From the IMG/VR virus record IMGVR_UViG_3300032046_000006, positions 32,001-96,000 of that record: a stretch of DNA of 64,000 nucleotides; one strand, written 5' to 3'. Shown here piece after piece: positions 1 to 64,000 of this stretch. The notes under the pieces are model-generated. The model searched no databases. It saw only the letters and a program-made list of their open reading frames with translations, and had not been told where the DNA came from. Positions within the stretch are counted from its first letter, which is position 1; each line of letters opens with the position of its first letter. This stretch comes from a virus. Position numbers and translations under genes: made by a program.

Positions 1-2
1 TT

Positions 3-728
3 AAGAGTATTTTAACAGATTTGGTCAAAATAATAATAAAAAAGAACATAGAAGACCATCGAAAAATATTTAGTGAAAATAACGCAATCGCTGTCGTGAG
101 TTCGCCCCTTCGGATAAATACAGAACAAATACTTGATATAATTAGAAGTGCATACGATAGAGGAAATTTGAGTAAACGTAGTTTTGTTGAAACTATAGGT
201 TATGATTATGACCAAGAAAAAATAAGAAGACAAAAAGAAGCAGACGACGGTGATGAAGATTTAATGTATCCTCAAATTATTACTAATCAAGAAGAAAAAG
301 GAAAAGACACTGTCATACCTTCAAAACCAAAAAATGAAAAAAATGAGAAACAAGGAAAAAAACCAGGGACTCCCGAAGTTAATGATTATAAAAATGCTTC
401 TCAGGAAATTGCTAAATGCAAAAAATGTGGTAATGAATTTGATTATTTGGCAACTCCAGAAGCGGGGATGGGATGGGTCAAATGTCCTAAATGTGAAGAG
501 GCAGTCAGTCAAGATGATTTGATTATTGCTCCCTACAATTCATTACAAGATTTATTAAGTAAACATCCAAATTTAAAAAAATATCCAGTTGGTGCCCAAA
601 AAGTATTTATGGAAGTTTTTAATTCTATTTACAAAGAAACTGGAGATGAAGCAAGGGCTTTTGCTGGAGCCTATAGTAAACTTCATAAATGGATGAAAAG
701 ACATGGTGGAAAAGGAGAAAATAAATAA
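3..728 (+). CDS. Probable portal protein C-terminus (5'-truncated by window) with Zn ribbon and ChaB-like domain
   Basis: Frame is open from base 3; lies upstream of protease/capsid; CKKC...CPKC; C-terminal PYNS...AQKVFMEVFNS...AFAGAY resembles ChaB. Confidence 0.6.
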   Translation, partial: KSILTDLVKIIIKKNIEDHRKIFSENNAIAVVSSPLRINTEQILDIIRSAYDRGNLSKRSFVETIGYDYDQEKIRRQKEADDGDEDLMYPQIITNQEEKGKDTVIPSKPKNEKNEKQGKKPGTPEVNDYKNASQEIAKCKKCGNEFDYLATPEAGMGWVKCPKCEEAVSQDDLIIAPYNSLQDLLSKHPNLKKYPVGAQKVFMEVFNSIYKETGDEARAFAGAYSKLHKWMKRHGGKGENK

Positions 729-2563
729 TGTCAAAATTATGCAATAAAAAATTATTGGCAAATTCTCTTCTTGAATGGACTTTAGGAAGCGAAACCACAT
801 TCATAGAGGCAAAAGATAATCAAGATTTAATAGATAAAGCTAAAAAATTAGGAATAATTTTGCCCAGTCCTGACCTTGCAGCTTTTTCCACAATATATGC
901 CGAGGTAGATAAGTTTAATCTTAATGGAGTTAAGATTCCCAAGGAAGTTGCAAAAAAGGGGATAAAAACTCTAGTGGGGAAGCAGATTAACTGGAACCAT
1001 TCGGGGGCTTATCAAATTTGTGGATATATTATTGATGCAGAATTAAAAGAAAATAAAATATTTATTACTGGTATTCTATTTAAGTCATTGTTTAAACAAG
1101 AATTTGATGAGGTTATACAATTATTTGTAGAACGTAATTTATTCGTTTCATTTGAACTTTGGAAAATTTCCCCAGATGGGAAATCAATTATTAAATCTTT
1201 AGGTAATGGTTATAAAGAATTAATCGATTTCATAGGTCATGGATGTGCATTATTATTACTCGACCCTCAGACCAAAAAACCCATACCTCCAGCTTGTCCT
1301 CAAGCTCAGGTATTTAAACTTTTAGCATCAGAAAAGTTAATTCAAGAAGCAGAACAGATAATTAATAAGGTATTTGAAAAAGACGATAGACTCGTTTATG
1401 CAGAACTTTCTATAGAAGAGAAAGAACCCTGCAACAAATGTGCCAAGTGCACATATGAAAAGGAGGAACCGAAATTGGATGAAATTTATTTATTTGAGTT
1501 AGCTATTGATAATGTTATTGAATTGAATGAGGAGGAAATTTCCTCCTTTGAGAATGATTATGAAGGTGGAGAAATTGAAGAAGCCAAAAAATTAAAATAT
1601 GAAGAGAGGCAAAATCTTCCCGATAGTGATTTTGCTGTAGTGGTTACAGTAAAAAATAAAGTTACTGGAAAACCCAGAAAAATTAGAATGTTTCCTATTC
1701 AAGACGAGGCACATGTGAGAAATGCTTTGGCACGTTTGCCTTTGGCTACAGAAACATTAAAAAAATTAGGAGTTTCTCCAGAAGAAGTTAAAAAGAAAAT
1801 TCTCAAAAAAGCAAAAGAACTTAATATGACCGAATTATTAAAGAAATATGAAAAAGCAGAAGATGCTCAGGTAATTGTCGAACCAGCGAAAGTAGAGTTA
1901 CCTATTGTTGATGAACCAAAAGTAGAAGTATCAGTGGTCGAACCTATAATAGAGGTAAAGCCAGTTGAAGCAACTACCGAAGTTCCTATAGTAGAGGTTA
2001 AACTCGAACCTGCTGAAGTAGTCATTCCACCTGTCGAAGTAAAAGCCGAAATGGTAACAGAACAACCAGTTAATCCAGCAAAAAAGTTAGTTAAAGTTGC
2101 CGTTGAACAGACCGAAACTTTGGTAAATACTTATACCGACGAAGTAGGTTCTGGAGTTTCAAGTAGAAAATGTCATACGAAAACAATTAAAGATTTTGAT
2201 GATGGTACTCAGGAAGTTATAGAAAGCGATAGTGATTATGTAACAAAATATACTCTTGCTGAACTTGAAGAGAAAGTAAATGCTGCAAAAGCCGAAAAGG
2301 ATACAGAAATTGCTACTCTTAAAGCAGAACACGAAAGAGTATTAGGTGAAAAAGATAAAGAAATTAAAAATAAGAACGAAGAACTTGATGCGAAAGCTCA
2401 AGAGATTGCCAAATTAACTAAACCAGTTGAAGAGGCAACCGTAGTAGACCCACCTATTTTAGATGTAGGTGCGGTAACAAAAGTAAAAGAAGATAAGTAT
2501 CAAAAATATGCTGATGAAGTAAACGATAAAGCATATGGAAAAAAGATAATCAATAAAAAATAA
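728..2563 (+). CDS. Prohead protease/scaffold fusion
   Basis: Directly before capsid gene; N-terminal protease-like region (INWNH, VSFE); LPDSDFA...FPIQDEAHVRNALAR module (DUF6582-like); V/E/P-rich linker; coiled-coil C-terminus. Confidence 0.7.
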   Translation: MSKLCNKKLLANSLLEWTLGSETTFIEAKDNQDLIDKAKKLGIILPSPDLAAFSTIYAEVDKFNLNGVKIPKEVAKKGIKTLVGKQINWNHSGAYQICGYIIDAELKENKIFITGILFKSLFKQEFDEVIQLFVERNLFVSFELWKISPDGKSIIKSLGNGYKELIDFIGHGCALLLLDPQTKKPIPPACPQAQVFKLLASEKLIQEAEQIINKVFEKDDRLVYAELSIEEKEPCNKCAKCTYEKEEPKLDEIYLFELAIDNVIELNEEEISSFENDYEGGEIEEAKKLKYEERQNLPDSDFAVVVTVKNKVTGKPRKIRMFPIQDEAHVRNALARLPLATETLKKLGVSPEEVKKKILKKAKELNMTELLKKYEKAEDAQVIVEPAKVELPIVDEPKVEVSVVEPIIEVKPVEATTEVPIVEVKLEPAEVVIPPVEVKAEMVTEQPVNPAKKLVKVAVEQTETLVNTYTDEVGSGVSSRKCHTKTIKDFDDGTQEVIESDSDYVTKYTLAELEEKVNAAKAEKDTEIATLKAEHERVLGEKDKEIKNKNEELDAKAQEIAKLTKPVEEATVVDPPILDVGAVTKVKEDKYQKYADEVNDKAYGKKIINKK

Positions 2564-2584
2564 TTTTTTGGAGGAAATAAAATA

Positions 2585-3556
2585 ATGGATAGTCTTATTG
2601 AAAAAGCAATGCGAATAATTGGCGCTCCAATTGACGCTAATCATTCAGTGTCGGTTGAACTGACCGAAATATGTAATATTCCAGAACCTGCTGCTCCTGG
2701 TGAACTTTGTTATACTTTTGTTCCTGATGATTCTAATGGTGTAGATAAAATTTATACTTCTGGTTCTGAAGGTCAAATTTTAACAATAAAAGTCAAATTG
2801 GCTGGATTAACATCCCTTAATTTTGAATTTTTACAGTCAAAGGAAGAATATGTTCTAGTTCAGGAATTGGCGGAATCTCCTGACACTAATGCTTTAGCAA
2901 GACGTAAAGTTTCTATTGGTAGAGCTATGGATAAACTAGAGTCAAAAAGAGTATACGACCTCGTATTAGCTCTTGATGGTGATACTGATGTTGGTTTAGT
3001 TGACCAAGAAGTAGCGAGAACAACTGGCGAAGACATTTATGATTTAATCGTGGCTATGGTTCGTAAAGTTGAAAACTATGCCAATGATTATGTTCTTTTG
3101 GCTGGTAATACTGCTTATGCTGAAATTGAAGATTATGATAAAGCAAATGCTGACAATTTCCTTACTGCTGTTAGTATTTTTGATTTGTTAAAAAGAAAAG
3201 GCATTACATTAATTAAAGTTTTTGAAAATATACAGTTAAGAAACGCTGATGATAATAGTGGTTCTGATGTTCCTGTATTGGCTGCTGACAAAATGATTTT
3301 GATAGGTCGTAATTCTAAGTTATTAGCTGGTAAACCTATTCTTTTCATGAGACGTCAAGTTAGAGCTTTGGTTGCCAACGCTGGTGGAACTTTTGATGTA
3401 GATGAAAGAGCTTTATATACTGCCGAGACACCTTCTCCTATGTATAATGGTACGGTATTGACTCACGGATATGGGATTTTCGGTTTTGAGTCGATTGTTG
3501 CTGCAATCTTGAATTATAGGGCGGTTTGTTGGGCTGATTCGACAGTTGTAAGTTAA
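2585..3556 (+). CDS. Major capsid protein
   Basis: 323 aa, strong SD (GGAGG), follows scaffold, followed by hairpin. Confidence 0.75.
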   Translation: MDSLIEKAMRIIGAPIDANHSVSVELTEICNIPEPAAPGELCYTFVPDDSNGVDKIYTSGSEGQILTIKVKLAGLTSLNFEFLQSKEEYVLVQELAESPDTNALARRKVSIGRAMDKLESKRVYDLVLALDGDTDVGLVDQEVARTTGEDIYDLIVAMVRKVENYANDYVLLAGNTAYAEIEDYDKANADNFLTAVSIFDLLKRKGITLIKVFENIQLRNADDNSGSDVPVLAADKMILIGRNSKLLAGKPILFMRRQVRALVANAGGTFDVDERALYTAETPSPMYNGTVLTHGYGIFGFESIVAAILNYRAVCWADSTVVS

Positions 3557-3583
3557 TAATTATTTTTTTCATAATGATAAATC

Positions 3584-3617
3584 GAGGGGAAGACTCAATA
3601 AGTCTCCCCTCCCAAAA
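3584..3617 (+). promoter_or_regulatory. Hairpin GAGGGG-A-AGACT/AGTCT-CCCCTC followed by CCAAAA-ATG
   Basis: 11-bp stem with 1-nt bulge between capsid stop and HNH start. Confidence 0.6.
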
Positions 3618-4208
3618 ATGAAAAAATATAATTGTAAATGCGGAAACGAAATTTGTTCAGTAACTGCAATTTATGGAAGTGGATTATGTCGTTCTTGTGC
3701 AAGAAAAAAAGAATATAAAGAAGGCTCTCATCCATTTTTAAAATTAGTAGGAAAACATCCTCATAATTATAAAGGAATTAAAGGAAATTTTATATGTATA
3801 GATTGTAAACTTCCTATTAGTGATTATAGAAAGAGATGTAAATCTTGTGAAAATCGAAGAAGAATAGAGTTAGGTATAATTTGTCAAAAAGGAGTTAATG
3901 CAGGAGATAAGAATCCGAATTGGCAAGGCGGTATTTCAAGACTACCTTATTCTCCAGATTGGGCAGAACAATTACGAGACTCTATTCGTAATCGAGACCA
4001 CTACGAGTGCCAAAACTGCGGCATGACCGAAGAGGAACACATAATAGTAGTAGGGCAAGTTTTAACAGTTCATCATATAGACTACAATAAAAAGAATTGT
4101 GTCGAAAATAATTTGATTAGTCTTTGCAATCAATGTAATTCGAGGGCAAACTTCAATCGTCTTTATTGGCAAGAATTTTATACTAATAAAATTTTACTTA
4201 AAATATGA
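3618..4208 (+). CDS. Free-standing HNH homing endonuclease
   Basis: CxxC repeats, NPNWQGG, RDHYECQNC, VHHIDY...NLISLCNQCN. Confidence 0.9.
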   Translation: MKKYNCKCGNEICSVTAIYGSGLCRSCARKKEYKEGSHPFLKLVGKHPHNYKGIKGNFICIDCKLPISDYRKRCKSCENRRRIELGIICQKGVNAGDKNPNWQGGISRLPYSPDWAEQLRDSIRNRDHYECQNCGMTEEEHIIVVGQVLTVHHIDYNKKNCVENNLISLCNQCNSRANFNRLYWQEFYTNKILLKI

Positions 4209-4648
4209 TAAGAAGACTTAATTTAAAAGATAAAACTTCACTTTATGACTTTATTAACAATTGTCCGGATAAGTTTGAAGATTTTTATCTAACTATTGGG
4301 AAGGAACGGAAATTTTTAAAAGGGAACTTCAAATTAATTGAAAAAATTTTGAAATATCAAACTTTTTATGCTGTTGATTTAGGTGAGATAAAAGCAATTT
4401 TATTGATACATAGAGAAAAAAATTTTAGACCTTACATTCGCATCTTGACACAAAACAAAAAATATATTTATGACTTGATGAGATTTGTTGGTTGGAATTT
4501 TTCAGAAGAATTATATATGAAAGTTAAAAAATTGAATATAATTAATGCAGTGGCTCAACGATTTGGATGGGAATTTTTGGGAAGTCGGGGATTGGAAATA
4601 TTATTGAAAAAGAATAAAAGTAAACCAAGGGAGATAAGACGTGAATAA
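4205..4648 (+). CDS. Hypothetical protein (weakly GNAT-like)
   Basis: 147-aa ORF coupled to neighbours; IRRLNLKD start and AQRFGW end recall GNAT, but acetyl-CoA motif is absent. Confidence 0.35.
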   Translation: MIRRLNLKDKTSLYDFINNCPDKFEDFYLTIGKERKFLKGNFKLIEKILKYQTFYAVDLGEIKAILLIHREKNFRPYIRILTQNKKYIYDLMRFVGWNFSEELYMKVKKLNIINAVAQRFGWEFLGSRGLEILLKKNKSKPREIRRE

Positions 4649-5237
4649 TATAATCGCTAAAGTGAGAGATATAATTGGAGACCAAATCCAAATTGATGGG
4701 AGTGATTTTCGTGAATTTATTACATCTAAAGTTTTTACTTTGTCTTATTCTAATGTAGTCGACATTAAAATATATTTAAATGGAAGTGGTAGTGAATGGT
4801 CTTCTGATAATTGGGAATATGTTAATGGAAGAATAGTGGTAGACGAAGAATCAGGAGAAGAATTAGTTCCTGGCGAAGATGTATTAGAAATAAGATATTC
4901 CTATTATAATAAATATTCTGAAGGCGAAATTAGAGGATATGTTCGTTCAGCAATTTATCATTTGGTTACTGAACAATATAAAACTTTTACAGTAAGACCT
5001 CCTACTACTATTTTCCCCACTCCTGATGAGCGGGAAGAAGATTTAATTGCTATAATCGCCTCTATCTTGATAAAAGGGTCTATTCGTTCCTATAGGACAC
5101 CAGAAATTACCATTGTATTTTCGGAAGATATGTCGGTTGAAAAGAAAATTAAACAAGTAATAAATCAATTCGATAAACCATCTCCCAGTATTGAATATAT
5201 AAACCCAAGTAAAGAATTCCCCGAAGAGGAGGAATAA
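4641..5237 (+). CDS. Putative head-tail adaptor/connector
   Basis: Position after capsid; IIAKVRDIIGD N-terminus typical of adaptors. Confidence 0.55.
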   Translation: MNNIIAKVRDIIGDQIQIDGSDFREFITSKVFTLSYSNVVDIKIYLNGSGSEWSSDNWEYVNGRIVVDEESGEELVPGEDVLEIRYSYYNKYSEGEIRGYVRSAIYHLVTEQYKTFTVRPPTTIFPTPDEREEDLIAIIASILIKGSIRSYRTPEITIVFSEDMSVEKKIKQVINQFDKPSPSIEYINPSKEFPEEEE

Positions 5238-5238
5238 A

Positions 5239-5406
5239 ATGGAAAAAAGTTTAATTACCCTTTGGGATTATTGGATAGACCATAAATTAATGATGGCTTA
5301 TTGTATAGGCGAAAAAAATGGAATTTTAAATTTTTCCGAAGCCCCAGTTCAAAAATTATATTATGAAGACAATGATAGTGGCGAAAGTTGGAAAAAAGGA
5401 AGATAA
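5239..5406 (+). CDS. Small hypothetical protein (55 aa, MEKSLITLWDYW...)
   Basis: Read manually; GGAGG SD; fills the gap exactly. Confidence 0.55.
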   Translation: MEKSLITLWDYWIDHKLMMAYCIGEKNGILNFSEAPVQKLYYEDNDSGESWKKGR

Positions 5407-5408
5407 AT

Positions 5409-5792
5409 ATGTCATCAGATAGACGGATTAATATTTTTCAACTACTAAAAAACGAGGGTCGACTGGAGAAAGTATTAGTTTTCCCCGCCATAAAAAGGGA
5501 GGACGACCCTACAGAACACACGACCTCTAAAACCCTATTAAATCCTATTGCAATCGAAGCATTAGTAAGAAATGTTTCCACTGAAGCACTTGCATGGCAT
5601 TATTATGGTTTGATTCCATCGGAATCGAAGGAAATTATCGTAGAGAAAAAATACAAAGAACTCCTAAAACTTGCAGAAAAGATTCAGATAGGTGATGACT
5701 TCTACAAATGTTTTCACGATGACCAAAAGGGGTTCGGGGTACTTTCTCGCCAGGAATACATCGTGGTAATTTTAGAATTAAAAAATATTTAA
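5409..5792 (+). CDS. Putative head-closure (stopper) protein
   Basis: Size, beta-rich composition and position; ATG 5409 preferred over TTG 5388. Confidence 0.5.
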   Translation: MSSDRRINIFQLLKNEGRLEKVLVFPAIKREDDPTEHTTSKTLLNPIAIEALVRNVSTEALAWHYYGLIPSESKEIIVEKKYKELLKLAEKIQIGDDFYKCFHDDQKGFGVLSRQEYIVVILELKNI

Positions 5793-5804
5793 AGGATTAA
5801 ATAT

Positions 5805-6374
5805 ATGTTAAGTATATCTATGAAGTGGGATTCCGCTGAATTTCATCATTTTGTAACTGCTGTCGGTAATATTAATTTTGTACAAGCAGAAGCAGACCTC
5901 GCTAACTTGGCGGAAGATACAGTAAAAACCATGTGCGAAATCATAAATTCTTCTAGAAAAAGACCAGATAAAGGAACCCATAGATTAGAGAATTCCATAG
6001 ATTGGGAAGAACTTATAAATGACCCAGGAAAACATCTACAAATAGGTATAGCAAATATTGAAAAGATGACTAAAGAGGCTCCTTATTGGGAAGTGTTAGA
6101 CCAGGGAGGATATGTTCCGCCACAGAATATTGGTTATTTTACATCTGGTTCGGGATTATCTGGAGATAGAACGAAACCAGAAGCAGGAGGTTCGGGACAG
6201 ACATGGATTCATACTGGAGGAGAAGTAGGACAAAGATATTATCGTATGCAACCCTCGAAAGCAATTGAAGGCATTGACTATATTGGATTTTCATTACGTC
6301 ATCTTGATGAAGAATTTAAAAATAGATTAGAAACTCTTGGCATGAAAATTTTTGAAAATGTTGAAAAACTATGA
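5805..6374 (+). CDS. HK97 gp10-like tail completion/neck protein
   Basis: GTHRLENSI and APYWEVLDQGG resemble the gp10 TG.L..SI and YA..VE.G motifs. Confidence 0.6.
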   Translation: MLSISMKWDSAEFHHFVTAVGNINFVQAEADLANLAEDTVKTMCEIINSSRKRPDKGTHRLENSIDWEELINDPGKHLQIGIANIEKMTKEAPYWEVLDQGGYVPPQNIGYFTSGSGLSGDRTKPEAGGSGQTWIHTGGEVGQRYYRMQPSKAIEGIDYIGFSLRHLDEEFKNRLETLGMKIFENVEKL

Positions 6375-6391
6375 TAAGGAAGGAAAATTAA

Positions 6392-6883
6392 ATGGTTGTA
6401 AAAGAATATCAAAAACAATATTATCAAGAACATAAAGAAGAATTAAAAAAAAGAACTAAAAAATGGAGTCAGGAACATCAAAGAGAAATAGAAGAATATA
6501 GAGAAAAACATAAAAATCAAGCAAAGCAATATCGTTTAATCCATAAAAAAGAATTTAAAGAATATCGCCAGAGTCGCAAAGAAGAAATATATGAATATAA
6601 TAAAGAATATAATAAAGTCCATCCTTGGATGAGCCATTATAATGGTTCTAGGAGTAGATGTAATAATCCCAAAAATAATCATTATCATTCTTATGGTGGC
6701 AGAGGAATTAAATTTTTAATGACAAATAACGATTTCAGATATTTATGGTTTAGAGATAAAGCATTTGAAATGAAACAGGCATCTATAGATAGAATTGATA
6801 ATGATGGGAATTATGAATTAAATAATTGTAGATTTATTGAATTAATAAAAAATACAAAGAAAAAAATAGTGGAGAAAATCTAA
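6392..6883 (+). CDS. HNH-family homing endonuclease
   Basis: K/E/Y-rich repeats, then SRCNNPKN..YGGRGI...SIDRIDNDGNYE..NCRF. Confidence 0.85.
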   Translation: MVVKEYQKQYYQEHKEELKKRTKKWSQEHQREIEEYREKHKNQAKQYRLIHKKEFKEYRQSRKEEIYEYNKEYNKVHPWMSHYNGSRSRCNNPKNNHYHSYGGRGIKFLMTNNDFRYLWFRDKAFEMKQASIDRIDNDGNYELNNCRFIELIKNTKKKIVEKI

Positions 6884-7374
6884 TGGCGAAATATAGAATT
6901 TCTAGGAATATTGAACGCTCATTTCTAGACCAAATCAAAGATTTACTTCCCGATGGCGACTGGGAGAATGTTCGAGTGGAGAAGACTTTCGTAGATGCTT
7001 ATAAAAAAGGTTCCGATGGTTCTTTTCTTCTTCCATGTATAGTAATAAATGTTTTAGAAAGTCGAGCAAAAAGATTGGAAATAAGTAGTAAAACATATCT
7101 CAAATATATAACTGTTAATTTTAGGGTATTCGGAACAGATGATGGAAATCGACTTGACCTCAAAGATTGGCTTTTTGAGCAAATAGAAAATTATGATTTT
7201 ATTTATTATACCTATGAAATAGTTGATAATATACCCATGGGAACCGAAGCGGGAAAGATAGTCATAACCAAGATTTTTGATGATAAAAAAGAGATGCAAA
7301 ATTCTGAAACATTGGTACAGGCGGATAAATTTCGGCATATCATAAGTTGTGAAGTTATGGTCGTACTTAGTTAA
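6883..7374 (+). CDS. Putative tail terminator protein
   Basis: Position before tail tube; LPCIVI...RL motif pattern. Confidence 0.55.
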   Translation: MAKYRISRNIERSFLDQIKDLLPDGDWENVRVEKTFVDAYKKGSDGSFLLPCIVINVLESRAKRLEISSKTYLKYITVNFRVFGTDDGNRLDLKDWLFEQIENYDFIYYTYEIVDNIPMGTEAGKIVITKIFDDKKEMQNSETLVQADKFRHIISCEVMVVLS

Positions 7375-7386
7375 GAGGAGATAATT

Positions 7387-7593
7387 ATGGTTAATTTAGT
7401 TCCTATTTTATCTTTTGGTTTAAATATTGTTATTCTTGTAGTATCAATTGCTGGATTTTTAAAGATACTTAAAAATGATTTAAGTCATCTTCAGAAAGAT
7501 GTATCAGAAATAAAAAATAAAGTTAATGATATAGACAAAAGAGTAGATACTATAGGAGAACGGGTAGCGAAAATTGAAGGTCGTTTAAAATAA
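7387..7593 (+). CDS. Small membrane protein, XhlA/holin-like
   Basis: One TM helix, then coiled coil ending RVAKIEG. Confidence 0.5.
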   Translation: MVNLVPILSFGLNIVILVVSIAGFLKILKNDLSHLQKDVSEIKNKVNDIDKRVDTIGERVAKIEGRLK

Positions 7594-7660
7594 AAAGATA
7601 AATAGTAAGGTACTCGAAAGATATACGAGGGTTATAAAAATTGGTATGGTAGATAGAATG

Positions 7661-7742
7661 TGCGATTATATCGATTGAATTCTTTGGTGAAGAAAGAATC
7701 AAACCAACAATCGAAACCTATTGAAGAGGAAAAATAATCGCA
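7661..7742 (+). ncRNA. Candidate structured RNA in the tail tube gene 5' leader
   Basis: Nested stems 7661-7669/7734-7742, 7671-7677/7708-7714, 7679-7685/7693-7699. Confidence 0.5.
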
Positions 7743-7771
7743 AATTATTGAAACAAAAGGAGAAATAAACT

Positions 7772-9034
7772 ATGTTCCATAGTCGATTTGTAAAATGTAG
7801 AACCTTTCCATGGAAAGGAAGAGTCCCAGAACAGCAAGACCGCCTACAAAATATCAGCGGAGATTTAACGCTTAACAGGGAAAAGATAAATGAAATAGGC
7901 AGAGAAACAGGTGCAGTTGGTTATAGAAAAAAACCAGGAACCCTATCATATAAGGCAACTCAGTTAGAATATGGTTCAATGGATTTTTTTAGAGCTTTGG
8001 CTAATAAAGTTGACCCCGAATCAGGAGAATCTGCTCCAGAAACTACAGTAACCCTAGACGATATTTCTGATACTAGAGTAGAGATGGCGGCTTTTTTAAC
8101 TGATGAAAATGATAATTTTATTGGTACAATTTATTTACCTAATTTAAGAGTAAATGGGTTTACTATTAATATAGCCGACCCAGAAGCATCGATTCAAAGA
8201 ACATTTGATTTGGTGAGTGAAAAATATATGATTTTGGATGTAGATACCGAAATTGGCGGGTATTTGGCTTATGTTACCGATATTGCGGAAGCTGGAACTA
8301 TAGAAACTCCGGTAGATTTTGATGTTGTTTGTAGTCCAGACCCAGTAGAATATGCTGATGGGGATTATATTTTTCGAGTAGTAAGAATTCGTAGTGATGA
8401 AGAGACCTCTTTGATAGAAGACCCAACTGAAGTAGATGCAGATACTTGGTCTTATGATGCTCCATCAAAAACAGTAACAATAAAGGACTGTTTAATTGCT
8501 GATGAAGTAAGAATCTGGTATGAAAATTCTGACGCACCTTACGATACTTTATGGGCAAATAATGGTGATGACCCAGATGTTTTATTGGCAGAGTATTGTG
8601 AAATTTATATAAAGGTAAGTGATTCTAGCCGAGTTTATAGACTGCAAACATTAGGAATAGATGTAAAATTAACAAGAGCCGATTTCAAGGAAATAGGCAA
8701 CAGTGAAGTTGTGTTAACTGGTGCTAAAGAAAAAGTAGTAACCATTTCTTTGGATAGGTTTGCACAAGATTTTTCTCTTGAAAAAATTCTTGCGGATGTT
8801 ACTGGTTATCCTTGTGTTGACCCGACAGAATTTGCGGATACTATACAAATAATGGTTAAAATATATAAAGAAAAAGAACATGAGAATTTTGCTATAGGTT
8901 ATTTGATGAAAAATCTTTCGCCTACGACATTAGGCTTTTCACATGCGGTGGAAGACTATCAGAAAACTACGAACGCTCTAGTGGGAGATTTTTTGGTTGT
9001 TTCAGATAATGAAGACGACATAGTGTTTGACTAA
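7772..9034 (+). CDS. Major tail (tube) protein with a probable inserted domain
   Basis: Position, strong AAGGAG SD, acidic 420 aa; related N- and C-terminal motifs RLQNISGDL..NREKINEIG and RLQTLGIDV..TRADFKEIG. Confidence 0.7.
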   Translation: MFHSRFVKCRTFPWKGRVPEQQDRLQNISGDLTLNREKINEIGRETGAVGYRKKPGTLSYKATQLEYGSMDFFRALANKVDPESGESAPETTVTLDDISDTRVEMAAFLTDENDNFIGTIYLPNLRVNGFTINIADPEASIQRTFDLVSEKYMILDVDTEIGGYLAYVTDIAEAGTIETPVDFDVVCSPDPVEYADGDYIFRVVRIRSDEETSLIEDPTEVDADTWSYDAPSKTVTIKDCLIADEVRIWYENSDAPYDTLWANNGDDPDVLLAEYCEIYIKVSDSSRVYRLQTLGIDVKLTRADFKEIGNSEVVLTGAKEKVVTISLDRFAQDFSLEKILADVTGYPCVDPTEFADTIQIMVKIYKEKEHENFAIGYLMKNLSPTTLGFSHAVEDYQKTTNALVGDFLVVSDNEDDIVFD

Positions 9035-9055
9035 AAATATATAAAAGTAATAAAA

Positions 9056-9100
9056 GAGGGAATATCGAGAATTAAATCCGAATTCCCTCCCAAAAAAAAA
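9056..9100 (+). promoter_or_regulatory. Hairpin GAGGGAAT...ATTCCCTC followed by CC-A9
   Basis: 8-bp perfect stem extended by TCG/CGA. Confidence 0.6.
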
Positions 9101-9148
9101 TAATGTACGGTAAGGCATAACTTAAATTTCTCGAATCATTATACACGT

Positions 9149-9199
9149 AGAGGGATAAGCCTTTCACCGTACATGGAGAAAGTAACTTATCCCTTTTTT
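9149..9199 (+). terminator. Intrinsic terminator with a competing upstream stem
   Basis: AGAGGGATAAG/CTTATCCCTTT stem running into a T-tract. Confidence 0.6.
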
Positions 9200-9221
9200 G
9201 CTAATATTAAGGAGTAAATAA

Positions 9222-9353
9222 ATGATTACTTGTCCTTGTGGAAGAGATGTAGAAGATAATACAGATTATTTTTCTAAAGAACTTTATGATTTAGAAGGCA
9301 ATGCAACGGGATTTATTTGTATTCATGGCGAATTTATTTCCTATGGAGAATAA
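9222..9353 (+). CDS. Small Cys/His protein (43 aa, MITCPCGR...CIHG)
   Basis: Read manually; TAAGGAG SD. Confidence 0.6.
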   Translation: MITCPCGRDVEDNTDYFSKELYDLEGNATGFICIHGEFISYGE

Positions 9354-9354
9354 A

Positions 9355-9600
9355 ATGAGTAATATTATTTCTTTAGACTTAGATTTGCTAAAAACATTGT
9401 TAGACCAAGAAGCCCGCAAAACAGTAGGCAAGGTAATGAAGAGGTTTGAAATTTCTGACGATAAAGAAATTATAAAGAAAGCTACTAAAGAGATACTATA
9501 TGAATCTTATAGAGATTTTTATGAGATGTTAAAAATTGGAAAAATTATTTTTGAATCTGGAACAAAAGTGAATTTTAATAACCCAAGTAAGGAGGACTAA
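9355..9600 (+). CDS. Hypothetical protein
   Basis: ATG 9355 with GGAG SD preferred over 9301. Confidence 0.6.
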   Translation: MSNIISLDLDLLKTLLDQEARKTVGKVMKRFEISDDKEIIKKATKEILYESYRDFYEMLKIGKIIFESGTKVNFNNPSKED

Positions 9601-10278
9601 ATGGAAAAAGAAATTAAAAGTGAGGAAACTAATAGACTTAAAGAAGCGGAACAAATGGTAAAAAAGTTCAATGAAGATACCGAGCTTTCTCAAGCGGAAG
9701 ATTTAATCAAAGATAACAAGTACTACTTTACTTATAATGCGATAAAATACAGAATCAAATTACTCGATTCATCAGACAAAGAAGAACTGGACTCCCTAAG
9801 AAGGAAAAAATTCAATAGTATGCTACAAGAAAAAGATGAAAATGGCAATTATGTTTATTTAACTGGAAAGAAGATAATTGAAATCGCCGAAGCAAGAGGC
9901 GACCTCAATGTTAAAGAAATAGATGAGAAAATTAAAGTTTTAGAAGCCCAAGAATTAGATTTGCAATTAAAATTGGGCGAAAGTCTTTCTAAAAAAGAAC
10001 CAGAAACCATCCTAAAAACCTATAAAGAACAAATAGATGAATTGAGACTCCAAAAATATATTTTATCAACTCAGAAAAGTTTACTTTTGGAATTTTCTCT
10101 TGAGAATCAGTTACTTGGTTATGTCGCAAAAATAATGACTTGGCTTTCATTGGAAAGATTAGAAGGAGAAATATGGCAGAGAGCATTTAAGATATTAGAA
10201 GATTTTGACAAATGCAAAGATGATACTTTAATAGAGAAAGCAGCAAAAATTGCTATTAAATTACAGTATGGGATATAA
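9601..10278 (+). CDS. Putative tail assembly chaperone
   Basis: Helical protein between tube and tape measure genes. Confidence 0.5.
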   Translation: MEKEIKSEETNRLKEAEQMVKKFNEDTELSQAEDLIKDNKYYFTYNAIKYRIKLLDSSDKEELDSLRRKKFNSMLQEKDENGNYVYLTGKKIIEIAEARGDLNVKEIDEKIKVLEAQELDLQLKLGESLSKKEPETILKTYKEQIDELRLQKYILSTQKSLLLEFSLENQLLGYVAKIMTWLSLERLEGEIWQRAFKILEDFDKCKDDTLIEKAAKIAIKLQYGI

Positions 10279-10280
10279 AA

Positions 10281-10661
10281 ATGCCCGATATTTATGATTC
10301 ATTAATTAAATTGGCGAAGAGTAATAAATATCAGAATCTCTTCACAGTTTCAAAAGAATTATCTGGAATAAAATTGTTTCATAATTCTACTGAACTATCT
10401 AATATTCAAGATATATTTTTAAATTATCTCTATATTTTTGATAGTATTAATCGGGATATAATAGTTGATAAAATAAGTGAACATGTTTTGGATGATGATA
10501 CGAATATATATTGGGAAAGCTATTTGTATTGGAAGAAAAAAAATAGGAACAAAGAACCTGAGCAAAAAGATAATAATAGAGTGAGTGAACTTAATTTGGT
10601 AGCGGGTAAAAAGGTAAATTTTCCAAATAAAAAAAATAAAAATAAGAAGGTTAAAAAATAA
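10281..10661 (+). CDS. Putative second tail assembly chaperone
   Basis: Immediately precedes tape measure; basic C-terminus. Confidence 0.45.
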   Translation: MPDIYDSLIKLAKSNKYQNLFTVSKELSGIKLFHNSTELSNIQDIFLNYLYIFDSINRDIIVDKISEHVLDDDTNIYWESYLYWKKKNRNKEPEQKDNNRVSELNLVAGKKVNFPNKKNKNKKVKK

Positions 10662-13600
10662 TGGATACTAAAACTTTTATAGGAATAATAAATCTTGAAC
10701 TTAATAAACAGGGAGTAGACGAAGGAATAAAAAAGACTGGTGCCACTATGGAAGAAGTGGCAGGAAAACCAATTACTTTTCCTTGGGTTGCCAAGGCATA
10801 TGAATCTCTAAAAAAGACCAGCGATGCAACTAAAGATTTTTCCTCTCAATTAGAAGGATTTAATGTAGTTAGTGCAAAATCTAATGAAATTTTTAAAGAG
10901 GGAGAATCGGTAGGTAGAAAAACGGCAGTAACTTTTAGAAACTTTGCTGGAGATATGGAAGTTGTTACAAGAGAATTTGATAAAGATGGAAAACTTGTTT
11001 CTCAAAGTATGCAATCTATGGGACAAGGTGCGGCACTTGGTGCAGTAGGTGTTAAAGATTTTTCTGGGGAATTGGAGGGATTTAGTAAAATTTCTACTAA
11101 AATAAATACTATTTTCGAACAAGGCAATGAAGTGGGAATGAAATCGGTAGAAACTTATAAAAATCAAGAAGGTGCCCTTAAAGCAGTTACTATGGGTTTT
11201 GATAAGCAGGGCAACATAGTTTCTCAATCATTGCAAGAAACCCAAAAACAGGCAGAAGCAGCAACTTATGCGGTCAAAGATTTTTCTACTCAACTTCAAG
11301 GATTTACTCTTATTGGAAGTAAAACTACGAGTATATTTAAAGCAAATAATGAAGAAACTAAACAAAGTATAGATATTTATAGAAATCAGTCAGGTGCAAT
11401 AAGACAAGTTACGACAGATGCAGATAAAAATGGAAAAGTAACTGGACAATCTCTAAGAGATATAACCAAGGGTGCAACACAAAGTGCAACTATGATGGAA
11501 CAACTCGGAATGGCTATGAAAAGAGCTTTAATTGTTGCTCCTGTATGGATGATTATGCGTGGTGCCATACAAGCACTTATGGTTCCTGTTAAAGAATTAA
11601 TTAAGGCATTTTTTGAATTAGAAACAGGTTTAGCAAAGGTAATGACAGTATCTCGAATTTCTGCTTCAGAACAAAATAAATTTTATGGAGAATTAACAGA
11701 GGTAGCATGGAAGTATTATAAAACCTCATCTGCTAGTATGAAAGAAATTACAGAAGCAATGTATCAAATAGGAACAGCAGGAAGAAGTACTGCGGAAATT
11801 TTACAGGGGTTTACTCATGTTTTAAATTTAAGTATCGCTACATTTGGTAATGTAACAGATGCGGGTAGAGTTCTTACAGGAATTTTAAATGTTTATGGGG
11901 GTTCGTTGGGCAACTTAATTACTGCCGAAGAAAAGATGAGATATATTTCTGATTTATTAGTTGATACATGGTCAAGACATCAAGTAGAATTAAATGAAAT
12001 ATCAACTGCAATAGGATATGTTGGCTCTGTATCGGAAGCTCTAGATATAGATTTAAAAACTTTAGTGGGAACTATAGGTTTTTTAAATGATGGTCTGCTC
12101 AGAGGTTCAAAAGCTGGAACTTCGTTATTAAATACGTTCGTTCAATTAGCAAAAAGTCCAGAAAAATTAAGAGATTTAGGAGTTGTTTTTGACCCAAGAA
12201 AACCCTTAGATTTAGTAGATGTAATGCAACAATTACATAATAGATTTATAGAAACTGGGAAATCGGTGGAATCAACGGGTGATATGTATGCCATATTTGG
12301 AAACAGGGGGGCTAAAGCAGTTGAAAGAATTATTCAAAATTGGGATAAATGGATAGAGTCTATTCAAAGAGGGGACGAAGAATTTCAAAAATTTGCAGAA
12401 AGAACAAAAAAGACCGCAGAAGAAACCCTGCCAAAAGCATTTGCCAAATTTTTAAAATTGGGGATGATGCCGAGTTTTCCTTCAAAAGGGAAAAATCCTC
12501 TTACTGAATGGCTCAATGAGCAATCCGATGCAATGATTAAAGCTAGTGAAAATTTAGAATTATATTATAAATTAGTTGCTAAAGGAATAAAATTACCAGA
12601 ATTACCTACGAAATGGGTAGGGGGAGATATTTTCGGAAGATTAGTTGGATTTGTTCCCGAAGATTTGGCAAAAAAATTAGAACCGATTAAAGAATTTTTA
12701 GATTTAATAGGAGTCGCAGAAATAGAAAAAGAATTAGGCAGACCAATAGGGGAAGTCGCAAGCAATTTAATGTCAGCAGGGCAAAGTGCAAAAGTATTAT
12801 TAGACCAAGCTGTAGCTAATAATGAAACGTGGGAACAAATGGCAGATAATGAAGGTAAAATAGTTGCTGATTTATTAAATATGACAGACGAAGAATTAAA
12901 ACAAAACAGTTATTTGAAAGAAATTTATGAATATAGATTAAAAAATAAAGTTGAGGTAGAAAAAGAAGGAGTAGGTCAGAGAGGACTGAGTTCTGAATTA
13001 AAGAGAAAATTAGAGTTGCAGGAACAGGAAGTTACTTATTCTCTAGCAAAAATGGCTGGAATGAAAGATGAAGAAATTACTTATGCAAAAATAGCAAATA
13101 AAGTTAATTATTTAAATAAATTAGCGTCGGAAGCAAATAAATCAAGAAAAGCAGAAGGAAAAGAGATTTATCAAATGGTAAATCTTTCAGATGTATTAAG
13201 TGGAAATTGGAAAAAAATTCAAGAATCTGGGTCGACTCTTTTGGATGAAGACAAAGACATAGTTGAATTGGATAAAATGCGGAATGATTTGCAAATTCAA
13301 ATTTCTCAACATGTACAGCAACAAGTATCTCTGGTTTCATCAGTATATCGATTTATGGGTTTGCAAGAATCTAGTATTATAAAACAAGAAATGATTTTTA
13401 AAGCAATAATGAATGGAGAAAAATATATAGTCAATAGTGAAGAAGATAGATTAAGATTAGCACAAGCATTAAGTGCAGAAATGACCGAACAGGAAAGGAA
13501 ATCCTCAAGTTTGGTTGAATTATATAAAATAGCAAAACAATATGGCATGGGAGTGGCTCAGGAAGTTTCTAATTTCTTGGGAGGAATATTAAAATTTAGT

Positions 13601-13912
13601 GAATTAAGTGCTGGAGCTATAAGTGCTTTGAGAAGAAATATTCCTGGGGAATATGAACAAGGTATTGCTGGTCAATATTTAGGAACCAAAATAAAATTCC
13701 CCGAAGAAATAGAAAAAGCAAGAATAGCAACCAGAAATATATCACTTCTAAATCAAATAATGGTAGAACCAATGACAGTAAACGTAAATCTGGATAGTCA
13801 GGGCATTACGGCAGAAATTTTAAAGAAAATAGCCCCTTTATTAGAATTAGAATTTGAAAAGAAAGGTTCTTCTTTGAATAATGTGTTACATAAAGAAATT
13901 AATATACATTAA
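10661..13912 (+). CDS. Tape measure protein (TP901-like core)
   Basis: 1083 aa helical; ELETGLAKV...EAMYQIGTAG...GSKAGTSL...IFGNRG core. Confidence 0.9.
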   Translation: MDTKTFIGIINLELNKQGVDEGIKKTGATMEEVAGKPITFPWVAKAYESLKKTSDATKDFSSQLEGFNVVSAKSNEIFKEGESVGRKTAVTFRNFAGDMEVVTREFDKDGKLVSQSMQSMGQGAALGAVGVKDFSGELEGFSKISTKINTIFEQGNEVGMKSVETYKNQEGALKAVTMGFDKQGNIVSQSLQETQKQAEAATYAVKDFSTQLQGFTLIGSKTTSIFKANNEETKQSIDIYRNQSGAIRQVTTDADKNGKVTGQSLRDITKGATQSATMMEQLGMAMKRALIVAPVWMIMRGAIQALMVPVKELIKAFFELETGLAKVMTVSRISASEQNKFYGELTEVAWKYYKTSSASMKEITEAMYQIGTAGRSTAEILQGFTHVLNLSIATFGNVTDAGRVLTGILNVYGGSLGNLITAEEKMRYISDLLVDTWSRHQVELNEISTAIGYVGSVSEALDIDLKTLVGTIGFLNDGLLRGSKAGTSLLNTFVQLAKSPEKLRDLGVVFDPRKPLDLVDVMQQLHNRFIETGKSVESTGDMYAIFGNRGAKAVERIIQNWDKWIESIQRGDEEFQKFAERTKKTAEETLPKAFAKFLKLGMMPSFPSKGKNPLTEWLNEQSDAMIKASENLELYYKLVAKGIKLPELPTKWVGGDIFGRLVGFVPEDLAKKLEPIKEFLDLIGVAEIEKELGRPIGEVASNLMSAGQSAKVLLDQAVANNETWEQMADNEGKIVADLLNMTDEELKQNSYLKEIYEYRLKNKVEVEKEGVGQRGLSSELKRKLELQEQEVTYSLAKMAGMKDEEITYAKIANKVNYLNKLASEANKSRKAEGKEIYQMVNLSDVLSGNWKKIQESGSTLLDEDKDIVELDKMRNDLQIQISQHVQQQVSLVSSVYRFMGLQESSIIKQEMIFKAIMNGEKYIVNSEEDRLRLAQALSAEMTEQERKSSSLVELYKIAKQYGMGVAQEVSNFLGGILKFSELSAGAISALRRNIPGEYEQGIAGQYLGTKIKFPEEIEKARIATRNISLLNQIMVEPMTVNVNLDSQGITAEILKKIAPLLELEFEKKGSSLNNVLHKEINIH
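10832..11497 (+). repeat. Three tandem 222-nt (74-aa) repeats within tape measure
   Basis: KDFS.QLEGF...DK.G..V.QS at 10832, 11054, 11276. Confidence 0.85.
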
Positions 13913-13944
13913 AATGATAAATTAAATACAGGAGGTCGAGCAAT

Positions 13945-14334
13945 ATGAGTGTTTATTTTAAATTATTTGAAAGCGATGGGACTACTCCAGTTTATATATT
14001 CCCTGTAGTATTTTCGGCAAATTATCCGCATACTGGAAAAAAGATAATTGAGTATACTAATCCAAGGGGAAAAGGAAGCATAACCTTGGATGGTGGCTCA
14101 GAATCCTGGGATTTATCCATTAAAGGAGTTCTTAAAGCAAATGATTATAATGCACTGATGACTCTGGTAGATGCTATGGAAGAAGATGTTGAATTAAATG
14201 TTCCCTATGTATTAACAATTACTGGGGGGTATTCTTATAATGTTAAAAGACTGATTCCAATTACTTATGAAGAAAATTCATTAAGAACAAACTATATAGA
14301 ATATACCTGTGTTCTTAGGTGTTTATCGTGGTAA
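13945..14334 (+). CDS. Putative distal tail (Dit-like) protein
   Basis: Directly after tape measure; P.GKGS...LSIKG motif. Confidence 0.55.
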   Translation: MSVYFKLFESDGTTPVYIFPVVFSANYPHTGKKIIEYTNPRGKGSITLDGGSESWDLSIKGVLKANDYNALMTLVDAMEEDVELNVPYVLTITGGYSYNVKRLIPITYEENSLRTNYIEYTCVLRCLSW

Positions 14335-14376
14335 TAATTTCTAAAAGAAAAGGAAATAAATGAGGAGGAATAAAAG

Positions 14377-15015
14377 ATGGGATTATCGATTTATGTAAAT
14401 CATACATCAGACGATGTACCGAGATTACCTAGCAATGAGAGCAAATATACTTTGATGGGAACTAATGATTTTTTACTTTTTTCTAATGGGTATACTGATT
14501 TTGTTTATGATGGTGCAGATATACCATCAGACCCAAATCAATTAACTTCTGCTGGGTCTTTAATTACAGCAGGTTTAGTTGATGTAACTCATTTTTACTT
14601 GGCAGATTATGATGCGGGAAAATTAAAAGAAATCTATAATGCTGGAAAACATAATAAAATGCACGCATTTTGTTTCTCTTTTAGTGCTGCAACTGCTTCG
14701 GAACCAAAATTAGAATTATGGGATGATAGTGACATGGATTCTTTTGACAGTTATGCGTTGGGTGCGGGAGTTGCAACTAATTCTATGATTAGGGGATTTG
14801 TAACTACCGATGCTACTCCCCCAGGTTCGGATGATTGGAATGGTATTATCTTGGCAGGAAGCGATTCAAGTCATGTGTTATGGTTGAATAAAGGTGCAGG
14901 AGAAAGTCCTTTAACTGCGGCAAAAGACCTCTATGCCAATTTGAGGGTAACGATACTTGGCTCGTACCCATATTCGTTTTCTCTAACACCGTGCATAGCA
15001 ATTAAATATACTTAA
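14377..15015 (+). CDS. Tail-associated structural protein
   Basis: Position; G/S/T/A-rich beta composition. Confidence 0.5.
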   Translation: MGLSIYVNHTSDDVPRLPSNESKYTLMGTNDFLLFSNGYTDFVYDGADIPSDPNQLTSAGSLITAGLVDVTHFYLADYDAGKLKEIYNAGKHNKMHAFCFSFSAATASEPKLELWDDSDMDSFDSYALGAGVATNSMIRGFVTTDATPPGSDDWNGIILAGSDSSHVLWLNKGAGESPLTAAKDLYANLRVTILGSYPYSFSLTPCIAIKYT

Positions 15016-15030
15016 TAAGAGGATAAAATC

Positions 15031-15606
15031 GTGAAATTAAATTATGAATTTTTAGATAATGAGAAGATTACCGCCCAATTTGTATTAGGCGATGTTGTGT
15101 GGATTGCTTTTGCTAGTGTCGATGGAATTAGCAAAGTATATGGATGTAGTATTTATGATTTGGATATAATATATTGGGAATTAGATGTTGTGGGAGAAAT
15201 CTCCTCAATTATCTCTATTGATACTTATCTATATTTGGCTTTGGATGATGATACCAATATTTGTGCCGAATTTAATAGTAGTAATCCTTCCGATATTTGG
15301 TATCTGGCAAAAGATGAAGAAGTAACAGAAGAAGCAATAGATTTGGTTTGGGATAGTCTATCTTATCAAGTTTATTTTTTATCTCCAGGATTAGCAACTG
15401 GAGAAAATGCAAAAATAACAGTATATGATTATAGTGATAATTATGTAGAAACTATAGATTTGCCTACAGTTTCTAATGCCTCTAAAATTTCTGCGGATGA
15501 AGATGGGAATTTATGGGTTCTATCTGATTTAGATTCAACGCCAATAATTACCAAGATATGGCAGGAGACGGGTGGCTGGGATTACTTTAGTTATCTTTTA
15601 GTATAA
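15031..15606 (+). CDS. Beta-propeller-like tail protein
   Basis: Acidic; recurring YLYLA, VYFL, NLWV blade-like strands. Confidence 0.45.
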   Translation: MKLNYEFLDNEKITAQFVLGDVVWIAFASVDGISKVYGCSIYDLDIIYWELDVVGEISSIISIDTYLYLALDDDTNICAEFNSSNPSDIWYLAKDEEVTEEAIDLVWDSLSYQVYFLSPGLATGENAKITVYDYSDNYVETIDLPTVSNASKISADEDGNLWVLSDLDSTPIITKIWQETGGWDYFSYLLV

Positions 15607-15635
15607 AGAGGAATAAAAATGAGAAGAGGATAATC

Positions 15636-15773
15636 ATGATAGAAAAAAGAGATTTCGTAGAGAGGACTATTTATCTTATTAGGAAATTATTAGAAGACCA
15701 TTTGCCCCAAGAAGATACATTAGCAGAGATGATTGATAAGAGGAATAAATTGTTGCAAAAATTTATTCAATAA
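15636..15773 (+). CDS. Small hypothetical protein (45 aa)
   Basis: Read manually; GAGGA SD. Confidence 0.5.
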   Translation: MIEKRDFVERTIYLIRKLLEDHLPQEDTLAEMIDKRNKLLQKFIQ

Positions 15774-15786
15774 AGGAATAAAATAA

Positions 15787-17811
15787 ATGTCATACACGAA
15801 TAGATTTATACATACCTCCGAAGAAACGGGAGCAAATTCCTATGCTTACATTATAACCGATACTTCTCCCGCAAAATTAATTAAAGTAGATTTATCTAAT
15901 CCTACGAGTTATGAAACTTATACTTTAGATGATACTGGAGAAGATTTAAATTATGGAAAAGCACTAATAATAAATGCTGATACAGAATATCTTTATGCTT
16001 CTTTTGATAATGGTTATGTTGCTAAAATTAGTTTAGATGACCCAAACAATAGGGAAATCTTTTATGTTGGAGAAGCCAATCAACTTAATGCTATTGCACA
16101 CGACCCTACTCGTTTACTTACTTTTGTAGGGGATAATATTTCTGGTTTGAGCGAATTTGTTATTGATGAATCCACTGTAAGTATAATAGATACAGATTTG
16201 AGAGTTTTATTGGAAGAAACAACTCTAATTAATACATACTTAGCGGTTTTGAATGGGGCAATAATAAATACTGATTTGCGTGTTAATAAAGAAACCATAT
16301 CCCTAATAAATACAGATTTACGAGTTAATAAATATACTTATGTGGATACTAATTTTTATCCTTTAGGAAGAGAAGATTTTCGCATATACATAGATGGCGA
16401 TGAATCGGCAAATGAATTGGGAGATGATGATTTAAAATTAGATTCTATTCAGATTACTCATACTATAGATAATAAAAGTATTGCAAAATTTACTCTACTT
16501 AGAAAACACGACGATATTGACAATCCCACGACTATTAGCGAGAATAATGCAGTAGAAATTTATCTTGGTAATAAGTTAGAGTTTACTGGAAAAATATCTA
16601 ACTTAGATTGCTCAAGCCAAGACGAAACTGTGGTGGTTTCTTGTGAATCAGATAGTATTACTGACGATTATGATTCGACACAAAAAGATTTACCATTAAC
16701 AACATTAAATACACAAATTCATTTATATGATGTATTATTAGACGACATAACAATTGATAATCCTATTTTGGATACTAGATTGATTATTGTTTCTGATGGT
16801 GGAAGGTATTGGACTGGTTCAAGTTGGAATAGAAAATTAAGTTTGGCTTTAACTTTTGTTAATTTTGCAACTGCATCGGCTTATTTGGAAACTAATATAG
16901 ACGATATTTTTATTAAAGGTAATCCCTCGATAGATAATTATGAAAGAAGTCCAAAATATTATAATGGAATTAGAGTTAATTTAGGAACTAAAATAGAAGA
17001 AAAAGTTAGTGGATGGGTTGCTTTGGCAAATTCTACAAAGACAGCAGAAGCAATAGAGGAAGGAACATTTAAATTTAATTCAGGATTTACTTATTTTTGG
17101 CATGTAGATGTTATACTATATGATTTGCCTTCTATTTCGACAGGTGTTAGTTCTACTCATACTCTTTTGCCTCATATAAGAACTGCTTTATATAAATATA
17201 TAGGCACCAGTTTATCTTCATTAAGTTCTGATTTATATGAAATAACTGGAGGATATTATCGCTATCAAAATATTTTAGATGATATAGAGACTGAATTGGG
17301 AGAGTATACTTTAGGAACTGCTCCTTATAAAGAAGTTTCGGCAAAAAATGGAATTAAAATAGCCAAAGGAAGATGGGTAGATAAAGATGATGGTCTTTAT
17401 TGGGATAAAGGAATATCTTATGATTATGAACAATATGCGAAAGATGTTGCTTCTGCGGAATATGCCAAAATTAAAAATATAAATGGAGATGTTTCCCCCA
17501 GAACTTCTGCGAGTATAGATTTAACACTTGATGGTTATTTATATTATGACTTAAATTTGCTCAATAGAATAAATCTAGTCAATACTACAATATTAAATGC
17601 TTATAAAAATTCTAATGGATTTCCGATAAGTATTAAACAAATAAATATAGACTCCAATTCTATGAAAGTTTCTATTTCATGTGATAATGAATATGCACAA
17701 AATGAATTAGATGTATTGGATACTATTTATGATAATGAACCATTAGAAACTCCAGAAACTTCGGTTAGATTATATAGAAAATTTGATTTACCACAATGGG
17801 AAAATGTCTAA
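15787..17811 (+). CDS. Tail-tip hub-like protein with N-terminal propeller and INTDLRV repeats
   Basis: SIAKFTL...VEIYLGNKLEFTGKI hub-type motif; four I(N/D)T.L.V repeats. Confidence 0.55.
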   Translation: MSYTNRFIHTSEETGANSYAYIITDTSPAKLIKVDLSNPTSYETYTLDDTGEDLNYGKALIINADTEYLYASFDNGYVAKISLDDPNNREIFYVGEANQLNAIAHDPTRLLTFVGDNISGLSEFVIDESTVSIIDTDLRVLLEETTLINTYLAVLNGAIINTDLRVNKETISLINTDLRVNKYTYVDTNFYPLGREDFRIYIDGDESANELGDDDLKLDSIQITHTIDNKSIAKFTLLRKHDDIDNPTTISENNAVEIYLGNKLEFTGKISNLDCSSQDETVVVSCESDSITDDYDSTQKDLPLTTLNTQIHLYDVLLDDITIDNPILDTRLIIVSDGGRYWTGSSWNRKLSLALTFVNFATASAYLETNIDDIFIKGNPSIDNYERSPKYYNGIRVNLGTKIEEKVSGWVALANSTKTAEAIEEGTFKFNSGFTYFWHVDVILYDLPSISTGVSSTHTLLPHIRTALYKYIGTSLSSLSSDLYEITGGYYRYQNILDDIETELGEYTLGTAPYKEVSAKNGIKIAKGRWVDKDDGLYWDKGISYDYEQYAKDVASAEYAKIKNINGDVSPRTSASIDLTLDGYLYYDLNLLNRINLVNTTILNAYKNSNGFPISIKQINIDSNSMKVSISCDNEYAQNELDVLDTIYDNEPLETPETSVRLYRKFDLPQWENV

Positions 17812-18239
17812 TGCCTATTTACGAAAAAACTACAAGAAAATTACAACACTTAACTAATAAAACTTTAGAAAATGAGGAACAACTAGCAAAAATAGATAAA
17901 GATTCTCCTCAAATAACCTCTTTTTATTATAATAAGAATATATCTAAATATTATATTTTTAATCGAAAAAAAATGGATAACATCAAGTCATTGACTACTC
18001 TGACCATTAATTTAAATAATTTTCCAGAAGAATATCTTCCTTATATTAATTTTGTCGCAATAAGTTATGGTATTACTGGAGTCCCTAACTTTGTTTTTAA
18101 TGGTTTAAACTATTCTTTTTTTCAAGTAGCACAACATAATTATAGATTAGAGTTCACTAATTGTAACTTCAACTTTGTTTACACTGCTTTTTTTTCGTTA
18201 TACTTTACAATAAATTTACCAAGAGATTATAATAATTAA
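17811..18239 (+). CDS. Tail-tip protein, paralog family member 1
   Basis: N-terminal coil and NFP motif shared with 19559 ORF. Confidence 0.5.
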   Translation: MPIYEKTTRKLQHLTNKTLENEEQLAKIDKDSPQITSFYYNKNISKYYIFNRKKMDNIKSLTTLTINLNNFPEEYLPYINFVAISYGITGVPNFVFNGLNYSFFQVAQHNYRLEFTNCNFNFVYTAFFSLYFTINLPRDYNN

Positions 18240-18250
18240 AGGAAAGAAAT

Positions 18251-18397
18251 ATGAATACAATAAAAAAATTACTCGATAAAACAGAATCTACAAAACAACA
18301 AATAGAAAGAATAGATATAAAAAAAAGAAAATTAACTCCCCACAATAAAGTTAAGAGAATAATTACCTTATTGACCGATTGGGTTAAGTATAATTGA
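18251..18397 (+). CDS. 48-aa ORF matching the N-terminal part of the paralog family
   Basis: MNTIKKLLDKTE...KRIITLLTDWVKYN read manually; AAGGAA upstream. Confidence 0.55.
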   Translation: MNTIKKLLDKTESTKQQIERIDIKKRKLTPHNKVKRIITLLTDWVKYN

Positions 18398-18405
18398 GGA
18401 ATAAT

Positions 18406-19569
18406 ATGCCTTTTGAATATCCTGAAAAAATAAATTCAAATATCCCCATAGCACTAAATATAGACTTGCCTATTACTGAAGATATGCTATCGTGGGTAAA
18501 AGTTACTCCTTTGATAATCGGTAAAGGTGCAGAAGAATTAAGTTTTTTTGATAGTTATAAAATACCTACATGGAAAGAGAATTGGGAAATTATTGCAGAT
18601 GGGCAAACCTTATGGAAAGGCAATTTTGCTCCAGGGGAAGCCACAGTAAACGCATTTTATGATTATGAAAACACAAGAGATGGAGTATATGTTTATAATC
18701 CTGAAGGATATTATCCCGATTGGTGGTATAATGGTTCTGAACAATCTGTTGATTTTTCCAATCTTTATAATTGGTATATTTTTGGATGGGATAAAAACTT
18801 AGATAATCAATATTTGTCGAGAGCAAAATATACTTATTTGGGAGGGGCTTGGTGGGAAAATCCCCCAATAACAAGATTAGTTAGATGGATTAATTCTGAT
18901 ATTATTTTTGAAGATTTTCGGTGGTGGAAGGGAAGTGATTGGACAATAATTCCTGGGCATTATTTTTGGTATAACATGTTTTTTCGGATGAATATAGAGT
19001 TTCCATATTGTTCAAATTTGATGTGGGCTAAAGTTTTAAAATCAGATTATAGTATAAAAGAAGTATGTCTTCCAGAAAGTGTTTTTATGGTTGTAAGCGA
19101 TTATGGTGGATTAAATCCAGAAAATCCTCCCGATATTCCCAGTCCTATTCCTTTTGATACAATACAAATAAAGAGAAACATACCAGATATAGAAGAATAT
19201 CAAATCTCTTCTTCTTATTTTTCATATTTTCAATTGTCCAAAAATTTTACTAGAATAAATGATAATAAGTTCAATCTTTCTATCAGTGGAAATATATATG
19301 TAAGTAATAAACCAATTTTATTTGATGAAACTTCATATCCAACTTTAGATAATACTTATGTTTTAAATAGGCAAATTACTCCAGGGCAAATACCAGGTGG
19401 TGGTCATGCGATATGGAGATATAGATGGTCATTTAATTTAGTTTCATCTACTATATCTTCTCTAATAAAAAGAACTCCCTTACCATTAAATCCTACTGTT
19501 CATACTAAATTTTTAGTAACTATAGTAAATCCTAATAGCAATGAGGAAGTGCAAAGATATGAAATATGA
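18406..19569 (+). CDS. Putative receptor-binding/tail-tip protein (Trp/Tyr-rich)
   Basis: GAGGA SD; aromatic-rich; end of tail module. Confidence 0.5.
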   Translation: MPFEYPEKINSNIPIALNIDLPITEDMLSWVKVTPLIIGKGAEELSFFDSYKIPTWKENWEIIADGQTLWKGNFAPGEATVNAFYDYENTRDGVYVYNPEGYYPDWWYNGSEQSVDFSNLYNWYIFGWDKNLDNQYLSRAKYTYLGGAWWENPPITRLVRWINSDIIFEDFRWWKGSDWTIIPGHYFWYNMFFRMNIEFPYCSNLMWAKVLKSDYSIKEVCLPESVFMVVSDYGGLNPENPPDIPSPIPFDTIQIKRNIPDIEEYQISSSYFSYFQLSKNFTRINDNKFNLSISGNIYVSNKPILFDETSYPTLDNTYVLNRQITPGQIPGGGHAIWRYRWSFNLVSSTISSLIKRTPLPLNPTVHTKFLVTIVNPNSNEEVQRYEI

Positions 19570-20068
19570 TAATCTTACTCATAAAATAGAAACTATATGG
19601 AATAAAACAGAAGAGAATAGCACCAATTTAAATAGAGTTAAATCTATAAATAGGAAGAATCCTACCAATTATAATGCTAAAAAAATATTTTCGTTAGAAA
19701 CCGATTGGGAAAAAATGGAAGTATTTGCTCACTATGATATAAATGATGAGATAGATTATTATGGGGCTTTTTATAAGACTTATGAGATAACTATAGTAAA
19801 TTTTCCTTTAAGATTTTTAAATTGTATAGATTGTTGTGTATTATATCAATATACAATGCCAGCAATTGATAGTTTAAATTTATCCGGTAGTAGTAGTAAA
19901 TTTGTTTATATTTATGATTTAGATACTACGGAAGAGATTAATGATGCAGTAAAAACAGTAAAAATTTATGTTAGCCATCTACTTGCCCCTACTTCAAACC
20001 CTACCACAAAATATCAAGTCTATTCTAAATTAAAAATGACCATCGCAAACAATCAATCTTATAAATAA
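19559..20068 (+). CDS. Tail-tip protein, paralog family member 3
   Basis: KIETIWNKTE...KKIFSLETDWEK; last + strand gene. Confidence 0.5.
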   Translation: MKYDNLTHKIETIWNKTEENSTNLNRVKSINRKNPTNYNAKKIFSLETDWEKMEVFAHYDINDEIDYYGAFYKTYEITIVNFPLRFLNCIDCCVLYQYTMPAIDSLNLSGSSSKFVYIYDLDTTEEINDAVKTVKIYVSHLLAPTSNPTTKYQVYSKLKMTIANNQSYK

Positions 20069-20785
20069 TTAATTAGTTAGTTTATCTTTTATTTGCTGTC
20101 TTAATTCCATTTGATTATACCTAACATCTGACATTAAATTAAACATTGTTGGGTAATCGACTTTCTCGAAATTTTGAATCGCCGATTGTGGCGATACATT
20201 AAAAATTTTTGATTTAGAATTATTAAAATGTTTAAAAAATCTATCTGGGTCGTTGTGATTATAATATGAAACAAGTCCACTCCCACGATGTAAAATTTTT
20301 TTTCCGTAATAATGAATGTCTTCTTTAGTTTGGGTTATCTTTTTATCTTTTGGATTTAGTTGCCCATAATCGAATCCGCATAAAAATAGATTTTCAGGTT
20401 CAAACAATAAAGCCAGTTGCAAAGAAAAAATCCCAGTTAAAAAAGTTAAAAAACCATCTCGTAATGGATTATCTGAATAATTAGCATTTCTTTTTAATAA
20501 GATAGTATTGGGATGTATTATTAGATTGGCTTTTGGTTTCATTGTACTGATAATTAGAGGTTCCTCTTTTAATCGTTCATAAATATCGGGATGTCTAGCA
20601 AGATTGGTAGAACGATAAAATTCCCTATCACAACAAGTTAAAAGAGTATGGTCAAAATGAAAAAAGGAAAAATTGCATACTATCACAAACTTATCTTTTA
20701 TTTTATCTTTTAGACCTAAAGAGATTCCGTCAGATACAGATTTTCCTCCACCAATAATTATGATTTCTTTTATTTCTGGCACCAT
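20069..20785 (-). CDS. Sialyltransferase-like (GT42/Maf/MptE-like Rossmann) protein
   Basis: IIIGGGKS, VIVCN, TGIFSLQLA, FLCGFDY, HYY, IFNVS. Confidence 0.65.
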   Translation of the reverse strand: MVPEIKEIIIIGGGKSVSDGISLGLKDKIKDKFVIVCNFSFFHFDHTLLTCCDREFYRSTNLARHPDIYERLKEEPLIISTMKPKANLIIHPNTILLKRNANYSDNPLRDGFLTFLTGIFSLQLALLFEPENLFLCGFDYGQLNPKDKKITQTKEDIHYYGKKILHRGSGLVSYYNHNDPDRFFKHFNNSKSKIFNVSPQSAIQNFEKVDYPTMFNLMSDVRYNQMELRQQIKDKLTN

Positions 20786-20961
20786 TTACATCCTTTTCCT
20801 CTTCTAAATTTGAAATTAGGTAGATTGCGTAAACAGTTAGGGCATTGCTCTATTTTAGAGCATTTTGGCTCATAAAATGCCACTTTTCTGCTTGTTTTAT
20901 GCTTAAACCCACATAATATATGTATTTCTTCTAATAATCCTCTAATCAGGTCATTCTTCAT
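20770..20961 (-). CDS. Hypothetical Cys-rich protein
   Basis: ORF coupled with neighbours. Confidence 0.4.
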   Translation of the reverse strand: MKNDLIRGLLEEIHILCGFKHKTSRKVAFYEPKCSKIEQCPNCLRNLPNFKFRRGKGCKWCQK

Positions 20962-21109
20962 TTTTTACCTTTCTTATTTCCCAGAATTTTTTACGAACAA
21001 TAGTTCCATCTAATAAACGAATATCTAAATCTTCGGAATAAATTTCGATAACATTTCCCTCACATACTTGATTATTGTTTTTCACTAATACTGGGCACCC
21101 GAGGTACAT
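20951..21109 (-). CDS. Small hypothetical protein (52 aa, SH3-like beta barrel?)
   Basis: MYLGCPVLVK... read manually; AAGGA SD. Confidence 0.45.
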   Translation of the reverse strand: MYLGCPVLVKNNNQVCEGNVIEIYSEDLDIRLLDGTIVRKKFWEIRKVKNEE

Positions 21110-21110
21110 T

Positions 21111-21668
21111 TTATCCTTTTATTAGTTTAATATTTTTCTTTTCTTTTATCCAATTTAAAATTAAATCTTTTTCAAAATCACCAAGGTGCCAAGGTTGTGT
21201 TTTTAAATTATGGTAAAAAGTCCCCGATTCAAAAAAATCAAATCCATAAATAGTTAATGATTTAAATTCTATATATTTTATTAAAAAATGTATTGCTAAA
21301 AGTCCGGTCGAAGGAAGTTTATCTTCGGGAAAGAAAAATTTAAGTTCTCTCCAATCTTCGGCTGGGTTTTGGAAAGCATTTTCTTTTATCCAATCTGTTG
21401 CTAATCTATTATCTGCGGTCATCCATACGACATACTTTGCATTAAAATTGCGTTTTAATTCTTCTTTGAAGCGGGTAGATATAAATAATACATCAGTTCT
21501 TTTTCCTATAAATTCTTCTTTTCCTTGAGAAATCCCCCGGTTCATTCTACAAATTATATCAAATTTTTCTATGTCTTTTTTGGTATTTAATATACTACGG
21601 GCATTTCCTAATAAACAAATATCTTTATCCTTTAAATATAATTGTAACTTAGTTAGGTTAGTTTTCAT
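21111..21668 (-). CDS. Glycosyltransferase family 29 (sialyltransferase-like)
   Basis: Sialylmotif L (CLLGNA..L...IEKFD.ICRMN...GKRTD), S (PSTG...IYGFDF), VS (H...E). Confidence 0.8.
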   Translation of the reverse strand: MKTNLTKLQLYLKDKDICLLGNARSILNTKKDIEKFDIICRMNRGISQGKEEFIGKRTDVLFISTRFKEELKRNFNAKYVVWMTADNRLATDWIKENAFQNPAEDWRELKFFFPEDKLPSTGLLAIHFLIKYIEFKSLTIYGFDFFESGTFYHNLKTQPWHLGDFEKDLILNWIKEKKNIKLIKG

Positions 21669-22261
21669 TTTAAATGCCTTGTTTTCCTCGATAACTGATA
21701 CTGTTCGATTATCGCATTATCTATCGGATTATGAGTTAACCCCTTTGGTGTTGTAGGAATATAACAATATTCCCAAGGCAAATTAAAACAGGTTATTTCT
21801 GGATGGCATTTTAATAACTCAGTCAATTCGTGTCTGTGAGAATGAGTTATATTGGCAATGATTTTTGCAAGTTCTTCTAATAACAATTTGGTTTTATTAT
21901 TATTTTTTATAAATAAAGTTCCATCCAATAATTCTAATCTTTCTTGAGTTTTTCCGAAATGTTTTTTCCAAGATAAAATATGAAATCCTAAATCTTCAGT
22001 AATTTCAAATAAAAGAGAGGGGTATCGCAAAATATTGGCATCGGCGTCGACCCAAACAAGGTCTTCAGTAGAACTATTCAATTTTTCTAAAATAATATCT
22101 ACTTTATGAGAACTATTTTTTTGCCATTTACCGAGAGATTCAAAAGGTTTAACCCAATAATTGAGATTAAATTTTTTAAATGAAGGAACGAGTACATTAT
22201 TGATTTGTTCTTCATAAGGAGTGTTGACAGTGTATCCTGATATGAAAATTAAATTATTCAT
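21665..22261 (-). CDS. GT-A nucleotide-diphospho-sugar transferase (GT77/GT34-like)
   Basis: VWVDADA DxD motif; GTLFIKN; LPWEY. Confidence 0.75.
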   Translation of the reverse strand: MNNLIFISGYTVNTPYEEQINNVLVPSFKKFNLNYWVKPFESLGKWQKNSSHKVDIILEKLNSSTEDLVWVDADANILRYPSLLFEITEDLGFHILSWKKHFGKTQERLELLDGTLFIKNNNKTKLLLEELAKIIANITHSHRHELTELLKCHPEITCFNLPWEYCYIPTTPKGLTHNPIDNAIIEQYQLSRKTRHLK

Positions 22262-25200
22262 TTAATAATGACTAATAATTGGGACTATTGTGGGAGATTT
22301 TTTATTGGTAGAAACAACATAGCAATATTCAGAAGGTAATTCAAATAATTTTATGTCTGGATTTTGTTTTAAGGCTATCTCAAAAGCGATTCGCTGTCTT
22401 TGTTCGCAATTAGGTAACTCTTTTTCCCATGAATCGAGAAATTTTAATACTTTTTCGTTATTTCTTAAAAATATAGTTCCGCATAAAGGATGTTTTGGAA
22501 TAATCTTGTTATGTATTTTTGTTTCTTCTGTATAATGAATGGCAATGTCATAATATTCTGGAATTTCATCAAATAAAGAAGGATAAGAATTAATAGTTGC
22601 GTCAATATTTATGAATATGACATCTTCTTCATGAGTTAATAAAAACTGCTTGATAAAATCAATACGATAATTGCTATTTAGTCGCCAATTTCCTAAAGAA
22701 GGAACTTCATTAATATAATAATTTAATTTGAGATTTTTTACAGAAGAAAGTAGATATTTTTCGGCGATAGATTTTTGCTCATTAATATAATAACTGATTA
22801 TTGTGTTATCTAATTTAGTAGAAACTATAATATTGGGGGCTGTTTTGATTTCAGTTAAATAATTATTTGTAAGATTTTTTATAGTTTCATAATCCTTTTC
22901 ATAAATTGATTTGTAAATTTTATCCCATTTGGGTTGCAATAAAGACCAACTAAAATATTTTTCAACCCATAAACGATTTCTTTCTCCTATTTGTTTTCTT
23001 AATTTAGGATTTTGTTTTAAAATATCCAAACATTTATTCATACTATCAACAGTTTTATCTTCTTCAACAGGGACTATCCATTGAGGTTCAAGAAGTAATC
23101 TAATAGACCCAACATCGGTAGAAATCACAGGTATTCCGCATGCCATTGCCTCCAGAACTACTCTTGGCATAGCTTCACTTGAACTCGTCAATACAAGAAC
23201 ATCGATAGTTTTATAGAACTCTTTCATTGGGTCTAAGTTTGTTTCTTTAAGAAAGAGTTTTTCATTATGTCCAGAACATTGTTTGATTACTGGGTATTTT
23301 AATTTATCAAGCAAATGTGTTCTTTTTACTGGGGCTTCTCTTCCCACCCAGCCAACATTAAATCTATTTCTATTAAATTTATTGGGAAGAAAATAATTGG
23401 TATCTATTCCTTTAGGTAACCATACGGTTTGTTTAGGTAAATATCTTTTTTTAATGGTAGGTAAAAAATTAAGAGATAGAGTAGCAAATAAATCAATATA
23501 TTCTGCGGGATATTCACGATTTGCTTCTCCTCCATCAGACCCGATTATTATTAATCCACTTTCTTTCGCTTTTTTTAAAATGGGAATATTATAAGAATGA
23601 AACATAACTGGAGAATGGAAATACATTATATCATATTTCGTGAAGTCAAAATCATTAAGTTTTTCATATAATTCTTCTATTTTAATACAATCTAAATTAT
23701 ATTTGGAATATTTTTTCCGTTCTAAATAATTAAAATAAAACGCCCATCCATACTGGTCTACTATTTCAAGAATTCTTAAAGAGGGATTAATTATTGTTTT
23801 TGCTTTTTTAAGAAAGTCGTCAGTTATCAATTCTATAGTATCAAAATCGTCATAATATAAAGATTTAAATACTTTATCCCAAAGTGGTTGATTAACTTTC
23901 CAACTAAATTGTTCTTCCATTCGTTCTCTGTTTTTTTTACCTATTTCTTTTCTCAGATTTGGATTTTTTTCTAATAATTTCAATTTTTGATTCATTTCTT
24001 TAATACATTGAGTTTGTTCAATGGGAACCATCCATTCTTCATTTAAAAGAATAGGAACACTACCAACAGGGGTAGAAATTACAGGGATTCCGCATGCCAT
24101 TGCTTCTAAAACACTTCTTGGCATACATTCTTGCTCGCTCATAAGAACTAAACAATCCAAAGATTGATAAAACTTTTTCATTGGTTCTAATGTTCGTGTT
24201 TCTATAAAGAATTCTTTTCCATGTTGCGTTTGAGTTTCAATTGGGTAATTTAATTGTTGTAAAAGATTATTTCGCTTTTCTCCACAATTTATTCTTCCTA
24301 CCCAACCCACTTTAAATTTTGTGTTATCAAATTCTTTTTTAGGTAAAAAGAAGTTAGTATCAATAGATTCTGGCAAAAAGACCACATGGATTCCTGGATA
24401 AGTTTTTTTTAATTTTTCTATATCATTATAATCAATCGCCACAATTAAGTCAGCATAAGGATATTTGCCTAATATCATACCTGAATGTGCTCCAATAATT
24501 TTGGTATTTTTAAATTTTGGAGATTTTTTGATTTCTGGAATAATATTAAAAACGCTATTACTGATATTAGTTTGAGGAAAATAAATAATATCAGGAGTTT
24601 TAGTTTCTAAATATTTATTTAAATCTTGCAATCGGCAATATTCTATATTATGCTCGCTATATTTTTGTTGTTCTTTTGCTATAAAGAAATAAGCCCATCC
24701 GAATTGGTCAATTACTTTGAGTATATTTAATTTTTTGGGGTTGAGTTGAGTATTTTTTATATTAAAATCAAGATTTAATTTGGCAGAATATACTCCTAAT
24801 AACGCCCAAAAATCGATTTCGTTAAATCCGCACAATAATCTTTCTAAAAATATTTTTTCAAAATCCCCCCATCCCGTCCATTTATATTTTTTAATTTTTT
24901 GAGTTAAAGTATAATATCTTTGATAAATCAATTTATTAGTCCACAAAGGCGAATGAATTCCCATTACCATTTTATTCTTTAGGGTTTTATATCCATTTTT
25001 TTCTATTTGTTCATGAAAATCGGATGTTCCGTCTGTATTGGTGGAATCATTCAATATATTAAATTTATAATTTTTTACTATTTCGTATTTATAGCATTTA
25101 AGAGCATCAATTTTCTTGTTTAAATGTTCATCCAAAAGTTTAAAAATATAACTAAATGTTTTGCTGTCGCTCTGTTTTAGAGTATTATAAACAATCTCAA

Positions 25201-25426
25201 TAGCATTAGGATAAAGAATAAAATCTCCATCACATTGTATAAAATAAGGAGTTTTGCATCGATTAATCATTTCTTGCATTGCTTTATTTTGAGGACATAT
25301 ATCTTTTATTATATCTAATTTAAATTGAACTGTTTGTTTTTTTAATGCTTCTATACAACCAAGATAATTAGGATTGCCCTCAATTGATAGAACAAATACA
25401 GTTAAACTTGCTGATAAATCTACCAT
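22262..25426 (-). CDS. Four-domain glycosyltransferase (GT2-like + 2x GT4 + GT-A)
   Basis: FIQCDGD; two E.MPR..LEAMACGIPVIST motifs; C-terminal FINIDA...LPSEY paralogous to the next gene. Confidence 0.85.
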   Translation of the reverse strand: MVDLSASLTVFVLSIEGNPNYLGCIEALKKQTVQFKLDIIKDICPQNKAMQEMINRCKTPYFIQCDGDFILYPNAIEIVYNTLKQSDSKTFSYIFKLLDEHLNKKIDALKCYKYEIVKNYKFNILNDSTNTDGTSDFHEQIEKNGYKTLKNKMVMGIHSPLWTNKLIYQRYYTLTQKIKKYKWTGWGDFEKIFLERLLCGFNEIDFWALLGVYSAKLNLDFNIKNTQLNPKKLNILKVIDQFGWAYFFIAKEQQKYSEHNIEYCRLQDLNKYLETKTPDIIYFPQTNISNSVFNIIPEIKKSPKFKNTKIIGAHSGMILGKYPYADLIVAIDYNDIEKLKKTYPGIHVVFLPESIDTNFFLPKKEFDNTKFKVGWVGRINCGEKRNNLLQQLNYPIETQTQHGKEFFIETRTLEPMKKFYQSLDCLVLMSEQECMPRSVLEAMACGIPVISTPVGSVPILLNEEWMVPIEQTQCIKEMNQKLKLLEKNPNLRKEIGKKNRERMEEQFSWKVNQPLWDKVFKSLYYDDFDTIELITDDFLKKAKTIINPSLRILEIVDQYGWAFYFNYLERKKYSKYNLDCIKIEELYEKLNDFDFTKYDIMYFHSPVMFHSYNIPILKKAKESGLIIIGSDGGEANREYPAEYIDLFATLSLNFLPTIKKRYLPKQTVWLPKGIDTNYFLPNKFNRNRFNVGWVGREAPVKRTHLLDKLKYPVIKQCSGHNEKLFLKETNLDPMKEFYKTIDVLVLTSSSEAMPRVVLEAMACGIPVISTDVGSIRLLLEPQWIVPVEEDKTVDSMNKCLDILKQNPKLRKQIGERNRLWVEKYFSWSLLQPKWDKIYKSIYEKDYETIKNLTNNYLTEIKTAPNIIVSTKLDNTIISYYINEQKSIAEKYLLSSVKNLKLNYYINEVPSLGNWRLNSNYRIDFIKQFLLTHEEDVIFINIDATINSYPSLFDEIPEYYDIAIHYTEETKIHNKIIPKHPLCGTIFLRNNEKVLKFLDSWEKELPNCEQRQRIAFEIALKQNPDIKLFELPSEYCYVVSTNKKSPTIVPIISHY

Positions 25427-26079
25427 TTTTTTTCTCCGCAGTTAAAAAGATAATCAATTGCTGAAAGTCCAGGTAAGAATGGTTCATACATCTGATTATA
25501 GATAGGATGTTCAAATTCGTGAAAGACCACATTTATTCTTGCACACTTAAATAGAGGTAAATCTAAGTAATCCATTCCACTCTGTCCAGATAAATAAGTA
25601 TCTGCTCTCAACATTTGGCAAATTTCCAAACATTTTCCAGAACCATGTTTAGAGTATAAATTGAGATTAGAAGTAAATTCAATACGAGGTTTAATATTAA
25701 ACCAGTTTAACATTTGACATAATAATTCATAATTATAATCAAATAAGAAATCATATTTTTTATTAATAATCTCTTGAATTTTCGGAAAATATTTATCGAA
25801 ATAAGAAGATTTAGAGTAATTTTGTTGAATCGAATTTAACATTTTTCTTTGCCAATCGGATTCATGTACTACTTTTACTTCTTTAAAATTTAAACCAAGG
25901 TGAAAGTTAGTAGGAATAGTAACCCATTGGCAACCTTGCGGGGTTCTGATTTTGTTGCGATTGTCATAATAATTCTTTTTCACTTGAAAAGTATCTGCAA
26001 TTACAAAAGTATCTGCTTTTGAGACTTTATCGAAAAATCCTAAATATGACAAAAACTCTGGTTGGTGAATCACTAACAT
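25420..26079 (-). CDS. WbqC family protein
   Basis: IHQPEFLSYLGFFDK, NRNKI, YLSG, Y.Q...F..GLSAIDYLFN. Confidence 0.9.
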   Translation of the reverse strand: MLVIHQPEFLSYLGFFDKVSKADTFVIADTFQVKKNYYDNRNKIRTPQGCQWVTIPTNFHLGLNFKEVKVVHESDWQRKMLNSIQQNYSKSSYFDKYFPKIQEIINKKYDFLFDYNYELLCQMLNWFNIKPRIEFTSNLNLYSKHGSGKCLEICQMLRADTYLSGQSGMDYLDLPLFKCARINVVFHEFEHPIYNQMYEPFLPGLSAIDYLFNCGEKKW

Positions 26080-26714
26080 TTATACTCCATTTTTATAATA
26101 TCAAATACTTCACTATATTTACATCCCAATTCTATGCCTCTTAATGTCGCTAAAGAAGTAACCAAATCTTTCCAATAAAGATATTTAGAATATTGACTTT
26201 TATGTTCTTGTAGAGATTTTAATTTAATGTTAAGAAAGTTGTCAATATTCACATAAAGTAATGGTCTGAATAATTGAGTAGATGTTTTAGAAGGAAATAA
26301 AGTTTCGAACATCCAAATAGTTGGGCAATATCTTGCTGCCGACATTACTGCTCTTGCAGTATTAAAATGGTCAGAATGACTCTCATTGAGGGCGTGAGTT
26401 ATGATAATGTTTGGTTTAAAAATATCCATCCATCTATTTAACGATTCTATTAGATTAGAATTGAAAGGAACATCTTTCGTGGGATAATTTAAACAAATCA
26501 TTTTTTGTACTCCCAAAACTTCAAAACTCTTGACTCCTTCTTCTTTTGCTTGTTGTTCTGTTCGCAAGATAGCCCCATTATAGGAGGTATAATCTGATTT
26601 AGTAACTGTAATAGTCCATACAATATCTCCTTGAGAAGTAAATTTTGCAATAGTTCCTCCACAGGAGAGAACTGCATCATCAAAATGTGATTCTACAATT
26701 AGTATATTTTTCAT
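26073..26714 (-). CDS. PIG-L/LmbE family de-N-acetylase
   Basis: SHFDD...CGGTI; H.DH; K...L..HKSQ. Confidence 0.9.
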   Translation of the reverse strand: MKNILIVESHFDDAVLSCGGTIAKFTSQGDIVWTITVTKSDYTSYNGAILRTEQQAKEEGVKSFEVLGVQKMICLNYPTKDVPFNSNLIESLNRWMDIFKPNIIITHALNESHSDHFNTARAVMSAARYCPTIWMFETLFPSKTSTQLFRPLLYVNIDNFLNIKLKSLQEHKSQYSKYLYWKDLVTSLATLRGIELGCKYSEVFDIIKMEYKC

Positions 26715-27617
26715 CTACTTCTCCATAAAATTTCTAAAACAATATTTGCAAGCCAACGGTAATTCTCCATAGAAACCTTTTCTAAATTGGGTACAGTATT
26801 CGTTTTCCCATACATTTTTATCGTAAATAGTTCCATTTTCTTTCTTGGGGGAAAAAATTGAGTTACAAATCGATATACTTCCATTTCCATTTATTGATAT
26901 TCTACTCCACGCCAATCTACACCATTTTTTAAGATTGTTTGGGTCAATTAAAGTCGGATAGCAGGTAATTAAATTTGATTCAGGTAAAGTTTTTATTTTA
27001 TCTATTGATTCGTTTTCCCAATAAGTTAAAACTCTATTTAAAAATTCATTCTTGGTTTGTTCATCTTTTATATGATGAGGCAAAATATTTATTAGATGGA
27101 CTTCTCTTACTTTGAGTGTTTTTGCTAATCTTAAAAATTCAGGAATATGAATAAGATTAAATTTATCGCAAACATAAGATAAATAAATATTAAATCCTTC
27201 TTTTATATATAATTTTATTCCTTCTAAAATATGAATAAATTGATTTTTATTATGACAGATTTTTTCATGTAATTCTTGTGTCGGGGCATTAAGACTAACC
27301 GAAATATAATTGGGGGAATATTTTTTAAGAATATTAAATCTGTCTATTAATAAACTTCCATTAGTAATAAGTCCGCAATATACATTTTTTTCTTTGATAA
27401 ATTTTAAAATTTCTTCTAAATTCTCGCACATAAGAGGTTCGCCAAAACCTGCTAAACATAGTCCTTTAATTGTAGGGAAAGATTCTAATAGTTTCTCTAT
27501 TGCCTCTATAGACATATCTGGAGATGTTTCTATTTTTTTGCTTTGTCTAAGGCAAAAGGAGCATTTAAAATTGCATTTGTTGGTCATAAATAAAGTGGCA
27601 ATAGTAGGAAGATTCAT
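26715..27617 (-). CDS. Radical SAM/SPASM(Twitch) protein
   Basis: CNFKCSFC, GFGEPL, TNG, C-terminal C...C...CKYC. Confidence 0.9.
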   Translation of the reverse strand: MNLPTIATLFMTNKCNFKCSFCLRQSKKIETSPDMSIEAIEKLLESFPTIKGLCLAGFGEPLMCENLEEILKFIKEKNVYCGLITNGSLLIDRFNILKKYSPNYISVSLNAPTQELHEKICHNKNQFIHILEGIKLYIKEGFNIYLSYVCDKFNLIHIPEFLRLAKTLKVREVHLINILPHHIKDEQTKNEFLNRVLTYWENESIDKIKTLPESNLITCYPTLIDPNNLKKWCRLAWSRISINGNGSISICNSIFSPKKENGTIYDKNVWENEYCTQFRKGFYGELPLACKYCFRNFMEK

Positions 27618-27618
27618 T

Positions 27619-28233
27619 TTATTCCTTTTTTAATATCATTAAAAATTCTTCTTCGGTATATGTGGTAATTCCATCTGCATACTCTCTCAATCCAATCCAA
27701 GGTATTTTCCGTATAGATAATCGAGTATATCGTTCAGTAAGTTTCATTATATCTTCTTCTAACAGACAATATGGATGGGCAGAATCTCTAACTTTCTTTT
27801 CTTTAAAAAACTCTACAGCTAAAATAAAATGTCCTTGTGGTTTTAATACTCTATAAATTTCATTATTTGTTTTTTCAATATCATCAACATGGTCAAGAGC
27901 ATTAGAGCAAAAAACTACATCAAAAAAATTATCCTTAAATGGGATGTTTTCTCCTTTTGCTTTTAAAATGTTTAATTCAGGAGGATAATCGTATAATGTT
28001 TTATAAGTTTCTGCTAATGGGTCTATCCCAAATCTTTCTCCTGGAAGAAAGTGCAAAATAGTAGAAATTCCACATCCCATATCCAAAATAATGGATCGAT
28101 TATTAAATTTACAATGGTCAAGAATAGTATCAAAATATCTATATTTTTGCCAATATTCTAATACTTTTTCTTTATTATTTTTAAATATTTTTGCCCAGCG
28201 TTTTTGAAATAATAATTCGTCTTCGGCTTTCAT
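27619..28233 (-). CDS. Class I SAM-dependent methyltransferase
   Basis: ILDMGCG, IPFKDNFFDVV, RVLKPQG; ATG 28233 overlaps upstream stop. Confidence 0.9.
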   Translation of the reverse strand: MKAEDELLFQKRWAKIFKNNKEKVLEYWQKYRYFDTILDHCKFNNRSIILDMGCGISTILHFLPGERFGIDPLAETYKTLYDYPPELNILKAKGENIPFKDNFFDVVFCSNALDHVDDIEKTNNEIYRVLKPQGHFILAVEFFKEKKVRDSAHPYCLLEEDIMKLTERYTRLSIRKIPWIGLREYADGITTYTEEEFLMILKKE

Positions 28234-29135
28234 CGAATCATCTCCTGAAAGTGGGAATCTATTATTCGAACTGCAATCTTCATTTCTGTCATCAAATTGA
28301 TTTTGGAATTCCATAGTTCTACATCTACAGGTTCTTTAATTAACCTTATAAGTTCTTCGCCATTTGAAAAGGTAGAAAGTTCTAAATCCTCCACCATTTC
28401 TGGTTGAATGTAAGTTTCTCGGCTTAATTTTTTACTTCTAGGAATTAATGTTCTTATTCCTCTCCCAACCATATCAAGAACAGAAAATTCATAACTTCCC
28501 GCATGAGTTTGAATGAATGTTTCTATTTGAGAAGTATTATTCATATACTCTTCATAAGTTGGAGTATTTAACATTGGCTTTATATAAGAAGCAACAGTTT
28601 CTTTTTTAGTAAACTGATAAATTTGATATTCTTCTTTAAGAGGTTTTAGCCACTCTGCAATTTCTTTAGATATATCACGACAATCGGGGCATACTCCTAC
28701 ATCATCTAATAAAATAGTTTTCGGAATTTTGGGTTTATTAATCATAAAATCTTTACTATATGGAAAAGGAATATAACAATCCATCGGTTTTTGTTTTCTA
28801 TGTAATCCAAAGAAATAATCAACGGGTTGATTAGATGATTCTATGAAAGAGCAAATTTGATATTTAATTCTTGGTTTAACTTTTTGTATTTGGTCAATAG
28901 GAGGGTAATGATTCCAAGTATGAATTAATAAAAAATCCAGATTAGGTATTTTATCAAGAAAAAGATTGGGATTGTTCCATTCTCCTCCTCCAGATAAGGG
29001 CAATAAATGCAATGTTACATAAGGCAAAAGTTTAAATTCTTTTTCTAATCCAGCATAATTCATTTCGACTGCTTGAGTGCACTCTTTCAAAGAATTTGCT
29101 CTCCAACCTATTAATCCTAACGAATAATTATTCAT
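28230..29135 (-). CDS. Hypothetical protein, possibly divergent GT-B glycosyltransferase
   Basis: GSYEFSVLDMVGRG resembles the GT-B E.FG...LEAM..G motif; cluster context. Confidence 0.45.
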   Translation of the reverse strand: MNNYSLGLIGWRANSLKECTQAVEMNYAGLEKEFKLLPYVTLHLLPLSGGGEWNNPNLFLDKIPNLDFLLIHTWNHYPPIDQIQKVKPRIKYQICSFIESSNQPVDYFFGLHRKQKPMDCYIPFPYSKDFMINKPKIPKTILLDDVGVCPDCRDISKEIAEWLKPLKEEYQIYQFTKKETVASYIKPMLNTPTYEEYMNNTSQIETFIQTHAGSYEFSVLDMVGRGIRTLIPRSKKLSRETYIQPEMVEDLELSTFSNGEELIRLIKEPVDVELWNSKINLMTEMKIAVRIIDSHFQEMIR

Positions 29136-29137
29136 TC

Positions 29138-29269
29138 TTAATCCTTTAAAATATAATAAAGTTTCTTTATATTTTCCCAAGTTAATTTAAATAGTTCACT
29201 AGTGAATATAAATAAAAATATAATTATGCCACAAATAAACCCGATAAAAAAATAGAACAATTTACTCAT
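29138..29269 (-). CDS. Small membrane protein (43 aa)
   Basis: MSKLFYFFIGFICGIIIFLFIF... read manually. Confidence 0.5.
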   Translation of the reverse strand: MSKLFYFFIGFICGIIIFLFIFTSELFKLTWENIKKLYYILKD

Positions 29270-29801
29270 TATATTTTCCTTCTTTTAACCATTGAGAATA
29301 TGCCTGTAAAATTTCTGATATTGTAACAGGGCAATAATTCCATTGTTCCACCGAAACATTACAGCAATCTGTAAATGTCATACCCTTACGAAATCTCTTA
29401 AATTTCCACTTTTCATGTACGTGTCCGCAAATATTGAAATTATAGTTTACATTGCAATATTCTGGGTCATGAACTAAAAATATTCGTTTCCCTCCAAGTT
29501 TGATAACCAGATTTTGGATGGGAGTTTTACATCCATTATTTTTATCATGGCTCCCATCAAGGAATATGATATTCCCCTTTAATAATGGTCTAATAGTATC
29601 GAATTTTTGCCCATCGGGAGCTTCAGTTGATTTAGTAAACCCCCAATCACCCAAGAAGAATATAGTATCGTTAGATTTAACTCTTGAATTCCAATTATCT
29701 ATGATTTTTTTATTCATTTCCTCTACATTAGAGAAAGGTCTATTGCAATAAGATATAATTTTTGTATGTGAAAAATGGGTATCACTAATAAAGAAAAACA
29801 T
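29262..29801 (-). CDS. Calcineurin-like metallophosphoesterase
   Basis: SDTH, LGD, GSHD, H.P, GHVH. Confidence 0.9.
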   Translation of the reverse strand: MFFFISDTHFSHTKIISYCNRPFSNVEEMNKKIIDNWNSRVKSNDTIFFLGDWGFTKSTEAPDGQKFDTIRPLLKGNIIFLDGSHDKNNGCKTPIQNLVIKLGGKRIFLVHDPEYCNVNYNFNICGHVHEKWKFKRFRKGMTFTDCCNVSVEQWNYCPVTISEILQAYSQWLKEGKYNE

Positions 29802-29815
29802 TTATTTTATCCTTT

Positions 29816-30409
29816 TTATCTAATTATTTCATCACATACTTTTTTTCGCAATGCTTCTTCTGCTGTTAACCATAATTCGCCTGCATTCATTTTGTGCATA
29901 TCGAGATTGGTTAATTTAGTATATTTTTTACAAAGATTATCCATATTTTTTTCAAGTTGAGTTAAAAATTTTACTCTATCTTTTATATATTGTAAATAAT
30001 CGCATTGACCCTCGCTAAGAGGATGAAACATAATATAACTATTAGCATACATTTTTCTTCTTTTACCTGTAATAAAAATCAAAGCGGACATACTGCATGT
30101 TTCCCCACTAATGATAGTATGAATTGGGGCTTTGCTATGTTCTATAGCATTAATAATAGAAAATCCGCAACTTACTTCCCCTCCAGGACTATTAATTTCA
30201 ATTGTGATTGGTTTTTTATCATCAAGAATATTCATAGCTTTAATTTTTGTTACTATTATATCTGAAGATTCATTAGTAATAATGTCATAAAGTAAAATAT
30301 ATCTTTCTTTGTTTAAAATTTTGAAATAGTAATCTTCCCCCCATTTTTCTTCTTTTTTAATTGCAGTAATTTCTTCTTCATTTTCTTTATCACGATAAAA
30401 ACTATTCAT
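29816..30409 (-). CDS. clpP: ClpP-family protease
   Basis: INSPGG, CSMSA (Ser), IMFHP (His), WLTAEEA. Confidence 0.85.
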   Translation of the reverse strand: MNSFYRDKENEEEITAIKKEEKWGEDYYFKILNKERYILLYDIITNESSDIIVTKIKAMNILDDKKPITIEINSPGGEVSCGFSIINAIEHSKAPIHTIISGETCSMSALIFITGKRRKMYANSYIMFHPLSEGQCDYLQYIKDRVKFLTQLEKNMDNLCKKYTKLTNLDMHKMNAGELWLTAEEALRKKVCDEIIR

Positions 30410-31582
30410 TTATTCCTCCTTTATTTTTAAATACTTAATTATGGGTAGGCATAAAAATGAAGTTCCCGCCGAAAGAATAATAAGCCATTTTAATCCCACC
30501 AAAGGAAATAAAAACGCTCCACTAAAACTACTCGCAGTTCCTGCTGATAAATTATTTATACCACATAACAAGGCAAATGTAGTTGCTTCTAATCCTTTTA
30601 TTGAGGACTTAGCAAGGAAATCCATCATAATAAGATGAATAATCATTCCTATAAGAGAATAGATGCAAAGATAAATAATAGCGCTTATAGAAGTATAATA
30701 AAGATATGATAGCGTTATTAATGCTCCTAAAAAGACACTATAAGTAAGCCATTTTTTAATATTAATTTTTTGACTAAATTTCCAATAAATCATAGCTCCG
30801 ACAATTGAAATTACGGAAGCAATAGTTCCTAAAAATCCCATAAATTGAAAACTCCATTTGAAATTATCACGTTCCAGATAGGATAGTGGTGTGCCAAAAG
30901 AGGGGGAATATTTATATAAAAATAAAAATAAACAAGCCCATAAAAAGGATTTATGTTTAAAAATTTCTTTATAGGATTTTATCATATCTATTATTTTTAT
31001 TTTAGTATGCTTAATTTTTTCTTCTCTATAAAAATAAATAGGAATAAACATCATTATATAAAATGGTATGAGTAATAAAAATCCTGCTTTATAAGAATGA
31101 TGGTCAGCTAAATAGCCCCCCAGTAATCCTGTTATAATTGTAGCAATTGTAATAAATATCCATTGTAAACTCTGAATTTTGCCTGTAGCATTGTATTTTT
31201 TCCCTTCTATACACATTGTGCCATCTACAGCGACATCCCTTATAGCAGAATTTGTAGAATTAATAAACATCATAGTAATCAACAAAACTAAAGGCAAAGA
31301 CCAAATTCCCAAAAACAAAACCGTTATAATGTCTAAAATAATAGAAATAGAAATCCAAGTTTTTCTTGACATAAATTGGTCTATAAAAAATCCCCATAAA
31401 ATTTTAGGTATCCAAGCAAGTCCTATAATAGCATTTAAAGTCATTAATTTTTCAGGAGGATACATAAGAACTTCCTTAAAATATTTAAAAAGAGAAAGAC
31501 TCGGCAAGCCTTCAATGCCCTGTATAAAATAACACATCGCCGATAATGAATAAATCCAAAATAATTTTTTATCTATTTTCAT
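30410..31582 (-). CDS. MFS transporter, BT1 folate-biopterin transporter-like
   Basis: About 12 TM; FIQG, W.PK.LWG...D, DVAVDG, GKIQS.QW motifs. Confidence 0.7.
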   Translation of the reverse strand: MKIDKKLFWIYSLSAMCYFIQGIEGLPSLSLFKYFKEVLMYPPEKLMTLNAIIGLAWIPKILWGFFIDQFMSRKTWISISIILDIITVLFLGIWSLPLVLLITMMFINSTNSAIRDVAVDGTMCIEGKKYNATGKIQSLQWIFITIATIITGLLGGYLADHHSYKAGFLLLIPFYIMMFIPIYFYREEKIKHTKIKIIDMIKSYKEIFKHKSFLWACLFLFLYKYSPSFGTPLSYLERDNFKWSFQFMGFLGTIASVISIVGAMIYWKFSQKINIKKWLTYSVFLGALITLSYLYYTSISAIIYLCIYSLIGMIIHLIMMDFLAKSSIKGLEATTFALLCGINNLSAGTASSFSGAFLFPLVGLKWLIILSAGTSFLCLPIIKYLKIKEE

Positions 31583-31680
31583 TCTTTCATTTCCTTTATT
31601 AAACAAAAAAATGCAGCAACCCAATACCCAATATACCATAATAACCAAATAATAAATAATCCTATGTAGAAGTTTAGCAT
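31579..31680 (-). CDS. Small membrane protein (33 aa)
   Basis: MLNFYIGLFIIWLLWY... read manually; ATGA overlap with transporter. Confidence 0.45.
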   Translation of the reverse strand: MLNFYIGLFIIWLLWYIGYWVAAFFCLIKEMKE

Positions 31681-32240
31681 TTTATTTTTTTTAATTCTAA
31701 AATAATAAAGGGTCTTCTTACTCCTGCACTAAAATTTTCGGCACATTCTAACGCATTTCTTACTATTTCTTTGCCCGACAGTTTTTTAGAATTAGTATAA
31801 ATAGACCCCAAAGCATAAGATTCCCCGCATCCGCATGAATCATAATTATCGTAGGTCATTGCCACTTGCAAATCGTCTACTATTTTATAAATTTTACTAT
31901 TATAACCAACTAAAAAGGTTCCTATTTCTTCTTGATTATCTTCAATTTTACTATATCCATTATCTTTTAAACATTTTCTTACTGCATCAATAAATTCTGT
32001 ACACATATATTCATAATCGCTGACTTTATCTTTATGAACAGGTATTTCTAATTTAAATCTCAATAACTGTCCCATTCTGAATGATGAAGTATATCCCATT
32101 AACATATTTTCTTTTTGAAATACTTTTACATCACTTCTAATTCTAATATCATGCCTTCCTACTCCTGCTGAGTCGCCTCCCATAAACATGTTTCCTTTAT
32201 TGTCTACATAACCAACAATACAAGTAGTTGTTGTAATCAT
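31674..32240 (-). CDS. HslV/proteasome-beta-like Ntn hydrolase
   Basis: N-terminal TTTTCIVG, GGDS, KVF, GCGESYALG. Confidence 0.7.
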   Translation of the reverse strand: MITTTTCIVGYVDNKGNMFMGGDSAGVGRHDIRIRSDVKVFQKENMLMGYTSSFRMGQLLRFKLEIPVHKDKVSDYEYMCTEFIDAVRKCLKDNGYSKIEDNQEEIGTFLVGYNSKIYKIVDDLQVAMTYDNYDSCGCGESYALGSIYTNSKKLSGKEIVRNALECAENFSAGVRRPFIILELKKIKC

Positions 32241-32253
32241 TTTTTCCTCCTTA

Positions 32254-32493
32254 TTAATCTTCATCTATGAGCAATCCGCAGTTTAAACAATCTGTAACCC
32301 ATCCATCTGGATAAATCCCTATAGTAGAAATTCTACCTCCACATAAACATCTTGGCGGTTTTTTGTATTGCCCTATCTTGTAATAATAAAAATACTGTAA
32401 TTCAGTAGCAAGAGATAATCCAAATTTGGTGCGATAATGAATTTTTTCTAATAAGTAAAGAATTAATTCAATCATTATAATATTCCTTTCCAT
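32254..32493 (-). CDS. Hypothetical Zn-ribbon protein
   Basis: CLCGG...CLNC. Confidence 0.45.
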   Translation of the reverse strand: MERNIIMIELILYLLEKIHYRTKFGLSLATELQYFYYYKIGQYKKPPRCLCGGRISTIGIYPDGWVTDCLNCGLLIDED

Positions 32494-33071
32494 AATAAAT
32501 AAAATACATAAGGAAGATATAAAATATTTATCGTCATTAAAATTATAAATCCTATTCTACATATTTTTTCCATTAATTTATATCCCTTTTCTTTTCCATA
32601 AAATTTTTCTAACCAAACCAAATAAGGATAGCTTCCGTCAAGGCAAGGCACCGGAAGCAGGTTAGTTACCCCTAAAGACAGACCAATTGCCCCAAAATAA
32701 AATATATTAAAATTCATTATTTTTAATCCAATAATATAAAATACTATTCCAAATAAAATATTTGTCAAACATCCTGCTATTGCAATTAATAATTTTTTAT
32801 GATAAGGGAGATTGGTAAACGAATCTTTATCATTACCATTTGTAAGTTCGTCGTGTAACTTGGTATATCCCCCCAAAGGAATATAAGTAATTTGATAAAT
32901 AGTTCCTTTAATTTCTTTTCTATAGAATGGTCGCCCAAAACCTAAAGATACTATGTCTACGCCACAATGACACCCTTTGGCAGCGATAAAATGCCCTAAT
33001 TCATGAATAATAATACATCCCATGATAGAAATTAAAAATCTTAAAAAATGAAATAAAAAATTAAGTATCAT
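32475..33071 (-). CDS. Site-2 (M50) intramembrane metalloprotease, RseP-like without PDZ
   Basis: HELGH, SLGFG, IPLGGY, AG..TN, NLLPVPCLDG. Confidence 0.9.
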   Translation of the reverse strand: MILNFLFHFLRFLISIMGCIIIHELGHFIAAKGCHCGVDIVSLGFGRPFYRKEIKGTIYQITYIPLGGYTKLHDELTNGNDKDSFTNLPYHKKLLIAIAGCLTNILFGIVFYIIGLKIMNFNIFYFGAIGLSLGVTNLLPVPCLDGSYPYLVWLEKFYGKEKGYKLMEKICRIGFIILMTINILYLPYVFYLLWKGIL

Positions 33072-33716
33072 TTATCTCCCATGATTTATGTCTCTATGGC
33101 GCTTATCTATTATTAATTTGCCTTGTAAATGGTCGACCTCATGTTGAGTACAAAAAGATTCGGTATCCTGCATCATCATTAATTGTTGTTTTAAAGTCTC
33201 ATCTTCAAACTGTACAGTTATAAAGACCCACCTATCAGTATCAATTCTTAAATTCGGTAAACTAAGGCAACCTTCTTTTTGAACAACAATTTTTCGGGTG
33301 TGTTCGACTATTTTTGGATTAATCAAAACCAATTCAGTAAATTCAATCTTCTTGTCTACGATTTTGGGGATTTTTATATAACTTATCTTTTTATTGTATC
33401 CGATTTGATTGCTCGACAGTCCCAGACCGCCGACTTTATTTAGAGTTTCTTTTAATTCAATTATGATTTGTTTAATATCTTCATCTTTCTCAACCGCAGT
33501 GCAAGGAATTCGCAATAAGTTAATATTGGTAGTGATAGGTCTAATGTTAGGAGTAGGAGTTTCTTCCTTTATAAATTCAGGTTTATATCCTTTTTCTAAC
33601 ATTTTATTTAAGACAATTCTTTCAGAACGGGTTAAATAACCCATCTTCATTCTTGCTTCTTGTTCACCAAGGTAGGTATCGAAATCTGATTTATTCTTAA
33701 ATTGATTTTTCAACAT
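33072..33716 (-). CDS. def: Peptide deformylase
   Basis: GLGLSSNQIG, EGCLS, QHEVDHLQG. Confidence 0.92.
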   Translation of the reverse strand: MLKNQFKNKSDFDTYLGEQEARMKMGYLTRSERIVLNKMLEKGYKPEFIKEETPTPNIRPITTNINLLRIPCTAVEKDEDIKQIIIELKETLNKVGGLGLSSNQIGYNKKISYIKIPKIVDKKIEFTELVLINPKIVEHTRKIVVQKEGCLSLPNLRIDTDRWVFITVQFEDETLKQQLMMMQDTESFCTQHEVDHLQGKLIIDKRHRDINHGR

Positions 33717-35263
33717 TCTTCCTCCCGAGTCCAATCTTCTTCTCTCATTACAAAGGTTTCTATTCCTGAAAGCATCTTAATTTTGTGTGCTACTTTTCCA
33801 AGAGTTCCTATTTGTTTATCCCCAATGTAAATACCTCTTTCTCCTGCCCAAGGATGTTTTCCACAAAGAATTATTCTATTATTTAATTTCATTATTCTCC
33901 TTTATTTTAATATGATAAAAAGTCCAATTCCTATCTCAAATATAGCCACATTTTGGCGAGGGCATCGGGTAAATTTCCCCAACAAGTTTCATTTTCTAAT
34001 GCCAATTTAACCATAACTTTATTACCATTTATTGATTTATAGTTTTCAACCTTAATTCCTACGGGTAACTCCTCTAAAATCTCTGTGGCAAGAGGGGCAG
34101 GCATACCTTGTCCATTATTTAATCCTTCTTCTATGTATTCTAATCCCCATACACCAAAAGAATTTTTTGTCCAACAAAACTCCGTTTCCTTCTTCCACCC
34201 TGCAATTTTTAACTGCTCAGCTAATTCAAGTGATACGCAATGTTTCTTCATAGTCTATTTAACCTCCTATTATAAATACCTTTTTGCGGTATTAATCAAA
34301 ATTTTCTTGGTCTTTAAAAGTTTGTTTAAGCATTATTCTTATCCTCCTCATCGCACCCATCTTCTTTTGTGCATATATTGCGATAACTTCTTTTATCGCC
34401 ATCATCATCTTCTACATAATCAAGATAAGAACAGTATTTGCATTTTTTTGGTATCATTAGTTTTCTCCTTTATTCTAAATTATTTAATCTTTCTATTTCT
34501 TTATTAAGATTTTCTATTTCTTCTAATGATTCACATAATGGGCAAAACCTACATTCATAACAAATTTCATCATGTGAATTATTTTTATCTCCAGAGCAAA
34601 TGGTCATTTTATTTACCTCCTAAAATTAATAATCCCGTTCCAATGAGCATCCCCCACCAATAAGTAATGGGTAATCCCAAAAACCAGCGAGAGTGCCATT
34701 CAATATTCTTTTTTAAAAATCTTTTAAAATTATAATGAGGATTAAAAACAAACCACATTGTATCTTCAATTACAAAAAACCAAGATACCAATCCAAAAAT
34801 AGTAGATTCCGTTTCCCAATTTCCCAATTCATTAATAAATAATCCATGAAAAACAGTAATAAAGAGTAACAACAAAAAAACATGGTAACCGGTCAATGCC
34901 TTGCCTCCTAATAATTTTCTAAAGAATACATTAATACGAAATGTAGGAAGTAATTTAGCCCATCCCCATTTTCCTTCAACCTGAATCTCCCATAAGGCAG
35001 TTATAATCGCTAAAATAATAGTAAAAATATAATATTTAATCATTCTAAAATAGCCAACTTTTATGGAGCATTACTCTTATGTTTTCTATGATTTGATGGA
35101 TTTCTTTTATTTCTATTCCATATTGTTGAATTAGTTCAAAAGATTTAATAGATAAATCATATATTTTGTAAGCTGCCCCAATCATAGCAAAAGTAAGAAC
35201 AATCATTAAACTTCGCTGGATAATTCCTATTATATAATAGATTTTTTGTAGTTTATCGTTCAT
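33710..35263 (-). other. Run of small hypothetical ORFs, including 33931-34251, membrane protein 34609-35043 and 35045-35263
   Basis: Co-oriented, tightly packed ORFs with SD sites. Confidence 0.55.
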
Positions 35264-36006
35264 TTTTGTAATCTTTGTTTTATTATTTCACAATACTTTT
35301 CTTCTTTTTCTATTAAAATAAATTTACGATTAAGGTTTTTACAAGCCACACCAGTAGTTCCGCTTCCTGCACAATTATCCAAAACTAAATCGCCTTCATT
35401 GGTATAAGTTTTTATTAGATATTCAAATAGTGCTACTGGTTTTTGGGTGGGGTGATTTTTCCCTTCAAATTCTGCTGTGGTAAATTTTTGTACACTTCTT
35501 GGTAATCTTAAACCATCTTTTGATTCTCTAATATGTTCGTGGTAATTTGGGATCTTATTTGTAGTTTCAGGATTATTATGTTTATCTTTTATGCCTCCTC
35601 TAAAATATGGTTTCCCTTGTGTTTTTTGCGGATTATACTTTGGTGTTCCTGTAGAAAATATAAGTATGTTCTCGTGTGCTTTTAATGGTTGTTTTTTCGC
35701 TAATAAAAAATTACTTGCTTTACTTTTTTCCCAAATCCATTCATACTTGAACATCTTAATATTACTCATCACCAAAGCACTTGTGAAAGGTTGAGAAGCA
35801 GTTAAAACTATCGCCCCATTAGCTTTAATAATTCTCTTGTATTGCTCCCATAATGGCTCAAAAGGAATAATCGTATCCCATTTACAAGCAGTAGTTCCAT
35901 AAGGTAAATCACATAAAATCATATCAATAGATTGGTCTGGTATTTGTGGCATTATTTCTAAGCAATCCCCATAAAATAATTTATTCGAAAAATCTTCTAT
36001 TATCAT
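35260..36006 (-). CDS. N6A/N4C DNA methyltransferase (beta class)
   Basis: DLPY, HPTQKP, LDNCAGSGTT. Confidence 0.93.
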   Translation of the reverse strand: MIIEDFSNKLFYGDCLEIMPQIPDQSIDMILCDLPYGTTACKWDTIIPFEPLWEQYKRIIKANGAIVLTASQPFTSALVMSNIKMFKYEWIWEKSKASNFLLAKKQPLKAHENILIFSTGTPKYNPQKTQGKPYFRGGIKDKHNNPETTNKIPNYHEHIRESKDGLRLPRSVQKFTTAEFEGKNHPTQKPVALFEYLIKTYTNEGDLVLDNCAGSGTTGVACKNLNRKFILIEKEEKYCEIIKQRLQK

Positions 36007-36007
36007 T

Positions 36008-37483
36008 TTATTTTATTGCACTCACTCCATTTTTGCGTTCTACATTAATATAATTTACTTCTTTTATTTCTTTATTTACATTTTGATAAATTATTATACT
36101 TTGAAATTGAAGGTTACTTATTATTTCTAATAATTTTTGGAAACTGATTTGGTCGCATGTATTTATTCCTTCATCGATGAGCAATAAACCTTCGGAAATT
36201 CCTTCATTCAATAAAATACCAATTTTAAATACCGTATTAATAAAGGTCTTTTGCCCCGAACTTAATTGTTCGTATTTTAATTCTTGCTTGCCATCATTTA
36301 CTTTTATGAAATCTTTTTCTATTGAAAATTTCACATTAATATTTATAGGTCTTAAAAGGTCATTTAATATAAATGAAAGATTATTCAACCATTCCATAAC
36401 ATAATAAGCGCTGAAAGAATCTAAAGTTTTAATAGAATCGTTGTAAAGAGTAACATCGCTTGCTGTAAATTTATACTCTTTAAAACGAAATGCCTCTTTT
36501 AGTTTCATTAAACATTCTTTTGTCTTTTGAATTTTGGATTGTATACCGGCATACACATTATTGTAATGGTTCATCAAATCTTCTTCTGATTGTAATAGAT
36601 TGTTGATTTCTTTTATTTCTGCATTTATAATTCCTATTTCTTTATTTTTTATAAGGTTCACTGTAGATAGTTGTTCACCAATTTGTGAACATTTAACATT
36701 TAGAATGGGACAAACTCCTCCATTGAGTTTCTTCTTGTCTTGTTCTTTAAAATAAATTATTTTATTTCTTGAAGAAATTTCTGATTTATAGTTACCTAAC
36801 AATTTGGATTGATTATCACAATCTTGTTTGGTAAGATTTAATTCTTCTTGTAATCTTAATAGTCCATTTTCAAGAATAGTCTGCCTTTTAGTAGATAAAT
36901 AAAAATGATATAATTTCTTATTTACATTAAAATTCTCTCGTTCCATTTTTTTGGCGAGTAAATTATTTCTTATTCCTATGAATTGGGTATTAACTAAACC
37001 CATTAAACTTTTTCTAAGAGAAACAATTCCTAATCCTAAAAGGTCAATCCCTTTATTTTGGTCTATCATGCGATAGGTACGGAATTTATTTAGGTCTTCG
37101 CCAATCAATTCATTTAACCACTTTTGGGCGATTGATGCGGTATTGAATTTATGTTCTCCTTCATCACTCCAGATTTGTAAATCAGAAGGAATCTTACGAA
37201 TAATTTTGTATTGTTTACCATTTTGTGAACAATGGAGTTCTATTGAACATTCTTTTTCCCCGATTTTTATTAAATCTTTCAAATTTATGCCAGTAACTTC
37301 TCCAAATAAACAAAATAAAATACTACTAACAATTGTGGATTTTCCCGACCCATTGCCCGAATAATCATTATTTAATTCTTGACTATCAAAATTAACCCCA
37401 TTGATGAGATTAGTCTTGGAGAAATTAATCTCGGCATCGGAGAACAATTGGAAATTTTTTAAAATTATTTTATTTATTATCAT
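36008..37483 (-). CDS. SbcC/Rad50/gp46-like ATPase
   Basis: LKNF, GNGSGKS, LSSGQ, LLIDE. Confidence 0.9.
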   Translation of the reverse strand: MIINKIILKNFQLFSDAEINFSKTNLINGVNFDSQELNNDYSGNGSGKSTIVSSILFCLFGEVTGINLKDLIKIGEKECSIELHCSQNGKQYKIIRKIPSDLQIWSDEGEHKFNTASIAQKWLNELIGEDLNKFRTYRMIDQNKGIDLLGLGIVSLRKSLMGLVNTQFIGIRNNLLAKKMERENFNVNKKLYHFYLSTKRQTILENGLLRLQEELNLTKQDCDNQSKLLGNYKSEISSRNKIIYFKEQDKKKLNGGVCPILNVKCSQIGEQLSTVNLIKNKEIGIINAEIKEINNLLQSEEDLMNHYNNVYAGIQSKIQKTKECLMKLKEAFRFKEYKFTASDVTLYNDSIKTLDSFSAYYVMEWLNNLSFILNDLLRPININVKFSIEKDFIKVNDGKQELKYEQLSSGQKTFINTVFKIGILLNEGISEGLLLIDEGINTCDQISFQKLLEIISNLQFQSIIIYQNVNKEIKEVNYINVERKNGVSAIK

Positions 37484-37773
37484 TAAAAGTCCTGCGTTGT
37501 ATGTATCTCTTTTAATTCTTTCGGAGTTAATTTTGCAGATTTTTTCTTTTTCTTATTGGGCATAATTTGAGTCTTGGGGTTTCTCGCCCAAGTTCTTCTA
37601 ATAGGAATATAAAAATTGCATGGTTCGTTACATTTCGTGCAAATGGCATAACAAGTTCCTATTAAAGGATAATTATCACCCAGGAAATCGGGGGCTGGGT
37701 CAGAAAATCTTATTTTGGCTCTGCAACAACCGGATTTATTATTATTTTTCTTTTTCATTATCATATCCTCCAA
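37483..37773 (-). CDS. Hypothetical Cys-rich protein
   Basis: S.CC.A...DF.GDN...IGTCY..C.KC..PC domain shared with 50675-51268. Confidence 0.55.
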   Translation of the reverse strand: MEDMIMKKKNNNKSGCCRAKIRFSDPAPDFLGDNYPLIGTCYAICTKCNEPCNFYIPIRRTWARNPKTQIMPNKKKKKSAKLTPKELKEIHTTQDF

Positions 37774-38378
37774 AAATCTCTTTTAAAACATCAGGAATAT
37801 CTTTATCCTGACATTTAGCACATAAACCATTTTTAAGTGCATCAAATTGTTGGCAATATTTACAATAACCCAAGTAAAAGACATCTTCATTATATTCCGT
37901 CATTTCATTCCTCCAACTCATTTTCAATTATTAATCTTAATTTTAGATAATTAGCAAAATCTTTTATATCTATTTCATTCTGAGTTCTTAAATATCGGGC
38001 AAGGAATTTATCTATATGCTTTATATTATTTTTTATTACTTCTAATTCTTTTAAATCATCAATAATACAATCACATCTTTTATCTAATTTATCTATACAT
38101 TGTTTATGCGCCATCTATTCTATCTCCTCCATATACCAAACAATTTCACCAAATCCAACATTATCTTCAAAAGTATGCTTTCTTATTTTAGATGCTTTAA
38201 AAATTTTATGCCCACTATTTGTATAGCAAGCAAAATAATCGGAAATTCCTAATTTTTTATTTCCTTTTCTTCTTTCAATTTTAAAATTAGGGCAAACCAA
38301 TAATTCTCTAACTTTTCTTAAAGACCATCCATCCGAAACATAAAAACGAAGAGTTAAGGCAGCTACTATAATTTTCAT
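37742..38378 (-). other. Three small hypothetical ORFs between SbcD and SbcC
   Basis: ORF track; coupled starts and stops. Confidence 0.5.
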
Positions 38379-39358
38379 TTTAATTCCTCCAATAATATTT
38401 TTCTAATCTTTTCATTTACTTGATTTTTTTCCATCCAATTAATTAAACTTTCTTTTAATGTCAAGTTGTCTGGCTTAGTTTCAGCTAAATTACAGTTCAT
38501 AATGAAATCTTTTTTTTGTTTAAATAAAATGAACTTATCCACATACTTTTGATAATATGGGAGAAACTCAACCCAAAGAGAGTAATCTTTAAATATGATT
38601 CTAACTTTGTTCTTTTCTGGAAGTTTATCTAATTTTTGGCATAATGCTAAAACTGTGGCTTCTAAAGCGTGAATTTTCTCACCAGATGACCCAGGAACCA
38701 CTTTTTTGGCTTCAGTGGGGTCTTTTACGGACTGTTTTTGACTATTTTGTTCTAACTCTATGTCCATCATAGGAATAGGAGAATTTAAGGGTATAAAAAT
38801 AACTTTTTCTTTCTCTCCCCGATAATCTTCTATTATGGCAATAACTTTTTGACTATCCTTTGCCTCATCAAAATTAATAAATCTACATGACCCAAGAAAA
38901 CAATAATTTGGTTTTATAATATGATAATGGTGGTCATGACCACTAAATACATATTTAAATTGTTTAAAATCTTTTAATGACCTTTTAGCCCCAAAATTTA
39001 AATTATTTTCTTTAATAAATTCATGAAGACATAATAAATAATCGTCTTGGTATTCTTTTACCACAATTATGGTATCATTGAGAATTCCATAGTGGTTTAA
39101 GATACTTTGTTTTTCTGTTTCAGACTCATGGGAATCGGCTGCAATGATAATTAATTTTTTATTTAATCTTCTTATAAAAGTGGCAAAGCAATCTAACTCC
39201 AAAGAACTTGGTTTGAGATTATCAAATGTGTCGCCCAAATCAATAACTAAATCAACTTTATGTTGATTAGCTAACATTCCTATTTCTTCAAGGATTTGGA
39301 TACACTCAGGAAGGTCTTGTTGGGTAAGATGTAAATCGCCGAATAATAATAAATTCAA
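38375..39358 (-). CDS. SbcD/Mre11/gp47-like nuclease
   Basis: GDLH, LGDTFD, SHE, SGHDH, GS. Confidence 0.88.
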   Translation of the reverse strand: MNLLLFGDLHLTQQDLPECIQILEEIGMLANQHKVDLVIDLGDTFDNLKPSSLELDCFATFIRRLNKKLIIIAADSHESETEKQSILNHYGILNDTIIVVKEYQDDYLLCLHEFIKENNLNFGAKRSLKDFKQFKYVFSGHDHHYHIIKPNYCFLGSCRFINFDEAKDSQKVIAIIEDYRGEKEKVIFIPLNSPIPMMDIELEQNSQKQSVKDPTEAKKVVPGSSGEKIHALEATVLALCQKLDKLPEKNKVRIIFKDYSLWVEFLPYYQKYVDKFILFKQKKDFIMNCNLAETKPDNLTLKESLINWMEKNQVNEKIRKILLEELK

Positions 39359-39368
39359 CTTTAACTCC

Positions 39369-39731
39369 TTATAATCTTTTTCTGTATTTATCTGATTGAA
39401 TAGAATTTAAAAAATATACCCACAAATTAGGTCTTTTAAAATTCGCACAACCTCTCATACGATAGGGATAAAAATAATATAAAGTTAACCAATATTCCCC
39501 CACAAAGAAAAGCATTATTATTGTAGAGATAACCATATATAAATCCCAATTTTTAAAAATAAAATATAATAACATAAAAGAGTCTACCCCAGCAGCAATA
39601 TTTCCAAAATCTCTGGAATGACCTCTCGCTAATTTAAATTTCCTAATTTTTTGAGTTTGCTTATGATATTTGTATCCATCAAAAAATCTGGCAATAATTA
39701 AACCAATTCCCCATAAATTAATTAGATTCAT
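39369..39731 (-). CDS. PQ-loop/SemiSWEET-like membrane protein
   Basis: Three TM helices with Q..KI.K.K...G.S loop. Confidence 0.45.
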   Translation of the reverse strand: MNLINLWGIGLIIARFFDGYKYHKQTQKIRKFKLARGHSRDFGNIAAGVDSFMLLYFIFKNWDLYMVISTIIMLFFVGEYWLTLYYFYPYRMRGCANFKRPNLWVYFLNSIQSDKYRKRL

Positions 39732-39942
39732 CTTTTCCTTTTTTTAATAACCCAGGAATCCACTCCTCATACCAACAAGAATCTGTATTTCTATTATAAA
39801 ATGTACAACACATACATTCTTCATCTTGATGTACATATTCTTGTCTCTTATCGCAATATATCATTTCTTTTTTCCTCCCCAAAAAAGCCAAATCAAAAAT
39901 ATCACATATCCCAATATCATCAATTTTAAACTTATTAAATAA

Positions 39943-40452
39943 TTATTCATTTTTTCTTTCTACCGTACATATCGTATCATTATGTAATCTTCCATGGGAA
40001 ACTAACAATATTTCTATAATTTCAAATCCTCTATTTTTCCCCAATCCTATACTATTCCAACCAAAACTTATTGCTAGCCCCCCTACTTTAATCTTATCTG
40101 CTAAATAAGATTTTGTTTCACTATAAAATTTTGTAGTTGCCCATTTTTTATCAACTTTACAGCCAATTCCTTCATAACATTCCATTATTTGCCGTAGTGA
40201 ATACGGGGGGTCATATAATCCCCCAGTATAATTATTTCCTTCTAATTGTTTTAAAAATTCTATTGCTTCCAAATGAAATTTTGCCGGTGAATTGGGATTG
40301 AGGTCATTAGTGAATTCTGCCTTAGAATTATTTCCAGAAAAGGGGTCAATCCATCTTTTTCCATCGCCAACATACCTATTCACCAATTCTTTAATTGGTT
40401 TAATAGTAAAAGTCCATTTATTTGGCATTGCCCATACTCTATTTATTATCAT
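39943..40452 (-). CDS. Small adenine-specific DNA methyltransferase
   Basis: IDPFSG, NDLNP, YDPPYS. Confidence 0.85.
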   Translation of the reverse strand: MIINRVWAMPNKWTFTIKPIKELVNRYVGDGKRWIDPFSGNNSKAEFTNDLNPNSPAKFHLEAIEFLKQLEGNNYTGGLYDPPYSLRQIMECYEGIGCKVDKKWATTKFYSETKSYLADKIKVGGLAISFGWNSIGLGKNRGFEIIEILLVSHGRLHNDTICTVERKNE

Positions 40453-40497
40453 TTTATTTTTCCTTTATAATCTTCTGATAGATAATATTCATTCATC

Positions 40498-40532
40498 TTT
40501 TGGGAAGGAGTAGAAAAAATTCTAACTCCTTC
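40498..40532 (-). promoter_or_regulatory. Hairpin GAAGGAGT-T-AGAA/TTCT-ACTCCTTC followed by CCAAAA-G-ATG
   Basis: 12-bp stem with 1-nt bulge. Confidence 0.6.
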
Positions 40533-40539
40533 ATTTTTA

Positions 40540-40740
40540 TTATTCTTTTTTCTCTTTTTGTTTTTCAATTGTATCTAATGGTATTTCTAATTTGGTCATT
40601 ATTTTCGTAGTATTGGTTCTGCAATTTAAGATAACTTTAACTATTTTTTCGAGTTTTAAACTCAATTTTTGATAATCGTTAAGTTTATCATCAGCATCAA
40701 TTTTTTTGAAATCATCCCAAATGCCTTGAGCTGGAATCAT
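40540..40740 (-). CDS. Hypothetical protein (66 aa, MIPAQG...)
   Basis: AAGGAGGT SD; in frame with the longer 40540-40929 ORF. Confidence 0.6.
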   Translation of the reverse strand: MIPAQGIWDDFKKIDADDKLNDYQKLSLKLEKIVKVILNCRTNTTKIMTKLEIPLDTIEKQKEKKE

Positions 40741-40772
40741 TATCTTACCTCCTTTTGTTAAATTTTTATTTA

Positions 40773-40868
40773 TTATTTTTTTCCGTATGTCTGGTAAATT
40801 AACATTCCCCCTCCGCCCACTATTACTCCTATCACGAAAGCTACTATCTCCTTGAGTAGAACTATCAT
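40773..40868 (-). CDS. 31-aa single-TM peptide nested out of frame in ORF 40540-40929
   Basis: MIVLLKEIVAFVIGVIVGGGGMLIYQTYGKK; AAGGAG SD. Confidence 0.6.
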   Translation of the reverse strand: MIVLLKEIVAFVIGVIVGGGGMLIYQTYGKK

Positions 40869-40928
40869 TTTTTTCTCCTTTCTTTAATTTTTCCGATATT
40901 TGATTTAACTGTTCTTTCCAATTAGACA

Positions 40929-41361
40929 TTATTTATATCCTTCCATTTTTCTATTACAAAATGGACATATGTAACCTGCACAACCATTAATGGAAGGAAA
41001 ATTAAATCTCCCATGACAATCGGGACATTCATAATTAAATTGCGGAGAAGGATTATAATAAATTGGATAATTTTGATTTGCATGACAACAACCGATACAA
41101 GTAGGTTGATAACATTCTAAATTAGAAAGATAACACCACATTTTATTCCTCCTATTTAATTATTATATACCATTTCTTTTTAAATCCCATGCAGTTGTTG
41201 TTTTTATTTCGTGCTTCTGGAGAATTTTGCAAAATTTTATATTCATGAATAGCGTCTCTTTCTGTAATAATATTAACTGGGTGATAACATAAATAACAAA
41301 ATTCTCCCATTGCACCTTCGTAACTACTAAGATATTTACAATTTTTACAATAAATTGTCAT
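40929..41361 (-). other. Two small Cys-rich hypothetical ORFs
   Basis: CPDC..CPFC and CKNC..C motifs; SD sites. Confidence 0.5.
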
Positions 41362-41373
41362 TTTTATCCTCCT

Positions 41374-41952
41374 TTATAATTTTAATCCCGCAAGGGCAAG
41401 CAAAATCGCATCCGCAATATCCGAACTTTTGATTTCTTCTTCAACAATATTAGATATGAATTTCATAATTTCTTTTTTCTTTTGGTCAGTTGGGGTTCCT
41501 CTTGGCAATACAGAATGAAATCCAACTAATTTACGAGCAACTGTAGGAAGATAAAATTTTATCTCATCAAAAGAATCATAAAGTTCTGAATAAAAAATGC
41601 CTCCAAGACTTCTGAGATACCCAAAAGTTTCTGGACTCATTAAAAGAAAAGATTGTTCTAATACCAAAATAGATGGTGCTTTTATAGTTATTTGATTTTT
41701 ATAATCTCTAATTAAATTAAGGGCACTATCCATTGCTTGTTCGTATTTTTCTGATTTTTCCATTTGGTCGGCTATTTTTCTTGGAATTGTAGGCAATTTA
41801 AAAATAGAATAATCTATGATTGCCTTTTCCCCAAAAGTAGAAATAAGAGCCAAACCGGTAGTTGAAGCAGTATCAACGCCAAGTCCCATTACATTCTTAC
41901 GAAGTTTAAGCCCTAAATTCTTTTCTAATTTTTTAAGAGATAATTTAATCAT
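41374..41952 (-). CDS. RuvC-like Holliday junction resolvase
   Basis: LGVDTASTTG, VLEQ, DIADAI. Confidence 0.8.
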   Translation of the reverse strand: MIKLSLKKLEKNLGLKLRKNVMGLGVDTASTTGLALISTFGEKAIIDYSIFKLPTIPRKIADQMEKSEKYEQAMDSALNLIRDYKNQITIKAPSILVLEQSFLLMSPETFGYLRSLGGIFYSELYDSFDEIKFYLPTVARKLVGFHSVLPRGTPTDQKKKEIMKFISNIVEEEIKSSDIADAILLALAGLKL

Positions 41953-43301
41953 TTTTAGTATTTTTTATTCTTTCTTGTGCAATTTTTAAATAATCTAATG
42001 ATAATTCTATGCCAATAAATTTCCTACCTAATAATTTTGCAGCAACTCCAGTTGTGCCACTTCCTAAAAAACAATCTAAAACAGTATCTTCTTTTCTACT
42101 TCCTAAAGTAATAAGATAAGACATTAATTTTATTGGCTTAACTGTTGGATGGCAATTCTTAGAAGGAGCTTTTTCACTCCCGAATTTACCAGAAGCCGAA
42201 TTAACATCTTCTAAATAATCTCCTATACCACCCCCACCCCCAGTAGTTTGTTTTATTGATAAATTATCCAATCCTTTATTTTTTTCACTCTTACTTGCCT
42301 TTGGACAAATTAAAAAAGGAAAAGTATTACAATCTTCGGAAATATCATTTTCTTTAGCCCAAGCATCTAAATCAAAATAACGAGAAAAAGAACCAGAATC
42401 ATTATAAGTTTGCCCTGCTGGTTTGCCTGTAGATTTTTGCCAAATTCCACCAGAGGCAGATTTATCATCTTTAGATTTATTTGATGTTCTTTCTTTTCCA
42501 TCATTTAAAATATCATCAGATACTAATAAATTAGCAGGGAATCTTCCTTTTTCTGAACCAATTTCTACATTATCTTTATATCCATAATTTCTTTCTTCTG
42601 ATGTGGAATTTAAATTTCCTCTTGTTTGCGGTTTATATTTTTTCTCATAAGGAATTCTACAATCATCTAAATTAGTAATTCCTTTGCCATTTTTTAATGC
42701 TTGGTCTATGTAACTTTTTTCTGATAAAGGTTTCATTACTACAATTATTATTTCTACTGCTGGTTTTGGTTGAAAACCACCATAAAATCCATCAAGAGTT
42801 TTTGCTTCATCAGAAATGGGCAATCCATCTTCAAAAACTCTTGACATACTATTTTCTCCTTCTATATTACAATTATAACAACCAGAACCACTATTAGTTG
42901 CTTTGCCATCGGTTCTCGTAATACCTGTTCTTTTTAATCCTTTTCTTTTATCTATTGCTTTAGAAATGTTTATTGCTTTAGGAAAACCAGTCGCATAACA
43001 ATAATAAATTGATGTAAATCCTGTTTCAAATCCTGCTTCTTGTAAATTATAAATCATTCTTCCTAATACCTCTTGTCTTGGTGCGGACATTATAAAAGCA
43101 AATGCTCCTGGTTTCAATACTCTTAAACATTCTTTCCAAGTAGAAGAAGGAATAACTACTTTATCCCAATCCTTACCCATAAAAGAATAACCGTCAATAT
43201 GGTGGGTCAGTACAAATTAAATCAATAGAATTATCTTCTATTTTTTTTAATACTTCTGCACTGTCCCCTAAAAATAATTTGATTTTAGGTTCTTCCACCA
43301 T
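41945..43301 (-). CDS. Beta-class DNA methyltransferase interrupted after DPPY (frameshifted, recoded or pseudogene)
   Basis: 43301-43194 encodes MVEE...GDSAEVL...TDPPY-stop; +1 frame continues GYSFMGKDWD...HPTVKP...LDCFLGSGTT. Confidence 0.85.
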
Positions 43302-43769
43302 TTATTCCTCACCTCCTCTATAGAAAGAAGAAATAACCGCTCCGATTTGTTTCATTTGGTCAACAGTAAATCTTCTTCCTCTCGTCATATTACATATATG
43401 ACATGCAATGATTACATTATTTATGTGATGTCCATCTTGATGATTTATTCTATCAAATCCTAAATTTATATTATTGCCACAATAATAACATTTACCGGTT
43501 TTTAATAATTGACAAAATTCTCTTACATTTAATATTATTGACTTATAATTATGTTTTCTATCAAATGCTTTATATTTATAATATTTTCTTCTTCTTAAAA
43601 TATCGTCTACACCATAACCAGTTCCTAATCGCATTGGTGCTACCAAACCTAACATCATACCTTTTTCTTTATGCTTTCTTGAACAAAATACATTTTTACT
43701 TTTTATATGAGATTTATCTCTATAAAAAATTTTATCACAAATAGCACAGTTACATTTAATTTTAGGCAT
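43302..43769 (-). CDS. HNH endonuclease
   Basis: CYYCG..GFDRIN..DGH..NNV..CHICN. Confidence 0.85.
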   Translation of the reverse strand: MPKIKCNCAICDKIFYRDKSHIKSKNVFCSRKHKEKGMMLGLVAPMRLGTGYGVDDILRRRKYYKYKAFDRKHNYKSIILNVREFCQLLKTGKCYYCGNNINLGFDRINHQDGHHINNVIIACHICNMTRGRRFTVDQMKQIGAVISSFYRGGEE

Positions 43770-43812
43770 TACAATCTCCTAAATATAATTGTATTTGTTT
43801 ATTAGTATTCAT

Positions 43813-46800
43813 TTATTCCTCATAATAGGCTTTAAGTTCTTTTTTTAATAAATCATCATTCTCATAAACACTTTGTTCATTATTTTTCGGACATTCTTCT
43901 GGATTTTTAGATAAGCATTTACCTTCCTTTTCTTGCCCACATTTATTAAAATCACAAAGATTATCTTCTTCTATAAAATCTTTTTCAGTAAAAGTAGGTT
44001 GAGATTGAATTATTGATTCTTGCTCTTTAACTATTTTTAAAGCGATTTGAGCTTTAGTTTTTCGTTCTTTTTTAGGTTTAGTTATTATGCCAATTTTTTC
44101 TTTATTCCATTTAAGAGCATCAAAGATTTTTTCGGCAATGTCTAAAATATTCCTTTTAGTCATCATGTCATAATCTATTTCTATTATTTGGTTTTGGGTT
44201 TCTTCATCATAAGCGAGGACATTTTTTTCTATCATTGTATGGGATTCTTTTAATTCCTTTTTCCCAGTTTCTTTATTTTTACGCATTTGCTTGGCATGTC
44301 TTTCTGATGTGCCAAGTGATTTAACATAACAATAATAAAAAGTCTCTCCAGAATTTTTAGCAAATCCAAACAATTCTTTAGAATAATCCAAAGCTCTCAA
44401 AAAAATAGGAGGACTTTTATAATCTTGTGCATTATTTATTTTAGAAGGAAATCCGATTTCAATTACAGGAACTTTTATAATCGCTTCTTTTTGTGAAGCG
44501 ATAAATTCTATAATCGCTTCTTGAGATTCATTGTTAAGAACCTTTTCTATTAATTCTTCTTGAAACTTTTTCATAAAAATAGAACTATTTCGTCTTTTTA
44601 CTTCCACTCCTTTAATTTCTTTTTTGATTCCTGCTTTTGATTTTAGGTAACCAACATAATGACATAAAGCTACTACTAATAATCTATCAAAGATACCCTC
44701 ACAATCAAAAGAAATATCTAGGTTTGGCTTATTGTATTGTTTTGCCCAATCTTTTACTAAATCATTTAATAAATTAGTAGGGTCTTCTTTGGCTAATACA
44801 AATAAACTATCAGTATCTACATAAGTTACTTTCATTTGTTGTTCCTGTAATTTATTTTCTACAAAATGAAGTAAATCTCTTACTATACTGGTAATAGCAG
44901 AGGCTATCCGAACATCATATAAACGAAACGCTTTTAAAGCAGTTACCCCGAAGAGACTATTTGTGAGTGCCTTGGTCGCATCATATTTTATTTGTAAATC
45001 TTTTGCGTCTTCACTTTCTGGATTTAAAGATTTTAATTGTTTTTTTAATATGTCTTTTTTGGCGATTAATTTTCTTGCTATAATAGGTAATAAAGTATTT
45101 TGATTTTGTTTAACATAAATAGAATATTTTATTTCATTAGTTTCTCGGTCAGTTATGTCTATTTTTTGTTCATTTTTATTTTCAGTAAGATTGGAAATAT
45201 CTAAACAAAAATTAATAATAGTTTGGGGATAAGCACTACTCAAATCAAGTTTATAGACCTGCTCAAATCGGCCAAGTTCGGCTCTTCTATATGCTCCCTC
45301 AAATTCCTTACCTTCTTCTATTATAATATCTTCCGCATATTTTTTTGAAGGAAGAATTATACCGAGTTTTTTTGCTTCAGTTAAAAGCATTACATCAAGA
45401 ACTTTTGAATTTCCACTTAATACTATTCGTTCATTATGTCTTATCAAAAAATTATGATATTCGTTTTCTATACACCAAATTTTGCCTTCATATCGAATTT
45501 CTTTTTTAGCGTGATAACGAAATAATTTAAATGGATTTTTTACAATGTTTCCTTCATAATATATTCCTTCATTTTTAATTCTTTTATGTGTTCTAACATT
45601 CCATCCAGCTAAAATACATAATAATTGAAATTGATTGATTAATTCTTTGCTTTTAGAATAATAACAACCACTATTTCTGGATTGCCAATGCCCATCTCCT
45701 TTCATCATAGTTTCGATTAATAGTCTTTTTTGTTGAATAGATAATTCAAAAACAAAATTGGGTAATTCTTTCTTATTTCTCAACAATTGTTTATATAAAG
45801 AAGTATAGACTGCTTTAATACGAAAATTAATACAGTTATTATTTTTATGTATATATTTAGAATATCCTAAATTTTCTTGATTTAATAATTCTTCTATTTC
45901 ATTTGCTTCTTTGCCTTTATTTTGATAAATAGAAATAGCTTTACTACATTTCTCAAAATGCCCTTCAGAAATAATCCATCCAATAAGTTTAATTTGATTA
46001 TCTGTTAATTGATTGAATTTTCCTTCATAGCCCTCCGAACCGACAAAAAAATATCTATCATCCCTGTCGGGTATAGAATCTATTGTATTTTCTTCTAATT
46101 TTAGTGTATTTCGTTCAGGTCTGTTATAAGTCATTAAAAATTTATGATTAGGGGTAACGCAAAAATTAATTCGTTCATTTTGATAATTAATCATTTTACC
46201 TTTATAATTATAAATAAATAGATTTTTAATATTTGATACTTCTAATTGAAATGTTTTTGGATTCATCGAATAAACTTTATCTGATTTTTTTATTTCATTA
46301 TATTTTTTCCAACCATTTTTAGTAAGAATTTCTGTTTGTTCATCAAGACAATTCCATGTAATGTCTTCCCAAACACATTTTCCCATTCTACGAATTTCAT
46401 CATAATAAGTTATAATATTTTTTTCTTTTTCAATTCCTACCATATCTTCGATGTCTTCTTTATTTTTTTCCTTAATATCATCAGTAATTTGACTAAAATC
46501 TACTTTCTTTTTCGGAGGTTTCTTTAAATATTTTTGGGCAATATAATCTAAGGAATAAGATACTTCTTTATTATAAATTTTTTTAAACAAATCTAGATAA
46601 TCTAATATACTAATTCCTGATGGATAGGGAATATCCATTTCTTTTATTCCATAACGATATTTATTTATTGGGGAAATCAATTCGGCTAAATCTAAATTCC
46701 ATAATTTTTTTATACGAGCATATAAATAAGGATAATCGAATAAAATAAAATTCCAACCTAATAAAATATCTGGTTGTTCTTCTTTTATATACTTTACAAA

Positions 46801-47301
46801 TTCTTTTAATAATTCATCTTCGGCACATTCTGTTTTATCGATTCCTTCTCTTTTACCAAATTCATAATAATCTTTAATCCAAAAAGTTTTAATTTCTTTA
46901 GATAAAGAATTATAAATACTAATACTTGTTATTGGCTGATTAGGATAAAGATAATCGGGTACTCCTGTTTTTGTTTGAATTTCAATATCAATAAAAATAT
47001 ATTTGATAGGGGATTTAATAATTTCTCCTACCTTATCAATTAAATAACGTTTCGGGTATAAAATGTCTGCCTCATAAGAATTTTCATCTCTTTTGCGAGC
47101 AACTTCTGAAGGTAATTTACAGAATACTTTATTTACTTTTTTCCCATTAATAGTTCTAAAGATTCCTGTAGAAGATTCTTTGAAAAAATAAGGCATGAAA
47201 TTCTTATCCCTAAACTGAGATAATTGACCATCGGGTTGACGATTGAATAGGATTATCTCTCTGCCCGAATTACTGATATTTTGGATTGGCAAACTTAACA
47301 C
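43813..47301 (-). CDS. polB: Family B DNA polymerase containing an intein
   Basis: DIE exo I, GWN...FD exo II, DLSSAYP, K...NSLFG, YVDTDS, KGVE. Confidence 0.93.
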   Translation of the reverse strand: MLSLPIQNISNSGREIILFNRQPDGQLSQFRDKNFMPYFFKESSTGIFRTINGKKVNKVFCKLPSEVARKRDENSYEADILYPKRYLIDKVGEIIKSPIKYIFIDIEIQTKTGVPDYLYPNQPITSISIYNSLSKEIKTFWIKDYYEFGKREGIDKTECAEDELLKEFVKYIKEEQPDILLGWNFILFDYPYLYARIKKLWNLDLAELISPINKYRYGIKEMDIPYPSGISILDYLDLFKKIYNKEVSYSLDYIAQKYLKKPPKKKVDFSQITDDIKEKNKEDIEDMVGIEKEKNIITYYDEIRRMGKCVWEDITWNCLDEQTEILTKNGWKKYNEIKKSDKVYSMNPKTFQLEVSNIKNLFIYNYKGKMINYQNERINFCVTPNHKFLMTYNRPERNTLKLEENTIDSIPDRDDRYFFVGSEGYEGKFNQLTDNQIKLIGWIISEGHFEKCSKAISIYQNKGKEANEIEELLNQENLGYSKYIHKNNNCINFRIKAVYTSLYKQLLRNKKELPNFVFELSIQQKRLLIETMMKGDGHWQSRNSGCYYSKSKELINQFQLLCILAGWNVRTHKRIKNEGIYYEGNIVKNPFKLFRYHAKKEIRYEGKIWCIENEYHNFLIRHNERIVLSGNSKVLDVMLLTEAKKLGIILPSKKYAEDIIIEEGKEFEGAYRRAELGRFEQVYKLDLSSAYPQTIINFCLDISNLTENKNEQKIDITDRETNEIKYSIYVKQNQNTLLPIIARKLIAKKDILKKQLKSLNPESEDAKDLQIKYDATKALTNSLFGVTALKAFRLYDVRIASAITSIVRDLLHFVENKLQEQQMKVTYVDTDSLFVLAKEDPTNLLNDLVKDWAKQYNKPNLDISFDCEGIFDRLLVVALCHYVGYLKSKAGIKKEIKGVEVKRRNSSIFMKKFQEELIEKVLNNESQEAIIEFIASQKEAIIKVPVIEIGFPSKINNAQDYKSPPIFLRALDYSKELFGFAKNSGETFYYCYVKSLGTSERHAKQMRKNKETGKKELKESHTMIEKNVLAYDEETQNQIIEIDYDMMTKRNILDIAEKIFDALKWNKEKIGIITKPKKERKTKAQIALKIVKEQESIIQSQPTFTEKDFIEEDNLCDFNKCGQEKEGKCLSKNPEECPKNNEQSVYENDDLLKKELKAYYEE
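45409..46350 (-). mobile_element. Intein (314 aa) with LAGLIDADG endonuclease
   Basis: N|CLDEQTEILT..GW, VTPNH, LIGWIISEG, MMKGDG, IWCI, SGN|S. Confidence 0.92.
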
Positions 47302-48009
47302 AAATAAACTCCTTTGCTAATTTAATCATTTCTTTATATGTAAATAAATTAGATTTAATATAATTACATCTACAACAAGCCAATGCAATATTTTTGATAG
47401 TATATGGTTTATTATTATTTTTTCTATCTAAAGTTAGTTTATTAGAAATCATGGCTAACTGAGAATATTTTTTAAATTTTAATTGATATTCTTTTATTCC
47501 ACAATAAACACAAATTTTTTCTTGTTTATTAAACCAATATATGAATTGCTGTTTTGTAATTAAAACTTTTATATTTCTTCTTTTTGCTCTATAAGTAAAA
47601 GACCACCATTTTAATAACGCCTGATGTGAATTTTTATATTTATTTAATATTCTTTTACTTTTTAATGGATGTTTTTTTGCCCATTCTAAATTTCTTTTAT
47701 TGCATTCTTTTTTATGAGTTTGATAATAATGAGGAGCTTTCCTTGCCCATCTTTTATCAGATTCTTTTTCCCGCCTTGTCCCTTAGGCGGTGACGGTGGC
47801 GGACTTGATGGTTTTGCATTAACTCCACCCTTCTTCACCGTTCCCTCTTTTATCCTCGTTCTACTGGATCCTTTTGACATTCTCAACCTCCTTCCGCATT
47901 TACAAATTCGCCGAATTTGTTTAAAATATTCTTTTATTTCTTTTCGATGTTTTTTGTGATATATTCTATCGTATTTTTGTTTATCCTTTTTTCCTTTTAT
48001 TGAACTCAT
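47270..48009 (-). pseudogene. HNH endonuclease gene split by a 188-bp insertion
   Basis: Removing 47730-47917 yields a continuous 183-aa ORF ...KEYFKHYYQTHKKE...CVYCG...LTLDRKNN...CCRCN. Confidence 0.8.
47730..47917 (-). mobile_element. 188-bp GC-rich insert carrying an SD and the start of a Pro/Gly/Lys-rich mini-ORF (ATG 47880)
   Basis: About 47% GC by hand count, CA at both junctions, palindrome at one end, GGAGG SD. Confidence 0.65.
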
Positions 48010-48908
48010 ACTTTAAAAGTTAAAATAAGAACTCTATCATTTTCACTAATACCAAACTTTGCAAATAAATCTTCAATTTCATAATTATTAACCATTCCGG
48101 TATCAACATGCAACAATCCATTAGGAATAGTTTTAAAATCACAAATATCAATATCTATTAAATTTGCTTCTTTTATTTTTTCATTATTCAACAAAACATC
48201 AAAATTACTTCCCATTAAATCATTATAATAATGGTATTTTTCTTCTGTATATTTTCTAATAGTTGTAAAAATATTATGATTTAATTTATTATTCCAATTA
48301 TGGGAAAATTTTATTTTATTCATTTTATTCTTTGCCAATTGTATATATTTTTCCTCTTTTAAGCGAAATTGTTCCCATTTTATACTCCTTCTTTAATTGT
48401 ATTCTTCCTATCCAAAAATTAATTTCTTCCCATATACAAACAAATATTCCAACAAATATTATTACTGGCAAAAAAATCAATACTAATAAATTAAAAGTAT
48501 TATTTTTCATTTTCAAATATCCACCAGTTTAAATTTTCTATTTTCATTTTTTAGTTAGACCATTGATAAAATTCATTATATTATCTTTAATCCACATATC
48601 TAACGCATCCAATTCTCTAATTCTATTACATTTATAGCACATTTCAAATAAATGATTTTCATCAAAAATTATTGTTGGTTCTTCACAATTACAATAAATC
48701 ATTATTTATCCTTTCCTTCAAAATGAAAAGTATCGTCATCATTTGCTCTAATGGTTTTGCCTATCCAATTAGATAATGCTTGCCAAAATCTTTCATCGGG
48801 ATGAGCAATACAATAATGAATAAAATCATTTAAAACTGCTATATTTTTAGATGTTTTCATTCTGTTGATTCCTCCTCTATTAATTTCATTACATCTGGAT
48901 AAGGACAT
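48006..48908 (-). other. Small hypothetical ORFs (48006-48338 possibly ASCH/PUA-like)
   Basis: IKFS...FTTIR motif; co-oriented. Confidence 0.45.
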
Positions 48909-49008
48909 TCTGGAACTGGAGGTTCGGTTATCTTTAATATATCAATTCTTAAAAAATGGCATAAGATTTTAGAAAACAAGAATTTTATATTTAAAATAAA
49001 TAAGTTCA

Positions 49009-49566
49009 TTATTCCTCCATAGATTTTCCAAAATCTTTAATATATCTAAAATAAACATACCAATAATCTCTATTAGCATTTGTTTTAGCATGACATTTTT
49101 TACAAAGACAGATTAAATTTTCTTCTTTACAATTCATTTTATCATAATCTATATGATGAGTAGAGTTGCCTGAGTTATTACATAATTGGCAAATATAATT
49201 ATATTTTTCTCTAATATGAATTTTTATATATCTCCAATTAGGAGCATAGGGGAAATAAGCAATTCCTCCTTGCCAATTATTATTTTTATTTCCTTTTCGA
49301 GAAGGAAATTTAAAATATTTACTATTTTGTTTTAACCATTTAATATAACACATTCTACATTTTTTTGCATATATATTTTTTAATCTTCTACCGCATTTAC
49401 AATAATATTTAATTCCTTTATAATTAGGATTATTTTTTCCATTATAATTTCTTCTATTTTTCATTCTTTTTATAATACTTATCTCATTAGCGTGTTTTTG
49501 GCATCGTTTGCTAATAAAACTTATTTCTTCCCCACAATCAATGCAAAAAGATTTATTTTTATACAT
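49009..49566 (-). CDS. HNH homing endonuclease, paralog of 3618-4208
   Basis: NWQGGI..PY..W, CQLC, HHIDYDK.N...NLICLCKKCH. Confidence 0.9.
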   Translation of the reverse strand: MYKNKSFCIDCGEEISFISKRCQKHANEISIIKRMKNRRNYNGKNNPNYKGIKYYCKCGRRLKNIYAKKCRMCYIKWLKQNSKYFKFPSRKGNKNNNWQGGIAYFPYAPNWRYIKIHIREKYNYICQLCNNSGNSTHHIDYDKMNCKEENLICLCKKCHAKTNANRDYWYVYFRYIKDFGKSMEE

Positions 49567-49567
49567 A

Positions 49568-50647
49568 TTATTCCTCAGATTCAAACTCTATCCAATCTTT
49601 AAATGTTTTTTTAATTTGCTCTTCGGTAGGTTTTTCAAAAGCATACTCATAATAAAAAGGCAAAGTAACTACAGAACTTTCGGGAGCAGTTCCACTAAGT
49701 TTTGTTTTTTCAATTTTTATATTTAAAGGAAATCCAATTATTATTTCTTTTGACTTATCGTTTATTTTAAAACGATATCTAGGGGAATCTGCTTTTGCCC
49801 CTCTATAGGTTTTAAGTGTTATTGCCGACCAATGTTGAAGAGCATGACCAGAACTAAGAGCATCGAGTTTAATAAAACTACCCAAATCTGTTCTTGCTTG
49901 CCCTATAAGTAATACTGCCACTTTGCCGGAAGCTACACCAGAAGCAGTCATTCTAAAGAATTGAGATAACTTACGAGCAAGTAAAGCCATCGTATCATCT
50001 GCTACAGACCTTTCCTTGCCTGTTTTAGTTTCTTTTTCGCCTTGCGGACTTAAAGATTGAATAGAATCAAGTACAATTAGCCCCACACTTTTTTCATTAC
50101 ATAATTTAATAATCATATCAAATGTTTCTTCGGCATTTTTAGATTTATTAGCTATTAATAAAGTATCTAAATTTACTCCCATTTTAGTCGACCAAACTTT
50201 ATTAAATGATTGCTCTAAATCAATATAGAGGGACTGTATTCCTTTTTTCTGTGCTTGAGCAATAACCAAATAAGCAAGAGTAGATTTTACGGAAGATTTA
50301 TTCCCCCACAATACCGTAAACATTCCCTCTGTAATCCCCCCACCTATTAAGTCATCTATTTGCTTTATTCCAAAAGGAATTTTGCCTTTTTCTGGTTCTT
50401 CGGAGGCAAAATGAATAACCTCATGTCCAAACTGTTTAGTCAAATTATTTACCGTTCTCTTTAGATTTGGATTTATATTTTCTTCTTTTTTATTATCTTC
50501 TTTACGTTCTTCTAATAATTTCTTATCTAAAGGTTCTAATTTTCCTTCTTTGGCTTCTTGTAATCCTTTTTCTACTAATTTTTTAGATTCTTTTGATAAG
50601 GGAATTTGTTTCTTATTTTTTGACCCTTTAGGTCTTCCTCTTGGCAT
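49568..50647 (-). CDS. RecA/UvsX-like recombinase with N-terminal AT-hook
   Basis: IDDLIGGG, YIDLE, MGVN, LIVLDSI, LARKLSQFFR; PRGRP at start. Confidence 0.88.
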   Translation of the reverse strand: MPRGRPKGSKNKKQIPLSKESKKLVEKGLQEAKEGKLEPLDKKLLEERKEDNKKEENINPNLKRTVNNLTKQFGHEVIHFASEEPEKGKIPFGIKQIDDLIGGGITEGMFTVLWGNKSSVKSTLAYLVIAQAQKKGIQSLYIDLEQSFNKVWSTKMGVNLDTLLIANKSKNAEETFDMIIKLCNEKSVGLIVLDSIQSLSPQGEKETKTGKERSVADDTMALLARKLSQFFRMTASGVASGKVAVLLIGQARTDLGSFIKLDALSSGHALQHWSAITLKTYRGAKADSPRYRFKINDKSKEIIIGFPLNIKIEKTKLSGTAPESSVVTLPFYYEYAFEKPTEEQIKKTFKDWIEFESEE

Positions 50648-50674
50648 TTTTAATCTCCTTTAATTTAATCCATT

Positions 50675-51268
50675 TTAGTCCCAAAAAGCAAAAAACCATT
50701 TCGCAAAAAGTTTCATACCTTCATTGTATTGCTTCTCATATTTTTCTTTCCATTCGACAGGAGTTATATCCAAATCAATATATTTTTTAGCCAATTCAAA
50801 TGATTTTATTATTTTATTTTGTATTTCATTCCATTCTTTTTTGGCTTGGTGTTCAGATTTTCCTTTTTTCCAAGTAGGTAATCCAATCGAATATTTTTTT
50901 AATTGTCTTAATGCTTGAGGAATCATTGTTGACAAATAATTGTCAAAATCCCAAGTATTATTATCGCCAAAACCTCTAAATCCTCTTTGAAAAAACCAAT
51001 AAATCCTTCTTGGTAACATATCCAAATAATTCCAAAAATATCTATACCACCAAGATTCTAAATACCATAATAGAGTTCTTTTACTTTTTAATCCCTTTCT
51101 CATTTCTTTCACAGAAATAAATCCTTCCTTAACATCACAAGGTTGCCCGCATTTTTGACAAGTATAATAACAAGTTCCTATTTTCATTGTTTTGGGATTA
51201 TCACCAATGAAATCGGAGCACACTTCTGATTTTACTTCTGCCAAACAACATTTTGAATATTTTTTCAT
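50675..51268 (-). CDS. Hypothetical protein (Cys-rich N-domain plus QRG..G....WDFD.YL domain)
   Basis: ORF with SD; N-domain shared with 37483-37773. Confidence 0.55.
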   Translation of the reverse strand: MKKYSKCCLAEVKSEVCSDFIGDNPKTMKIGTCYYTCQKCGQPCDVKEGFISVKEMRKGLKSKRTLLWYLESWWYRYFWNYLDMLPRRIYWFFQRGFRGFGDNNTWDFDNYLSTMIPQALRQLKKYSIGLPTWKKGKSEHQAKKEWNEIQNKIIKSFELAKKYIDLDITPVEWKEKYEKQYNEGMKLFAKWFFAFWD

Positions 51269-51276
51269 TATTCCTC

Positions 51277-51784
51277 CTATTTATAGACCATCGCAAAATG
51301 TTTAATTTCTTTCCATAAATCTCTTTCACTATTAGCTCTAAACATTGTCTTTCTTCCTTGCCCATGTTCTATTGTAACTAAAAAAGCAACGCATTTATTA
51401 TCAATGCCACTATCATCTTGGTATTGCTCAACTAATCGGTCTATTTTTATGGTTACATCTCGGAAGATTTTATCTTTTAATCTTTTTTTCATTTTATAAT
51501 CCTATTCGTAGGCGTTCTAAAACTTTTATTTCTTCTTCGTGCTCGGATAATATTCTAATGTATTCGTCCAATACTTTTAATCCTTCATCTACATAATCTT
51601 TTAAGTTTCCGCTTGCACCAGGTATTATTCGATTTATATAGTCCCATAAATATCCATGTAATTCTTTAATGTAATCAAAAATTTCGCTATTTGAATCTAT
51701 TTTATCTTCTCCCAAAAATGCGAAAGGTCTATCTTTCATCTTTTCTCCTTTAATAATCGGCATAAATCTGAAAAAGTTAAACAA
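51277..51784 (-). other. Two small hypothetical ORFs
   Basis: ORF track. Confidence 0.5.
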
Positions 51785-52068
51785 ACCATAATACCTTCTA
51801 TAGGATGTTTAATAACATAAAGAACTTTTTTTGAACTACCAAAAGGAATTGAATTTAATAATTTTTGCCAAACTTTTATTTTAAACCAATTATCGTCGTT
51901 TTTATCTTCTACAAATAAATTATAAGAAGTAATATCTCCTATTTCAGTATTATGTAATCCGCCTGAAGAGGCTTTTGATGGGCGAATAGGAGGGGTTTCT
52001 TTAAAAATCTCTTGAAGTTGGTTAGCGACAAAAATATCTAATTCTTTGCCTTTATCGTAAGTATTCAT
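51736..52068 (-). CDS. PD-(D/E)XK nuclease, Hjc-like resolvase
   Basis: KGKELD..V, SSGG, GDI...VEDK. Confidence 0.6.
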   Translation of the reverse strand: MNTYDKGKELDIFVANQLQEIFKETPPIRPSKASSGGLHNTEIGDITSYNLFVEDKNDDNWFKIKVWQKLLNSIPFGSSKKVLYVIKHPIEGIMVCLTFSDLCRLLKEKR

Positions 52069-52077
52069 CTTTATAAA

Positions 52078-52311
52078 TTATTTTTTTCCATGTTTTAAAA
52101 CTTTAACAATAGAATTGAATTTTCTTTTATCTTCGGTTTCTTGCATTTTTTGTGTAGTTAATTTAAAAGCATCCATTAAAAATTGTTCTGAAAGATTAAT
52201 TTTGTGTATTATTGAAGAATGATTGCGAAACATTTTTCTAAAAAGAGAATAATTTTTTCTCATTGAATCATAAATTTGATTTAATTTAATTATATGTTTT
52301 ATTAAACTCAT
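52078..52311 (-). CDS. Hypothetical protein
   Basis: ORF coupled to primase. Confidence 0.45.
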   Translation of the reverse strand: MSLIKHIIKLNQIYDSMRKNYSLFRKMFRNHSSIIHKINLSEQFLMDAFKLTTQKMQETEDKRKFNSIVKVLKHGKK

Positions 52312-54239
52312 AAATTATTTTTTAATTTTATCTCTTTGGTCTCAAAATTAAAATATGTTTCTTTTATTGCTGTTGAATAATGCCCTATCGGATTCCTAAT
52401 TTTATCACAACTAAAATGAGATACTAATCCAATATCATTATCATCCCAAATAAAACGTGCAGCAAAAGCAGGATAGGTATTGATTAAATCAGGAGCAAAC
52501 CATTCATGGGTCGTTTTCCTGATTTGAACAAATATAACCAAAATCCCGCCACTTCTTCGCATCTCTTCATTAAAATGTTTTAAAATACTTTGAGTCTTAG
52601 CAAAATCTTCGGCTTGGTCAAGCCAATCAATAATTGTAAATGAATGAGATTGGATTTCTATTTGCATAGGATTTACGGGAGGATGGTCATCATCTACTTT
52701 TGGTGTATAATAATCGTTGCAAGTTAATCCCATTGCCTTAATATCTTCTTCAAAAGAACTTCCACTTTCTAATGGAATATAATATGGTTTTACTCCTTGT
52801 TCTTTAAGTTGTTTTATGAAGTTGACTGCGAGTGTCGTTTTGCCTTCCCCATAAGCGCCACCGATTAAAATAATATTTCCTTCATAAAATTTGGCAACTT
52901 CATTAAAATAAGGCATTTTTATAAGAGAAAGAGGATTAATTATTTGAGGTTCATCAGTCCAGTCCACTTGTTGTTTACAATTATATTTTCCTCTTCCTAC
53001 TCTACTCAATTTTCCTTCTTTATGCAACTTAGCCAAATATTTATCAACTGTTGCTCTTTTTTTATTATCCCCAGGAAAAACATGGTCTATTATATCTTTT
53101 GCTCCAATATCGTTTTGAATTATTTGGCATGCATCATAAATCGATTGTTCTTGGGTTTGTTCTTCGGTTCCTTTGTATCCTTCAAGACTTCCTAACATTG
53201 CCTCAATGACATTTGTTGGCATTGGATTTCTTAACCAATTTTTATTTAAATAAAATAAAATTCCTTTAACTATATCTACTGGCAATCCCATTTTTACTAA
53301 TACTCCTCCGAAACGAACAAAAGTATCGTTGCAGCATCCTTCAAGATTATTGTTCACTAATTCTATGGGATGTTCTATTGCATCTTTAGTTTTTTGCGAT
53401 AATTCGGATGTTGATTCTGTTTTTCTGCCTTTATCTACCTCTATTAATTCCAATAATTTAGATTTTAATTCTGAAGAAATTATTTTTATTTCCACCCCAA
53501 GATTAATCCAATTATAAGAATTTCCTTCGTATTTAGAAGGAGAAACTAAAAAATATCCTTTCTCAGTTCGGGTATCTATGGCTAAACCAGCCACATTTAC
53601 CTTTTGTTTAACCCAAAGTTTCGAATCAAAAATAAATACGAAATGTTTCCCGCCTCTTGGGGTATTTTGGGTTAAAGTTTTATTATCTTCTAATAATTTT
53701 TTTAATTCATCTCTTAGAGGAATAGATTCTTCTTTTATTTCTTTATCATCAAAATCAATTATCATTACATTACTAAATTCGCAATTGACTGCTAAATTAC
53801 ATCCGCTTTCTAACCAATTTAACCATTTAGATTTTTCTTTAGTGCTTACTCCTTCTTCTCTCCAATGTTCATCTTTTAATGGCTTTTTACTATTTTTAGC
53901 AATAGCAAATAAACTCCATCCGTACTTTTGATAGGCGTCGAGTTCAGGACATACATCCATTTTCATAGTATCGGTCATAAAGGAGACAATTTCGTCATTT
54001 GTAAGGTTGGGTTTTTTTTCTACTAAACGAATAAGGTCATAGGTATCTCCTTTAAATCCGCATACAAGACAATACCATTTACTTGACCCAGGAATAGTAG
54101 TCATCGTAGGAGAAATAGATTGAAATTTATGTTCTGATTGTTGAGGACAAGTAATTAAAATCTGTCCCCGCTTACTGGTTTTAGTAAAATTAGGAATCTT
54201 TTCTTTTAGATATTTTAATAGGTCTTCTACATTAATCAT
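52308..54239 (-). CDS. Primase-helicase (Zn finger + Prim-Pol + RecA-type helicase)
   Basis: CP...H...CLVC; IDFD, TPRGGKH, DTR; GGAYGEGKTT; IIDW. Confidence 0.88.
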   Translation of the reverse strand: MINVEDLLKYLKEKIPNFTKTSKRGQILITCPQQSEHKFQSISPTMTTIPGSSKWYCLVCGFKGDTYDLIRLVEKKPNLTNDEIVSFMTDTMKMDVCPELDAYQKYGWSLFAIAKNSKKPLKDEHWREEGVSTKEKSKWLNWLESGCNLAVNCEFSNVMIIDFDDKEIKEESIPLRDELKKLLEDNKTLTQNTPRGGKHFVFIFDSKLWVKQKVNVAGLAIDTRTEKGYFLVSPSKYEGNSYNWINLGVEIKIISSELKSKLLELIEVDKGRKTESTSELSQKTKDAIEHPIELVNNNLEGCCNDTFVRFGGVLVKMGLPVDIVKGILFYLNKNWLRNPMPTNVIEAMLGSLEGYKGTEEQTQEQSIYDACQIIQNDIGAKDIIDHVFPGDNKKRATVDKYLAKLHKEGKLSRVGRGKYNCKQQVDWTDEPQIINPLSLIKMPYFNEVAKFYEGNIILIGGAYGEGKTTLAVNFIKQLKEQGVKPYYIPLESGSSFEEDIKAMGLTCNDYYTPKVDDDHPPVNPMQIEIQSHSFTIIDWLDQAEDFAKTQSILKHFNEEMRRSGGILVIFVQIRKTTHEWFAPDLINTYPAFAARFIWDDNDIGLVSHFSCDKIRNPIGHYSTAIKETYFNFETKEIKLKNNL

Positions 54240-54588
54240 TTTATAATTGCTCCCATTCTATTTCTTTAGTTTTTTCAATTAAGTTATTTCCACATTCTAA
54301 ACATCTAGTCCAATAATGAACAAAAATTACATAACCAGTTACATCCAACCAAGATTCTACGACAGCAGTTTGTTTAGTTTCTTTTTGGCAAAATGGGCAA
54401 TTACTATGAATAGTTCTCATTTTTAATATCTGTAATCATATTGATATATTTCTTCTTTTCCGCAACGCTGACATTTATAATGACCATAAATAGACATTCC
54501 ACTATCTATTCTGGTTACTATAAAATTATTATGTCCAAATAAATAACAAATTAATTTTTTTAACATTTTATTCAAAAAAAATGAATAT

Positions 54589-55137
54589 CTATTCAGCCCG
54601 AAGATAATCTAATAATTGTTCAGCTATTATTTTTACCGCTTCTGCTATAGTTTGCGGGTCGCTTCCTGCAAAATTACCGCTTACCGCCGCTCCTGCCGCA
54701 TTGATAGAATTTCCTTTCATTATTTGAGCAGTTTTCTCAGGATTATCATAATTGGTATATGTTCTTTCTTTTTTTGTTTCGTTAGGTTTTGTTTCTTCTT
54801 TAGGTGATATATCTTTACAACCCCAACATTTAGGATAATTAACTCCTTTTCCTTTTAATTCTTTTCCGCAAACTGAACAATTAGTATAAGTTCCACCTGT
54901 ATCTTCTTTGGGAGATTCTGTTTTTGCTCCGCCAGAAACTTCTTTGATTAATGTTACTTCTCTTTTTACTCCTTTTTGAAAATAGGTAACTTCTACTACT
55001 TTTCCTTCGTCAATCTTTGCAAGAAAAGGAACTACATTATCATTAGCATTAAACCAACCTTCCTGCCCTTCCAAAATAAAACCCTTGCCATTTCCCGCTT
55101 TCTTTGTTATCTTTGATGTTAGTGTTAATACAGCCAT
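54589..55137 (-). CDS. Putative single-stranded DNA-binding protein (OB-like with Zn ribbon)
   Basis: GF.L...WFN beta region, CSVC..CWGC, position upstream of primase. Confidence 0.5.
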   Translation of the reverse strand: MAVLTLTSKITKKAGNGKGFILEGQEGWFNANDNVVPFLAKIDEGKVVEVTYFQKGVKREVTLIKEVSGGAKTESPKEDTGGTYTNCSVCGKELKGKGVNYPKCWGCKDISPKEETKPNETKKERTYTNYDNPEKTAQIMKGNSINAAGAAVSGNFAGSDPQTIAEAVKIIAEQLLDYLRAE

Positions 55138-55286
55138 TTTTTATTCCTCCTTTTCGTTTATTAATTCTATTCTAATTTTATGAACGCAATCAAATCCGGA
55201 TAAAGATTTATTTTTCAATAAATAATTAATATCATCCTTATTTACTTCAATTGTAATAAATCCATCTTTAAAAATTTCAAAATACA

Positions 55287-56465
55287 TTATTCCTCCTTTT
55301 TAATTAATTTAATGTTTCCTTTAAAATGAAACTCTATTAGTTTTCCATCTTTATCTATTATTACATTGCCATTATCACCTCTTAAATAACAAGTAAATTC
55401 TCCGGTTTCGTCGTCTGCTTCTTGAACTCCAGGAATTATAGTATCGGTATTCATATCAATAACATTATATTCAAAATGTTTTGGATTTTCAATATTAAGA
55501 TACATTCTTTTTCTCCTTTTTAAATAATTTTTAAAATTCTATTATTTTTATCAACATAACTGTAAAATTTTTTTAAAATTTTTACTCTATTCTTCCCAAA
55601 GGTTTCAATTTACTAATTTCTTCATCAATTGTTAATAACTTTCTATTAATGTTTTCAATTAAAGTAAAAATTTGGTTAACTACTGTTGATGATATAGTAT
55701 CTTCCAAATCTGGAAAACAACCTAATTTTTCTCTAATTTCACTTACTCTTCGATAAGTTATCAATAATTCATTTACAACTGTTATAACTTGTTTTTCTTC
55801 CATTTTAAATTCCTCCTTTTTAATATTCTTGAGATATTCTTTTTGATAAATTCTTAAATTCTTTTTTGGATAGTTTTCTCTTTTTTGAATTATCCTTGCT
55901 CTCATTATTTCCACTCAAATCAATATCAAAACTATCCGATAATTGTGCTATTTCTTTTATTTTATCTTTAGTTGCATAAGATTGAATTTCAAAATAAGCA
56001 GGTTTATCTAATGGTTCGCCAGTAACTTTAAGATAAAGACTAAACCCTTTCCTAATTATTTTTCCTTTATTCATATATTTCTCCTTTTAAACATTTTTTA
56101 CATCTTTTTATTCCTGCGAAATTTTTCAATAAATTCGATTTAAACAAAAAACATCTAAATCTTGGATTGTCTTCTCTATAATCTTGGCAATCGCAATAAT
56201 AACAATATCCGCAATATTTTTTATCAGGAGCAACATTTATAGTATAAATTCCTCTAACTTTTATAATTGGCATTATTATTCCTTATTTCAAAGTATCAGC
56301 ATCTATTGCATACTTTCCATATATAAAAATATAATGACTTTCCGAATACTTTCCAGTTCCATTACATACTTTACATTCTTTTTGGGGAATTGGTTTGCCT
56401 CCAATATTAGAACAACAATAACAAGATGATTTTGTTATTTTTTTAATTACTTTAAGTTTTTTCAT
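55287..56465 (-). other. Cluster of small hypothetical ORFs
   Basis: ORF track; several CxxC proteins. Confidence 0.5.
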
Positions 56466-57206
56466 TTATTTTTCCAATTTGTAAATTTTAGCAAATTTAA
56501 TTTGCATACTTTTAAATGGAATTTTATGTGGATATAAATTTTTTGGAATTATTTTGTTCAATGCTTCTTTAATCGGATTCTCGATATATTCGGGAAGAGG
56601 ATTTATCAAATCAACAATCATTTTTCTCTTTATGAATTCTGCTTCTGAAGAAGGCTTGGTTAATAAATTATCCGACTTATCCCCCTGAATCTTTTCAAGC
56701 AAAACTTTGGTTGGGTTAAGAACTACTTTAAATTTTTTACTGCGTGGTGAAAAAATAGAAACATTTGAAAAAGTTAATAACATCTCCCAATCGACATCAC
56801 TTGAAATTAAAATTATCTCCTTATTTCTATAATAACGACAACAAACGCTTGCAATATCATCAGCCTCCGCCTTATAAATTTTAATTTGATGAATGGGTAA
56901 ACTTATATTCATTTTTTCATATAAATTATTGAATTTCTTATAACATACTGCTCGCCATTCTTTTTCTTGTTCTGCTATTATGGCTCTCTGTGCCTTATAA
57001 GATTTGTCGATTTCTTTTCTCCAAGAACCATAATCTAATGCAAGGATAATTTCATCATCTAAAGTAACATTCAATTTATTAAAATAACCGCTTATCATAT
57101 TTAAATAGGTATATTCTACGGGAACATTCGGATTTGCCTTTGAGGCATACATGGCGATAAACTGTATATTTCCGCCATCTATTACTATGACTCTTTCATT
57201 TACCAT
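56466..57206 (-). CDS. 5'-3' exonuclease (T4 RNase H/FEN-like)
   Basis: VIDG, WRK....YKAQR, EADD, SSD.D, GDKSDN. Confidence 0.92.
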   Translation of the reverse strand: MVNERVIVIDGGNIQFIAMYASKANPNVPVEYTYLNMISGYFNKLNVTLDDEIILALDYGSWRKEIDKSYKAQRAIIAEQEKEWRAVCYKKFNNLYEKMNISLPIHQIKIYKAEADDIASVCCRYYRNKEIILISSDVDWEMLLTFSNVSIFSPRSKKFKVVLNPTKVLLEKIQGDKSDNLLTKPSSEAEFIKRKMIVDLINPLPEYIENPIKEALNKIIPKNLYPHKIPFKSMQIKFAKIYKLEK

Positions 57207-57210
57207 TTTA

Positions 57211-57657
57211 TTAATTTTCTTCCTTTTCTCTCGAATATTCTCTTCTATTTCCTTCTATTCTATCTTTTGCATCAAAAATTAATGCCTCTGCTGACCTAAT
57301 ATATCCACATAATAAATCTCGCAAATCTCTAAATACTCTAACATAATCTTTCGATAATTTTTCTGTAGCTCCATCCTTAAAACCCGTGCCCAAGGTTTCC
57401 TTTTGTTCTGCATAATAACGATATTCTTTTTGTTTTTTTATAGATAATGCTTTGCTATAAATAGGTTGAAGAGTTGCTACAATACCTGTTAATCTGGTCT
57501 TTGCTTCTCTTAATTCATCACTTGCAGATAAAATATCTCCTATAAATTGAGCAGCATAATCGTCTATAGTATCAAACATTTCTTGGCAATCTTTCAATAA
57601 TTGGGTTACTCCTATTTCACCTTCATCAAAATATTTTTGAATTTTATCATAACGCAT
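57211..57657 (-). CDS. UvsY-like helical recombination mediator (putative)
   Basis: 148-aa all-helical protein next to 5' exonuclease in a RecA-encoding phage. Confidence 0.35.
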   Translation of the reverse strand: MRYDKIQKYFDEGEIGVTQLLKDCQEMFDTIDDYAAQFIGDILSASDELREAKTRLTGIVATLQPIYSKALSIKKQKEYRYYAEQKETLGTGFKDGATEKLSKDYVRVFRDLRDLLCGYIRSAEALIFDAKDRIEGNRREYSREKEEN

Positions 57658-57890
57658 TATTTTCTCCTTTTTTGCCGGCGTTCTAATTTTCTTTTTCTTT
57701 CGATTCCCCCTAATAATTTATGTCTAATCTCTGATTTTTTGATGTGGTATTTTCTTTCTTTAATTTCCTGCAATATTCCTTCTTTTATCACCTTTTTCAA
57801 GAAATCTTTTAACATCTTCTCAAAGGCAAAATCTACTGGAATATTTTCTGATAATTTAATTTCTTTTTTGATTTCTTTTGGGTCTGTCAT
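57657..57890 (-). CDS. rpsU: Ribosomal protein bS21
   Basis: FEKMLKDFLKKV.KEGILQEIKERKYH.K.SE.R with basic tail. Confidence 0.8.
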   Translation of the reverse strand: MTDPKEIKKEIKLSENIPVDFAFEKMLKDFLKKVIKEGILQEIKERKYHIKKSEIRHKLLGGIERKRKLERRQKRRK

Positions 57891-58279
57891 TTTATTCCTT
57901 TTTCGATGAATGGACGGGTTTCTTTTTCTTTTAAAATTTCAAATAAATAACCTTGAGTATTAAATAAAATAGCGCATAAAGCCTCTATCATACTTATTTC
58001 TTCGCCTGTTCGTTTATCTATTCTTTTATATCCTCTATGAATCGCCCAAACATCCAATACATGTCTTAATAAAGATTTCATATATGCAGTCTTGGGGATT
58101 CCTTTTTTCCAATTATCTGAATCTCTTAATTTCCCATCTGCCTGTTTGCGATGTTTAGTCATATAATTACCAAATGCCTCTATTACCAAGGGGTCATAGA
58201 ATCCTTCGTAATCTGCTTTTCCTTCCTCGGAATTTCTAGTTGCCCCCGAAGAAAAAGTTCTCATGGTTTTGTTTTCCAT
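57887..58279 (-). CDS. dATP/dGTP diphosphohydrolase (DUF5664-like)
   Basis: F.SGA.R...GK.DY, DNWKKGIP, SL.RH, A.LFN. Confidence 0.75.
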   Translation of the reverse strand: MENKTMRTFSSGATRNSEEGKADYEGFYDPLVIEAFGNYMTKHRKQADGKLRDSDNWKKGIPKTAYMKSLLRHVLDVWAIHRGYKRIDKRTGEEISMIEALCAILFNTQGYLFEILKEKETRPFIEKGIK

Positions 58280-58280
58280 A

Positions 58281-58715
58281 TTATTCTCCTTTATTCCAAG
58301 GAATATGTCCTTTTTTAAATCTGGTTTTAAATCCATTTTTAGGAGCTGTTCTGTTCAATCCATATAAATAAGCATGTTTATTGTTTTCTCTTTTTGTTAC
58401 CCATTCTAAATTTGTAAATAAATTATTTAATTTATTACCATCTCTGTGATTAACTTCTGGTTTGTTTCTTAAATTTAACACAAAATATTGGGCTACTAAT
58501 CTATGAATAGAAAAATCTTTATGTTGTTTATTATGATATAATCTAATTCTTCTATATTCCCAACTCAAAAAAGGTTTTAATATTCTTTCTCTTAATTTTT
58601 GTGGTTTACTTCCTTTATGTCCGCAATACAATAATCTTGAAATTCTCTTAACTCTTCCATGAGAACTAATTTTATAATTATCATATTCTTTAATAGTTTT
58701 CCAAAATTCACGCAT
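58281..58715 (-). CDS. NUMOD4-HNH endonuclease
   Basis: WK.I..Y..Y.IS..GRV; IHRLVA..F; VNHRDGNK.NN...NLEW. Confidence 0.93.
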   Translation of the reverse strand: MREFWKTIKEYDNYKISSHGRVKRISRLLYCGHKGSKPQKLRERILKPFLSWEYRRIRLYHNKQHKDFSIHRLVAQYFVLNLRNKPEVNHRDGNKLNNLFTNLEWVTKRENNKHAYLYGLNRTAPKNGFKTRFKKGHIPWNKGE

Positions 58716-58725
58716 TTTATTCTCC

Positions 58726-59805
58726 TTAACGAAATTCTGTTGCATTTTTTCTTAATAAATATTCTTCACTAAGATTTTTTAATATCTTTCTTCCAAAAAT
58801 TCTACCTTTATATTCATACTTTTCATTTTCTATTTTAGGTTTTATTACACAACCTTCTCTTATTTGTTCTGAACATCGTAAGGACTTTCCATCGGTGCAT
58901 AATTTTAAGGTATCATAAGTATATTGCCCCTCAAATAAAACAGGAACATAAGGCAAATTATATTGAATACAAAAAGAAACAACATCACACCAATCCAAAT
59001 ATTTATTTTTATATTTTATATCGAAAATAATTAAATCTCTTCCTTTTATTCCATAAGTCAAATCTTGAATTCCTTCGCCATAAATTTCCCCATAAATAAT
59101 GTAATCTGTAGGAATGATTTTATCTAAATTATATTTTTTTACCATTTCATACCAAATGTCTTCTTTGTAAAATCCCTTATGAAGAGAATATTTTTTCTTT
59201 TGGACAGTATGCGATCCGTATACGAATTCATACTTTTTCCCAAACAAAAACATAATTATATTCCATAAATTATTTTTGGGTCTTGGAAGATTGCCTACCC
59301 GAAAATTGCTTCCATGAATTTTCTCGCTAATTATTACTTCTTCGCCTTCCAGAAACATATCCGAAAAGTGTTTGAAGTTTTCTATATCAGTATACTTGTC
59401 AAATAGAGGATTTAATTTCTTTTTTGTTACCTGTCCTTGCGACTGATTGATTGCTGGCTCCGGAACTTCGTATTTGGTTATACCTAACATTTCTGCTACA
59501 TTCATTCCTTCGTTAAGTTTATAATCTTCTGGAACATCTAAAATTAACCCTTGTGAAATTTCTCCTCGCAACTTTATGGTTCCTACTCTCCCATTTTTCT
59601 TTAAAAATTCTAATTTATATTTTTCAATAAGATTGGTAGGAATAATACTATCAGGAGGGCAAAAAATAACTAAATCCCCTTCCTTATATTGGTCTAATCC
59701 TACAATACATCTCCATCCCTTGATAGTAATAATTGAAAGTTTGTCTGCATTGGGATGTTTTTCTATCTTATTTACTTTACAAATTTCAACAATAAGTTGG
59801 CTCAC
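58726..59805 (-). CDS. RNA ligase, DRB0094/Rnl5 family
   Basis: N-terminal HPNADKL OB domain; EKIHG; YGE; IFDI; REG.V. Confidence 0.9.
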   Translation of the reverse strand: MSQLIVEICKVNKIEKHPNADKLSIITIKGWRCIVGLDQYKEGDLVIFCPPDSIIPTNLIEKYKLEFLKKNGRVGTIKLRGEISQGLILDVPEDYKLNEGMNVAEMLGITKYEVPEPAINQSQGQVTKKKLNPLFDKYTDIENFKHFSDMFLEGEEVIISEKIHGSNFRVGNLPRPKNNLWNIIMFLFGKKYEFVYGSHTVQKKKYSLHKGFYKEDIWYEMVKKYNLDKIIPTDYIIYGEIYGEGIQDLTYGIKGRDLIIFDIKYKNKYLDWCDVVSFCIQYNLPYVPVLFEGQYTYDTLKLCTDGKSLRCSEQIREGCVIKPKIENEKYEYKGRIFGRKILKNLSEEYLLRKNATEFR

Positions 59806-60416
59806 TTCTTCTCCTCTTTAGGTTCTTTTCTTTTTAATTTATATTTTTCGTCAATAAATCTTAGGTATTCAGGTAGTGTATTAAAAACTTCTCCTTCACT
59901 TACAAGAATTATTTGTAATAAACTTTTCGGCAAATCTTTTTTTGGCATATCGGTAATGAGATAAATGGGAATTCCATGTTCAACTGAGATACCACATTCG
60001 GCAAACGATCCGCATGGGCGATCGCCTTTATTATAAATAAAGGTCAACCAATCTGACATTAATACATAAGCAATATCACCAGGAATATGCACTAATTCGT
60101 TTTTTCCATCGATGTATCTCTTCCCTTTCCAAATCTCTTTTGCACGTTCTTTGAATAAATCCCAATTTCCTGAAGAAACCCATCCTATCATTTTTTCTTT
60201 TATTTCCTCAGTTTTCATTCCTGTTTTTGATGCTTCTAATGAAACTGGGTCAATTGGATAAACATTCCTTAATAATAACTCTTTTTTTGGTTCTGTTCTT
60301 TTTCCAGTACCATCATCTTTTTCAGCACAAATTTCCATTGAGCCGATAAGATAGCTTACATACTTAAATTGTTCTTCTAATTGGTCTGGAGTAGGATATG
60401 ATTTATTTTCTTCCAT
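59802..60416 (-). CDS. Nucleoside 2-deoxyribosyltransferase-like protein
   Basis: YLIGSME, D...V..SD, GS..E. Confidence 0.55.
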   Translation of the reverse strand: MEENKSYPTPDQLEEQFKYVSYLIGSMEICAEKDDGTGKRTEPKKELLLRNVYPIDPVSLEASKTGMKTEEIKEKMIGWVSSGNWDLFKERAKEIWKGKRYIDGKNELVHIPGDIAYVLMSDWLTFIYNKGDRPCGSFAECGISVEHGIPIYLITDMPKKDLPKSLLQIILVSEGEVFNTLPEYLRFIDEKYKLKRKEPKEEKK

Positions 60417-61420
60417 TAATTTATATCTCCCATAAACTGTATTATTTGATTAAGTCTAATTGCACCATTTGTAACAAATGGAGGAAAAATCCCTACTGAA
60501 TTTGCAATAATAATAGAAATTATTCCTATTAATTTGCCTTCTAAAGTATAAATTCCCCCCCCAGAAGCACCAAAATAAGAATGGTCTTGAAAATAACAAT
60601 AAAATCCACCATACTTAATTATTCGCCCTTTACTAATTACATCATCTATTCCCAAAGGATTTCCCACAACATATATTTCCGAACCTTGCGTCGATTCGAT
60701 TTCGGCAAGTTCTGTATATGCTATAGGTATATAATTCGGATTTTCGGGTTTAAAAAGTGCAATATCTCTTTCCTTATCTAACTTAACTAACTTTAATTTA
60801 CAAATAATTTCTCCCTTTTCCTTCAAATATAATAAATCCTTTTCATCTTCCACCAAATGTCCTGCACTTAAAATATAATAATGGTTTTTATATAAAACAA
60901 AACTTCCACTACCTTGCCAGGCTCCTGTATTATTAAATATCATTACATTAATATCTCGAAATTTATTTTCTAATTTTTGAGTATTTTCTTTATCTTTATT
61001 TATTTTTTGTTCAATATTTGAATCTTCTTTTATTTCATCTGTCAATCGTTGTTCTTCTATTTCATTTTTTAAGGAATCTATTTCTATTGATATTTTGTCT
61101 TTTGTTTGTTGCCCTAATTCTTTTTTTAAAGAATCTGTCTTTTCTAATAATTCATTTTTTGATACCTTATCTTCCATAAGTTTTATTATTGTATCTTTTA
61201 ATTCATCATTTTTAATAAGAATAGTTTTAATCTCTTTTTCTATATTCTCAGTATTTGTATTTATATTATTAATAGAATATCCAATAATCGATAACCCTTC
61301 GGATATATAAGAAATTTCTCGTTTAATATTTATTATAGTTACAATATCTAATATCAATATAAAAGTCAAACTACCTATTACAAAAAATTCGACAATCCGA
61401 TTTAAAATCTTTTTTATCAT
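60416..61420 (-). CDS. Membrane-anchored trypsin-like serine protease with coiled-coil stalk
   Basis: N-terminal TM; GSG, SAGHL, DIAL, GNPLG, GASGGG. Confidence 0.88.
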   Translation of the reverse strand: MIKKILNRIVEFFVIGSLTFILILDIVTIINIKREISYISEGLSIIGYSINNINTNTENIEKEIKTILIKNDELKDTIIKLMEDKVSKNELLEKTDSLKKELGQQTKDKISIEIDSLKNEIEEQRLTDEIKEDSNIEQKINKDKENTQKLENKFRDINVMIFNNTGAWQGSGSFVLYKNHYYILSAGHLVEDEKDLLYLKEKGEIICKLKLVKLDKERDIALFKPENPNYIPIAYTELAEIESTQGSEIYVVGNPLGIDDVISKGRIIKYGGFYCYFQDHSYFGASGGGIYTLEGKLIGIISIIIANSVGIFPPFVTNGAIRLNQIIQFMGDIN

Positions 61421-61665
61421 CTTATTTTTCCTTTCCCAAATTCGATATTGGTTCGGGGATTTTCTTTTTTGAGTTCTCCCAAAGTAAATTGCAATAAACA
61501 TTTATAATTACAAAAATGATATTCTTCCGAACCATCCAAATTACTTCCATATCCAAAAGAAAGAGTAATTGGAACACCTAAAAATAAATTGGCTCCACAT
61601 GTATCGCATAAATATTTCTCAAAAGAACCGCCACATTCTTTACATTTATTTTCTTTTTTCATCAT
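61417..61665 (-). CDS. Small Zn-finger protein
   Basis: CKEC, CDTC, FC..C. Confidence 0.5.
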   Translation of the reverse strand: MMKKENKCKECGGSFEKYLCDTCGANLFLGVPITLSFGYGSNLDGSEEYHFCNYKCLLQFTLGELKKENPRTNIEFGKGKIR

Positions 61666-61831
61666 ATGGTTCCTTCCTTTAATGTTGTTTTTATAATCTT
61701 TTTATCATTATAGCCATAATGAATTAATTCATTTCTATAAAAAAGTGCTTCTTCAATATCTGAAAAAGATTTGGCATAATATACTCTTGTGTTTCTTTGT
61801 GATTCAGTTTTAAAGAATAAGACATAGTGCA

Positions 61832-62572
61832 TTATTTTATCTCCTTAAAATTTTTGAGAATTGAGTTGATAATAGCAATTCCTCCTTGAACCATTTTTTG
61901 ACCTTCCATTTTTTTAGGTAATTCGAGAGTAAGAGAATATTTTACTCCCAATTTTTCAAGAAATCCTTCCAAACCAATGTCGTATTTTGGCGGAATAATT
62001 ACTCCATTTTCTAAAGGCGTTTTATAAATTGTTTTTGCTTTAAGATAAGAAATAATGGCATCATTCTCCAATAATGCTTTTTGTGCTATTGAGGGTAAAT
62101 TTTCTGCTTTATGTTCGTAACAATAACATTCTGATTTATCAACATCACCGTGAATATCCAAAATTAAATCGGCTGTGCGGGGAAATTCTTCAAATAAAAT
62201 AGCCAATTCTGGAACTTTAGAATCTTTCATAAAATGAGTATCGTTATTTGTTTCTTGTCTATTACCGTTGTTTCTATAATTTTTTTCATAACCATAAGGA
62301 TTACAAATTGGAAATATAAAATAATTAAAGTCGGGAAATAAAATCGGTTGTTTCAACCAATGAAGTAAGACATTAATAGAATAAAATTCTTCTCCATGAT
62401 GCCCTGAAGTTAAAATTACTGTCTTTTGAGCCATTTTAGAAATCAATTTTAATGCTAACATTGGGTAAATTTTGTTGGCATAAGTAACATAACCAATAAT
62501 TTCTATACGATAAGGAAGATTAAGATTAATCAACTCAGTAACTAATTTATTATACGACCTTACTGTTTTCAT
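61832..62572 (-). CDS. M14 metallocarboxypeptidase (AstE/AspA-like)
   Basis: GHHGEE, NPYG...R.N, LDIH, TLE. Confidence 0.85.
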   Translation of the reverse strand: MKTVRSYNKLVTELINLNLPYRIEIIGYVTYANKIYPMLALKLISKMAQKTVILTSGHHGEEFYSINVLLHWLKQPILFPDFNYFIFPICNPYGYEKNYRNNGNRQETNNDTHFMKDSKVPELAILFEEFPRTADLILDIHGDVDKSECYCYEHKAENLPSIAQKALLENDAIISYLKAKTIYKTPLENGVIIPPKYDIGLEGFLEKLGVKYSLTLELPKKMEGQKMVQGGIAIINSILKNFKEIK

Positions 62573-63264
62573 TAATTCCTCTCAAGTGAGTCTCTTACAA
62601 AAGTCAAGACAAAATAAATAGCTTCTTTAATTTCTCTATAAGTAACACTGCCAGAAAATAACCTAAATTCAATTGTCTGGTAATCGTTCTTGGGTAGATG
62701 ATTTACATTTAAACTATAATATTTTTCGTCTATGTAACCATATGTTCTGAAAGAATAATTACTTGAATTTCTAAACTTATGTATGGCTTCTTCCGTTAAT
62801 TCTTTTACTTCATCTTTAGGTAAAAGTTTGCATGTATCTTCAAGTCTAAATTTATCTATTTCAAATCTCTTAACTATATAATCTTGTCGATGTACCCATT
62901 CGTTTATTATTTTGAGTATTTCAGAGTCTTTAAATTTTTTTGCGTCTAAATGAATATGTAATCCACATGTCTTTTTTCTAATAAATCCCCTATGAACTCT
63001 CACTATCGCCAATACTTCCGCTATCTGCATAAGAGATTCCTCATTCCAATAAAGATGATTTGAATTCTCTGGAGAAAGTTCAATTCCGTTGTCTAATGTC
63101 ATATCCGACTTGATCTCCCAGCCTTTTAAGGTTTTACCCCTATCAATAAGTTTTTGAGCATCTTCTTTTTTAGGCAATTCAATTTCGAGTTCTGGTGCGA
63201 ATCTAATGGATTCTATTTTTATTAATTTGATGTTATCTTTTTTAATTTTCTTTTTTCTTTTCAT
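62572..63264 (-). CDS. Putative amidoligase (Amidoligase_2, COOH-NH2 ligase fold)
   Basis: ELEIE, D.TL..GIELS, CGLHIH, KY.SLN, TIEFR. Confidence 0.85.
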   Translation of the reverse strand: MKRKKKIKKDNIKLIKIESIRFAPELEIELPKKEDAQKLIDRGKTLKGWEIKSDMTLDNGIELSPENSNHLYWNEESLMQIAEVLAIVRVHRGFIRKKTCGLHIHLDAKKFKDSEILKIINEWVHRQDYIVKRFEIDKFRLEDTCKLLPKDEVKELTEEAIHKFRNSSNYSFRTYGYIDEKYYSLNVNHLPKNDYQTIEFRLFSGSVTYREIKEAIYFVLTFVRDSLERN

Positions 63265-63265
63265 T

Positions 63266-63517
63266 TTATTTAATAAGATGTAACATCATAGCCAGCCAAT
63301 TCCCAATCCCGCACGACCCAGCGTATACCAATAACATTTTTACGGAATCTGATTTATCCTTGGCTATTTTATTTATTATTCCCAAATAAATTATCATGTA
63401 ACTGAACATCAAAATACTTGATAGTCCAATAAGATAACGAGTAAGAGATAAAAGATAAAAAGTATAAAGAGTTTGCTCTCCCAATCCAATAAAGAATATT
63501 AGTATAAGTTTTTTCAT
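63266..63517 (-). CDS. Small 3-TM membrane protein
   Basis: Hydrophobic; YAG..GIG motif. Confidence 0.55.
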   Translation of the reverse strand: MKKLILIFFIGLGEQTLYTFYLLSLTRYLIGLSSILMFSYMIIYLGIINKIAKDKSDSVKMLLVYAGSCGIGNWLAMMLHLIK

Positions 63518-63795
63518 TTTATTTCTGATTTTATCTTCTGTGATAAGTTAATCAGGTCGTGGTCAATTTCGTGCAATTCTCGTAAGTCTTTTTCTATTTT
63601 TTCTACGGTATAATCCCCTACTTTATGTCTGCAAAGAATACAAGATAATTCATCAATTGATGATTCTATTTCCATGACTATTTCACCCAATCTTTTTGCG
63701 TCGTTGTATAATATATCTTTTTGATAAGGGGAAGTATAATTTATATTCAATTTTTGGCAAATATCAATTATTGCACGAGATATGCTCTTGTCCAT
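63514..63795 (-). CDS. Hypothetical protein
   Basis: ORF with GGAG SD. Confidence 0.5.
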   Translation of the reverse strand: MDKSISRAIIDICQKLNINYTSPYQKDILYNDAKRLGEIVMEIESSIDELSCILCRHKVGDYTVEKIEKDLRELHEIDHDLINLSQKIKSEIK

Positions 63796-64000
63796 TAATT
63801 TATATCTCCATTAGTTTCTCTGGCTTCATCTTCTCTTTTATCTAAATATCTACGTCTAAATTCATCTGCACAATGTTGAATGGCATAAACACATTCATGT
63901 AAAGTAGAGTAACGAAACTCTCTGGTAGACATAAATTTCTTCATAAGAACAAACACCAAATACTCCAAATCTCCTTTAGTTTCTATTTTTTCTAAATCAT

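Follow-up and report, generated by a model that had tools for sequence, protein, structure and literature searches.

What does a stop codon do directly behind the catalytic motif of a phage DNA methyltransferase gene, when both halves of the gene are otherwise intact? The locus examined here raises this question twice over, first as to the origin of the interruption, and second as to whether an enzyme is still produced from the interrupted gene. Comparison with related loci indicates that the lesion is real and recurrent, and that it was very probably left by a homing cassette as a scar conferring immunity.

The interrupted methyltransferase gene

The window, by which we mean the whole stretch of 64,000 nucleotides that was analysed, is part of a complete virus record of 105,887 bp with 97-bp terminal repeats and 30% G+C. 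On its minus strand, a methyltransferase gene starts with an ATG at 43301, just 3' of a strong Shine-Dalgarno (SD) sequence, GGAGGTGA, and continues for 35 codons to DPPY (GAC CCA CCA TAT, 43208-43197). Directly 3' of DPPY come a TGA stop (43196-43194) and an extra C (43193). GGT TAT TCT TTT, coding for GYSF (43192-43181), and the ATG of Met41, which opens the MGKDWD motif (43180), are in the +1 frame, and this frame is open until a TAA at 41947-41945. The N part of the gene therefore has 35 codons, and the C part 411 amino acids counted from Met41, or 415 from the Gly codon. An initial inspection of the letters (hereafter the sequence-only reading) had described exactly such a DPPY-stop followed by GYSFMGKDWD in the +1 frame, and the coordinates and translation of the minus strand bear it out.

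The gene encodes a beta-class N6/N4 DNA methyltransferase (PF01555). Against the PF01555 profile, whose curated cut-off is 26.7 bits, the C part alone scores 97.9 bits and the joined reading 105.7 bits, and the protein also matches PHROG 67 (E 1e-54). The remainder of the gene behind the insert (41945..43192, minus strand) contains GYSF, Met41, the TRD, HPTVKP, motif I (FLGSGTTG) and the stop; the order of motifs, with DPPY at residues 32-35 and FLGSGTTG near the C end, is colinear with that of full-length relatives. Where intact PF01555 genes have a single uninterrupted frame, this one has a TGA and one further nucleotide directly after DPPY.

A search over 5.8 billion proteins returned thousands of methyltransferase relatives; the best intact match, P0003 (455 aa), aligns with 98% of the joined reading at 71% identity. 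Alignment A1 contains 20 sequences, namely the joined methyltransferase of the window and 19 relatives; in it, the family reads DPPY-GYSFMGKDWD free of gaps, and the window retains all invariant columns. Because the relatives show no gap at DPPY-GYSF, exactly 4 nt are in excess, and both the family motif quoted in the sequence-only reading and its count of four additional nucleotides were correct. The closest intact relative among the loci compared, L001, has TAT GGC TAT TCT at the insert point. The insert itself (TGAC, 43193..43196, minus strand), an in-frame stop plus C which we propose to be an immunity scar and a candidate recoding site, falls within the codons for DPPY-G-x-x-F-M-G-K, where the DNA of the gene is most conserved.

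Several simple explanations were considered and rejected. An alternative genetic code does not fit, since TGA is an ordinary stop in this phage, where it ends 20 of 137 long ORFs, and a frame reading TGA as sense meets a TAA seven codons on. A suppressor or quadruplet tRNA is ruled out, as no tRNA gene was found in the whole 105,887-bp genome. The insert is far too short for an intron, and is not in frame, which excludes an intein. It is not a 4-nt fill-in duplication either, because TGAC repeats neither flank. At the real gene ends of the phage, a stop followed by C is rare (6 of 137), and TGAC is present at one of the 137.

A recurrent insert and its HNH neighbour

The sequence-only reading had suggested that homologous genes be searched by tblastn for a stop and frameshift after DPPY, and the lesion does recur. 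When the joined methyltransferase of the window was compared by tblastn with 80 IMG/VR loci, the same frame change after residue 35 was found in L021, L041 and L060. IMG/VR and metagenome contigs were also searched with the HNH protein encoded upstream, and IMG/VR together with 185,579 species genomes was scanned for degenerate DNA patterns. Overall, about 20 distinct insert alleles came to light in IMG/VR, in JGI/ENA metagenomes and in one CPR MAG; they directly follow DPPY or DPPYG, nearly all bear a stop, and the lesion is thus not unique to this genome.

Inserts are 3, 4, 7, 8, 9, 10, 12, 13 or 14 nt long, and are placed directly after the Tyr codon or after the next Gly codon. Three are in frame: the insert of L183 is just TAA, and those of L191 (9 nt) and L194 (12 nt) each include a stop. 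Two classes can be distinguished. The short class, Tyr-stop-C, contains seven 4-nt alleles (TGAC in the window and L173; TAGC in L147, L148, L174 and L177; TAAC in L228), and the second class, Gly-stop-filler-Gly, about 10 alleles of 8 to 14 nt. Duplicated Tyr codons surround the gap in L181 (TAT..TAT) and L154 (TAT..TAC). The scan of the 185,579 GTDB species genomes yielded a single true allele, L228 in a Kazan-division MAG, alongside 35 chance matches; as cellular genomes are almost free of the pattern, the phenomenon is essentially a phage one. Among cultured phages, the HNH homologues of E. coli and Klebsiella phages (33-40% identity) are not beside such a methylase, and the top methyltransferase matches with two CDSs under the match proved to be intact genes. 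Searches of the full-text literature turned up no account of methyltransferase genes with a gap linked to an endonuclease.

This recurrence bears on the reliability of TGAC, which comes from one assembly only and could in principle be a sequencing or assembly artefact. Since inserts are present at the same site in unrelated contigs from other samples (the same TGAC in L173, TAGC or TAAC in five others), and since this 4-nt insertion is not at a homopolymer, such an error is very unlikely; the insert moreover goes with an HNH gene and a relic gene start.

The HNH gene (His-Me finger, 43302..43769, minus strand) encodes a presumed homing endonuclease of 155 aa, and its TAA directly abuts the methyltransferase ATG. 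Its product matches PHROG 1271 'HNH endonuclease' (E 3e-9) and PHROG 1035 'endonuclease VII' (E 2e-8). A Pfam profile search of the 155-aa product gave no match, which points to a divergent subfamily. In alignment A4, the protein keeps 15 out of 15 columns that are invariant in 12 homologues, and the invariant residues kept are the CxxC pairs, D106-R-I, H114, N118 and N127.

Homologous HNH genes (37-52% identity) are found directly 5' of the broken methylase in the window, L021, L041 (with L083/85/86/165), L147, L148, L151 and L154, that is, upstream of the insert in the window and six other junction types. Among the 80 IMG/VR methyltransferase loci, three are broken, and the two that have this HNH family (L021 and L041) are both among them. 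No HNH-linked methyltransferase has the plain DPPY-G-x-x-FMG sequence: such alleles show an insert, a loop longer by 13 aa (L081, L149, L150, L152) or FMS (L082). The plain sequence is present in 64 distinct loci, all HNH-less. Many gap-bearing alleles have no HNH gene of this family nearby.

Comparison with L001 shows what the locus may have looked like before the invasion. L001 has the same intein-containing polB neighbour, 83% identical to the window in nucleotides at the polB end, and an intact methylase next to it, with neither HNH nor insert. By blastn and pairwise comparison, window positions 43868-43769 align to L001 5934-6029, which correspond to the end of polB and the first ~14 codons of the intact methyltransferase of L001. 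The first 14 residues of an L001-like methylase are still encoded in the 51 nt that separate the polB stop from the HNH gene. This relic of the original methyltransferase start (43762..43812, minus strand) has 16 codons, then a TAA, and overlaps the HNH start codon. The same start codons of L001 align a second time, to the current N part of the window, whose first 15 codons are diverged from L001 and the rest close. The relic and the double alignment imply that the HNH gene, a new SD, an ATG and about 15 codons were placed within the original gene, 60 nt ahead of the 4-nt insert. The present 35 N-terminal codons (43197..43301, minus strand, delimited by translation and alignment A1, with their SD and ATG) are a spare copy of the methyltransferase start. 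The sequence-only reading had missed this duplication, the position of the HNH gene inside the original gene, and the large recurrent class to which the lesion belongs.

Relic gene starts upstream of HNH are present in the window, L147 and L157. In L147, the relic N-terminal fragment ends exactly at DPP and is followed by the HNH gene and by another N-terminal fragment; TAGC comes next, and the gene then continues. The whole element here occupies the DPP|Y site, with the mini-insert as its 3' end. L060, which is HNH-less, is 100% identical to L041 from ~45 nt 5' to ~190 nt 3' of a shared 10-nt insert, and the flanks diverge. Such a tract would be expected if a double-strand break at this site had been repaired with an insert-bearing allele as donor.

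Three hallmarks of free-standing homing endonucleases were found, a presence/absence polymorphism (window versus L001), a conversion tract (L041 versus L060) and relic starts. On these comparative grounds, we hold with high confidence that TGAC represents the 3'-terminal immunity scar of a homing-endonuclease cassette in a PF01555 methyltransferase gene, in the manner of T4 MobA/gene 60. The cassette would be made of the HNH gene and the spare copy of the first 35 codons of the methyltransferase. The insert would destroy the target of the endonuclease, so that the carrier genome is immune; during a mixed infection, HNH would cut intact alleles such as that of L001, and repair would then copy the cassette, or the insert alone, into the cut alleles. 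The absence of the plain target from all HNH-linked alleles lends indirect support to such selective cutting. An insertion protecting the allele from the adjacent HNH gene was one of the options listed in the sequence-only reading, and among these it is the one that HNH linkage, the presence/absence comparison with L001, the relic gene start and the L060 conversion tract best support.

The mobile cassette of T4 MobA/gene 60 combines an HNH homing endonuclease with a 50-nt translational bypass (bioRxiv 10.1101/2022.08.31.505936). The layout of the window (43769-43193, minus strand) resembles it in that the interrupted gene has the HNH gene on its 5' side, a new N-terminal coding piece comes with the element, the 3' junction of the element holds a non-coding gap beside invariant residues, and a stop comes right after the last decoded codon. 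Both systems also have gap-only alleles without an active HNH, and in both the gap is thought to give immunity to cleavage. However, the target is a DNA methyltransferase rather than a topoisomerase, the HNH protein is much smaller (155 aa), and the gap has 4 nt instead of 50, its bypass being only a candidate. Unlike T4, the window has no matched landing codon, take-off stem-loop or mini-SD, and its N piece duplicates the host gene's own start, whereas that of T4 is a novel extension. For decades, to our knowledge, T4 gene 60 stood alone as a well-studied example of a translational gap that travels with a homing endonuclease. The same evolutionary logic would reappear here in a different gene, with a different and small HNH.

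Fate of the methyltransferase

Production of the methyltransferase probably continues, since a ribosome-binding site and an N-terminal piece come with the cassette. A gene that is dead or dying has nevertheless to be considered: the insert would then protect the cassette and kill the methyltransferase, the loss being tolerated and the invasion recent. Two further methyltransferase genes, both intact, are present in the phage, so the interrupted one might be dispensable. The C part of the window is open over 415 codons and retains all family-invariant residues, but the intact HNH gene suggests a young invasion, and this openness therefore says little about selection in the window itself. Motif I is kept in frame in only 12 of the 22 alleles that have a natural end, and some alleles are decaying or lost, L174 having a second frameshift, L195 and L147 ending early (decay is perhaps the correct reading for L147) and L157 being devoid of a C part. 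The lack of recoding stimulators in the window allele, detailed below, goes in the same direction.

On the other hand, a spare and well-conserved N-terminal piece with its own SD would be pointless in a dead gene, and the stop is always kept, though any insert would give immunity. In the subfamily of the window, most broken alleles with enough sequence keep the full C part through motif I, and C parts are still full-length in the HNH-less alleles L173, L176, L181, L183 and L228. The 4-nt class also persists in lineages whose flanks are saturated in synonymous changes and constrained in nonsynonymous ones: in the seven 4-nt alleles, pS values are 0.77 and 0.72 for the two flanks, against pN values of 0.30 and 0.18. 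A test of selection on both halves had been proposed in the sequence-only reading; the flanks of these alleles point to constraint, with the reservation that their conservation could be inherited from functional genes that were invaded only recently. Between insert and Met41, the Gly and Phe codons of these seven alleles vary at third positions only. Taking both sides together, we regard the death of the gene as rather unlikely.

By which route could the enzyme then be produced? The leading one to a full-length product, which we judge about evenly balanced between right and wrong, is a +1 shift or a 4-nt hop at UAU-UGA-C. A fraction of the ribosomes would pause while peptidyl-tRNA-Tyr is bound to UAU and the A site holds UGA-C, a poor terminator. 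Some might enter the +1 frame by reading GAC next, giving DPPY-D-GYSF with one extra Asp; alternatively, tRNA-Tyr might hop over 4 nt and re-pair on GAC at positions 2 and 3, giving the wild-type DPPY-GYSF. Since relatives accommodate 13-28 additional residues in the loop behind DPPY, either product might have activity. A hop from Tyr to Tyr (TAT to the TAT of GYSF) was also considered; it would delete two residues and is impossible in the other 4-nt alleles (G-L/I-x-F), and is not favoured.

The alleles carry several marks that speak for a selected signal, to which the rarity of stop plus C at the real gene ends of the phage may be added. In the seven 4-nt alleles, which have their stop in the N-part frame, the arrangement is always T-stop-C, with all three stops used, and the preceding Tyr codon is TAT in 10 out of 10 short-class alleles as against 32 TAT to 18 TAC in intact genes, both statistics treating related alleles as independent. 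In many relatives, wobble-matched codons flank the gap (GGN-stop-filler-GGN in ~10 alleles, and the two Tyr pairs of L181 and L154). The Gly-stop-Gly class has in addition an upstream hairpin, with a mean z of -3.3 compared with -0.4 in 64 intact genes, whose 3' arm is formed by the Pro-Pro-Tyr-Gly codons; the hairpin is present in L174 and L195 as well. Counting pairs in a fixed register is modestly informative (0.66 versus 0.46-0.47 paired), and z-scores of the minimum free energy are the better measure because the register differs between subtypes. The window allele itself has no hairpin (MFE z of -0.4 over 121 nt and +0.1 over 58 nt), no internal SD in ACTGACCCACCA, and no matched landing codon, GAC being the sole possible triplet and pairing at 2 of 3 positions.

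With somewhat less than even confidence, we propose that UAU-stop-C acts as a minimal, structure-free recoding signal on homing cassettes, at which a 4-nt hop or +1 shift would rebuild the wild-type catalytic loop. If this is true, the signal and the Gly-stop-Gly and Tyr-stop-Tyr gaps of 3-14 nt in sister alleles would together be the first series of short stop-hops known from nature; endonuclease-linked bypassing would then have arisen a second time, after T4 gene 60, and in another gene.

The sequence-only reading had gone further and suggested that the shift ties methylase output to RF2 availability, as in prfB. The gene for RF2, prfB, undergoes a programmed +1 frameshift at CUU-UGA-C, with an internal SD 3 nt upstream and feedback by RF2. 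The site in the window shares with it an in-frame UGA followed by C, the +1 codon GAC, and a +1 frame that is open across the site. However, the P-site codon is not shift-prone, as UAU re-pairs poorly on AUU, and there is neither an internal SD nor any link to release-factor genes. Poor re-pairing and the missing internal SD had both been noted in the sequence-only reading as points against the idea, and are confirmed. Homologous alleles, moreover, have TAG-C (four) and TAA-C (one), which are read by RF1. Given these alleles, the missing SD and the poor re-pairing, there is no support for RF2 sensing. A universal +1 frameshift was rejected as well, since TAA closes the +1 frame of L021, the C part of L151 lies in the +2 frame, and three alleles are in frame. 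An autoregulatory shift of the prfB kind is consequently highly improbable, and of the recoding option only the +1 shift or 4-nt hop as such stands as the leading route.

Two polypeptides are another solution. The N peptide of 35 aa, up to DPPY, would be released at the TGA, ribosomes would re-initiate at the ATG of Met41, and the two halves would assemble. Such a split enzyme needs no fixed relation between frames, as insert lengths fall in all three. Met41 is invariant in the family, all inserts are ~12-26 nt upstream of it, and in the window the ATG comes 14 nt after the TGA. The frame of the N part runs in L154 to a TAA overlapping the ATG, and start and stop overlap also in L041 (ATG with TGA) and L151 (TTG with TGA). 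Precedents exist, as T4 gp39/gp60 is a phage enzyme that was split by a homing endonuclease and still works. Another is encoded by nrdA-a/mobE/nrdA-b of the Aeromonas phage Aeh1 (PMC3045599). In Aeh1, and by our reading in the window, an enzyme gene is interrupted by a homing endonuclease in or close to the active-site region; in Aeh1, function is kept. The Aeh1 endonuclease gene, however, lies between two fragments that each have their own start signals, whereas that of the window is upstream of both pieces, and the break in the window has only 4 nt and no SD.

This absence of an SD before Met41, in a phage with strong SDs elsewhere, argues against re-initiation. So does the stretch between insert and Met41, whose four codons stay in frame with Gly and Phe kept, which is not expected of an untranslated spacer. 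A split would also leave unexplained the matched codons flanking the gap and the conserved C after the stop, and would require the 35-aa piece to contribute, in trans, both the central beta-4 strand and the catalytic loop. We find a split enzyme quite unlikely, and return to recoding.

A review reports 'savior' indels with low-level compensatory frameshifting, as well as short stop-hops onto a similar codon in E. coli constructs; according to the same review, in-frame stop-hops are not known from nature, and bypassing that is put to use is very rare (PMC5009743). Recoding at UAU-UGA-C might be of this type, a low-level compensation of a 'savior' indel rather than an elaborate signal. As in those cases, an indel that saves the genome from an external threat would be compensated by inefficient recoding; here, unlike in them, a homing endonuclease would pose the threat, and many lineages show the indel.

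The alleles collected form a natural series of very short gaps, of 3-14 nt, with all three stops, and with or without hairpins or matched codons. If these gaps are decoded, the series amounts to a ready-made mutational scan of the minimal needs for hopping or +1 shifting. If they are not, selfish endonucleases would repeatedly split or kill phage methyltransferases at their catalytic motif, with a bearing on phage anti-restriction strategies and on gene calling. Genes of this kind are annotated as truncated methylases (P0002, P0008). The second of these, P0008 (407 aa), begins at MGKDWD, and may be another broken allele.

Selfish elements at the methylase gene

Besides the family HNH, the 155-aa presumed homing endonuclease encoded directly upstream of the broken methylase in the window, another type of insertion is seen in contig L154. 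There the C part of the broken methylase (the piece following the insert) also contains, as judged from its sequence, an intein-like insertion (CLSEDTEILT..., 1189-1791, plus strand), so the gene is a target for two or more types of selfish element. In contig L157 (2198-2938, plus strand), a remnant of the methylase N part, stopping just short of DPPY, precedes an HNH of this family. No methylase C part comes after this HNH, and the methylase was apparently lost after invasion.

The TAGC allele of L177 (5642-7488, minus strand), which has a 4-nt TAG-C insert after the Tyr codon, is associated with an endonuclease of a different family (PF13392 HNH_3), which forms an in-frame fusion with a relic of the methylase start. 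Another HNH-like ORF of this contig (6223-6720) lies within the methylase variable region, in another frame. In alleles of the 10-nt group, the HNH reading frame stays open through the methylase N fragment, which predicts an HNH-N-fragment fusion of 237 aa (L041 5377-6090, plus strand). The two are separate in L021 and L151.

Hairpin and protein in the Gly-stop-Gly alleles

Among the Gly-stop-Gly alleles, whose longer inserts (8-14 nt) lie between matched Gly codons downstream of a hairpin, the GC-rich ones carry Gly (GGG/GGA) in the junction region where the S-V-D motif otherwise has an almost invariant Asp (L179, L187, L189, L191, L192, L194 and L180). The substituted codons pair with Pro codons in the hairpin. 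Either RNA structure was selected at the expense of a conserved residue, or the constraint on the protein was relaxed. Several of these alleles have short C-part ORFs.

The polB neighborhood and the other methylases

The window's family-B DNA polymerase gene, polB (43813-47301, minus strand), has, from its sequence features, an intein-like insertion with a Hint-type start (CLDEQTE...), a LAGLIDADG-like block and the end ...SGNS; the same insertion is present in polB of L001, the closest relative. Directly upstream of polB lies a distant second paralogue of the HNH family (47270-47782, minus strand), which matches the 43769-43302 protein locally (E 3e-6) and has Pro-Tyr in place of the family's conserved Gly-His. 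Since L001 has a response-regulator-like ORF at this position instead, there is further presence/absence polymorphism upstream of polB.

Two intact DNA methyltransferase genes, both on the minus strand, accompany the broken one, one of 250 aa (35260-36012, PF01555-like) and one of 169 aa (39943-40452, matching PHROG 11619), so that the phage has three methylases within about 8 kb.

Follow-up and report, generated by a model that had tools for sequence, protein, structure and literature searches.

Foreign GC-rich DNA interrupts a PacI-like HNH nuclease gene beside the DNA polymerase gene of an AT-rich phage

A homing-type HNH nuclease gene whose two halves lie in different reading frames, with a GC-rich stretch between them, raises the question of whether this stretch acts as a switch, as a mobile element or simply as the lesion that broke the gene. 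The gene was identified in a window of 64,000 nucleotides from an AT-rich tailed phage with a genome of 105,887 bp (~106 kb) and 30% GC. Most likely the gene has only recently been broken and does not represent a switch. With regard to the phage itself, its peptide deformylase gave matches of only 31–32%. The following features make up the locus at the level of genes and reading frames:

43813..47301, minus strand: family-B DNA polymerase gene (polB) with an intein, its start overlapping the 3' end of the nuclease gene (phrog_262, E 6.9e-79)
47270..48009, minus strand: split PacI-like HNH nuclease gene, free-standing and homing-type, abutting polB (open reading frames, phrog_1035, PacI structure PDB 3ldy)
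47899..48009, minus strand: native N-terminal 37 codons in frame 0 (MSSIKGKKDKQKYDRIYHKKHRKEIKEYFKQIRRICK), a Lys/Tyr-rich repeat module (GC3 0.135, weak family matches)
47270..47782, minus strand: -1 frame with 170 open codons and an intact PacI-like catalytic domain (open reading frames, homologue alignment, profile)
47686..47688, minus strand: TAG stop of the 107-aa chimeric open reading frame in frame 0 (list of open reading frames)

The family assignment of the nuclease was obtained from several comparisons. It matched phrog_1035 ('endonuclease VII') at E 4e-11, and a family profile of 15 sequences matched residues 27-137 of PacI (3ldy_A) with 86.2 bits (E 2.5e-23). At E<=0.001, 1968 homologues were found, the best at 1.1e-34, and the homologue alignment begins at query residue 5, which is codon 47770 in the -1 frame. 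Against a profile of 123 homologues the catalytic domain scored 157 bits (E 9e-50), and the invariant columns C91, Y93, C94, R120, N131, C136, C139 and N140 are all kept in this frame; the Pfam HNH score stayed under the cut-off (16.8 vs 21.4). As originally predicted, the catalytic half lacks a start codon, since no ATG, GTG or TTG occurs in its frame before 47452. The N-terminal 37 codons match positions 36-66 of the family profile weakly (3.9 bits, E 0.006) and also show a weak match to the N-terminus of an HNH protein from a relative, L005 (12 of 32 residues identical, E 0.009). Judged from these alignments, the N-terminal and catalytic halves were likely, if not provably, once one single gene.

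The nuclease gene sits immediately upstream of polB, and at this spot the presence or absence of a whole gene is polymorphic among close relatives. Two of them (L003 and L004), with a polB N-terminus that is 80–83% identical, are without the nuclease gene, and L005 carries a different HNH gene of 189 aa at the same place. In IMG/VR, none of 17 candidates was confirmed as a close relative of the nuclease, and no block-less allele of the exact gene was found there.

The features at and around the GC-rich block, on which the interpretation depends, are as follows:

47765..47897, minus strand: foreign GC-rich block of 133 nt with a Shine-Dalgarno (SD) sequence, an ATG and 38 codons (MSKGSSRTRIKEGTVKKGGVNAKPSSPPPSPPKGQGGK), without a stop of its own (contigs from runs X2 and X3, GC 0.504, GC3 0.44)
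47878..47891, minus strand: GGAGG (47891-47887), a 6-nt spacer and ATG (47880-47878), from the sequence
47771..47790, minus strand: hairpin CCGCCT-N8-AGGCGG, 6 nt from the 3' end of the block (sequence, fold prediction)
47902..47920, no strand: perfect 9-bp palindrome ACAAATTCG-G-CGAATTTGT with a 1-nt spacer, 4 nt before the block (inverted-repeat scan, codon counts)
47733..47769, minus strand: native repeat unit (KESDKRWARKAP), a diverged duplicate of 47667-47712 (KECNKRNLEWAKKHP) (direct repeats D2, 85%, and D4, 78%)

The original prediction had described an insert of 188 bp (47917..47730) with about 47% GC. Its composition was reproduced, with 46.8% GC vs 0.21 in both flanks, and over 80 nt the GC content of the window peaks within this stretch (0.5625 vs a mean of 0.295, sd 0.062). 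Its boundaries had to be corrected: the homologue alignment and the X2 and X3 contigs place the block at ~47765-47897/8, and the 3' junction at 47730 was wrong, as homologue alignment and direct repeats identify 47764-47730 as native nuclease coding sequence. Within the corrected limits (47765-47897), GC is 0.504 vs 0.21 in the flanks and GC3 is 0.44 vs 0.13 in the flanks and 0.20 phage-wide, a value reached by 0.076% of 15768 windows of 45 codons from 78 open reading frames. A counterpart of the block was found in none of 150 homologues of the nuclease family. By its composition and by this lack of a homologous counterpart the block is foreign to the phage, and the core of the prediction, namely that foreign GC-rich DNA interrupts the HNH gene and leaves the catalytic half start-less, was upheld. 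The insertion site lies in the N-terminal region, where members of the family differ in length, and the 3' junction falls in an AAAAA run common to both partners.

Several smaller details had been read correctly as well, including the hairpin, the perfect palindrome, and the GGAGG with ATG 47880, which is in frame with ATG 48009 at the HNH N-terminus. GGAGG followed by ATG precedes many open reading frames of the same phage. GATC occurs 7 times vs ~200 expected, and one of these sites (47867) is within the block. The palindrome was found by a scan that allowed up to 3 mismatches, for which 0.03 matches were expected by chance; it is located outside the stretch common to the groundwater contigs, but with its rare CGG and CGA codons it may have arrived together with the block. 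The dinucleotide CA is present at both predicted junctions but represents no more than 2-nt homology and was attributed to chance. Likewise, deletion of 47917..47730 does create a single open reading frame of 183 aa, but this is not specific for these ends: 3953 of 14300 deletion pairs restore one open reading frame because frame 0 and the -1 frame overlap over 47782-47686, and a unique clean excision, as had been proposed, is therefore not indicated.

Copies of the block were searched for in a variety of collections. In two groundwater runs of another study (X2 and X3), contigs of 151 nt carry it with one mismatch over 126 nt each; the X2 contig matches 47772-47897, the X3 contig matches 47765-47890, and ~25 nt of each misfits the window. 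For their exits from the window to fall at 47897 and 47765, minus-strand records must have the usual orientation; in the other one, X2 and X3 would contradict each other. Read in this way, the groundwater copy of the block apparently lies in different flanks. A joint in X2 (47587>47974, with a 22-nt side and 16 letters between) was treated as belonging to an unrelated organism. Run X4, in which cover is low, yielded no contig over 47715-48080 and is uninformative for the block.

Looking for copies elsewhere, as had been suggested, yielded none in the public collections searched (IMG/VR, JGI contigs, GTDB, plasmids). The DNA pattern of the block gave 0 matches in IMG/VR and 0 in JGI metagenome contigs, and the back-translated peptide was found in 0 of 594 candidate stretches in JGI contigs and 0 of 600 in GTDB genomes. 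One IMG/VR match to the back-translated peptide, a low-complexity stretch of 13 residues with which an unrelated protein of 286 aa begins, was judged to be chance. With blastn, the phage collection returned just matches of 21–34 nt (E 0.2–0.8), and the plasmid collection no match. The records of three relatives gave 0 matches, and no second copy is present in the phage's own genome of 105,887 bp. At the protein level, searches among proteins of 35–112 aa and of 71–2000 aa returned the block's own open reading frame alone, the block was absent from the 5.8 billion protein clusters searched, and the best score in the ESM Atlas (0.75) was under the usable range. The HMM of the block peptide that had been envisaged cannot be built, as the peptide is without relatives. 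No RNA runs carrying the block were listed, and no pertinent literature on it was found in the accessible parts of the literature searched.

The explanation that is favoured, with slightly better than even chances, is a recent one-off capture of foreign DNA that frameshifted a decaying homing-endonuclease gene. What the data show directly is that the frames are split, that the nuclease belongs to the PacI-like family, that the block is foreign in composition and without a counterpart in homologues, that a near-identical copy exists elsewhere, and that the gene as a whole is polymorphic. About 131–134 nt of foreign DNA with ~50% GC (~47765-47897/8) would have been inserted recently into the variable N-terminal linker of the nuclease. 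As the insert has a length of 3n+2, the 37 native codons and the block are read in frame 0 up to the stop at 47686, and the catalytic domain is left start-less in the -1 frame. With its SD sequence, ATG and 38 codons, the block resembles the beginning of a gene from a more GC-rich genome. As to mode, recency and consequence, we infer a single capture, probably either through illegitimate or microhomology-mediated recombination or as filler DNA in the repair of a break, a young age of the event and a loss of function, so that the nuclease gene would be a recent pseudogene, in the phase of decay that homing-endonuclease genes usually pass through. Some findings speak against this explanation: the catalytic domain is free of any decay, with 170 open codons in a genome of 30% GC, and the nuclease could thus still be expressed; G_AAA_AAG is found in phase exactly at the junction; and a second copy of the block in other apparent flanks is also expected of a mobile element.

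A true non-autonomous mini-element, which transposes repeatedly among sediment and groundwater phages or their hosts and has inserted once here, is unlikely but fares best among the alternatives. This mobile cassette had been part of the original prediction and stays unproven: the near-identical copy (one mismatch) in two groundwater runs with apparently different flanks, the sharp compositional boundaries, and the hairpin and the perfect palindrome near the two ends (at 6 nt from the 3' and 4 nt from the 5' end, respectively) are in line with it, but neither terminal inverted repeats nor a target duplication were detected. In a repeat scan with a seed of 6, no inverted repeat pairs ~47897 with ~47765, and no direct repeat flanks the block, the sole shared feature being the AAAAA run at the 3' junction. 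Furthermore, the element would be represented by one copy in 105,887 bp and by 0 copies in IMG/VR, JGI contigs, GTDB genomes, plasmids and three relatives, its palindrome lies outside the shared stretch, and its fold z-scores are just -1.75 and -2.6.

A somewhat lower probability was assigned to a gene that is still functional by way of -1 frameshifting at the following site:

47764..47770, minus strand: G_AAA_AAG in phase with frame 0 at the junction of block and gene (sequence and frame arithmetic)

By frame arithmetic, slippage by -1 at this site, or an additional A, would join the frames into 246 codons. Translation would start at 48009 or 47880 and, by the slip or by variation of the A-run, produce a 246-aa nuclease with a 45-residue Gly/Pro-rich linker; jointly with this reading, and at the same low probability, the block might throttle a potentially harmful nuclease. 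Relative to the N-terminal frame, the catalytic one is offset by exactly -1 and overlaps with it, the in-phase heptamer coincides with the start of the alignment to the homologues and is preceded at 8 nt by an SD-like AAGGGA, the catalytic domain is fully intact, the insertion site is in the family's length-variable N-terminal region, and A_AAG-type sites permit -1 slippage in bacteria according to the dnaX literature. However, the heptamer is imperfect, as the P-site would re-pair AAA with GAA, and there is no strong downstream structure, with a predicted 4-bp hairpin and a z-score of -1.8 for 47730-47800. A-rich slippery strings are found everywhere in this phage (AAAAAAG 85 vs 76 expected), five A's are too short a run for transcriptional slippage, and no relative that carries the block was found. 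A perfect A_AAA_AAG does occur at 47713-47707, too far downstream to include native residues.

More doubtful still is a combination of both ideas, in which the block would be an undescribed tiny cassette that circulates among sediment and groundwater phages (or their hosts) and makes the downstream part of a gene dependent on -1 frameshifting. Such a cassette would bring its own ribosome-binding site, a start, a stop-less frame and a slippery Lys-Lys end, and in this phage, no less doubtfully, it would hold a self-harming homing nuclease in check without destroying it.

It is very improbable that the block is an assembly chimera or the frameshift a 1-nt homopolymer error. The record was assembled from a metagenome at a moderate depth of 12.6 and the frameshift is at an A-run, but a Logan contig of 2454 nt from run X1 spans 46800-48600 with 0 differences and with both junctions identical, although X1 may be the source sample and its contig is then not independent. 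A chimera, the pitfall named in the original prediction, would also need to rejoin the same gene on both sides, and the foreign block would persist even without the frameshift.

Removal of the block at the RNA or DNA level by intron-like splicing, translational bypass or reversible excision, which had been proposed as a switch, is barely credible: some deletions do restore the open reading frame, but the spanning X1 contig carries the block and no contig joint across it was found in this likely source run (contigs only, in which minor block-less or A-run variants are invisible), Rfam gave 0 matches at the gathering score and AniS (E 9.7) as the sole match at E up to 10, size and ends misfit a group I intron, where the exon ends in U and the insert in G, a second copy as needed for a diversity-generating retroelement is missing, and no stop at a take-off site could provoke bypass because frame 0 is open through the block. 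Rfam, tRNA and tmRNA searches found nothing, no terminators were found, and promoter-like sites numbered 13 vs 9.6 expected. An intein is not indicated by an insert that is not a multiple of 3, comprises 44–45 residues and has no Pfam match, and no pair of template and variable repeats of a diversity-generating retroelement was found, the block being single-copy in the genome.

With the one-off capture as the favoured explanation, the locus would be a well-resolved case of a homing-endonuclease gene caught just after inactivation, and it would imply that fragments of foreign genes as short as 133 nt are exchanged between the gene pools of phages from different habitats. Should the block instead recur as a cassette, or work as a throttle that depends on frameshifting, it would represent a new way for phages to curb selfish nucleases, and AT-rich genomes from the environment would contain a new class of mobile DNA of very small size. 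Provided that it is active, the PacI-like nuclease could prove to be a rare cutter with a target near the polB start of the relatives that are without the gene.

Among known systems, PacI (PDB 3LDY/3M7K) and PacI-like HNH enzymes of the beta-beta-alpha-metal type share two Cys pairs and the D-R...N...C-x2-C-N core with the phage nuclease. Unlike PacI, the latter is encoded by a free-standing phage gene and carries a module of Lys/Tyr-rich repeats at its N-terminus, and its gene is divided by an insert that shifts the frame.

Rickettsia palindromic elements and yeast mitochondrial GC clusters are short GC-rich mobile repeats that land in genes of AT-rich genomes. The phage block resembles them as a GC-rich sequence in an AT-rich coding region with one frame open. 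They are multi-copy and palindromic, whereas the block occurs once per genome, lacks an overall palindromic structure, causes a frameshift and resembles a gene start.

In E. coli dnaX, programmed -1 frameshifting takes place at A_AAA_AAG with an upstream SD-like element and a downstream stem-loop. The phage nuclease gene has in common with it the in-phase Lys-Lys slippery string and the SD-like AAGGGA 8 nt upstream, but the first base of its site is G instead of A and a strong downstream stem-loop is missing. The mobA / gene 60 cassette of phage T4 combines an HNH gene with a translational bypass of 50 nt, and there, too, a short non-native stretch accompanies an HNH homing gene and breaks the frame of a gene in the replication module. 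In the phage described here, in contrast, the nuclease itself is interrupted, the stretch is 133 nt long, and it has neither a stop at a take-off codon nor matched take-off and landing codons.

Homing-endonuclease genes pass through a life cycle of invasion, fixation, degeneration and loss, which was reportedly put forward by Goddard and Burt in 1999. A nuclease gene that is present or absent at a fixed spot by an essential gene, and that carries a disabling lesion with its domain still intact, resembles this cycle. Unlike in the usual decay, the lesion is not a point mutation or a deletion but probably a captured fragment of a foreign gene with its own ribosome-binding site.

The gene for the PacI-like HNH nuclease (47270-48009) is divided between two overlapping reading frames:

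48009 to 47686, minus strand, frame-0 ORF from start to stop, 107 aa
47782 to 47270, minus strand, second frame (-1 relative to frame 0), open from 47782 to its stop, 170 codons

The -1 frame encodes the catalytic domain and matches phrog_1035 (E 4e-11), and no ATG, GTG or TTG occurs in it ahead of 47452. In a library of 1.84 billion proteins, 1968 relatives of the nuclease were identified at E<=0.001, and a profile of 15 family members matched the restriction enzyme PacI (3ldy) at E 2.5e-23; the score with the Pfam HNH model lay below that model's cut-off. The catalytic core is intact: a profile from 123 homologues gives it 157 bits, and no invariant column has been lost. The N-terminal 37 codons of frame 0 show a weak likeness (3.9 bits) to the family's Lys/Tyr-rich repeat module and are weakly matched by the HNH protein of a related phage, L005, at E 0.009. 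A 155-aa paralogue in the same family (43302-43769; phrog_1035 E 2e-08, 21% identical to the domain of the split gene) is located just downstream of polB, adjoining a methyltransferase gene. In X1, the likely source run, a minor contig (depth 5.5 vs 18) aligns at 47715-47775 but lacks 1 nt at 47750 and has an additional G after 47755, two indels that compensate each other; it probably represents a related nuclease gene of another phage in the same sample.

The split gene contains a block of 133 nt with 50.4% GC. The original prediction, which had placed an insert at 47730-47917, was correct about the rise in GC (46.8% over that stretch vs 0.21 in the flanks), the perfect palindrome at 47902-47920, the hairpin at 47771-47790, and GGAGG with a 6-nt spacer and an ATG at 47880 that shares the frame of 48009. 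In frame 0, GC3 of the block is 0.44; the native parts on either side have 0.135 and 0.133 and a set of 78 ORFs has 0.20, and just 0.076% of 15768 45-codon windows reach 0.44. Its composition is thus foreign at synonymous sites, which goes beyond what Gly and Pro codons alone would produce. No counterpart of the block was present in any of 150 homologues.

The predicted 3' boundary at 47730 has to be moved to about 47765-47770, because three independent lines agree on this position. The alignment of the best nuclease homologue (P0004) begins at query residue 5, the codon at 47770; 47733-47769 is a diverged duplicate of downstream nuclease sequence 47667-47712 (direct repeats D2 and D4), the units encoding the peptides KESDKRWARKAP and KECNKRNLEWAKKHP; and contigs from two groundwater runs of another study (X2 and X3) agree with 47772-47897 and 47765-47890 apart from one mismatch (47848). 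Each groundwater contig also has 25 nt that do not fit the window. Read in the usual orientation, these contigs depart from the window at 47897 and 47765; the opposite orientation would set the two runs at odds with each other. The AAAAA run at the 3' junction is shared by the native repeat and the stretch that a groundwater contig matches, which amounts to a 5-nt microhomology. The position of the 5' edge is less secure, and the palindrome, which carries rare CGG and CGA codons and lies outside the stretch common to the groundwater contigs, could have arrived together with the block. Deletion of 47917..47730 on paper does yield one 183-aa ORF as predicted, and deletion of 47898..47765 (134 nt) yields a 201-aa ORF. 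However, 3953 of 14300 deletion pairs tried also restore a single ORF, so that the junctions first proposed have no special standing; restoration is generic because the two frames overlap.

Most simply, the block is explained as a recent, single capture of a foreign gene's 5' end. The Shine-Dalgarno sequence, ATG and 38 codons would have entered the nuclease gene once, in its variable N-terminal part, which would have changed the frame and left the catalytic domain stranded. Both the intact domain and the presence of only one mismatch between the two block copies are compatible with a recent event, and just as much with continued expression. If ribosomes slipped by -1 at the in-phase heptamer G_AAA_AAG (47770-47764), or if there were one extra A, a protein of 246 aa would result. 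This heptamer has an SD-like AAGGGA 8 nt ahead of it, but it is imperfect, strong downstream structure is not predicted, and A-rich strings are common in the phage (AAAAAAG 85 times vs 76 expected).

It is also possible that the block is a true mobile element, but every structural hallmark tested was absent. Terminal inverted repeats, a target duplication and a second copy in the genome were not found, nor were other copies, as the mobile-cassette idea had called for, in IMG/VR, JGI contigs, GTDB genomes, phage and plasmid collections or the records of three relatives. The peptide proposed as the seed of a family had no relatives, no Rfam family matched the block, no tRNA or tmRNA was found, fold z-scores were unremarkable (-1.75 to -2.6), and nothing pertinent appeared in the part of the literature covered by a search. 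An assembly chimera is argued against by a 2454-nt X1 contig identical to the window, though this contig may derive from the same reads. Of the proposed switch by excision or splicing there was no sign, since the single X1 contig spanning the site carries the block, in a comparison of assembled contigs in which minor variants are invisible.

The 3' end of the nuclease gene overlaps the start of polB. The related phages L003 and L004 (polB N-termini 80-83% identical) lack the nuclease gene, with a 122-aa gene abutting polB there, and in L005 (75%) precisely this position is occupied by a different HNH gene of 189 aa. From this presence/absence and replacement among relatives, the nuclease gene appears, on sequence comparison, to be a mobile, homing-type insertion. 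The polB gene itself (43813-47301) encodes 1162 aa here and 1127 aa in L004, compared with 819 aa in L003 and 810 aa in L005; the additional ~340 residues, beginning with 'CLDEQTE...' after '...CVWEDITWN', look like an intein with a homing-endonuclease domain, in some relatives only. The region 48006-49009, which separates polB from the recombinase/HNH genes, is hypervariable against all three relatives. A conserved 118-142-aa gene (MKILILEDNP...) upstream of polB in the relatives is replaced here by four or five unrelated small ORFs, and a 40-aa remnant (48969-49091) resembles the sequence that immediately precedes that gene in L003. In a third study, a sediment run (X4) contains contigs 80-98% identical to the polB start (46881-47259) and an upstream 110-aa ORF (48115-48261), showing that relatives of this phage occur in other sediments.

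The window covers positions 32001-96000 of an IMG/VR virus record of 105,887 bp. It has 29.5-30% GC and derives from a tailed phage with a tape-measure protein, family-B DNA polymerase, UvsX-like recombinase, primase, RNA ligase, several DNA methyltransferases and peptide deformylase. GGAGG in front of an ATG is found at many of its ORFs, and the phage therefore uses Shine-Dalgarno initiation. The replication module holds at least four HNH-type genes (the split gene, 43302-43769, 49009-49584 and 58281-58745). As predicted, the block contains one of the few GATC sites, with only 7 present against ~200 expected from shuffles (28094, 35551, 47867, 59213, 60007, 60020 and 63112), and this near-absence points to strong restriction avoidance; two sites 13 nt apart lie in a GC-richer patch (60007-60023). 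Outside the window, a 97-nt 'direct terminal repeat' falls inside arrays of a tandem repeat with a 24-nt period (GCCTCATCCCAAGCCTTGTATGCC-like; genome 1-190 and 105700-105887), with a third array at ~97.1 kb (genome 97090-97240), and the terminal repeat and inferred genome completeness may therefore be repeat-driven. Also outside the window are a tandem array with a 12-nt period (CTAACTTGCGAC-like) at 4.4 kb (genome 4420-4620) and an apparently non-coding 54% GC island at 12.5 kb (genome 12522-12621).

Known systems for comparison are PacI biology, dnaX, T4 gene 60/mobA, Rickettsia palindromic elements, yeast GC clusters and the homing-endonuclease life cycle. The event is of an ordinary kind, a homing-endonuclease gene probably disabled by insertion; the unusual detail is a small, well-delimited foreign block with a nearly identical copy in another habitat.
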